NCBI RefSeq assembly: GCF_009914755.1
Contig: NC_060943.1
Strand: one strand, 5' to 3'
DNA from: the human T2T-CHM13v2.0 reference genome, Homo sapiens
DNA: 64,000 nt
Shown: positions 1 to 64,000 of the stretch, in pieces
Numbering within the stretch: the first letter of the stretch is position 1
How the letters are laid out: the number at the start of each line of letters is the position of its first letter
Made by a program: the position numbers and the translations under genes
Notes under the pieces: generated by a model
What the model was told of the DNA's origin: nothing
Databases searched by the model: none
What the model saw: the letters and a program-made list of their open reading frames with translations, nothing else

Positions 1-211
1 GTTGAAGGTATGTGAGTTTGACCGTGATCCTTAAATAGCAGCACAGACCCATTTGCAAACCGTGGATTGATGTGGCCCCAGCGGAGCAGGGGAGACGGAG
101 ATGCAGGGGGGGTGTTGTGTGCTTGGTGGAGGGACTGGGTTCTGCAGGCTGGGACGGCCTTCCCGGTCCTGGACCCCCAGTCAGTGTTTTTCTGCCCGCC
201 TGTGCCTCTAG

Positions 212-301
212 GTCCCAGCCGTCGGTTCAAGCGAGTGGTGGAGACCATCCAGGCACAGCTCCTGAGCACTCATGACCAGCCCTCCGTGCAGGCCCTGGCA
301 G
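212..301 (+). CDS. BRSK1: BRSK1 penultimate coding exon ([30 protein letters not shown])
   Basis: ctag|GT acceptor, G|gtgggt donor, 90 nt, phase 1/1; peptide recognised as the BRSK1/SAD-B C-terminal region. Confidence 0.93.
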
Positions 302-376
302 GTGGGTGGTGGGGCCGTGGGTGGTGGGGGGCGTGGGTGGCGGGGGGCGTGGGTGGCGGGGGCGGTGGGTGGCGGG
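301..376 (+). repeat. G-rich imperfect tandem repeat (~15-bp GTGGGTGGCGGGGGC units) at the BRSK1 5' splice site
   Basis: Visible repeats of gtgggtggYggggg; G4-capable. Confidence 0.75.
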
Positions 377-917
377 CAGAGGTCCAGCATGAGCAGGTGC
401 TCTGGGGTTTGGTTTGCAGAGGACGCCCAGCTGGTGGGCTCCTTCACCATTGTCGTAGCTGAGGTCTTATCTGCAGAGTTGTGAGCAGGTTCCCCGAGAG
501 GCTGGGGCCTGAGGAGGGTCTCCTTAGCAACCTGAGGACTGGCTCCCAGGAGTCCCTAAGAAGATGACAGGCTCTGTGTTGGGGGTCAGGGAACATCCTG
601 CCAACAGAGGTTCTGGACCTCTGTCCAGGAGGACGGTGACCCACCGTCCTGGTTTGCTTGGGACTGAAGGGTGTTTCTGGGATGCAGGGCTTTGAGTCTA
701 AACCCAGGACAAATTGGTCACCATCTTTGCAGGTCTCACAAGTCACCTCACCCTGGGGCTAGGGCCTAATGGTCCCTAGCAACCAGAATTCTAAGCTGAG
801 TTCATGGGAATGTGCAAGATCTTGCTCTGGGGAATCCGGCCTTCCCGGGCTCCCAGTCCTGGTCATCAAAGACTCAAATTCTCTAGCAATCAGGAGAGCA
901 GAGGGTTTGTTGCAAAG

Positions 918-1270
918 GTGTCTTAGTTCGTTCAGGCTACTATAAGAAAATACCATACACTGGGCAACTTACAAATAACAGAAATTTATTGCTGACAATT
1001 CTGGAGGCTGGGAAGTCCAAGATCAAGCTGCCAGCAGCGTTGGTGCCTGGTGAGAGCTGCTTCCTGGGTCACAGACAGCACGTTGGTGCTGTGTCTTCAC
1101 ATGGCAGAAGGGGCAAGGGAACTCTCTGGGGCCTCTTTCCTAAGGACACTAATCCCATTCATGAAGGCCCCACCCTCATGACCTCATCACCTCCTAACAT
1201 AACCTCCTAATACCATCACCTTGGGATTGGGTTTCAGCACATGAATTTGGGAGGATGCAGTGTTCAGTAG
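918..1270. mobile_element. MaLR LTR (MLT1A/MST-like)
   Basis: tgtcttagt..., aacagaaatttatt, ctggaggctgggaagtccaagatcaag, cactaatcccattcatga are typical MaLR LTR motifs. Confidence 0.75.
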
Positions 1271-1599
1271 AGAGCATAAGGGGCACTCGCCCAAGCAACC
1301 AGAGGTAGCCAGAATTCTCAAGGGAAGAGAGCGCCTGCCCTGGAAATCAGCCCTCATTCCTGAGACACGGGGTCACAGGGGACACAGTGAAACAGGGTAC
1401 TGGGCCCCATTGCAGGGCACGTGGACAGCCGTCTGCTCTGAGGGGAGTCAGGCAGCATCAGCCTCACAGGACCCATGCCCCTTCCTGGACCCCTGGACCC
1501 CGTTGAAAGGAAACGGCCCAGCGTTGAGGCCAGGAGCCAGGGCAGCTTTGGCCTTGTCACCAGAAACTCTGAGTCCCAGGGTCAGGTCTTTTGCTCTGG

Positions 1600-2260
1600 A
1601 GCCGTGGTTCTCAACTAGGGGAGCTGGTTTCACCCCGTGTTTGTTTTCTATGGCCGCCGTCAACAAATGACACAGCCTTGGTGGCTGAAACAACACAAGT
1701 GATTTTCGTACAGTCCTGGAGGTCAGAAGTCCCACATGGTCTCTGCAGGCTAACAGGGTGCCTGGAGGGCTGCACCTGGAGGCTCTCTGGCAGAGACTGT
1801 TTCCTTGTGTGTTCCAGTTCCTAGGCGCTCTGGTTAAGGCCCGTTCCTCCATCTTCAAAGCCAGTGACGCCATATATCCCTCTGACTGACCTTAGCTGGG
1901 AAAAGGTGACTCAGTGGGACCTGCACAGATACTCCAAGATAATCCCCCAACTCGTGGTCCCTCACCTTCCCCACAGCACAGGATCTCTTCTGCTGCATCA
2001 AGAAACATAGTCACAAGTTCTCGGTATTTGCATGTGGACATCTTTGGAGGGGGCCGTTATTCAGCCTAGCCCAACCCCCTAGGGACATTTAGTAATGTCT
2101 GGAGACATTTTTCCTCCCCTCAACTGGGGAAAACAGGGGGATGCCAATGGCCTCTTGTAGGTGGAGGCCAGGGATGCTGTAAAACACCCTACAATTCACA
2201 GAACAGCCCCCCACGACAGCTGGGTCCCAAATGGCAGTCGTGCTGAGGTGCAGAAACCCT
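1600..2260. mobile_element. MER20 (hAT) DNA transposon split by an MLT1-type LTR (~1636-2075)
   Basis: gtggttctcaac start; resumes at ggacatttagtaatgtctggagacattttt...gtggaggccagggatgctg...gaaaccct; insert carries the MLT1 motif ctggaggtcagaagtcc. Confidence 0.65.
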
Positions 2261-2484
2261 CTTTTCTCATGGTTGCTAGGGGCAACCGGAAAGCAAATTA
2301 GGTCCACTGGACCCCGTTGCCAAGGAAAGCTGGCCTCAGCAACCAGGGGTCTCAAAACGGGCACACCCTGGAAGATGTAGGACTAACAGGCACCCTGGGG
2401 GGCTCAGCCACCGTCTCATAAAGGAGAATGGGGTGGGGGGTGCAGGCCTCCGAGTCACCGTGGTTGCTATGACAAGCCCCCCAG

Positions 2485-2787
2485 TTTTTGTTTTTGTTTT
2501 TTTGAGACAGAATCTCCCTCTGTCGCTCAGGCTGGAGTGCAGTGGCGCGATCTCAGCTCACTGCAACTTCCACCTCCCGGGTTTCAAATGATTCTCCCGC
2601 CTCAGCCTGTCGAGTAGCTGGGATTACAGGTGCGTGCCACCACACCCGGCTAATTTTTGTATTTTTAGTAGAGACGGGGTTTCACCATGTTGGCCAGGCT
2701 GGTCTCAAACTCCTGACCTCAAGTGATCTGCCTGCCTCAGCCTCCCAAAATGCTGGGATTACAGGCATGAGCCACTGCGCCCGGCCC
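2485..2787 (-). mobile_element. Alu (AluS-like)
   Basis: Full Alu consensus in antisense with T-rich tail. Confidence 0.95.
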
Positions 2788-3435
2788 ACTCAGTTTCTCT
2801 TAAAAGAAAAACGAGGTCTCCGCCACGGGACCTCAGGTAACATCCTAGGCCCCATGGAAATTGCTGGAGACCACCCAGCAACCAGTGTTTCCACCTCAGT
2901 CCCCAAGAGGAGGTGGCCTCAGGACCCAGGAGACAGTGACCTGAGTGAGGCTGGCCCAGCATGAGGGGCCTGAGACCCCCCCGACTCCACCAGTAGGCTC
3001 CCTTGAGCCCAGTTCCATGGAACATTTCTCCCTAACAACCAGGGTAGGAGAGAGTCGGGGGGCCCCTCTTGCTGTGAACGTTGAGCACCGTCCTGGCAGG
3101 CTGTTTCCTAGCGAACAGTATCATAACCAGAATCTGAGAGTCTCCTAAAGTCAGGCCCGGCCCAGGCCCCCTTGGACTAACCTGGCCCCAGGGTTGCAGG
3201 GGGCATAGGGTGCAGCCCCCGTCCTAGGGGAGTCAGGCCTTGCCACTTGGGGTGTGTCCTCCGAGTAACCAATTCAAGGCCAGGTGCTGGACGGACTGGG
3301 CCTTATCAGGGATTGGAGCTAGAGCCTCGGGGTTACTGAGACCGACTGATGAGGAGACTCTGCCCCCATCCCCTGGTAATGGGAACCCCAACCCTGGGCT
3401 GCGGAACCCACGAAAAACCTCTTCCTCCCTTGCAG

Positions 3436-3593
3436 ACGAGAAGAACGGGGCCCAGACCCGGCCTGCTGGTGCCCCACCCCGAAGCCTGCAGCCCCCACCC
3501 AGCCGCCCAGACCCAGAGCTGAGCAGCTCTCCCCGCCGAGGCCCCCCCAAGGACAAGAAGCTCCTGGCCACCAACGGGACCCCTCTGCCCTGA
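3436..3593 (+). CDS. BRSK1: BRSK1 last coding exon (DEKNGAQTRP...LLATNGTPLP*)
   Basis: ttgcag|AC acceptor in phase with the previous exon; TGA at 3591-3593; recognised C-terminus. Confidence 0.95.
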
Positions 3594-4056
3594 CCCCACG
3601 GGGCCGGGGAGGGAGGGGACCCCCCTCCACCCCCCTTCCGTGCCCCCCAACTGTGAATCTGTAAATAAGGCCCAAGGAACATGTCGGGAGGGGGGTGGAC
3701 ACAAAAACCGGCCTTGCCCTGCAGGGATGGGGCTCCACAGGCCGTGCCCAACTGGGGGTGGTTCTAGGGGAACAGGGGGCGGGGGAGCTGTTTCTATTTT
3801 ATTTATTGATTAATTTATTATTTTATTTATTGATCAATCTCTCTGCGGGGTGGGGTGGGGGAGGGACGGGAGCTGGTTGGGGTGGCTTAGCAGATCCGGA
3901 CAGGGCCCTCTGTCCCTGTGTCGTCCCCAACCCCCTCTTCCCGGGCCCCTCCTCCCCTGGTCCTCCCCCCACGACCTTCTGTACGGATTTGCTCTCCGGA
4001 AGGAATTCTGGTTTCGCGTGATCCTGCCTGCGTCCGTGTCTCTGATTCCGCCGGCG

Positions 4057-4090
<34 letters not shown>

Positions 4091-4097
4091 TAATAAT

Positions 4098-4103
4098 AAT
4101 AAA
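4098..4103 (+). terminator. BRSK1: BRSK1 polyadenylation signal AATAAA, just after a genomic A30 run (4059-4088)
   Basis: Canonical hexamer ~500 nt after the stop; AU-rich tract at 3791-3831 in the 3'UTR. Confidence 0.75.
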
Positions 4104-4368
4104 TAGCCTTGATCAGGGACAGCTGGCTGGCCTTGGCCTCTCGATTCCTGGGTGCCCAGTTGCAGGGGCAGGGCCCGAAGGCGGGGACGGGGATGCTGGC
4201 TGCCACCAGCTGTTCAGAGGCCCTCCGCTCCGGCTCCAGGTCAGTCAGCGGCAGCCCCAGCTGGTTGGAGAGATCTCCAGTGGCTCATCTTGCTGGGTGC
4301 GGGGCACTGGGATTGGCCCCATCTTTCCTGCTTCACTGGTGAGGGCAAGGCCCGGGTCAGGGTGCCTG

Positions 4369-4565
4369 CTACAGCTGGACCGGCAGGGAGATGGGGGAGG
4401 CCGGCGGGGGGCTGAGGCTGGGCCACGGCTGAACACACAGGGTGCAGCTCTCCAGGGCGGAGAAGTCAACGGCGAAGAGACCGAAGAGCGCGAACAGCAG
4501 CATGGCCACGACCCACTCGCAGGCCGCAGAGACGCTACGCAGCGAGCAGGCGTGGAGGACGATCA
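4369..4565 (-). CDS. TMEM150B: TMEM150B last coding exon (MIVLHAC...SPISLPVQL*)
   Basis: gcag|TG acceptor, TAG at 4369-4371; hydrophobic TM segment with the EW motif of the DRAM/TMEM150 family. Confidence 0.92.
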
Positions 4566-5414
4566 CTGCCCCAGGGTCAAGGGCCACACTGCTACCGTGA
4601 CAGACGCGGAGCCCGGCCTGGTCTCTGTGCCGCCTCGCGCTGGGCGGAGGCCGTCTCTGGGTGTCCCCATCCTCAGCTCTCCCCTTCCCCCGTAGCTCCT
4701 CACAGACGGGGCCTCGCCTTGGTCTCCAATGCTCTCCAGCCGGTCTCCATCTCAAGCTGCTTGCACATGCTTTCCTTTGCGTGCACCCCCGTTACTATTG
4801 CAATCCTAATATCCTGAAATGTTTCTGTCTCCCTTCCCTGACCCAGGGAAGGGCCTGGTTGCCTCCCTACTTGTCCAGGACATCCAGCTGCCATTGCTCC
4901 TGCCTGTAAACATGCATGGTTTCCTAAATACGCCTCCCTCCCTGCCGCCAGCCTCGGACTGTGTTTTGCAACTTTCTCCTGAACATCCACCCCGCTACCC
5001 ATGGCCTACAGGCCCTTCCTGCTCACTCCCAGAGCCTAATCTCTTCCCTGTAAAATCTGTTTCTCTGAGTGTCCCCTCCTCCACGACAACTCCACCATCC
5101 ACTCATGTGCCCCAGCAGACACTCCCCCGGCCCTCTCTTCATCCTTCTTGGCCAGCTGGTCACCCCAAGTCTTGTCCTATCTGCCTTACCCATCTCTCTC
5201 CAGCCCTCTCCTCATGTCTTGTGCCTTTCTCTCCTGGTCTGTCCCGTCCCTCCTCTGGTTCTCGCACCCTGCTAGCTCCTTAAGACCTTTTTCTGCTCTG
5301 CCAGCCCCTGCAGACTCCAGGCTCCAGCCTAGTAGAGACAGCATTTGTTTTCTGGAACTTCTCTCACTGGAGCTGCTCACCACTTCACCCCTCCCAGACA
5401 GCTTATTCCATTCA

Positions 5415-5836
<422 letters not shown>

Positions 5837-6527
5837 CGTAAACTTCCTATGGCTCTCTATCACCCCCAGGCAGAAACCCAAGCCTCTGATCCCTAATTTT
5901 AGAGAATCCTCAGCCCTGGCCCTGCCAGCAGCCTCACTCCTCCCTGGGCTGGTCTTTCTGCTTGGTGCGTGTACCTGCAGTGTGCCCTCAACCTCCCAGC
6001 CCACGAGCAGCTCCTTCTGCAAGGCCAGGCTCAGAATCCGGCCAGGCTCAGGCCCGTCTTTACAGACGTCCATCCCTTACGACACTCAGCTAGCTGTCTT
6101 TATGGTTCCCTCCCCCACCTACCCCACCCAAGAGACTACTGAGTCCCACAGAATGAAGGCCCCTGTGGCTAAACTGATCATCAGGGCTAGTTTAGAAGAT
6201 CTGGGCTGGATCTTATCACCATCAGGGCCCCTGCAAAGGAGACCTAATGGTCTCATACCCCAAGTCACTATAGGCCGGGCTGAGGGGCCAGCCCTCTCAA
6301 CTATTTTGTGAAGATACACTTTGTCACTCCAGGAAATACGATCACCATTTCCATTTTGCTGAGAAAATTTCCAAGAAACGGATGCACTTAATACAACCAA
6401 CACAGGGCCTTAGCTGGTTTCTCTGTACTCTCTTCTGAATGCCTGCACACTCTGGGCCTCCCCACAAATGAGAAAGACCCCCCAAGGCTGGGTTTTCAGC
6501 CCCTCCTTTCTCTCACTCTACACTCTA

Positions 6528-7613
<1,086 letters not shown>

Positions 7614-8305
7614 TCATGTGGTGTGCTAGTAAATGTTTAACAACTGGCTCTGGTTGGTGGCATCTGCCAATTACAGTGGTATAAATACTCCCATGATGGC
7701 TATTTCAAGCTACTCACATGATATCACAGGACATGGAGTTCGGACGAGCAGTTCACAGAATGCCTCTCAGAGCCTGCGCAAGCCACCTGCAGCCTATCAC
7801 CAGCTCCATTGCAGAACCTCACGCGCATCCTGGCCGAAAGACTTTTCCTGTCTGAACCCGTCTTCACTCGTAACCACCACCATGATTCCTGGCACAGAGC
7901 AGGTGCCCTCAAGGGACTGTTCTTAGTATATCATTCTTCCAGCGTCTATTGGTCACTCGCTATGTGCCAGGCACAGATCTAAGCACCGTATGCCTATTAT
8001 CCTATCCACTCCACAACCCTGAGGTCAGCCCTGTCGTTATCCACATTTGAGGGATGACGAAACCATTGACACCGAGAAGTAACAGCCCGCGGAAGTTTCC
8101 CCCAGCTGCTGTGTGGAGGACAGGGGCTTCCAACCTGGGCAACCTGACCCCGAAGTCGGCATTCTCGATGACAAAGCCATAATCCTGTGCAAAGAGTGAG
8201 GCCCAGAGAAAGGAAGAGACATCCCCAGTGACAGACAGCCAGGCAGGAAGACCAACTCCAGTGAAGAGCCACCTCCAAGCCCTACCCCGGATACAAGAAG
8301 GATAC

Positions 8306-8486
8306 TGGCCACAATGAGGATGGTGCAGACGCTGCAGAGGCCCAGGCGGAGGGGCCCAATCCAGGCAGCCCCGGGCTGGGGCAGCCTCTTCAGCCTCCAC
8401 AGGAGGAGCTGCAGCCAGAAGTAGACGTTACCCAAGATGAAGGCAAGGAAGGCCCCTGCCAAGTGCGTAGGCCGCTGGTTCTTTTC
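8306..8486 (-). CDS. TMEM150B: TMEM150B coding exon 5 (EKNQRPTHLAGAFLAF...ILIVA)
   Basis: cccag|GAA and A|gtatcc; 181 nt; phases fit. Confidence 0.92.
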
Positions 8487-8883
8487 CTGGGAGGAGAAGG
8501 GAGAAGTTGGGAGGGAGACTCTGGGAAGGAGGGTAAGGGGCACCAGAGGGGCCAGGGCCCTTCACCAATGCAGTAGACAGTGGTCACCAACTTTCCATAC
8601 CCAGTGATGGGCTTATTAAGCACATCAGCTATTGTCAGCTCCACGAGAGCAGGCATTGAAATCTGTTGTTCACTGCTGTGGCCTCAATTCCTAGAACAGT
8701 GATGGGCACATAGTAGATGCTCAGTAAATATGAGTGGGATAAATCTTGCATTCTCAAGGCGGGGGACAGACATTTCCCCAAAAATTGGTCTTGCAGGTGA
8801 AAAATTCTTAAATATTACAATTGTATGTGACTCACGGATACATAGCACATATTCCATTAAAATTTTAAAATACTTAAAATTTC

Positions 8884-11263
<2,380 letters not shown>

Positions 11264-11552
11264 CAGTAATTTCATCATTAAATAAGCTGGGGAGAGGGGC
11301 TGGCAGAAAATTATCCCAACGTCCTGGAAGTCAACGAAGTCCTACATACAAACAGCCTCGATCGTAGTGCCCCACTCAGAGAGCAAAGGAATCCAGCCGG
11401 TCCAAGGCCACTGGCCAGAGAAAAATACAAGTCCCAGGAGGGCCGGGCGGGAACCAGCCCCCGAGACAATAAGCCTATGGCCACGGGGCATGCTGGGAGT
11501 TGTAGTTCCAGACGCCGGCCGGGACAGACCCTGGGCGCCGACTGGGTCTCAC

Positions 11553-11680
11553 CTGGAAATTGCCTACCACGGAGGTGCCCAGGGCACACAGAAGACCCGT
11601 CCATAGGATCAGCTGGTTAGGCCACCTTCTGACGCCCCAGTCCCGGAGCTGGTGGTAACGGACAATGCAGATCCACGCGG
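11553..11680 (-). CDS. TMEM150B: TMEM150B coding exon 4 (AWICIVRYHQL...VVGNFQ)
   Basis: cccag|CC, CAG|gtgaga; GNFQ family motif; 128 nt. Confidence 0.93.
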
Positions 11681-11904
11681 CTGGGAGTAGAGGGGAGAAG
11701 GAAGTGGGAGGGAGACCCACCAAGAACTCCTGGGACCCAGGGAGGGAAGTGAGGGGAGCAAGGTGAGGGAGAAAGTGGCAAACTCCCGGATTTTGGGGAA
11801 AGAGGGGCCTGGGGCATGGACTCCTGGGTTTGAGAAAGGAGCGGTTTCGGAACTCGCTTGGCTGGGCTGGGGAGCACTGAACCAAAGGGCTGGGCAATAT
11901 TTAC

Positions 11905-11972
11905 CCAGAGCAGCTCCCATATTGAGCACCTGGCTGAAGATGCAGCTCTGAGGGGGGAAGGATCCGCAGATG
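11905..11972 (-). CDS. TMEM150B: TMEM150B coding exon 3 (ICGSFPPQSCIFSQVLNMGAAL)
   Basis: cccag|C, G|gtaaat; 68 nt; PP.SC.F motif. Confidence 0.93.
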
Positions 11973-12071
11973 CTGGGGAAGACAAAGGGGTCATCCTGGG
12001 CAATCCAAGCTAGGGCCTCCACTTTCCTGCAGCGGCGATCCCCCCAAATCCCTACCCTCGGGCAGAATTAC

Positions 12072-12131
12072 CTGATGTAGGGAAAGCCTTTACTGAGGTC
12101 CACAGTCCTGTTGGTCACTGCAATGGCAAAA
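12072..12131 (-). CDS. TMEM150B: TMEM150B coding exon 2 (FAIAVTNRTVDLSKGFPYIS)
   Basis: cgtag|T, AG|gtaatt; 60 nt; PYIS motif. Confidence 0.92.
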
Positions 12132-12204
12132 CTACGGAGGAAATCAGAGTGAGTGGGCGACTCTCACCAACAACTTTTCCTTCTGTTAACCAAACAAACA
12201 AGGA

Positions 12205-12462
12205 CTTCTAGCCCCCTCCACCCTCAGACCAGGAGTCCAGGCCCCCAGCCCCTCCTCCCTCAGACCCAGGAGTCCAGATCCCCCAGCCCCTCCTCCCTCA
12301 GACCCAGGAGTCCAGACCCCCAGCCCCTCCTCCCTCAGACCCAGGAGTCCAGGCCTCCAGCTCCTCCTCCCTCAGATCCAGGGATCCAGGCCCCCAACCC
12401 CTTCCTCCCTCAGACCCAGAAATCCAGGCCCCAGCCCCCTCCACCCTCAGACCCAGGAGTCC
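12205..12462 (+). repeat. MSR1 minisatellite (~37-bp unit CCCAGCCCCTCCTCCCTCAGACCCAGGAGTCCAGGC), about 7 units
   Basis: Tandem units visible; MSR1 is known to be concentrated on 19q13. Confidence 0.88.
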
Positions 12463-12482
12463 ATCATGCCTCTGACACTCAC

Positions 12483-12550
12483 ACGATCCAGACGCCAGAG
12501 ATAGCCCAGACAGCTAGGAAGACAGGCATCAGCGACAGGTAGCCCCACAT
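12483..12550 (-). CDS. TMEM150B: TMEM150B first coding exon (MWGYLSLMPVFLAVWAISGVWIV); total CDS 702 nt = 233 aa
   Basis: ATG at 12550, GT|gtgagt donor; likely acceptor cttcag| at 12607. Confidence 0.92.
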
Positions 12551-13766
12551 GCCGGGCTCTGCAGGTGAAGGAGCGGGGCTGAGGCTGGACACCTGTCTCT
12601 CTCACACCTGAAGAACCAGCCCTCAAGGAGGGCCCAGGTGCATGAGATTGTGGCCCCAACCACTAGGCCCCGCTTGGCTCTCAGGCAGAAGTCACCTGTA
12701 AGGGTCTGATCTGATTGGCCAGCTCTCCATTTCCAGGCAATTTCCCCACCTATCCCGCAGTGTTCAACCCTATCTCACGCATTCTCCTGCTTGAGGAATT
12801 TCTCCCTGTCCTCCCAGCCCCTCCTTGCACCTCCCAGCCTCTCCTTGCACCTCCCAGCCTCCAGGACCTCCTGGAGATGCTCACCTCTCCAAGATCCCTG
12901 GGGCTCTCAGTCCTGGGACTGGGGCTGGGTGAGCTTAGGGAAGAAGGGCTGGCATTCGGGATGGGGCTCAGACAGGCCAAGGCAGAGGCAAAGTCCCAGC
13001 TGGAGCGCTGGAGGGCTGCCTGGGGTCTTAGGTCTGACCAACACTTCCTGAGGGGCTCTCTACCTCCAAACCGCCATGTCCTCCCTCCTCAGAACCTAGC
13101 AGGCAGCACCTTAGCTTCAGGGGCCCCTAACTTCCTTCCTCCAGCTTTGTGGGTTCAACGTCCAAAGTCTCAGCCCTTCCCTCCCCAGGAACCAGGAATC
13201 TGAGCCTCCAGCTCTCTCCAGCCTGGAAGACCCAGAATTCCGGGGCCCCAGTTCCTCCTAGAATACAGATATTCTTCTCCAGCTCCTGATGTCCAACCTC
13301 CCAGCTCTTACCTACTCGGGTACCCAAGAGTGAGGGCCTCAGGTCGGCCTGCTCTCTGGGTGAAGCTTCTGTTTTGGGGCTGGGAGATATGGAGCACTGA
13401 CAACCCTGCCTCCTCCCCTCCACTCTCCTTCCTCTCACCCTTCTCCTTTTGCCTGCTGGAGTTCCCCAGGCAGGCTGAGCATGGGTGGGAAGGGAGCTTT
13501 CAGCGATGACATCTCCATCCGAAAATTCCCCCAGCCAGACAAAGACTGCTCCTGCCGCCTGACCCTTTTCCTTCTCTCTCCCAACAGCCATCTTCAGCTT
13601 CTGACCTCCTCCTGGCTTGGTATTTAGGGATTTGGAGTCATGGCCTCTTCCTTCTTCCCAGGACCCAGGAGTCCAGTCCCTCAGCCCCTCCTCCCTCAGA
13701 CCCAGGGTCAGACCTCTAGGCCCTCCTTCCTTAGACTCCGGAGTCCCTCCTGCCTCTGACACTCAC

Positions 13767-13832
13767 GAGGTCCAGACCCCAAGATAGCCCAGCCAGCAGG
13801 GACAGGGACAGGTAAGCCTCACATGCTGGGCT
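13767..13832 (-). pseudogene. Degenerate duplicate of the TMEM150B first coding exon (ATG TGA, indels)
   Basis: Aligns by eye to 12483-12558; TGG->TGA at codon 2; gtgagt donor retained. Confidence 0.8.
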
Positions 13833-14161
13833 CTGCAGGAGAATGAGAGGGGCTGAAGCTGGGCCCCTCTCGCTTTCCTCTTTCTCTCTCCTCCCCTTCG
13901 CACCTGAAGAACCAGCCCCTTGGGGAGGGCCCAGGTGCATGAGATTGTGGCCACGGCCTCTGGGCCCCCATTGGCTCTCAGGCAGACGTCACGGGTGGGG
14001 GTCTGATCTAATCGGCCAGCTGTCCTCCACTCCAAGCAATCTCTTCACCTGTTTCAGTGTTCAGTCCTAGCTCACACATTCTCCTGCTTGGGGAGTTTCT
14101 CCCTGCCCTCCCAGCCCCTCCGTGCACCTCCCAGCCTCCAGGGCCTCCCCAGGATGCTCAC

Positions 14162-14257
14162 CTCTCCAAGCTTCCTGGGGCTCTCAGTCCTGGAGCTGGG
14201 GCTGGGTGAGCTCAGGGAAGAAGGGCTGGCATTCGGGGTGGGGCTCAGGCAGACATC
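14162..14257 (-). other. TMEM150B: Probable TMEM150B non-coding 5'UTR exon (96 nt)
   Basis: ctttgcctctgcag|G acceptor and GAG|gtgagc donor. Confidence 0.6.
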
Positions 14258-14663
14258 CTGCAGAGGCAAAGTCCAGGCTGCAGGACTGCCTGGGTCCTTT
14301 GGTCTGACTGCCACTTCCTAACGGCTCTCTATCCCCAAACCACCGTGTCCTGTCTCCTTAGAACCTCACAGGCAGCACCGTAGCTTTGGGGGACCCTAAT
14401 TTCCTTCCTCCAGCTTTGTGTATTCAACATCCAAACTCTCAGCCCTATCCTCCCCTGGACTCAGATCGGAGCCTCCACCCTTGGGGACCCAGGAGTCCAA
14501 GCTCCAACTCCTTCCTCCTTCCCCAAAATGCAGGAGTCCAGGCCCCCAGAACTCTTCCCTTAGACACAGAAGTCCCAGCCACCTCCTCTCTCACTATGCC
14601 ACCTCGTGTCTTTTAATGGACATAAAATCCACATAACATTAGCCATTTTAAAGTGTACGACTC

Positions 14664-16426
<1,763 letters not shown>

Positions 16427-16784
16427 TCACACAAAGCTATGAGGGAGCCCAGGGGAGGGAGGGGTCCATGCTACCTGCTCCTCCGTCGGCCCTCAACACT
16501 GATCTCCTGCCCTGCCCTGTCCTGTGTTTGCCACCTGGCTGATTCCCACTTCTCTTCCAAAAACATAATAATAATAAAGACGAGAAAGCCCAGGTGATCC
16601 TAAGGAAGACTTGTCCCCGCTCTGAGCCTCCATACCCAACTCGGTGTCCTGGCACAAAGATGAGTTTGGCTCACTGGTGTCCCCACGGTGCTTATGTGAC
16701 CTGCTTGGACCCTCCCTGGGAGGACAGGGGACAGGGCTCCAGCCTGCCGAGCTACTTTCAAGTTGGGAATTAGGCCCCACTCAC

Positions 16785-16920
16785 CGGCCACGGGTAGGTT
16801 GGGTGTCTGGAGCCTGAAGGATCCTTCCAGAAGCTAGGGCTGCTGGCCTGGCTCAGCCGAGGGGAAGAGGCTGTGCTTTTCCTCTGAGAAAGATGACGTT
16901 GCACTTTCATATTGAGGAAA
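16785..16920 (-). promoter_or_regulatory. TMEM150B: Probable TMEM150B non-coding first exon and proximal promoter
   Basis: CCG|gtgagt donor at 16784; unique sequence with TGACGT and GAGGAA motifs before the Alu field; TSS not visible. Confidence 0.5.
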
Positions 16921-16947
16921 CCGCTTGTGGTTGGTGGTGGGGACTGG

Positions 16948-19062
<2,115 letters not shown>

Positions 19063-19502
19063 AAAAAGTTAAATTTAATAAATAAATAAATAAACACTTT
19101 AGCACATTGACTTTAGAGGTGTCCACATTGGGCAGAAACGGCCAGGCTCTGCTCCCCACCCCATGCTTAGTCATCGGTCAAGGCTGCATAAAAAGAATGT
19201 AATAGCAATCCAAATCAAACACTGCTGAAGGTGCTACTGCTGGAGGCTGGAGACCAGCTGAAGTCCTCCCTGCTAATCAAGTTCTTTCAGGAAGGGTGAG
19301 CCACCTGGCTACCGTACTTGCCCAGTGTCACTCAGCTACCGAGTGGAGCAGCTTGGGTCTGTCTGGCTGTAAAGTTTGGTTCCTTCCTATGTGCCATGCA
19401 ATGCCCTTGAATATCCCTCCCTATCTTCACCCATCCAACCTTCTCCTGAAACATCCATTTATCTGTGCATATGTTCATGCCTTTGTGCATTCCTCCAGCT
19501 AG

Positions 19503-19726
<224 letters not shown>

Positions 19727-19904
19727 TAGAAGTAGAATTACTGGGTTGTATAGTAACATTTTTAGGAACTGCTAAACTACTTTCCGCCATGTGTACACGA
19801 TTTACACCATTTTACATTCCTGACAGCAGTGCATGAGGGTTTCAATCTCTCCACACCGGCAACAGTGCCTGCTATTATCGGTCTTTTTAAAATTACATTA
19901 CAAT

Positions 19905-22570
<2,666 letters not shown>

Positions 22571-22589
22571 TAGAAAGTTAGATTTTAAT

Positions 22590-23830
<1,241 letters not shown>

Positions 23831-23973
23831 AAATATCAATTCATTGCAAAATTTGAGTAGGAGAATGATGAGGTGTGTGTGTGTGTATGCAATCATATAT
23901 GTATATAGATATAGCTATATAGGTCTGTGTGTGTATATAAATTAATATATAGTATACAATAAGTATACTTATA

Positions 23974-30458
<6,485 letters not shown>

Positions 30459-30759
30459 TTATTATTCTCGGCGTAATTATGATGAATTGTTAGTTACGTT
30501 TGCCTCTAGGATTGAGGTAGGGGGGGTGATCCCAATTAGGGGGTGCCCCAGGGGAGCGCCCCAGGAGTCAGGGCTTGTCTCAAAAGTCCCCACTCCTCCC
30601 TCAGCCTCCCCTCCCTCCATCCGACCCCGTTCATATCGCGGGAAGGTCCCACAGAGTGCGTGTGGATACTCCCAAAACGCAACGGTGTAAACGGGGAGGG
30701 AGGGAGAGAGACTGAGGAGCCCTTTGTAGCCAGGCAGAGCTGTCAATAAAGTTTCGTCG

Positions 30760-31625
30760 CCTTGGTAACCGCAGGCCTCGCGGGGCGGGAGGGGAGAGGG
30801 ATGGCGGTGCGCGCGCATTCACCGCCTCCCTCCCGCCGGGTCTGGCTTTCTCCCTCCTGTGGCCGAAGCTTTCCTCGGAGAAATAGAAGAGGGAGGCCGC
30901 GACTCTATGGTGATGGACGGAGGCCTTACCCAATGGAAAGAGGAGCTGTCCCAAGGCCAGGCAATCATATACGACTACTGGAGCTGGCAGAGCCCGCCCT
31001 CTTTCCACTTGGACCTGAATAACCCGACCCAAACCGAGTTTCGCCCGGAGAGACTGCGCTTTCGGCCAATGAGTGCGTCGATTTCGAGCCCCAGTGTGAG
31101 CGAAGGCGGGACAAGTCTCCATGGCAGCGACTAAAGGACAGCGATGTGAACCACTGACAACAGTTCGCGGCGTTTGACGGCGGCGGGGGCGTGGCGGGGT
31201 TTTATCTGTGTATTGACGAGAGCCGGGCGCGGAGGGAAAGAGTGGGGCTTGGCCAATGGGAGCGCCGTGAGCTTCGTAGCAACGGAGGAGTGGCGGTGGC
31301 TGTGGCCAATAGAAAGCCTCAGTGGCCTTGGCGGGGCTGGCCCGGAGAGCAGATGGGAGGTGCGGCGACAGTGTTTGACGAGAGCCGAAGGAGGCTGTGG
31401 GAGGTGTTGGCGGCGGCGGCGCGGGCGCCTGAGGAGGAGGAGGAGAAGCGGGTGAGGGGCGGCGCGGGGCCCGATCTCTGAGCCCCTTCACGGCCCCAGC
31501 CCCGCGCCGCCTTGGCTCCCCAGTCGCCCCCTGCCCCGACTGCCCCCCACCCCGCCCGGCCCCTCCTCGTGTCCAGGCGCCCACGTCTCCCGGCCCCTCG
31601 CCGGGCCTCGGGCTCCGCGGCACTG
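30760..31625 (+). promoter_or_regulatory. KMT5C: KMT5C CpG-island promoter and non-coding exon 1 (donor CGG|gtgagg after 31451)
   Basis: High CpG density; CCAAT at 31066, 31253, 31306; E2F-like TTTCGCCC at 31039; GC boxes. Confidence 0.8.
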
Positions 31626-31683
31626 CAGCCTCCTTCCTGTGCTTCCTCACCCGGGCCCTGACCCCCTTCTTACGTCCACGGCC

Positions 31684-32000
31684 CTCCCTGCATCCTCAGG
31701 GCCTCTCCCTGACCTCTTGTCACTCTCCAGGCCTCTCCCTGCACCCCCCAGGGCCTTTCCCTGACCTCACCCTCCAGGCCTCTCCCTGCACCCCCAGGTC
31801 TCTCCCTGCACCCTCAGGGCCTCTCCCTGACCCCTCTCTCACCCCCGGGACCTCCCTGCACTCCCAGGGCCAATCCCCGACCTCCTCTCACCCTCCAGGC
31901 CTCCTTCTGGACCCTCTAGGTCTTTCTGTGCCCTAGAACCTCTCCCTGACCCCTCTGTCCCTCTCCTGGCACTCCCTGGACCCTGAGGTCGGCCTCTGAC
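31684..32000 (+). repeat. Imperfect C-rich tandem repeat (caggcctctccctg...) in KMT5C intron 1
   Basis: Several copies of (g)gcctctccctg(c/a)ac. Confidence 0.75.
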
Positions 32001-33430
32001 CCTCCAGGTCCCTTGCCCTGGGCTCTCACCGCCTACCCAGGCGCCTCCCTGGGTCCCCAGGCCCTTCCCTAGGGTCTCCCTTTCCTGGATCCCCCAGGAC
32101 CCCACCAAGCCCGTTTGGATCCCTGGGCCCCTGTCCGCCCTCTCAGGCCCTTCACTCACTGGACACCCAGGATCTTCTCCGCCATCCCTGGACCGCCCCC
32201 CGACCCAGGTCTCCCGTCTGGCTCCTCCCTGAGTCCCTAGGCCATTCCCCGCTCTCTGTCCTCCCTGGCACCCCCATCCCTTCCTCACACCCCTCTGAGC
32301 GCCCCCAGGCCCGGCTGCAGCCTTCTCCCTCCCACAGCCCCCTGCCGTGCCCACCGCTGTGCGTTTCTCTCCTTGCCCCCAGCCCCCTCTCCAGCTTCCC
32401 CGCTGTCCCTGGCGCCCTCCTGCAGCGCCCCCTCTTTCTCTCCCGCAGCCTCGCAGTCTGTCCCCGACCCCTCCACAGCCGTCTCTGCAGCTCCCGCTCC
32501 TTGCCCTGCCCCATCTCCTCCTCTCCTGGGCGCGGATGAGCCTCGAGCGCCGTGGTGCGGGGACGAGGCTGGCCCTCCGTCCGGGTTAGGGGTTTGGGTG
32601 GTTTTCTTCATCTCTCCGTTCTCTCCTGGCTCCGCTTTAAAAAAATGTTTTTGTAAATATTGACCTGTGCTGCCTCCCCATAGTCTTCCTTTGCTCCCCT
32701 CCCCACCCCCGCTTTTGTCCTCTGAGCCCCCCTCCCCTGGAATCCTTGGAGAGGGAGCAGGTGCTGGGATCCCTCCCCTGCCCTCCCTCCCGTCACCCGC
32801 CTCCAGGCTGCCTGGGGCTTCACCCGGAGCCTCCTGACGACTCCCGAAGGCTGCCGGGGAGGCAGGGGGCGGAGACCGAGGCTGGGTCGAGGTGGGGGTG
32901 GAGGGCGGGACCTCGGGCTGGCGGGAAGCTTTGACTTTTCCTCCTTGAGGGCTAGAGGTGAAGCGGCTCCCCACGGTGCTAAGCCTTTAGGGTGATCCCG
33001 GCTGCCAATCAGTCAGCCTTCTCTGGGCCCAAAGAGATGTGTGTGTGTAGGGGGTCTCTGTACATATGGGCAGGGGCATCTGCGTGTGTCAGTCTGAGTG
33101 TGCATGGGTGTGCATGTGGGGGTTGTGTGTTTAGGGGGGATCTGTGTCTGCGCTGCGGAGCAAGAGCAAGAGCTAAGGCGATGGCTGACATGGCTCTGGG
33201 CTTTCCCTACTCTCAGAAGTACTTGTTGCATTCCATCTTCGCCAGCGGCCTGGTGAAGTCAGCACTGCTTTTCTCCCCATTTTGCAGATGAGATCGTGGG
33301 GCTCACCAGCGTCCCCCATGGCTTCTGAGTAGCGTGGGAGTGGAGTCAGCACCAAGCCAGGCTCCCCGCGCCTGCCTTGCCCTCACCTGCTCCTGCTCTC
33401 TGCCAGAGGCAGCATGGTCCGCAGGGCACC

Positions 33431-33540
33431 ATGGGGCCCGACAGAGTGACAGCACGAGAACTGTGCGAGAACGACGACCTGGCCACCAGCCTCGTCCTGG
33501 ACCCCTACCTCGGTTTCCGCACCCATAAGATGAACGTCAG
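33431..33540 (+). CDS. KMT5C: KMT5C first coding exon ([37 protein letters not shown])
   Basis: caccATGg Kozak; AG|gtgagg; SUV4-20 N-terminal motif; exon acceptor at 33288. Confidence 0.95.
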
Positions 33541-33708
33541 GTGAGGTGGCCTGGGGGCGAGGGTGGGCCCGAGGGGTCAGGACCCCTCCCCTTGCACCGC
33601 TGCCGCCCCTCGGCCCTCTCCTTAGCCTGGTCCTCCCCTCAGCTCCAAGTGGGGGTTGGGGCCGGGGCCCGGGAAGGCCCTGGGACCCAGGCATGCCCTC
33701 TCCCCCAG

Positions 33709-33874
33709 CCCTGTGCCCCCCCTGCGGCGACAGCAGCACCTGCGCTCAGCGCTGGAAACTTTCCTGAGGCAGCGGGACCTGGAGGCTGCGTACCGGGCCC
33801 TGACGCTGGGAGGCTGGACGGCCCGCTACTTCCAGAGCCGGGGCCCGCGGCAGGAGGCTGCCCTCAAGACCCAC
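33709..33874 (+). CDS. KMT5C: KMT5C coding exon 2
   Basis: cccag|C, CAC|gtgagg; 166 nt. Confidence 0.93.
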
Positions 33875-34235
33875 GTGAGGGCGCCCTCCCCTCCCCCGCC
33901 CTCACCGCGTGTCCTCCCCGCTCACCGGGCCTGGTCCCGCCTGGCAGACGCTCTAGAGTCCCTCAGCGCAGCCCCTGGGGCCCCCTGACTTCCTAGCCCT
34001 TGGGACCATCTGAGGCAAGGCTCAGAGAATCCTAGGAGAGGAGAGTTGGGGGGGCCCTCTGAGATGTAGTCCAACCTCTTCATTTGACGGATGAGGAAAC
34101 TGAGGCCCCGAGAGGGAACATGAGGCCCCCAAGACCACACAGTGAGTCAGTGGCATGGCAGGCCTAGAGTCCTGGAGAGAGAGGGCCAAAGATGCCCCTG
34201 CCCCGCCTCCTCACCCCCACCCTCACCCTCACCAG

Positions 34236-34345
34236 GTCTATCGCTACCTCCGTGCCTTCCTGCCGGAAAGTGGCTTTACCATCCTGCCCTGCACGCGCTA
34301 CTCCATGGAGACCAACGGGGCCAAGATCGTGTCCACTCGTGCTTG
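34236..34345 (+). CDS. KMT5C: KMT5C coding exon 3 ([37 protein letters not shown])
   Basis: accag|GTC, TG|gtaag; start of SET domain. Confidence 0.95.
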
Positions 34346-35185
34346 GTAAGAGGGCAGGACTCCCTGCAGGTATCCTTGGAGGAGACAGAGCTCAGAGGGG
34401 ACAAGAGAGACCCTCTGTTCATGGACTGGCCAACCGGGAAAAAGCGAGGGGCCTGGTCCTCCGGGCATCCTAGGAAGGTGGTGGGGCTAATCCCGGAAGA
34501 CCTTTGTGGCTACCGTGGTGCCGCTGGAGCAGGAGACCCCGGATGTGACCCCAGGGTTCCTGGGGCTTCCAGGAAAGAACTAGGCTTCTGGTCAGGGCCG
34601 TGCTGTCCTTACCTCCTTGTGACCTGAGCCCCCACCACATGTTAAACACCCCTGAGTGCAATGAGGAGCCCCTGCCCCTGCCCCTGCCCCTGCCCCTGCG
34701 GGGTTCACAGTCTGGTGAGGAGGTGGGGGGCAGACAAGTCAACATGCAGTCACTGGTCCCAGCTGGTACATGCTGCAGGGGAGCTGTGAGGAATGAGCAA
34801 GTGCTCCCAGGGCGAGGCTCACACTGACAGGGGAAGCACCCGCCTGAGGGTCTGGTGGGGCGAGTAGGGGGTAGTCCAGGCAGGAGGGATTTGGGGGCAG
34901 GAGGTGCTATGAGAGCGAGGGGAGAGAATGGGGGCTGTATCTGCTGTGTGCGTGCTGCCCTGAAGGCTTTCAGTAGAAGGGTCCTGTGGGGCTGTGGGCT
35001 GGAGCAGGGAAGCCCACCCAGGCAGGAGGGGAAGAGGGAGATCTGGAAGATGGATCGCCAATAGCCAGCACCAGCGCCCAGGAGTCCCTCCTTCCTGGGT
35101 GCCTCTGTGCCGGAGGCCCGAGTCCCCTGAACACCTGCAGGAGGCCAGGCATCGCCCACAGCCCTGCCCCCTGGCCTCTTGGCAG

Positions 35186-35349
35186 GAAAAAGAATGAGAA
35201 GCTGGAGCTGCTGGTGGGCTGCATTGCAGAGCTGCGGGAGGCAGATGAGGGGCTGCTGAGGGCCGGTGAGAATGACTTCAGCATCATGTACTCAACCCGC
35301 AAGCGGAGTGCTCAGCTGTGGCTGGGCCCAGCCGCCTTCATCAACCATG
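35186..35349 (+). CDS. KMT5C: KMT5C coding exon 4 (SET core, ...[11 protein letters not shown])
   Basis: gcag|G, G|gtgag; 164 nt. Confidence 0.95.
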
Positions 35350-35483
35350 GTGAGGGTCAGGCAGGTGGATGGGCAGGACGGGATAGAGCCAGGCAGGGCT
35401 GGAGGGGTGTAGTGGGAGGGTTCTGCGACTGAGCTGCCGAGCTCATCTACCTCTCTTCTCTCTCCTGCCCCAACTGGCTCCAG

Positions 35484-35503
35484 ACTGCAAACCCAACTGC
35501 AAG
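35484..35503 (+). CDS. KMT5C: KMT5C 20-nt microexon (DCKPNCK)
   Basis: ctccag|AC...AAG|gtaagg; completes the NHDCxPNC SET motif and restores frame. Confidence 0.92.
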
Positions 35504-35598
35504 GTAAGGCCTTGGGACTCGGGAGGAGAGGGCACGCAGGAAGAAAGGGTGCCTGTGGCCTGGGGAAAGGGTTTTTGGTCAGTAAAGAGCCAAACACC

Positions 35599-35953
<355 letters not shown>

Positions 35954-37718
35954 TCACAAGGCTACCAGAAAGGAGGAAGGGGTTCCAGTTTGGCCAGCGT
36001 TGCCCGGCTGTTTGTGCAGTTGCACTGGAACCCTGGTTGCCAGCTGCTGGCCATCTTTCTTCTCTGAAAACCGAGCTGGGAGCTGTGCCAATTTGGGCAG
36101 GGAGTGTGGCAGGGAGGCAGGGCCCTGTGGTGGGAGCCCCCGGCCTTGCAGGGAACAACGCAGGCAGCTGTGGTGGCAGGAGCAGGGAGGCCAGAGAGCC
36201 CCAGGGGCCAGGACTCAGGATGCTGTCCAGACATGCCCAGGAGAGGCCGCTGGTTGTCCTGTAGCCCGGAAGCAGAAGGAATCAGGAGGGTTGGCTCCAG
36301 GGCGGCATTGAGGGTGCACCCTCTGGAGCACAGACCTCGATGGGGCACCCCGGGAGGCATGACAAAGGGATCCAGATTTTTGGCTCCAGAGTCAGAACTG
36401 AGTTGGGGTCCTGGCGATGCCACCCCTGGCCTTTGGTTTTTCATCTCAGATGGGGTTGGTGAGGATCTCTGGAACTCTGCGGGCTGGTCAAGTGTGCCGG
36501 AGGGTTTTGGACAGCGAATGCGTGGCCCTGGTCTGACACCACACACAGACGCTGGGGGGGATGGAAACAAAAGGCGGCATTCGGAGAGGCTCTGCAGGGC
36601 CAGTGTGCTCCAGCCACCTTGAGCACACGAGAGGGCGGCCAGCTCTCCAGCGATCTAGAACCATCTGGCTTCACAGAAGCCATGCTGGGCATCGACGGAG
36701 GAGTAGAATTTCCCTAGGTGTTAAAGGAAATCAGGGGCAAAGGGGGGCGTCTAGCAGGACACGGCACACCAGAGGGCTGGGGGTGCCCAGCGACGGCTTT
36801 GATCCGGCAGCAAGGCCTTGGGGTCCGGGCCAGGGAGCCATGGAAGCTCCCCCCAGGGTGTATAATGGGAAGCTTGGTTTTTAGGTCACCCTGGAGGCCC
36901 ATGTGCAGGAGGCTTGGCAGGAAGGGGAGAGGCTGTAGGCAGGGTGGCCACAAAGAGGTGATGAGGGGCTGACTCCAGTAGGGGTCTCGGGGAGGCGAGG
37001 AGGATGAGGATGCGGGAGGTGGCACACTCAGAAGGCAGTGGCCGGTTGGTCTGGGGGCCGTCAGGCAGGCAGGTGGCGAGGGCTACTCCCAGGCAAATGT
37101 CAGGCTTGAGTGGATGGGTAGATGGACAGTTGGGTGGACAGTGGTCATGCCCCCTCCTAGACGGGGAACAGGGAGGAAGGCGCAGCTGTGTGGGGCTTAG
37201 GAGGAGCCTGTGGGGCAGCTCCTGGGTGAATGATCCCAAAGGCAGGGCCAGAGCACACACAGATTGGGCTGTGGAGTGAGGCAGGCCTCAGAGAAGCGGG
37301 GGCGGCCCGCAGCAGGCAGAGCTCGGACCTCAGCTGCCAAGGCACAGTCTGGCGGGGGGCAGGCAGCTCAGGAGGGGATGGGCTTGGGTGTGGCAGAGGA
37401 GGTGGGGCTTGGCACGGGGCCACAGAGGCTGGAGGGAGTGGTCACCACTGCTGGCACTGCACGCTGCCAGAAGGTCAGGTTAGATCATCGTCCTGCAGGG
37501 AGGGGTGGAAACCAGCCAGTGGGTGGATTGTCCAGGGGCTACAGGCAAAGGACAGGCCCTCGGCAAGGCAGCCGCCTCGGAATGCCACTTTTAGGGGCTC
37601 AGCTGTTGCCCCATTCCAGGAGAGGACGCTCCGGGCCAGGGTGCCCGGCCAGGTGTGGGGAGTGGGTGAGCCCTCCCCTGTGCCCTGGGCCAGGGCGCTG
37701 AGTGGGCTTGGCCCTCAG

Positions 37719-37855
37719 TTTGTGCCTGCAGATGGGAACGCAGCCTGCGTGAAGGTGCTCCGGGACATTGAGCCTGGGGACGAGGTGACATGCTTCTACG
37801 GCGAGGGCTTCTTCGGCGAGAAGAATGAGCACTGTGAATGCCACACCTGTGAGAG
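37719..37855 (+). CDS. KMT5C: KMT5C coding exon 6 (FVPADGN...[25 protein letters not shown])
   Basis: ctcag|TTT, AG|gtggg; post-SET Zn-binding CxCxxC. Confidence 0.95.
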
Positions 37856-38005
37856 GTGGGACCGGGCGAGAGGCGGCTGGGTTCGGGTCGTCTGGGCTTC
37901 TTGAGCCCAGAAACTCACCCTCGGGACCCATCCCTGAGTGTGTCCAACCCCAGCCTCTCATCTCCCTTCCACCCGGCCTCATCTCCCCTTCACCCGGTCT
38001 CCCAG

Positions 38006-38193
38006 GAAAGGTGAAGGAGCTTTCCGAACCAGGCCTAGGGAGCCCGCGTTGCCACCACGGCCCCTGGACAAGTACCAGCTGCGTGAGACCAAGCGGCGGC
38101 TGCAGCAAGGCCTGGACAGTGGCAGCCGACAGGGCCTGCTGGGCCCTCGGGCCTGCGTGCACCCATCCCCGCTGCGCCGGGACCCATTCTGCG
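38006..38193 (+). CDS. KMT5C: KMT5C coding exon 7
   Basis: cccag|G, G|gtgag; KYQLRETKRRL motif. Confidence 0.93.
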
Positions 38194-38461
38194 GTGAGCA
38201 CCCCTCCCTGCCATCCCAGCAGCCCCTCCCCTGTCTGCTCCTGGTCATCTGTCTCCTTTCTTCTGAGCTCTCTGCCTAGCCTGGAACCCTCCCTCCCACC
38301 CTCAGTCGCTGGCAGGCCTCGCTGTTGAGCAGTTCGGCCGCATCATTCCTCTGGGGAGCGCAGGGCAGGGCTGCCTCCTTGTCCAGAGGAGGACCGGCCC
38401 AGCTTGCACTGACTTCACCTCTCCTTTGTTCCTCCTCTCCCTGCCACCTGGGCCTTCACAG

Positions 38462-38955
38462 CCGCCTGCCAGCCCCTGCGCCTGCCAGCCTGCAGCGCCC
38501 GCCCAGACACCTCACCCCTCTGGCTCCAGTGGCTGCCTCAGCCCCAGCCCCGAGTGCGGCCCCGGAAGCGCCGACGCCCCCGGCCCCGGAGGGCCCCAGT
38601 GCTCTCCACCCACCACGCTGCCCGCGTCTCCCTGCACCGATGGGGAGGCTGTGGCCCCCACTGCCGCCTGCGAGGAGAGGCCCTGGTGGCCCTGGGCCAG
38701 CCCCCCCACGCCCGCTGGGCCCCTCAGCAGGACTGGCACTGGGCCCGGCGCTATGGGCTGCCTTACGTGGTGCGTGTGGACCTTCGTCGCCTGGCCCCAG
38801 CCCCACCAGCTACCCCAGCCCCTGCTGGGACCCCAGGCCCCATCCTGATCCCGAAGCAGGCCCTCGCCTTCGCCCCCTTCTCCCCACCCAAGCGCCTACG
38901 GCTGGTGGTCAGCCACGGCTCCATCGACCTGGATGTCGGCGGTGAAGAGCTGTGA
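38462..38955 (+). CDS. KMT5C: KMT5C last coding exon (heterochromatin/HP1-targeting C-terminus); total CDS 1389 nt = 462 aa
   Basis: cacag|CC; TGA at 38953-38955; ...HGSIDLDVGGEEL*. Confidence 0.94.
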
Positions 38956-39603
38956 CAGGCCGGACGGGGAGGCCCAGCAGGGAGAGAGGGTCTCTCTCCT
39001 AGCTGCTACCCAGGACCTCCAGAAGGAGCCCTTGGACCTCTGGGAGGGAGCTGACCCTTGACTCCAGCATAGCTCTGACCCTGGAATGGGGTTGGTTTGG
39101 ACACCCCCAGGGATCTGAGCCCTGACCCTTTGTGACTGCTGACCCCTGAGCCACCCCCACTCCCACAGGGAGCCCCGGCCATTTGCTGCCCTCCCCACCC
39201 CTGCCCCAGCCTCAGGACTGCAGGAGCCATCCGCCCCCCTCAGCCCCTTCCTCCCCAGGGAGCAAAGCCATAAGGGGCAGGGGCCACCCCACGGCATCTC
39301 CCCAGAAGTACAGGCCTCAGGAGGAGGTGGAACTGATGTAGGGGGTGGCACTCCCCAGAGACTGCCCTCACGAGGGGACTGGGTTCGCTCTCAGCTCTGC
39401 AGCTGTCTGCGGTGGGGGGAAGGTTGGGGGGTGTCTGGAGGCATGTTCCCCTCACCACCCCCCGTGGGTCTCAGGGAGGCCGGGTGTGACCTCATCTTTC
39501 TCATGGTGCTATCCTGGTGCTATTGGGGTGGGGAGCTCCCTCCCCTCCCCCACACCAGAAAGGGGTATGTTGGGGGCTTGGAAGCACTTGAACTTTTTAT
39601 TTT

Positions 39604-39609
39604 ATTAAA
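39604..39609 (+). terminator. KMT5C: KMT5C polyA signal ATTAAA
   Basis: U-rich upstream, GT/T-rich downstream. Confidence 0.75.
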
Positions 39610-40766
39610 ACCTTGTTATAAGCAGCACCCTTGGCGGTTTTTTGTTTTGGCTTATGTTTTGAAGGGATGTGAGGAGGGTGAGACCCTCAGCTGTGCTGAT
39701 GAGAGGGGGAGGAGGCAACACAGGCCTTCAGCCCTGAGAGCTGTCGGGAGAGGGATTTGGGAGCGTGATGGACTAGGGGACTGAGGCTGGAGCCCCATCC
39801 CCACTCAGGCTGTGCTTGTAAAAATGCCTTGAGACCCATACTCTCCTAGGAGTGGGTCCTCCCATTTTCCAGGCGAGGTCAACATCGTTTAGCAAGCAGA
39901 GTGACTTGCCAAGGCCACGTGGGGACTTGAGGGCCCTTCTCCCTTCTCGCGCTTCTCAATGAGATGCCCCTCCCACATCTCACTCCAAACGGAGAGAGAC
40001 TGCTGGGGGCCTGGCTGAGTGAGGGTGTGGGGGCTGCCCAGGACACCAGAGCCGAGCCTGGGGGAGGCGGCGCTGACAGGACCTTCCTCAGCTGTGGCAT
40101 CTTGGGCTTTGCCGTGTGTGAGACCAGGAAGATGAATCTTGTTTCTTCAGGTCCGCTCCAGGATCTGGATTTTGCCAGGGCGTCTTAGCTCTGCCTGCTG
40201 TCTCGTTTTGCAAAAGGAAATAACAGCGGCTGACTGTGAGCAATCCCTGATCCCAGGTACCTCCAGCTTCTCCCAGATACTTTTCTCACTGGGCCACCGA
40301 GCCCGTCTCACTTGGGCAGCTACAGGTCACCTGCTGGCTCCAGGCCCCCCATGTGCGCCTCCGCATCTGCCAGCCTTGAACAAGCTTACTGTGGAGGTGG
40401 ACGAGGCCAGGCTGCAGGTATCAGGAAGCTCTCCTTGGCCCTGGTGGAGAGGGAGCAACAGGGGAGCAGTGGCCACAGCGAGACCCATATGAGCACCTCA
40501 GCGGTGGCCCTGGGAGGCGGGGACAAGGGGGCAGTTGAGAACGGGTCAAACCTTGTTTACTTTAAAACTCATTAGATACGTTGGATAATATGGCCTGTTC
40601 TATTTCTTTTGCAGGGAGAAAATTCCTCTTATAATGCAAATCCTGCTAAGCCCTGTTTGTTTTCTTTCTCATGTTAAAAATAAGGACGGAGAGAGCTCCA
40701 GGCCATCAAACAGCAGAGAGATGGCTCCACTGCTAGTCCCCAAGGATTTGTCTCTGAGTGAACTGA

Positions 40767-42306
<1,540 letters not shown>

Positions 42307-45226
42307 CTGTAGGTGAAGGTGGAAAGAAGTTTAGTGAAACAGGAAATACAACCAGCACTGACCTGGGTGTGTGGCACTAGAACTGCTCTCAGCCTTTGGC
42401 AGGCAGGCAGGGCCCTGGCCAAGGACTCCCCACCCTGACCCCGTGTCTCCCTGTGGGGGCACTCTGGCCCTTTATGCTGCAAGCTAGTAACCAGATGCCT
42501 CCAAGAGCTCCAGGACTGGTTTATGGGGTCATCCCTGGGCTGTCTGTCCGGTCAATCAGTCTCACTGTCCAGCACAATATGGGGCACCAGAACTGGGCCG
42601 ACATGCTGATTCGAGTGACTCAGATTGTCTCTATGGCTAGAGACCCCACACACTGTGAAGAGGGGGGCCAGACACTGTTCTAACTGCTTTATATGTTTTC
42701 ACATCGCCGTCCTCCCCACAACCCTAGGAAGTGAGGTGTCATTATTATGTCATTGTTACCATATTTCAGATGAAAAGGCCACAGCGCAGAGGGGCTAGGG
42801 AACTTGTCCCAGGCCACATGGTTAGTAGCTTCAGGGCCTAGATTGAACTCATTCTCAGAACCATTCGGGCTCTGCCACCTTCAGGATGGGAAAGGGGGAA
42901 ACCCAGAGAGAGGAGGCGAAGCTGCGGCCCCTAGGAGCCAGGGGACAGTGAGCAGGGGAGGCAGCGCAGGTGGCCTTCAGGATCCGTGGTCTGGAGGCCG
43001 GGAGGACGGAGCAGGTTCTGAGGGAAGAACCGCAGAGGGAGGGGAAAGTGGATGATGGAAGGATTGAAGAGATGGGGCTGGAGGAGGAGAAAGAAGAGGA
43101 AAAGGAGTAGAGAAAGAAGGCGGGAGGAGGATGTTGAGCGAACAAGGATGCAGGTGTTCTGGGTGGGGGCAGGAATAAGTAGAGTGGCCTTGGTTTTCTC
43201 TGACCTGGGAGGTTGCTGAGACTGTGAGGCTGGCATTAGGGGTCTCAGGAGGCGGCTACTGGACACCAGGGAAAGCCAGCCAGAGCACCTGGAGGAGGTG
43301 TTCGGAGTTTGCACAGGTGATGGTCCACCAGGCTGGAGGCCAGGCCGGGCAGGTCTGCCCCTGCCCCTGGCTCAGGCATCAGTGGGGCAGTGGCGGCTGC
43401 AGAGGGGGTCGGGAGTGTGAGAATGTGCTGAGATGAGGTCTGGAGGCAGTGAAGATAGGATGATGGGAGGAGGAGGAAGGAGGAAGGCTGGCCAACAGGG
43501 CAAAAATGGGTTCTAGACACGGCTCTGGGGAGGTCAGGAGGCTGCTGTGGCTGCACAGGTGTGGCACCCTGTGCTTGGGATGTTACCTGGGTGACCTCAC
43601 CAACTTAGCTCCATTCTGTGACTCAGAGAGGGGTCCTGCCCCCGTGGTTCTGCCAGCGCCTCTGTGCATTCGTCAAGGCTCTGGGGACGTTGCATGAACA
43701 GGAAGCCCTCCTGTAGTTGAGTCCACACCCTGTGCCCTCACCCCATTCTTGGGTTGTGGTCAGAGACGGAGCCAGGAGACCAAGATCTCAGAGGTGGCGT
43801 CATCCTGGGGGATGGCTCATCTAGGGTGTGTCCTGGGCAGCATGGAGGGCAGGTGATGGACAGGTCATCATGGGGCAGGGAGCAGGATGGAGTCAGCCCC
43901 CTGAGCTCACCCAGCCCTACCTCCTCTGATAATGGGGCCCTGAGCCATCTTGGTTTGCCTTGGGGAACCTCGGGCTCACACAGGTCAAGAAGCTTGTCTA
44001 GGGTCACCCTGCAAGTTGTCATGATTAGTTGTAGTCACCTTTGAACCCTGGGGTTGAACAGGGCCTCATAGGACCGCTTCAGTCAGAGGATGGGGCTTCC
44101 CCCTCCTAGGAGCCCCTCTGGAAGGCTGATAGCTCAGGGAGTACCCGTTGGGAAAACCAGCACCCCAGGCTGACTGGTCTCACGGCTCCCTCAGCAGGAC
44201 CAGGCTGGAACCCTAGGGCTTTGTCAAGCGGCACTCCTTGGCCTGGGGAGAGGCAAGACTTCAAAGGGCGTCTGGAACCGGAATGCGGTTCCGTGTTACT
44301 GCCGGGATGGGGAAGGAGTAAAGAATGATTCCGAGGGAGCTCTGAGCGTCCTCTGGGTGCTGGCAGTCTGGCGGGGGTCACAGGAGAAATTGCGGCGATG
44401 TGTGCGGTGGGAGAGACTGACAGCGGCCTCTGCGGGGTGGGGGTGCGGGGTGAGCCTGATGCATTGGAGAACTGAGCAGGCTGCTACGCCTGGCTGTGGG
44501 TGCGGGTGCCGAAAGCGTGGACACCAGGGGATTCTGTTGGGAATAAGCTGGCTCACATGATGGGGATCTCGATGTTCTGGGAGGGGAAATGAGCCAGGTG
44601 GGAGCGGGGTCGTGATGGAGAGTGGTGGAGAGCCCAGAGAGTGGGGGAGGAAGGGATGGAGTCAGCGCTGGGTGGTACAAAGAAGACCCCTCAGGACCCG
44701 AGATGGGATGGATCAGGGGTGGGATGGGGAAGGAGCCTGGGGAGATGGTCCAGGCAGGAGGGGAGTAGGGAAAGGACTGAGGTGAGAGGTAGGTGTGGTG
44801 ATTGGAGGCAGGAGCACCTTGGAGCCATCTGGGTGGGACAGTGTTGAGAACTGGGGACCCTGGGCTGGCTCGTAGCTGTCAACGCGAGGCATCTACCTGC
44901 TGGAATGGAGAGGGAGAAGGGGGACGGGAGGCATTCGGCTTCCTGTCTTAGGGCCTTGACTGCCTGCTGCTACCTGATGGAGCAGCAGTCCCCCACCTGC
45001 CCCTTATCGGAAAAAGCAGCGTTAGCCCGGACACAGGCACACGGAGGATCCCCACCACCACCACGACGCATCGCTGGCTGGGCATTAAGAAGAAACATCA
45101 GCAACAGCATACCATTATTCGTGGCTTAGACACTGGGAGGTAGGGGTGGATAACCGAGACCCGGGGCTCCGCGAGACAAAAAGATGCAGGATCACTGCAT
45201 CTTCAGAGGAAGCCGCGCTGGGGCAG

Positions 45227-45280
45227 TCAGATTTTGCCGGCGAAAATCCCGTTCTTGATCTGCTCGTTCCAGCTCTCCAC
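45227..45280 (-). CDS. COX6B2: COX6B2 last coding exon ([17 protein letters not shown])
   Basis: cccag|GTG; TGA at 45227-45229; COX6B C-terminus. Confidence 0.94.
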
Positions 45281-45371
45281 CTGGGAAGCAGAAAGGCAGG
45301 GAGCGGGACGCCGGCTCAGCCTCGGCCGAGCCCTGCACACGCCTGGCCCGGCGCCCCCTCTGCCGACTCAC

Positions 45372-45472
45372 CCAGCTGATGGGGCACAGCGAGTGGTACA
45401 CGCGGAAATAGTACTCGCAGGGCTGCGTGCTCTTCCCGCGGCGGGTCCTGGTCTTGAGGCAGCGGTGGTAGT
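45372..45472 (-). CDS. COX6B2: COX6B2 coding exon 2 (DYHRCLK...[16 protein letters not shown])
   Basis: cacag|AC, TGG|gtgagt; COX6B cysteine pattern. Confidence 0.95.
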
Positions 45473-45915
45473 CTGTGGCGGGCGGGGGTCACGCGGCAAG
45501 CCACGCCCATTCCAGGACAGGACCCGCCCCTCCACTGCTCGGGCCCTCCCAGTTCTTCGCTGCTTCGTCCCGCCTCCCTCTCCCCTGGAGGCCTCCGTCC
45601 CGCCCCTCCCAGCCAGGCCCCGACCCCTACCTCCCTCACACTGCTCCTCCTACCCAGACCCTGCCCCTACCTACCTCGCCCCGCACCTTCACGACTCGGC
45701 CCCGCACCTTCCAGATCAGGCCTCGCCCCTACCAACCTCGCCCCGCCCCTCCAGGCTCAGCCCCGCCTTTTCTCGACCAGGCCCCGCCCCCACCAACCCG
45801 GCCCCGCCCGGCCTCCCACCCTAACGGTCTCCGCGGGACTTAGGGTGGGAGTGCCCCTCCCTGCCGTCCCTTGTCACACCCTGCTCCTCCCATAACCTGG
45901 CTGAGCAGGTCTCAC

Positions 45916-46027
45916 CCAGGAAGTTCTGGTAGCAGTTACGGATCTGGTTCTGGCTGGGGAAGCGCGGGTCGAAGGGCGGCGTCGACCATTTCCCCTTGGG
46001 GGGCTCCTGGGCTTCCACATCCAACAT
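45916..46027 (-). CDS. COX6B2: COX6B2 first coding exon ([37 protein letters not shown]); total 88 aa
   Basis: FDPRFPxQNQ motif; G|gtgag; acceptor at 46045. Confidence 0.95.
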
Positions 46028-46155
46028 CCACGAAGGAGGCAACTCCTGCGAGACGGGACGGGACGGGGACTCCGTGGGGCCGAGGGGGCGCCCTCGCTCC
46101 GACCCGTCTCCCCATCCTGACCCCCGCCCCTGAACCCCACCCGTCGTGCCCTCAC

Positions 46156-46400
46156 CAGCCTGACGTTGGCGGCCACTGGATCTGCTGTGGGATGGTCCCG
46201 GGGTGCCGCTCGCTTCTGAGTCCGCGGGGTGCGGTCCCACCCGGGTCAGGAGAAACGCACCCCGCGGCCGGATTGGCTAGGACGCCCGAGCCCCAGCCAA
46301 TGGGAGCCGTCGTGCACCGCGGGGCTGGTAGGGGCGCCCCCACCCCACCCCTTGCTCCCCCGACGCCCCCTCGGGGGCCTGCGCGTGCACACAGGCACCG
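46156..46400 (-). promoter_or_regulatory. COX6B2: COX6B2 non-coding exon 1 (donor after 46156) and CpG-rich promoter
   Basis: CTG|gtgagg donor; ATTGG at ~46272 and CCAAT at ~46297; RCGTG at 46383. Confidence 0.65.
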
Positions 46401-46411
46401 AGGTGCGACTC

Positions 46412-46522
46412 GCTGAGTCTCAGGCTCAAGCTTTAATCTCTGCGAAGTTGGGCGGCTCCACGGGCTCGCCCCCGCCCCCCCCCGCCCCCCAATATATAAA
46501 GGCATATCCATAGTTCTGGTAT
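46412..46522 (-). other. GARIN5B: GARIN5B non-coding last exon with ATTAAA (46432-46437)
   Basis: Acceptor ccccctctggtag| at 46522; upstream donor CAG|gtaccc after 46766. Confidence 0.55.
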
Positions 46523-46805
46523 CTACCAGAGGGGGCAAATCCCCCCAAGCGGCTTTCAACATTCCGCTTCCTACAGTCGGTGCGCACAGAACCCTCGGGG
46601 CCTGTGGGGTTAAGAGGAAAGAGCAGCGGTGGGGTCCGGGCTCCTGGGAACCCCCCCGCCCCCCTCGTCCTCCCCCCTCCGTTACCCGCCCCCCCCACCC
46701 TCCTCCCTCGCCCCCCTCCCCCCGCCCCCAGGTCTAAGGCAGATCTCCAGGGTCTTAAAGGGTACCTGGCAGCGCTGGGCTCCTCTGGACAGTTTCCAAC
46801 TGAGG

Positions 46806-46851
46806 TTAAGCCCCCGCATCCGGCCACTCGGAGTGCTGGGAGTGCTGCAGG
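46806..46851 (-). CDS. GARIN5B: GARIN5B last coding exon (SLQHSQHSEWPDAGA*)
   Basis: ccctgcag|C in phase 2 with the large exon; TAA at 46806-46808. Confidence 0.8.
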
Positions 46852-47209
46852 CTGCAGGGAGAAAGCAAGCCAGAGAGAGCTTTGGGGGACAGGGTAGGGA
46901 GAGAGGGGTACCCAGGGCTTTAAGAGCTGCAGATGCCTGGCTTAGGAGAGCGTCCCCCAGGGCGGGTCTTGCTGTGTGTTTGGCTCACTGTTGTATCTGC
47001 CTGGGGCAGAGTCTGGCAGTAGTAAATGCACAATAAATCCGAGGCGGAATCAATGAGTCTTGGCTCTAGGGGCAGACAAGTAACTGGAATCTGGGCAGGT
47101 GGTTTCACCTCTAGATCCCTGCTAAGCTTCTCTCCCTCCTGCCTGGTTAATATCAGGCCTGACTCAGGATTGTTCACACTGACAGCCAAATGTACGAATT
47201 AAGAATCCC

Positions 47210-49601
<2,392 letters not shown>

Positions 49602-49649
49602 TCATAAACAGCAGAGCTCACAGTAAATAATAGCTGCTAACCCCCGCTA

Positions 49650-52439
<2,790 letters not shown>

Positions 52440-52442
52440 TTA

Positions 52443-52718
<276 letters not shown>

Positions 52719-52764
52719 TTAGACAGGGGCAGCCCCTTGGGCCCACACCACCCCGCCGGCTCAC

Positions 52765-52829
52765 CTTGGCCTTCCTCTGTCTCTGAGCGGCCACCGTCTT
52801 ATGCGGAAAGTTGCGCTCAGCAACCCTGA
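52765..52829 (-). CDS. GARIN5B: GARIN5B exon 5
   Basis: cccag|TC, AAG|gtgagc; 65 nt. Confidence 0.8.
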
Positions 52830-53000
52830 CTGGGAAGAGAGGAGACATCCTGGGTCAGGGACCCCAGGGGAGGGCACGAGGACCTACCCCAGGAGCTTGT
52901 GGAGGGCCCCACCAAGGAAGGGGGAAGAGCCAAAGGGTGCAGCTCTGTCCCTGCGACGGGGAGAACCCAGAGGTCCTGACAAACAGCAGGGCCTGCTCAC

Positions 53001-53025
53001 CTGCATGTCTGCTGATGGGCTGGTC
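53001..53025 (-). CDS. GARIN5B: GARIN5B 25-nt microexon (DQPISRHA)
   Basis: ctgcag|GAC, G|gtgagc; needed for frame. Confidence 0.75.
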
Positions 53026-53124
53026 CTGCAGAGATAGAGGGAGGCAGGAGGGGCCCGGGCTTCCACATCTCCATAACCTACCCAGCCAGAGGCCTAGGCC
53101 CCCTCCTGCTCCCAGGACCTGACG

Positions 53125-54644
<1,520 letters not shown>

Positions 54645-54861
54645 TCACGGGTGCCTGGAGCTCAGCGTTACAGAGCGTGGAGATGCCCCAGGCTGGGAGA
54701 CTCGGGCCTCCGCCATGGCCCTGCCAGGGTGGACAGCAGGGGTCTGGGGGAGGAGCCTCTGGTGGAGGGGCTTTGTGACCTCATCGGACACACAGGGGCC
54801 TCTTCCAGGAACTCTCCGGGGACTGTGGGCTCCCTTCTCCTCCAGGGATACAGCCTGGAGT

Positions 54862-55332
54862 TTTTTGTTTGTTTGTTTGTTTTTTGTTTTTTGAGATGGA
54901 ATTTCACTCTTGTTGCCCAGGCAGTGAGCTTAGATTGCCACACTGCACTCCAGCCTAGGCAACAGAGCGAGACTCCATCGCAAAAACAAACAGCCCTATG
55001 CAGTGCGGGGCCCCAGGCGAGGCTCAGACCCTGCCTCCACGGAGGAGGCACGATCACCCAGACAGCTCTGTGGAGGCAGGGTCTGAGCCTCGCCTGGGGC
55101 CCCGCACTGCCTAGGGCTGTTTGTGATGTGATCTCGGCTCACCGCAACCCCCGTCTCCTGGGTTCGAGCGATTCTCCTGCCTCAGCCTTCCGAGTAGCTG
55201 GATTGTATTTTTAGTAGAGACAGGGTTTCTCCATGTTGGTCAGGCTGGCCTTGAACTCCTGACCTCAAGTGATCCACCCGCCTCAGCCTCCCAAAGTGCT
55301 GGGATTACAGGCGTGAGCCACCGCGCCCAGCC
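54862..55332 (-). mobile_element. Alu disrupted by a ~205-bp templated insertion (54921-55126) and an internal deletion
   Basis: Alu text breaks after ttgcccagg and resumes at tgtgatctcggctcaccgc. Confidence 0.88.
54986..55124. repeat. Inverted repeat: 55-bp arms (54986-55040, 55070-55124), 1 mismatch, 29-nt spacer
   Basis: Arms checked base by base. Confidence 0.93.
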
Positions 55333-55888
55333 AGCCTGGAGTCTTGAGGGCTATGATGGGTGAATCAAAACTCCGGGCCCAGGATGGGCACCTCCAACCC
55401 CAGACTCAAACTAGTGACGACACGGGGCCCCTGGAAGTCTGTCTGGGTTATTGTAAAGGGAAAAGTAACTAAAGCATTTGAATTATCATCCCTACTCTGC
55501 CATTGACCCTTCTCTAGGCCCTGGGTAAGACCCAAATCCTTACTGAACCTGTTTCTCCATATCTCATGTGTGTGCATGTGGCGAGGATTCCTCAACACCG
55601 ACTTGCAAAGAGAGCTTTGGGAAAGAGCCAGACACGGCGCAGAATCCCACTTCCACCTCTCCCTAGCTGTGTGACTTTGTGCAACAGAGTCCCCACTCCT
55701 TGTCTGAGACTCAGTTTCCCTCGCCTGTAAAACAGGGCGTATTCAAGAGTCCAGGAGGATTGTGTAAGTAAAAAGCCCACACTTAGTGCACAGCCCTGAC
55801 AGGCTCAATCAGCGGTCAACTTTGTCCCCTCCTGAGGGCTTATTTTTGGAGAGGAGGAGGCTGATATTCTGTTATTCTAAAAATAGTG

Positions 55889-55894
55889 TTTATT
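55889..55894 (-). terminator. IL11: IL11 distal polyA signal AATAAA (alternatives: AATAAA 56526-56531, ATTAAA 57059-57064)
   Basis: Would give a ~2.4-kb mRNA, consistent with the known long IL11 transcript. Confidence 0.7.
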
Positions 55895-56542
55895 ATTTTT
55901 AAAATGTGTCATGCAAAATACACAGTCATGGCAGAAATTCTGTAAAATACAGACAATCATACACATTAAAAGTCACCCACAATCCCACCTCTCTCCTTTG
56001 ACCTGGAGACAGTCATTGTCAACATTTTGGCGTATTTCCCTTTAGGATTTTTGTTTTAATCCATATATAGAAAGAAAAACACAAAATTGGGATCACAGCA
56101 TGCAGTGGTTTTGTAGCCTGCTGTTTCATGTCAGGACATCATTCTTTCTTTTTTGAGACAGGGTTTTGCCATGTCTCGCAGGCCGGTCTCAAACTCTTGG
56201 ACTTCAGTGATCCACTCGCTTCGTCCTCCCAAAGTGCCAGGATTACAGGCGTGAGCCACCATGCCTGGCCAATGTCAGGATATCTTTCTATATCCCAAGC
56301 AAGCCTCTCTCCTTAGCCTCCCTGAATGACAGTCCCTGCTCCGGGCGGCTGGGTGGTGTTCTATCCACAGATGCACCATGTTGCTTAACCCTCACTGTTG
56401 GATATCTAGATTGTTTCCAGTTTGCTATGGTGAACACAGCCATAATGAACCATCTTGACCTTGCAGCTTTGTCCCATACGGGTACTGTTGATCACAGGGT
56501 GACTTGTGGAACCTTCCATTAAATATTTATTGAAGACCTATG

Positions 56543-56849
<307 letters not shown>

Positions 56850-57159
56850 GGCCCTATGCAGTGCGGGGCCCCAGGCAAGGCTCAGACCCTGCCTCCACAG
56901 AGCTGTCTGGGTGACCGACCCATCTCCCAGTCGCTGCCCCGCCCACTCGGGACCTCCACCTGAATGGAGGTCTCCCCTCCACCTGCCCTGCCCCAGTTAC
57001 CCAAGCATCCAGCCCCAGCTCTCAGACAAATCGCCCTCAAGTGGATATGTATGACACATTTAATTCCCTGTTCTCTGTCTCACAAAGGTTTCTCACATTT
57101 TTGTACAAAAACCCAGGCTTCCCTTTCCCCTCCGTCCCCACCCCAACATGAAAAGTAAT

Positions 57160-57452
57160 TGCTTAAATAAATAATATATGTTCCTGCCCAGGCCTAGATG
57201 GGGAAGAGCCAGGGCAGAAGTCTGTGGACAGACTTCTTGGAGACCCAAGAATCCGGGACCCCAGTCCCCTCCTCCTCGGGGACCCAGGAGTCCACCTGCC
57301 TCCCACCCCTGCTCCTGAAATAAATAAGTATAAATAAGGCACAGATGTCCCCCAGGCCTCACGGAAGGACTTTCTCTAACTAGGGGGAGATAATGGCGGG
57401 GGGATCACCTGGCTGTTTCGCCCCCAGTACTGAAATAAATAAATAAATAAGA
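57160..57452 (-). promoter_or_regulatory. IL11: IL11 3'UTR AU-rich elements (overlapping AUUUA clusters at ~57164, ~57318, ~57433)
   Basis: taaataaata tracts on + strand read as UAUUUAUUUA in the mRNA. Confidence 0.8.
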
Positions 57453-57491
57453 TCTGGCTTTGGAAGGACGGTGGTGGCTTTGGGCCCCGGG

Positions 57492-57662
57492 TCACAGCCG
57501 AGTCTTCAGCAGCAGCAGTCCCCTCACGGCCCAGTCAAGTGTCAGGTGCAGCCCCCCCAGGATGGCGTGGGCGGCCCTGATGCCCCCCCAGGCTGAGGAG
57601 GGGGGCGCCAGCGGGGGCGCCGGCGGGTCCGGGGGTGGCTGGGGCAGGGCCAGGCGGGACAT
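57492..57662 (-). CDS. IL11: IL11 exon 5 (MSRLALPQPP...LLLLKTRL*)
   Basis: cacag|ATG; TGA at 57492-57494. Confidence 0.96.
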   Translation of the reverse strand: MSRLALPQPPPDPPAPPLAPPSSAWGGIRAAHAILGGLHLTLDWAVRGLLLLKTRL

Positions 57663-58014
57663 CTGTGGGGAGAGGAGAGAGGTGAGTCACAGGTAGGGGG
57701 TGCAGCGGGGGTGCAGGGCAGGGGTGCTGTGGAGCTGCAGCTGAATCGGGGCTGCATATTCACAGGGGGACTGTGGCGCGTGGGGTGAAGTGTTTAGGCC
57801 GGGAGCTCTTCAGGCTGTGGGGTTCCGAAAATGGAGGCTGGAGTCAGGACGGGCTTCCAGAGCTGAGTGTGGGGGTTGGGGGTGAAGTCTGTGGAGTCAG
57901 GGCTGGCATCTCGGTTCTAGGTGAGGGATCGGGCCTGGGACTGTTAGAGTCGCCGGGGCTGGAATCTCAGAGCTGGGTTTTTGTTGTTGTCGCTGCTGTT
58001 AGAACAATTAAGAA

Positions 58015-59261
<1,247 letters not shown>

Positions 59262-59479
59262 AATGTCATGGGGCCAGGGTCTCCAAGTCTTGAGGTGAGG
59301 ATTTGAATTCTCAAGGCTTTGGGCTTCAGGATGGGGTCTTGGGTCTTAGGGGCTGGGATCTGGGGACTTTGAGGTCATGGATGATGGAGTCTCAGGGTCT
59401 TGGGTGAGAATTTGAAGTTTCTGGGCAGGATTTGGGGGTCTAGGGCCTCAGGGTCTCAGGGCCACAGGATCTTGGGACT

Positions 59480-59605
59480 GCAGGGTCAGGGTCTCAGAGC
59501 AGGACTGTTAGGGTCAGGGTCTCAGAGCGGGGCTGTTACGGTGTCAGGGTCTCAGAGCGGGCTGTTAGGGTGTCAGGGTCTCAGAGCGGGGCTGTTGCAC
59601 TCGGG
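59480..59605 (+). repeat. ~30-bp tandem repeat (gtcagggtctcagagcggggctgtta...) x4 inside a degenerate gggtctcagg-rich tract
   Basis: Read directly. Confidence 0.8.
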
Positions 59606-59696
59606 TCTGGGGTCTCAGGCTTCAAGGACTCAGGCCACAGGATTTTGGGGCCAGGGGTGGGGGTCTGGGGTGTCAGGTCTTGGGGCCAGGACATAC

Positions 59697-59858
59697 CAGG
59701 AGCTGCAGCCGGCGCAGCAGCCGGTCCAGTCGGGCCTGCAGGGTGCCCAGCTCGGGCTCCAGGGTCTTCAGGGAAGAGCCACCTGCCCGGCGCAGCCACT
59801 GCACGTGCCGCAGGTAGGACAGTAGGTCCGCTCGCAGCCTTGTCAGCACACCTGGGAG
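59697..59858 (-). CDS. IL11: IL11 exon 4 (LPGVLTRLRADLLSYLRHVQWLRR...LQLL)
   Basis: cccag|CTC, CTG|gtatgt; 162 nt. Confidence 0.96.
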
Positions 59859-59969
59859 CTGGGGATAGAGCCGGGACATCAGAGAACACCCGACCAGTGC
59901 CCCTCATCCTCCCCGCCCCCTTCACTGCCTGCCTCCCACCTTGTCCCCAGCCCACTCCCTTGCCCTTAC

Positions 59970-60056
59970 CTGTAGAGCTCCCAGTGCCCCCGCACTCATG
60001 GCCAGGGTGGGCAGGGAATCCAGGTTGTGGTCCCCGTCAGCTGGGAATTTGTCCCT
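59970..60056 (-). CDS. IL11: IL11 exon 3 (RDKFPADGDHNLDSLPTLAMSAGALGALQ)
   Basis: gccag|AGG, CAG|gtaagg; 87 nt. Confidence 0.96.
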
Positions 60057-60255
60057 CTGGCAGGGAAAAAAGCTGTGAGGTGGCCCCTGCCCAGCCTCGG
60101 GGCTCCCTCCATCCCCCACGCCAGGCCCCCAACTCTTCCCCTCCCTCACTCTGCCACCTGAGAGCCCAGAACCCCTCCAAGTGGCTGCCCGCAGACTCCT
60201 CTCCGTTCCTCTCTGCCTCTCACTCCTGTGCTGGCCCCAGCCCAGTCTCTCCTAC

Positions 60256-60428
60256 CAGCTGTGCAGCCAGCTGCCGCGTGTCCGCCAGGAGAGAGCGGGT
60301 CAGGAGCACGGTGCTGTCCAGCTCGGCCCGAGGGTCTGGGGAAACTCGAGGGGGGCCAGGTGGTGGCCCAGGGGCGACAGCTGTATCTGGCCACAGGCTC
60401 AGCACGACCAGGACCAGGCGGCAAACAC
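60256..60428 (-). CDS. IL11: IL11 exon 2 (signal peptide, PGPPPGPPRVSPDPRAELDS...)
   Basis: cccag|GT, CTG|gtagga; 173 nt. Confidence 0.96.
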
Positions 60429-60454
60429 CTGGGGGCAGGATAAGGCAGAGAGCT

Positions 60455-60680
60455 CAGGCTGGACTCCGGGTCTGAGAGAGGAGGGCCTGGGCCTGGACTC
60501 CCGTGTCTGAGGGAGGAGGAACTGGGGTCTGGACTCCTTCTGGGTCTGAGGGAGGAGAGGCTGGGGGCCTGGACTCCTAGGTCTGAGGGAGGAAGGCCTG
60601 GGGTCTGGACTCCTGGGTCTCGGGGAGGAGGGTCTGGGGCCTGGACTCCCGGCCTTAGGGAGGATGGAGCTGGAGGTCTT
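60455..60680 (-). repeat. MSR1 array (~6 units, reverse orientation) in IL11 intron 1
   Basis: ggcctggactcctgggtctgagggaggag units. Confidence 0.88.
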
Positions 60681-60689
60681 AAGTCCCAG

Positions 60690-61600
60690 GGTGGAACGCC
60701 CGCGGGCAGGTCGCAGGGCCAGGCGGGCTTCCCTCTCCCTCCCTGGCTCTGGCTGCCCCGCCCGTCGGAGCAGACGCGGCCCGGGGCGGGTAGACGGGCC
60801 GGGCGTCTCCCGTCCGCCCCCGGACGCCGGAATCTGGGCCCCGGGGCGGGGCATGGTGGGGGAGGCACAGGCCAGAACCTGCCCCCTCCCCGGGCCGCGG
60901 GAGCCCGAGCCGGCTGGGAGCAGGGGAAGGAGCCAGAAGCCAGGACGGAGCCCGGGAGACACGGACCTCTCCCACGGGAGACCCCTTAGACGCCCTCCCA
61001 GGAGCCCCGCCGGGTGGGCGGCAGAAGCCCGGGCCGCAGCGCATCTGGGCGGAGAGGGGCAGAGCCATGGGCCCGGCCGGGCCGCGGGAGCGGGAGAGCT
61101 GGCGGCGGGGGGCGCGGGGGGCGCGGGGGGCGCGGGGGTCCGGAGCTCGCTCCCCGCAGCCCACCCCGGCCGCCCCGCCCACCCGGCCACCCGCCAGCCA
61201 ATCAGCGCTCCCCGGCCGCCCGCGCCTCGCACACCCCCAGCCCGCCCCCCGGGCCCGCCAGCCGTCGGTCTGTCCGCGCCTCCGTCGGCCGCATCTGCCC
61301 GGCTCTCCCCGCTTTCCCCCCGCGCCCAGTCTCTCTCCTCCCCCCGGCTGGGGTCGCTACTCCCTGGCTTGCTCCGCTCTCCGCGGACCCTGCCTCAGTT
61401 TCCCTCCGGAGCCTCTCTGCCGGAATCCCAGGGAGTCTCCCGGTCCCCGCGGGCTCCCTGGGGCCTGGGCCGATGGGGGTCACCTCCCTCCCGGCACCAG
61501 TCCCTGCGTCCCTGCCCCTGCTCGGTCTCCGCGTCTCGCTCCCTCTCGGGGCCCTGTCTGGCCCGTCCCTCCTGCGGCGCCTCTGATTGGCTGCCTCCAT
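60690..61600. promoter_or_regulatory. IL11: CpG island in IL11 intron 1
   Basis: Very high GC/CpG; (GGGGGCGC)n at ~61105-61138. Confidence 0.8.
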
Positions 61601-61790
61601 CCGCTCCTGTCTGTGTCTCTCTCTGCCCATCTCCTCCGCCGCCTCCTGTCTCCGAAGCTGCTCTCCTCCCCGGCTGCCTGTCTCCGGGTCCCTCTCTGTG
61701 CGACTCAGCGGGGTCTGCTCCCACCCCCGCCGTGGGTCCCTCTCCTCCCTGCCTCCCTGTCCCCTCCACCCTCCCCATGAACCAACTTAC

Positions 61791-61797
61791 AGTTCAT
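61791..61797 (-). CDS. IL11: IL11 exon 1 coding part (ATG AAC T); total CDS 600 nt = 199 aa
   Basis: ATGAACT|gtaagt; joins exon 2 to give MNCVCRLVLVVLSLW. Confidence 0.93.
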
Positions 61798-61974
61798 GTC
61801 CCCACAGGGCCAGGGGTTCCCCAGGGCAGGGGGCAGGGAGCCGGGGGCCTTTAACCCTTCCCTGTCCGCTGCCGGGGGAGCCCCGAGGGTCAGCTGGGCC
61901 GCGGCCTGGGGAGGGGAGGCATGTGCCCTGAGCAGCAGGGCCGCGGCAGTGAGGGAGTGTGGACGCCTGGGGGG

Positions 61975-62046
61975 TTATATAGGGGGCTGGGGCGGGCGGG
62001 CGGGGGGCAGGCGGCAGGGGAGGGCGGCCTGACACATCCTGACTCA
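61975..62046 (-). promoter_or_regulatory. IL11: IL11 core promoter: TATATAA (61975-61981), GC boxes, tandem AP-1 sites (62030-62036, 62040-62046)
   Basis: Motifs read directly; the twin AP-1 sites are an established feature of the IL11 promoter. Confidence 0.88.
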
Positions 62047-62401
62047 CCCTCCCTGCCTGCCTTTTCCATTCAGACGGAGCGGCTGCCTTGCAGGGCTCAC
62101 GCCGCCGCGCTCGGAGGAGGGCACGGAAGGAAAAGTTGGAAAAGTTGAAAAGGGAAAGGGGGGGGTGGTCGGAGAGGGGCTGGTGAGGTCATTGGCGTCC
62201 CCTCCCTCCACCTCCACGGGCCGGAGCAGACACTCAGGCTCAAGCGCTGGGGCCCGACTGTGGGTGGGGGTCCGGCTGGACCAGGACTAGCAGAGAGAGA
62301 TGGGGAGGCAGGAGGACGGAAAGGCAGAGAAAGGCCGGACGGAGGGACAAGACAGGGGCCTGGAGAGGTGGAGGCAGGAGGAAGAGGGAGTGGAAGGGAA
62401 G

Positions 62402-62430
62402 GAGAGAGAGAGAGACACACACACACACAG
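62402..62430 (+). repeat. (GA)n(CA)n dinucleotide repeat upstream of IL11
   Basis: Read directly. Confidence 0.9.
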
Positions 62431-62765
62431 AGTGAAGGACAGACTGAGACAGAGACAGGGAGATGGAGATCCACAGAGATGGAGGCAGCCAGAGAGACAC
62501 ACCAGAGAAGCAAAGAGGATCAGAGGGGCAGCCCTGGAGACAGAGGGAGAGGTTCTGGGAGTCAGAGATCAGAGAGCGGGAGGAAGACAGCAGGAGGGAC
62601 TTGGGGAGACCCAGGGAGACCCCGAGGGGAAAGGAACAGAGACACCAAGACTCTGAGACAGAGGATGCCGCAGCTGAAGAAAGGCACCAGGCAAACAGAG
62701 ACACGGGGCAGAGTGACAGGGACGGAGAGGCCCCAGGGACAGAAAAGGGGAGACAGAGATATTAG

Positions 62766-63451
<686 letters not shown>

Positions 63452-64000
63452 TTTTGAAAAGCCTTTCTCAAAGAGGCAGGTGGAGACAGGAAGGAGGAGG
63501 AGAGACGGAGACTGAGGACCAAGAGGCGCTGAGACACTCCATAGAGGCAAGACCTCCATGTGCGACTCTCCCCCTCTGTGCCTCAGTTTCCTCATCTGTG
63601 AAGGGGGGTTAATGATGCACCCTCATCTGCCTAAATGCCACGATGAGGATAAAGCGAGCTCATTCACGTGAAGCACAAAGTCAGTGCTGACCATCCTTAT
63701 TCCCCTCGTTAACTTTTCTGAACACATCAGGGACACAGAGAAAAAGATGTCGCCTTCGAGAGAGATGGGGCAGGAGCAAGATGGGGTGAAGACGGGACAG
63801 TGGGGACACGGAGACAGTGGCCAGAACCACCGGGGCCAGAGCCCTGGACGTCACCGCACAGAGGTGGAGGCAGGAGAGGAGTGCAGGGGGGAGGGGACCC
63901 ACAGGCCAGGGGGGAGGCAGCGACGCCTACCCAGGCTCACAGTGGGCCAGCCCCAGGCATGGGGGCAGAGGAGACCCGGGATTCACCACAGAGCAAGCGA

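What the first reader, a model, noticed from the sequence alone, without database searches (positions are those of the whole stretch)
12455..14500. Intragenic duplication in TMEM150B with reciprocal exon loss (subfunctionalisation inside one gene)
Seen: ~780-bp colinear duplicates offset by ~1.28 kb. Each has the first coding exon and an upstream 96-nt exon-like unit. Copy A keeps the intact coding exon (12483-12550) and the upstream unit's donor (GAG|gtgagc at 12884) but has lost its acceptor (ctctgcag -> ctctgcct, ~12980). Copy B keeps both splice sites of the 96-nt unit (14162-14257) but its coding exon is dead (ATG TGA at 13824-13819, indels). MSR1-like units lie at the edges of the copies. 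Inference: the mRNA is stitched from one exon of each copy, and MSR1 repeats may have mediated the unequal crossover.
Basis: partly seen in the sequence, partly recalled or inferred. Interest (0 to 1): 0.7.

Follow-up and report, generated by a model that had tools for sequence, protein, structure and literature searches.

The report
Old duplication inside TMEM150B's front end
An 850-base stretch at the start of the human TMEM150B gene is present twice: the likely later copy supplies an untranslated exon to the main mRNA and carries a dead version of the first coding exon, an ordinary kind of within-gene duplication, although two menopause-timing variants appear to fall inside that extra copy.

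Summary
The duplication is real: 12344-13210 (A) and 13634-14477 (B), 84% identical, two copies in the genome. RefSeq's selected mRNA does join B's 96-nt UTR exon to A's ATG exon, and B's ATG exon is dead. The 'reciprocal loss' story does not hold. Copy A's unit is still an exon: RefSeq transcripts use its donor, it keeps several acceptors, and a macaque model splices both units into one mRNA. B's acceptor may be a gain: cat lacks that AG. The 420-nt spacer S between the copies is single-copy and has an exonic homologue in dog and cat upstream of one unit and the ATG exon. So A is likely the original and B an insert upstream of S, which one unequal crossover cannot produce. All four edges are MSR1-like, which fits repeat-guided gap repair or two crossovers. 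Transcripts starting in S can reach only A's ATG exon, which likely explains why B's died. The event predates the ape/Old World monkey split. This is a new case of a known kind. By offset arithmetic, not a liftover, menopause variants rs11668344 and rs117146677 fall inside copy B, which is the one testable lead.

The parts
12344..13210 (-). Copy A, likely the original, in its ancestral place downstream of S
   Evidence: order S-unit-ATG exon in cat model P0084
13634..14477 (-). Copy B, likely the later insert upstream of S
12483..12607 (-). Live ATG exon (CDS 12550-12483; acceptors 12607 and 12558)
   Evidence: hub RefSeq table; translation; scores
12885..12980 (-). Unit A: donor 12884 intact and used; no AG at B's site; AG acceptors at 12933, 12924, 12918, 12912 (and 12999 just upstream)
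   Evidence: hub table exons 12885-13290/13291
13211..13633 (-). Spacer S: single-copy, ancestral; holds RefSeq exon 13312-13597 (5' end is not an acceptor, so likely a start site) and an internal acceptor at 13379
13767..13903 (-). Dead ATG exon of copy B: stop at codon 2, net -10 nt; acceptors 13903 and 13832 and donor 13766 intact; not among the exons shown in the hub table
14162..14257 (-). Unit B: 96-nt 5' UTR exon of the selected transcript, with two short upstream ORFs
   Evidence: hub table
12213..12463 (.). 37-nt minisatellite array, 6.8 copies (MSR1-like), 3' edge of A
13165..13265 (.). Decayed MSR1-like units, 5' edge of A
   Evidence: score 71, shuffle max 48
13634..13750 (.). MSR1-like units, 3' edge of B
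   Evidence: score 134, shuffle max 50
14478..14600 (.). MSR1-like units upstream of B that are not a clear copy of A's upstream flank; likely the landing site
   Evidence: score 110 to the array; 38 to A's flank against shuffle max 37
16785..16854 (-). Upstream exon E1, with a likely homologue in a cat model
   Evidence: hub table; (0 of 700 sampled GT sites scored as well)
13806..14014 (.). Approximate places of rs11668344 (about 13806-13810) and rs117146677 (about 14010-14014), by offset arithmetic only

Best explanation
An 850-base segment holding a 5' UTR exon and the first coding exon of TMEM150B is present twice; copy A is likely the original, and copy B a later insert that likely landed by repeat-guided repair between MSR1-like units, upstream of an older exon (S) that likely carries an internal promoter. 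Shown: two copies; a single-copy S between them; repeat-like edges; B's coding exon dead; both UTR units annotated as exons in primates. Inferred: ancestral order E1 - S - unit - ATG exon (from dog and cat protein models); a date before the ape/Old World monkey split, roughly 30-55 million years ago (calibration recalled); one gap-repair or template-switch event (about 55%, against about 40% for two crossovers). How it works now: transcripts from the upstream exon meet unit B first, use it, and skip on to A's ATG exon. Transcripts starting in or after S can use only unit A and A's ATG exon. Because only A's ATG exon serves both starts, B's was free to decay. The unit copies are thus shared out by promoter position, not by reciprocal loss, and the protein is unchanged.
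For: S single-copy. S homologue in 5 of 12 non-primate N-terminal extensions tested (z 12-26, 0 of 40 shuffles each), tblastn E 2e-12 and 4e-15 for two canid models. Cat P0084 runs S, unit, ATG exon in one model. Cat unit equidistant from A and B, 70/112 and 69/112. Macaque P0016 fits unit-S-unit-ATG exon at 98 of 108 residues without gaps; vervet P0012 reads across the B-S junction. Non-CpG distance 0.127, between the median (0.113) and 75th percentile (0.143) of 1035 Alu pairs in the window. Repeat-like edges. RefSeq exons 12885-13290/13291 and 13312-13597 whose 5' ends are not acceptors.
Against: All outgroup evidence comes from predicted protein models, not genomic DNA; none from lemur, tarsier, New World monkey or rodent reached this region. 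7 of 12 extensions gave no significant match to S, including both pangolin models, and 9 of 12 no clear match to the unit. No start-site data were seen for S. B's dead exon has splice scores at least as good as A's (12.8 vs 10.8; 6.0 vs 5.2), so why it is skipped is unexplained; G-run counts differ only modestly (6 vs 8 in 100 nt). One event and two events cannot be told apart here. In the mouse knockout paper the ATG exon appears to be exon 1, so the unit may not be used there.
Confidence: 0.65

Rival explanations
1. One reading: one MSR1-mediated unequal crossover, then complementary exon losses, so that both copies are needed (subfunctionalisation inside one gene).
For: The selected RefSeq mRNA uses unit B and ATG exon A (hub table). 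A lacks B's AG. Donkey has an ATG at the start of the unit, like B. The unit is somewhat more alike between copies than the introns are, 85/93 vs 361/430, p=0.076.
Against: A's donor is used (hub table). Macaque model includes both units. A keeps AGs scoring 5.0-7.8, against 5.7 for B's acceptor. Cat lacks the AG. S is not duplicated.
Confidence: 0.12
2. Same present-day anatomy, different origin: unequal crossover duplicated S plus the core, and a second repeat-to-repeat deletion removed the upstream S.
For: S is flanked by repeat-like units on both sides; the product would be identical to what is seen.
Against: Needs two events; no remnant of S upstream of B (best scores 26-33, within shuffle range).
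Confidence: 0.3
3. Copy B has become a regulatory or splicing element whose variants affect TMEM150B or BRSK1 and the timing of menopause.
For: rs11668344 (P 1.5e-59) and rs117146677 (MAF 0.009, independent by the paper's procedure) both map into B by offset. The dead exon keeps its splice sites. B abuts the likely internal start in S. rs11668344 is described as a BRSK1 blood eQTL.
Against: Positions are arithmetic over 9.3 kb between builds. Lead variants tag long haplotypes (r2 0.72-0.98 among nearby markers). Noticed after the fact. No RefSeq enhancer is listed between 5054 and 29517. Mouse knockout is fertile (listing). Closeness to S could explain it without the duplication mattering.
Confidence: 0.1

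Closest known systems
[quoted passage not shown]
   Same: DNA-level copy of exons with their introns inside one gene; one exon copy decays.
   Different: Not head-to-tail: an ancestral single-copy exon lies between the copies, and its position likely fixed which coding exon survived.
Tandem exon duplications in UTRs (Ivanov and Pervouchine 2022, PMC9013439, passages read)
   Same: Duplicated UTR exons, and unannotated homologues of annotated exons.
   Different: Not mutually exclusive here (a macaque model holds both units); TMEM150B is not named in the main text.
Duplication-degeneration-complementation (Force et al. 1999, recalled)
   Same: Two copies, each contributing to the main product.
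   Different: Only one clear loss; the partition follows promoter position; no evidence that both copies are needed.
MSR1 minisatellite clusters of 19q (Rose et al. 2016, PMC4725990, passages read)
   Same: 36-38 bp unit, dense on 19q, old enough to predate the event; clusters vary in copy number and can alter expression.
   Different: Here they mark rearrangement edges; the passages read do not describe that role.

Membership tests
Intragenic duplication | Two homologous same-strand segments within one gene | tested here: met
Intragenic duplication | Exons copied with their introns (DNA-level, not retrocopy) | tested here: met
   introns align at 83-85%
Intragenic duplication | Single copy in outgroups | tested here: inconclusive
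   Carnivore and equid models show one unit, and cat is equidistant from A and B, but no outgroup genomic DNA was available
Strict tandem duplication by one unequal crossover | Head-to-tail copies with no ancestral single-copy sequence between them | tested here: not met
   S is single-copy and has dog and cat homologues
Repeat-mediated rearrangement | Homologous repeats at the breakpoints | tested here: met
   4 of 4 edges exceed all 300 shuffles; 0 of 2 controls do; exact breakpoints not resolved
MSR1 | 36-38 bp unit clustered on 19q | tested here: met
   period 37; description in PMC4725990
MSR1 | Match to the library consensus | not testable with these tools
Mutually exclusive duplicated exons | One and only one copy per mRNA | tested here: not met
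   macaque P0016 holds both units (a predicted model)
DDC subfunctionalisation | Ancestor had both functions | tested here: met
   donkey and cat models splice the unit to the ATG exon
DDC subfunctionalisation | Complementary degenerative losses in both copies | tested here: not met
   B's coding loss is clear; unit A remains exonic and its missing AG may be ancestral (hub table)
DDC subfunctionalisation | Both copies needed for normal output | not testable with these tools
   needs deletion of each unit

The most novel reading that the evidence does not exclude
A minisatellite-guided insertion created a primate-specific module, with a new UTR exon and a splice-competent dead exon next to an internal promoter, and this module holds causal variants of one of the strongest menopause-timing loci, acting through pseudo-exon inclusion or promoter choice.
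Probability: 0.08. Interest if true: 0.7.

Novelty: new member of a known kind. Interest (0 to 1): 0.3.

Why it matters
As evolution it is a tidy but ordinary case: it shows how an internal promoter between two copies can decide which exon copy dies, without any selected partition of function, and it suggests that MSR1-like repeats can guide insertions. The protein is unchanged. It would matter more if the two menopause variants that appear to lie in copy B act through it, because this strong locus is usually credited to BRSK1, and a primate-only element could explain why the mouse knockout shows nothing.

Tried and rejected
Twin of S near either copy: none and none in the genome. Processed pseudogene or third copy as a fossil of the old UTR: none found with the core (that search can miss). 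Selection on the unit: higher identity than introns, not significant (p=0.076). Coding role for the 150-codon open frame through S: open in human and vervet but only 83% identical, and dog and cat models change frame, so rejected as a likely annotation by-product. Polarity of the 22-nt difference in the ATG exon's UTR part: cats favour B's long form (z 5.9, 6.5), dingo favours A's (z 6.1), so unresolved. Homologue of exon 16256-16378 in cat and seal: 9 and 26 of 700 control sites scored as well, not accepted. Mouse primers as outgroup DNA: only the two in coding exons mapped clearly; the RT primer matched 13 of 20 bases at 12660, tied with other sites, so weak. G-runs as the reason exon B is skipped: small difference only. 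Search for S-type extensions outside Old World monkeys: 2 hits among 902 candidates, the vervet query and a 99% identical sequence. MSR1 as a cause of KLK duplications in print: the one hit opened was a DOI string. The Gao and Lynch paper and a large menopause GWAS were not held, so neither was read.

Full report
Observation. The region holds two direct copies on the TMEM150B (minus) strand: A, 12344-13210, and B, 13634-14477, with 687 matches and 129 mismatches (84.2%) and 20 gaps. A genome search with the core finds only these two places. The hub's RefSeq table shows the selected transcript NM_001282011.2 joining 16785, 14257-14162 and 12607, so the main mRNA does take one exon from each copy.

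(a) Between the copies lies a 420-nt spacer S (13211-13633) that occurs once in the genome and has no twin in either flank (scores 26-33, within shuffle range). (b) The hub table lists exons 12885-13290 and 12885-13291, which use A's donor, and 13312-13597 in S. None of these 5' ends is an acceptor (scores -12 to -30), so they are likely start sites or truncated ends. (c) With a matrix trained on 33 acceptors and 32 donors annotated in this window, A's unit keeps AGs at 12999, 12924, 12918 and 12912 scoring 5.0-7.8, against 5.7 for B's acceptor; 5.9% of 5093 minus-strand AGs reach 5.7, so these scores show competence, not use. (d) B's dead exon keeps its sites: acceptor 13832 scores 12.8 against 10.8 for A's 12558, donor 6.0 against 5.2. 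It is not among the exons shown in the table (three unlisted exons sort after 16785).

Outgroups. No mammalian DNA other than human was available, so I used predicted proteins whose N-terminal extensions translate the 5' UTR (69, 2 and 17 proteins). Sixteen non-primate proteins had an extension before the usual start; I tested 12 with a frameshift-tolerant alignment against seven regions and 40 shuffles each, leaving out one of 14 residues and three near-duplicates. Five (golden jackal, dingo, two lynx, Geoffroy's cat) match S with z 12-26; seven do not, including two pangolin models. Three match the unit (donkey z 15.8 and 10.3; bat 4.6 and 2.6; cat 3.1 and 3.5); nine do not reach significance, though short unit-like stretches are visible in several. 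Cat P0084 runs S, unit, ATG exon in one model. Cat P0075 begins with a stretch that fits the human 16785 donor better than all 700 control sites sampled from 2892 (cut point chosen by eye). The inferred ancestral order is E1 - S - unit - ATG exon, which is the setting of copy A. Copy B is therefore likely the newcomer.

Polarity of the acceptor. Two cat models read the unit in different frames, which fixes most of 117 bases. That stretch matches A at 70 and B at 69 of 112 positions; where A and B differ it sides with A 5 times, B 4 times and neither 5 times. It has no AG at B's site and has A's spacing. Donkey has an ATG near B's ATG, which fits either alignment. The carnivore models appear to enter the unit at other acceptors, upstream or internal. 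So the donor is the fixed part and the acceptor moves; a gain in B is at least as likely as a loss in A.

Primates and date. Macaque P0016 fits the chain unit B, S from 13379, unit A from 12933, ATG exon from 12558 at 98 of 108 residues with no gaps; swapping the copies gives 97, so the peptide proves two units around S but not which is which. Vervet P0012 reads across the B-S junction, and langur P0010 has A's short UTR form. The duplication thus predates the ape/Old World monkey split. The distance between copies is 0.16 overall and 0.127-0.139 without CpG sites (95% interval 0.11-0.17), between the median and 75th percentile of 1035 pairs among 46 Alus in the window. With recalled ages this means roughly 30-55 million years. 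New World monkeys and lemurs could not be tested.

Origin. All four edges resemble the window's 37-nt arrays (scores 110, 134, 71, 178; shuffle maxima 61, 50, 48, 61; two controls 27 and 19), while 25 of 639 window tiles score 60 or more. The unit fits the 36-38 bp 19q minisatellite MSR1 described in PMC4725990 (passages); the consensus was not seen. The repeat block upstream of B is not a clear copy of A's upstream flank (38 against shuffle maximum 37), so it may be a separate old cluster where B landed. One crossover would have duplicated S too. A break in that cluster repaired from the repeat-bounded core gives the observed structure in one step; duplication of S plus core followed by deletion of the first S gives it in two. 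I favour one step, about 55 to 40.

How it works now (inferred). Transcripts from E1 use unit B and skip to A's ATG exon. Transcripts starting in or after S can use only A. Only A's ATG exon serves both, so B's could decay at no cost. This accounts for the asymmetry without a selected partition. Why the splice-competent dead exon is skipped is unexplained; if included before A's exon it would add only a one-codon upstream ORF. Against universal use of the unit: in PMC7721906 (passages; no supplements held) the mouse deletion of exons 2-4 removes 256 nt, which equals human exons of 60+68+128 nt, so the ATG exon is exon 1 in that model.

Menopause variants. rs7246479 (Leu199Phe, G/T) fixes window 4474. 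Printed positions put rs11668344 9332 nt higher (both apparently the same older build, not stated in the passages) and rs117146677 a further 204 nt higher. That gives about 13806 and 14010; a +4 shift fits both alleles and a CpG site, but 11 of 81 shifts tested also fit. For shifts under about 40 nt the first lies in the dead exon, and both lie in copy B. The first is a lead signal (P 1.5e-59; PMC3596848 passages), described as a BRSK1 blood eQTL (PMC7970730 passages); the second is a rare signal called independent by the paper's procedure (PMC10502738 passages). This was noticed after the fact, linkage here is strong (PMC3570525 passages), and no function was tested. GWAS supplements that I did not see may bear on it.

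Comparison with what is known. Intragenic exon duplication is common and well studied (bioRxiv 10.1101/009282 passages; PMC9013439 passages; PMC3449122 passages). I found no description of this case: listings for TMEM150B (40 of 86 shown), TMEM150B with duplication (7 of 8), with splicing and menopause (3 of 3), intragenic duplication with subfunctionalization (8 of 8) and MSR1 with duplication showed no such title or abstract opening; TMEM150B is absent from the main text of PMC9013439 and of 10.1101/009282, and the DRAM-3 paper has no hit for 'exon' or 'splice' (PMC4563785 passages). Most listed papers were not opened, and supplements were not seen.

Verdict. Real, apparently undescribed, ordinary in kind. 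It is an intragenic duplication; it is not a strict tandem, a mutually exclusive pair or a demonstrated case of complementation. Interest 0.3, held above the floor by the corrected mechanism and the testable variant link.

Noticed in passing
window 13764-13312 joined to 12558: An open frame of about 150 codons runs through S in frame with TMEM150B; a Met at 13591 would add 96 residues. Also open in vervet, but only 83% identical and frame-shifted in dog and cat.
   Followed up: partly
window 14162-14257: Unit B gives the selected mRNA two upstream ORFs (3 and 6 codons); unit A lacks the first.
   Followed up: partly
window 12810-12861 and 13007-12999: Local duplications found only in copy A: a 20-nt unit (2.6 copies) and an 8-nt insertion that leaves an AG at 12999 scoring 7.2.
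   Followed up: partly
window 14600-15722: Old interspersed repeat upstream of B (40 scored matches at 80-94% among 345 candidates; L1M-type by recall), interrupted by Alus, one at about 14661-14960 with a target-site duplication.
   Followed up: partly
window 13762: The vervet model has Met where human has Val just inside B's dead donor, implying a weakened donor in that lineage.
   Followed up: no
window 16785-16883: The longer RefSeq form of E1 starts after an AG (score 2.8), so E1 is likely internal in transcripts starting further upstream.
   Followed up: no
window 51513-52245, 53127-53636, 60459-60679: Further 37-nt arrays (20, 14 and about 5 copies) in GARIN5B and IL11 introns.
   Followed up: no
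window 50841-51084: 30-nt repeat (8 copies) inside the large GARIN5B coding exon.
   Followed up: no
window 20319-20470: 32-nt tandem repeat, 4.8 copies at 99% identity, a likely young variable repeat.
   Followed up: no

What the first reader, a model, noticed from the sequence alone, without database searches (positions are those of the whole stretch)
54921..55126. IL11 3'UTR sequence copied twice, in opposite orientations, into an Alu upstream of GARIN5B, creating a 55-bp-stem palindrome
Seen: the - strand Alu at 54862-55332 is broken by ~205 bp. 54921-55040 is a direct copy of ~56774-56898 (right end of the IL11 3'UTR Alu plus unique 3'UTR sequence). ~55054-55124 is the reverse complement of ~56844-56914. 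The result is two 55-bp arms with one mismatch (54999/55111) and a 29-nt loop. Both arms share two differences from the source (cag vs cgg; ggcga vs ggcaa). The host Alu also lacks a ~30-bp internal segment. Inference: this is a template-switching scar (FoSTeS/MMBIR or Pol-theta templated insertion) between inverted Alus ~1.8 kb apart. It lies ~200 bp upstream of the far 5' ATG of GARIN5B and ~750 bp past the IL11 distal polyA signal. It could extrude a cruciform, or in IL11 read-through RNA form a long hairpin (ADAR or Drosha/Dicer substrate) whose small RNAs would be complementary to the IL11 3'UTR, a possible cis feedback loop.
Basis: partly seen in the sequence, partly recalled or inferred. 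Interest (0 to 1): 0.8.

Follow-up and report, generated by a model that had tools for sequence, protein, structure and literature searches.

The report
Old repair scar forming DNA palindrome
A 204-base patch copied forwards and then backwards from the nearby IL11 3'UTR was pasted into an Alu repeat upstream of GARIN5B millions of years ago, leaving a near-perfect hairpin-forming palindrome that looks like an ordinary DNA-repair scar with no sign of a working gene.

Summary
A single minus-strand Alu (54861-55332, flanked by the 9-nt target-site duplication AGCCTGGAG) is interrupted by 204 bp (54921-55124). Bases 54921-55040 are a forward copy of 56774-56898 (IL11 3'UTR Alu tail plus unique flank). 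Bases 55041-55124 are the reverse complement of 56844-56927. This gives 55-nt arms with one mismatch and a 29-nt loop (or 59-nt arms with a 21-nt loop). The sequence occurs nowhere else in the genome. The host lost about 11 bp. Junctions carry 2, 3 and 2 nt of microhomology, and there is no polyA tail and no new target-site duplication. Copy and source differ at 8 of 165 non-loop sites, so this is an old event and not an assembly artefact.

The best reading is a multi-switch templated insertion at a break or stalled fork in the Alu. This architecture (two overlapping fragments from one locus, inverted) is already described in yeast, and it is akin to primate template-switch mutations. The shared arm differences do not require homogenisation.

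The proposed function (cruciform, small-RNA feedback on IL11) has no support here. Rfam gives only sub-threshold generic hairpin hits, and the site lies in no annotated transcript. It is a new member of a known kind, of modest interest.

The parts
54852..54860 (.). Left copy of the host Alu's target-site duplication (AGCCTGGAG)
   Evidence: Exact 9-mer found at 54852-54860 and 55333-55341 (flanks shown)
54861..54920 (-). Host Alu, 3' part (T-rich tail plus the last ~28 nt of the Alu body), left of the break
   Evidence: aligns with the source Alu tail (pair I8, 87% complementary)
54921..55040 (+). Segment A: forward copy of 56774-56898 (Alu tail, A-rich tail, flanking repeat and unique IL11 3'UTR)
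   Evidence: families D2 and D3. 5 substitutions in 110 ungapped positions plus a 5-nt shorter A-tail
54986..55040 (+). Left arm of the palindrome (55 nt, 67% G+C)
55041..55069 (+). Loop: reverse complement of 56899-56927, the first part of inverted segment B. 5 of 29 positions differ from the source, clustered opposite 56915-56923
   Evidence: The loop 25-mer is unique in the genome at <=2 mismatches
55070..55124 (+). Right arm of the palindrome: reverse complement of 56844-56898 (55 nt, 69% G+C)
   Evidence: pairs I3 and I5; (3 of 55 differ from the source, 1 of 55 from the left arm)
55125..55332 (-). Host Alu, 5' part, right of the break. It lacks 44 nt relative to the source Alu around the linker
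   Evidence: (pairs I1, I4); Metazoa_SRP match at 55215-55331 on the minus strand
55333..55341 (.). Right copy of the host Alu's target-site duplication
54889..54985 (.). Second, weaker hairpin made by the insertion: host Alu tail pairs with the inserted Alu tail of opposite orientation, directly abutting the main hairpin
   Evidence: Fold of 54855-55135 on the minus strand shows two adjacent stems (-187.8 kcal/mol, z -16). Sub-threshold mir-1285 matches at 54896-54978 on both strands (36.4 and 35.3 bits against a gathering score of 56)
56544..56849 (+). Source Alu inside the IL11 3'UTR exon, inverted relative to the host Alu, about 1.2 kb away
   Evidence: SRP matches at 56544-56660 and 56689-56836, plus strand; pair I1 (125 nt, 90% complementary to the host Alu); flanking CCTATG repeat
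56774..56927 (+). Template region in the IL11 3'UTR: 56774-56898 used forward, 56844-56927 used inverted, with a 55-nt overlap

Best explanation
This is a fossil of one complex, DNA-templated repair or replication event in the primate germline, and it is most likely a neutral scar.

A break or stalled fork arose inside the minus-strand Alu upstream of GARIN5B. That Alu lies inverted to the Alu in the IL11 3'UTR, 1.2 kb away. Instead of rejoining directly, the broken ends (or the disengaged nascent strand) primed by 2-nt microhomology on the IL11 3'UTR. Read outward from each side of the break, the new DNA has the same sense. From the left end it is 56774 to 56898. From the right end it is 56844 to 56927. 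Two same-sense extensions cannot anneal along their length, so they were joined through a 3-nt microhomology (GAG/CTC). The 55 nt copied by both became the two arms. The 29 nt copied only from the right became the loop. Eleven host bases were lost.

An equivalent description is three serial template switches (host to source, source strand to the opposite strand 29 nt away, source back to host), as in FoSTeS/MMBIR.

Shown here: the anatomy, the source, the direction of copying, the microhomologies, the target deletion and the divergence. Inferred: the break, the enzymes, the role of Alu-Alu pairing, the age (roughly 10-30 million years) and neutrality.
For: Template identity and direction. The copy shares 7 changes specific to the IL11 Alu, judged against the majority of 64 other Alu matches in the window (69 matches found; 5 dropped because they lay in the source or in the host/insert). 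It carries that Alu's A-tail and flanking repeat into unique 3'UTR. The sequence exists only at these two places in the genome.

One Alu, broken later. A 9-nt target-site duplication brackets 54861-55332.

Repair-type junctions. The outer junctions share GC and AC with the source. The inner junction shares GAG. About 11 host bases are missing. The insert ends carry no polyA tail and no new target-site duplication.

Not an artefact. 8 of 165 non-loop positions and 5 of 29 loop positions differ from the source, and the A-tail length differs.

Entry points. The templates begin at 56774 and 56844. These lie 20-40 nt either side of the source-Alu position homologous to the host break (about 56796-56807; pair I4). 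This fits Alu-Alu pairing bringing break and template together.

Same architecture shown experimentally in yeast. In PMC11724301 section 19, complex insertions at double-strand breaks are commonly two fragments from one locus in inverted orientation. They overlap by a median of 50 bp, with a median of 2 bp of microhomology to the break ends and longer microhomology at the inner junction.

Common in primates. Template switching that creates whole hairpins in one event is reported for over 6,000 primate loci (abstract of PMC10710096).
Against: No primate or other human assembly could be consulted, so the single-event claim, the age and fixation are untested.

One shared arm difference (56850: CpG in the source, CpA in both arms) is more easily read as a change in a common ancestor of the two arms. 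That would favour a two-step history or later arm-to-arm correction.

The loop is more diverged than the rest (5/29 against 8/165; Fisher P = 0.029; a test chosen after seeing the data). This needs an extra assumption: error-prone synthesis next to the switch, or higher mutability of a loop.

The ancestral host sequence at the break is inferred from other Alus, so microhomology lengths could be off by a base or two.

The geometry fits an RNA template (IL11 transcript) equally well.
Confidence: 0.65

Rival explanations
1. Two-step history. A simple forward templated insertion of about 56774-56927 came first. Later a local template-switch mutation (or fold-back) replaced its right end with an inverted copy and so created the palindrome.
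For: Both arms share two differences from the source (56850 and 56877). At 56850 the source has the CpG, so the arms' A looks derived and shared. The arms are closer to each other (1/55) than to the source (3/55 each). Local switches that create hairpins or invert their loops are documented (PMC10710096 section 5).
Against: It needs two rare events at one spot. The second would have to return exactly at the host junction. The distances do not reject a star tree (Poisson P = 0.25). The 56877 difference is most simply CpG decay in the source, which fits either model.
Confidence: 0.17
2. RNA-templated patch. Both break ends primed on an IL11 transcript and were extended by a reverse transcriptase. 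This resembles L1 twin priming (recalled) or the break-patch class (class 2) of templated sequence insertions.
For: Read from each break end, the new DNA is the cDNA sense of the minus-strand IL11 3'UTR RNA, and synthesis runs towards the RNA's 5' end (derived). The whole template lies inside the IL11 3'UTR exon (hub annotation). PMC5110952 has a section headed 'TSIs are derived from RNA', which I did not read; its abstract describes class 2 insertions as double-strand-break repair with a DNA patch from a distant region (outline and abstract only).
Against: L1 hallmarks are absent: no target-site duplication, no terminal polyA, no TTTT/A target. The template lies only 1.8 kb away in cis and inside an inverted Alu partner, which a DNA mechanism explains and a diffusible mRNA does not. 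The copy contains no splice junction to decide the matter. Germline IL11 expression is not established (recalled).
Confidence: 0.1
3. Functional hairpin locus. Read-through IL11 RNA or GARIN5B upstream antisense RNA folds into the long hairpin. It is edited or diced, and the resulting small RNAs are antisense to the IL11 3'UTR (cis feedback). Alternatively, the DNA palindrome acts on the GARIN5B promoter.
For: The hairpin is extremely stable on either strand. In a transcript of either strand, one arm is antisense to 56844-56898 of the IL11 mRNA with 3 mismatches in 55. It lies 241-379 bp upstream of the GARIN5B start of transcription. Template-switch hairpins have become miRNA genes (PMC10710096 abstract).
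Against: The site is in no RefSeq exon or intron (hub table). None of the 17 Rfam matches over the palindrome (14 families, both strands) reaches its gathering score; the best is mir-1269 at 52.7 bits against 100, a pattern typical of any long perfect hairpin. The 55-59 bp stem is far longer than the ~35-bp stem preferred for pri-miRNA (introduction of PMC10710096). Arm conservation is no better than neutral expectation. Two literature searches found nothing on this locus.
Confidence: 0.04
4. Assembly or sequencing artefact (a chimeric fold-back read incorporated into the assembly).
For: Fold-back chimeras are a known long-read artefact (recalled). No raw reads could be examined.
Against: An artefact would copy the source exactly. 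Here there are 13 substitutions and an A-tail length difference against the source, and one arm-to-arm mismatch. The host Alu shows a clean 11-bp loss with microhomology.
Confidence: 0.01

Closest known systems
'Distant inverted insertions' at double-strand breaks in yeast rad27 and RPA mutants (PMC11724301; abstract and sections 19-20 read)
   Same: Two fragments from one donor locus are inserted in opposite orientation. They partly overlap (median 50 bp there, 55 bp here), with a short gap between the inner junction points (2-20 bp or 30-119 bp there, 29 nt here). Microhomology to the break ends is about 2 bp, and the inner junction is microhomology-mediated.
   Different: That work concerns yeast, induced breaks and mutant backgrounds. 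This is a natural germline event in a primate. The donor here is in cis, 1.8 kb away, inside an inverted Alu partner. Inner microhomology here is 3 nt (median 6 there).
Template-switch mutations that create hairpins and new miRNA genes in primates (PMC10710096, abstract and sections 5 and 13 read; PMC8794818, search listing and start of abstract only)
   Same: A replication or repair switch to the opposite strand creates a complete, perfectly paired hairpin in one step. The inverted fragment is >=15 nt and >=80% identical.
   Different: Those events are described as reciprocal switches found by comparing a locus with its own inferred ancestor; the template distance was not stated in what I read. 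Here both fragments are imported from 1.8 kb away into a different element. The stem is 55-59 bp, not miRNA-sized. No miRNA is annotated here. The parent-child reconstruction that defines such a call could not be done.
MMBIR-type templated insertions and FoSTeS/MMBIR complex rearrangements (PMC8421209, abstract and passages read; FoSTeS/MMBIR models and DUP-TRP/INV-DUP recalled)
   Same: Microhomology-primed template switching, inverted copying of a nearby template, and inverted repeats as facilitators.
   Different: As detected in PMC8421209, these insertions are inverted copies of a template within 100 bp. This one is 204 bp, has two fragments, and its template is 1.8 kb away. Disease-associated FoSTeS events are kilobases to megabases in size.
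Polymerase theta templated insertions (PMC7165422 seen in search listing only; details recalled)
   Same: Short microhomology, templated filler from flanking DNA, and a small deletion at the break.
   Different: Typical fillers are a few to a few tens of bases (recalled). 204 bp in two long tracts is far outside that range, so a more processive polymerase is likelier.
L1 twin priming and class 1 templated sequence insertion polymorphisms (PMC5110952 abstract; twin priming recalled)
   Same: Both ends prime on one template strand and give a direct-plus-inverted structure.
   Different: There is no target-site duplication, no terminal polyA and no TTTT/A target.

Membership tests
Complex templated insertion at a DNA break (two inverted fragments from one locus) | The inserted DNA has an identifiable template elsewhere in the genome | tested here: met
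   template 56774-56927, the only other place in the genome. 7 changes specific to that Alu are shared
Complex templated insertion at a DNA break (two inverted fragments from one locus) | [quoted passage not shown] | tested here: met
   Forward 56774-56898 and inverted 56844-56927, with a 55-nt overlap
Complex templated insertion at a DNA break (two inverted fragments from one locus) | Short microhomology at the junctions; small loss at the target; no target-site duplication or polyA | tested here: met
   GC, GAG and AC at the three junctions, and about 11 bp lost. The ancestral host sequence is inferred from other Alus
Complex templated insertion at a DNA break (two inverted fragments from one locus) | Arose in a single repair event | not testable with these tools
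   Needs primate genomes, and none is reachable here
Template-switch mutation (four-point model) | Inverted fragment >=15 nt, >=80% identical, explaining >=5 mismatches between inferred parent and child sequences | tested here: inconclusive
   Length and identity are met (55-84 nt, 90-98%). No parent sequence is available for the comparison described in PMC10710096 section 13
Canonical miRNA gene | Match to a curated family at its gathering score | tested here: not met
   0 of 17 matches over the palindrome reach gathering; the best is 52.7 bits against 100
Canonical miRNA gene | Stem of about 35 bp with an apical loop of 10 nt or more | tested here: not met
   The stem is 55-59 bp. The loop criterion is met. 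The criterion is taken from the introduction of PMC10710096
Canonical miRNA gene | Lies in a transcribed region and yields ~22-nt reads | not testable with these tools
   The hub annotation places it between the IL11 3' end and the GARIN5B start, in no annotated transcript. No expression data are available
L1-mediated retro-insertion (class 1 templated insertion, twin priming) | Target-site duplication, terminal polyA, TTTT/A target | tested here: not met
   None is present at 54920/54921 or 55124/55125. The criteria are from the abstract of PMC5110952
Cruciform-prone fragile palindrome (PATRR type; criteria recalled) | Long, AT-rich arms with little or no spacer | tested here: not met
   The arms are 55 nt and 67-69% G+C, with a 21-29 nt spacer

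The most novel reading that the evidence does not exclude
The insertion created, in one step, a double hairpin that is transcribed in IL11 read-through RNA or GARIN5B upstream antisense RNA. One arm is antisense to the IL11 3'UTR, so editing or dicing of the 55-59 bp duplex would give a primate-specific, self-targeting regulator of IL11. That would be a gene acquiring an antisense hairpin against its own 3'UTR by templated repair.
Probability: 0.04. Interest if true: 0.7.

Novelty: new member of a known kind. Interest (0 to 1): 0.3.

Why it matters
This is a clean, fully resolvable natural example of a two-fragment inverted templated insertion in the human germline lineage. All three junctions are readable and an inverted Alu pair is the likely facilitator. 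It links an architecture defined experimentally in yeast to primate genome evolution. It also shows how a near-perfect palindrome can appear at once beside a medically important cytokine gene.

For IL11 and GARIN5B biology it matters only if the hairpin proves to be transcribed or to affect the GARIN5B promoter. Nothing here suggests that. Practically, the palindrome and its triplicated 55-mer can confuse read mapping, PCR and guide or primer design around the IL11 3'UTR.

Tried and rejected

(2) Primate or other human assemblies: no tool reaches them. Dating, polarity at 56850 and 56877, and polymorphism stay open.

(3) A third template for the diverged loop. The 19-mer at 55041-55059 matches nothing else in the window at <=3 mismatches. 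The 25-mer at 55041-55065 matches nothing else in the genome at <=2 mismatches (reversed-pattern control 0). The loop differences are therefore mutations or synthesis errors, not a further switch that can be identified.

(4) A known RNA family. Of 31 Rfam matches at E<=1 in 54300-57700, only 2 reach gathering. Both are the signal-recognition-particle model matching Alu left monomers.

(5) Arm homogenisation or selection on pairing: not needed.

(6) A repeat-family origin of the 'unique' IL11 sequence: rejected.

(7) Literature on this locus. 'IL11' + 'FAM71E2' gave 1 unrelated paper. 'IL11' + 'inverted repeat' + 'untranslated region' + 'Alu' gave 3 general reviews. GARIN5B was not searched under its new name alone.

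(8) The supplementary table of PMC10710096 was listed but not opened, and its PDF supplements cannot be read here. They list miRBase loci and might not cover an unannotated hairpin.

Full report
WHAT IS THERE. The plus strand between 54861 and 55332 is a minus-strand Alu. Its T-rich tail starts at 54861 and its 5' end is at 55332. The same 9-mer, AGCCTGGAG, sits immediately outside both ends (54852-54860 and 55333-55341). It therefore entered as one element with a target-site duplication. It is now interrupted by 204 bp (54921-55124).

- Segment A (54921-55040) is a forward copy of 56774-56898. That stretch covers the last ~76 nt of the plus-strand Alu in the IL11 3'UTR, its A-rich tail, its flanking repeat and unique 3'UTR (families D2 and D3).
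- Segment B (55041-55124) is the reverse complement of 56844-56927 (pair I3).
- The 55 nt present in both segments form the arms (54986-55040 and 55070-55124, one mismatch at 54999/55111).
- The 29 nt present only in segment B form the loop. Three more pairs from the junction microhomology extend the stem to 59 nt with a 21-nt loop (pair I5).

IS IT MORE THAN CHANCE, AND IS IT REAL? The minus-strand RNA of 54960-55150 folds at -150.6 kcal/mol (z -14.6). The plus-strand DNA folds at -89.4 kcal/mol (z -18.0). In each case 0 of 200 shuffles did as well. Among 8 close inverted pairs listed in the whole 64-kb window, it is the only one at or above 90% complementarity. A search of the window's own 3.1-Gb genome with the 139-nt palindrome found only the palindrome and the IL11 3'UTR (with the tool's caveat that only the best candidates are scored). 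The 'unique' part is therefore not a dispersed repeat.

Copy and source differ at 8 of 165 non-loop positions and 5 of 29 loop positions, and in A-tail length. A chimeric-read artefact would be identical to its source, so I regard the structure as genuine and old.

WHICH IS SOURCE AND WHICH IS COPY? The IL11 site holds a complete Alu with its own flanking repeat (CCTATG at 56537-56542 and 56853-56858). I compared the Alu part with the majority of 64 other Alu matches in the window (69 found; 5 dropped because they lay in the source or in the host/insert). The copy shares 7 departures from that majority with the IL11 Alu. It therefore came from this Alu and no other.

- At 56781 the source is derived (52 of 53 other Alus have the copy's G).
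- At 56833 the copy is derived (47 of 50 have the source's T).
- At 56793 both differ from the commonest base, C.

Changes have thus accrued on both lineages since the event.

JUNCTIONS. Relative to other Alus and to the source Alu, the host lacks about 11 bases at the break. In Alu sense these correspond to source 56796-56806.

- At the left junction, host and source share GC.
- At the right junction they share AC.
- At the centre, the forward tract stops after 56898 and the inverted tract begins at 56927. The sequences that would have followed share GAG.

The insert ends carry no polyA tail, there is no new target-site duplication, and there is no TTTT/A target. These are features of end joining or template switching, not of retrotransposition.

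MECHANISM (INFERENCE). Read outward from each side of the break, the added DNA has the same sense. From the left 3' end it is 56774 to 56898. From the right 3' end it is 56844 to 56927. Both ends, or one nascent strand in three successive switches, therefore copied the same strand of the IL11 3'UTR in the same direction. Two same-sense extensions cannot anneal, so they were joined through 3 nt of microhomology. That automatically makes a palindrome from whatever both had copied.

The template entry points lie 20-40 nt on either side of the source-Alu position homologous to the host break. Host and source Alus are inverted, 1.2 kb apart and 90% complementary over 125 nt (pair I1). I take this as a hint that Alu-Alu pairing caused the stall or break and held the template close.

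The five loop differences cluster within 9 nt next to the inner junction (5/29 against 8/165; Fisher P = 0.029; a test chosen after seeing the data). No alternative template exists for them. Low-fidelity synthesis next to a switch (a property of MMBIR that I recall and did not check) or higher mutability of an unpaired loop would explain this. I cannot tell which.

AGE (INFERENCE). Non-loop divergence is 4.8% (Poisson 95% interval 2.1-9.6%). Against recalled genome-wide human-orangutan (~3%) and human-macaque (~6%) divergences, this suggests roughly 10-30 million years. The interval is wide and is biased upward by the 8 CpGs in the insert.

THE SHARED ARM DIFFERENCES. Both arms differ from the source at 56850 and 56877. 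With only three sequences this is the same as two changes on the source lineage. At 56877 the arms keep a CpG that the source has as CpA, which is simple CpG decay in the source. At 56850 the source has the CpG, which fits a change in a common ancestor of the arms slightly better. That would mean a two-step history or arm-to-arm correction. One mismatch in 55 between the arms is not significantly fewer than expected (P = 0.25). Homogenisation is therefore possible but not required.

FUNCTION. In a minus-strand transcript the arm from 55070-55124 is antisense to IL11 mRNA positions 56844-56898 with 3 mismatches in 55. In a plus-strand transcript the arm from 54986-55040 is antisense to the same stretch, also with 3 mismatches in 55. 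But nothing indicates use.

- By the hub's RefSeq table the site lies between the IL11 3' end (55867) and the GARIN5B start (54745), in no annotated transcript.
- Over the palindrome, Rfam gives 17 matches from 14 different families on both strands. All are far below their gathering scores; the best is mir-1269 at 52.7 bits against 100. Any long perfect hairpin would produce this pattern.
- The stem is much longer than the ~35 bp preferred by the miRNA pathway (introduction of PMC10710096).
- As DNA, 67-69% G+C arms with a 21-29 nt spacer are poor candidates for cruciform extrusion (recalled biophysics). Hairpins on single-stranded DNA remain possible.

COMPARISON WITH WHAT IS KNOWN. The closest described architecture is the 'distant inverted insertion' seen at induced breaks in yeast rad27 and RPA mutants. 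There, two fragments from one locus are inserted in inverted orientation. Median overlap is 50 bp, microhomology to the break ends is about 2 bp, and microhomology at the inner junction is longer (PMC11724301 section 19). The same paper shows experimentally that single-stranded DNA can fold back and be captured (section 20).

In primates, template switching is reported to have produced over 6,000 hairpins and at least 18 human miRNA genes (abstract of PMC10710096). Those are local switches inferred from ancestral reconstruction (sections 5 and 13). MMBIR-type insertions as detected in human genomes are inverted copies of templates within 100 bp (PMC8421209, passage). The present case differs in importing two long tracts from 1.8 kb away into another element.

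It fails the defining features of L1-mediated insertion (abstract of PMC5110952). Two searches found nothing in print on this locus.

VERDICT. The proposed function is unsupported. This is a new member of a known kind. It is a neat textbook-quality example but not a surprise to a specialist.

Noticed in passing
window 54889-54985: The insertion also placed an Alu tail of opposite orientation next to the host Alu tail. This makes a second, imperfect hairpin that directly abuts the main one, so the locus is a tandem double hairpin. Sub-threshold matches to the mir-1285 model occur on both strands.
   Followed up: partly
window 56146-56273 and 56540-56667: The IL11 3'UTR exon itself contains an inverted pair: a partial minus-strand Alu and the plus-strand source Alu. 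They are 128 nt long, 76% complementary and 266 nt apart (pair I2). Such a pair is a possible double-stranded RNA and editing substrate within the mature mRNA.
   Followed up: no
window 55201-55203 (host Alu) against 56673-56717 (source Alu): The host Alu lacks 44 nt around the A-rich linker and the start of the right monomer relative to the source Alu. This is a separate internal deletion, unrelated in position to the 204-bp insertion.
   Followed up: partly
window 54648-54716, minus strand: The ATG at 54716 in the GARIN5B 5'UTR opens a 23-codon upstream reading frame. It is in the same frame as the annotated start at 54551 but is closed by a stop.
   Followed up: partly
window 14669-15310 and 18520-18932: There are two long close inverted repeats within the TMEM150B gene span: 260-nt arms at 83% with 122 nt between them, and 186-nt arms at 88% with 41 nt between them. 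They are probably inverted Alu pairs, but this was not checked.
   Followed up: no
window 56915-56923 against 55045-55053: Five substitutions fall within 9 nt of the loop, next to the inner junction, against about 5% divergence elsewhere. No alternative template exists in the genome.
   Followed up: partly
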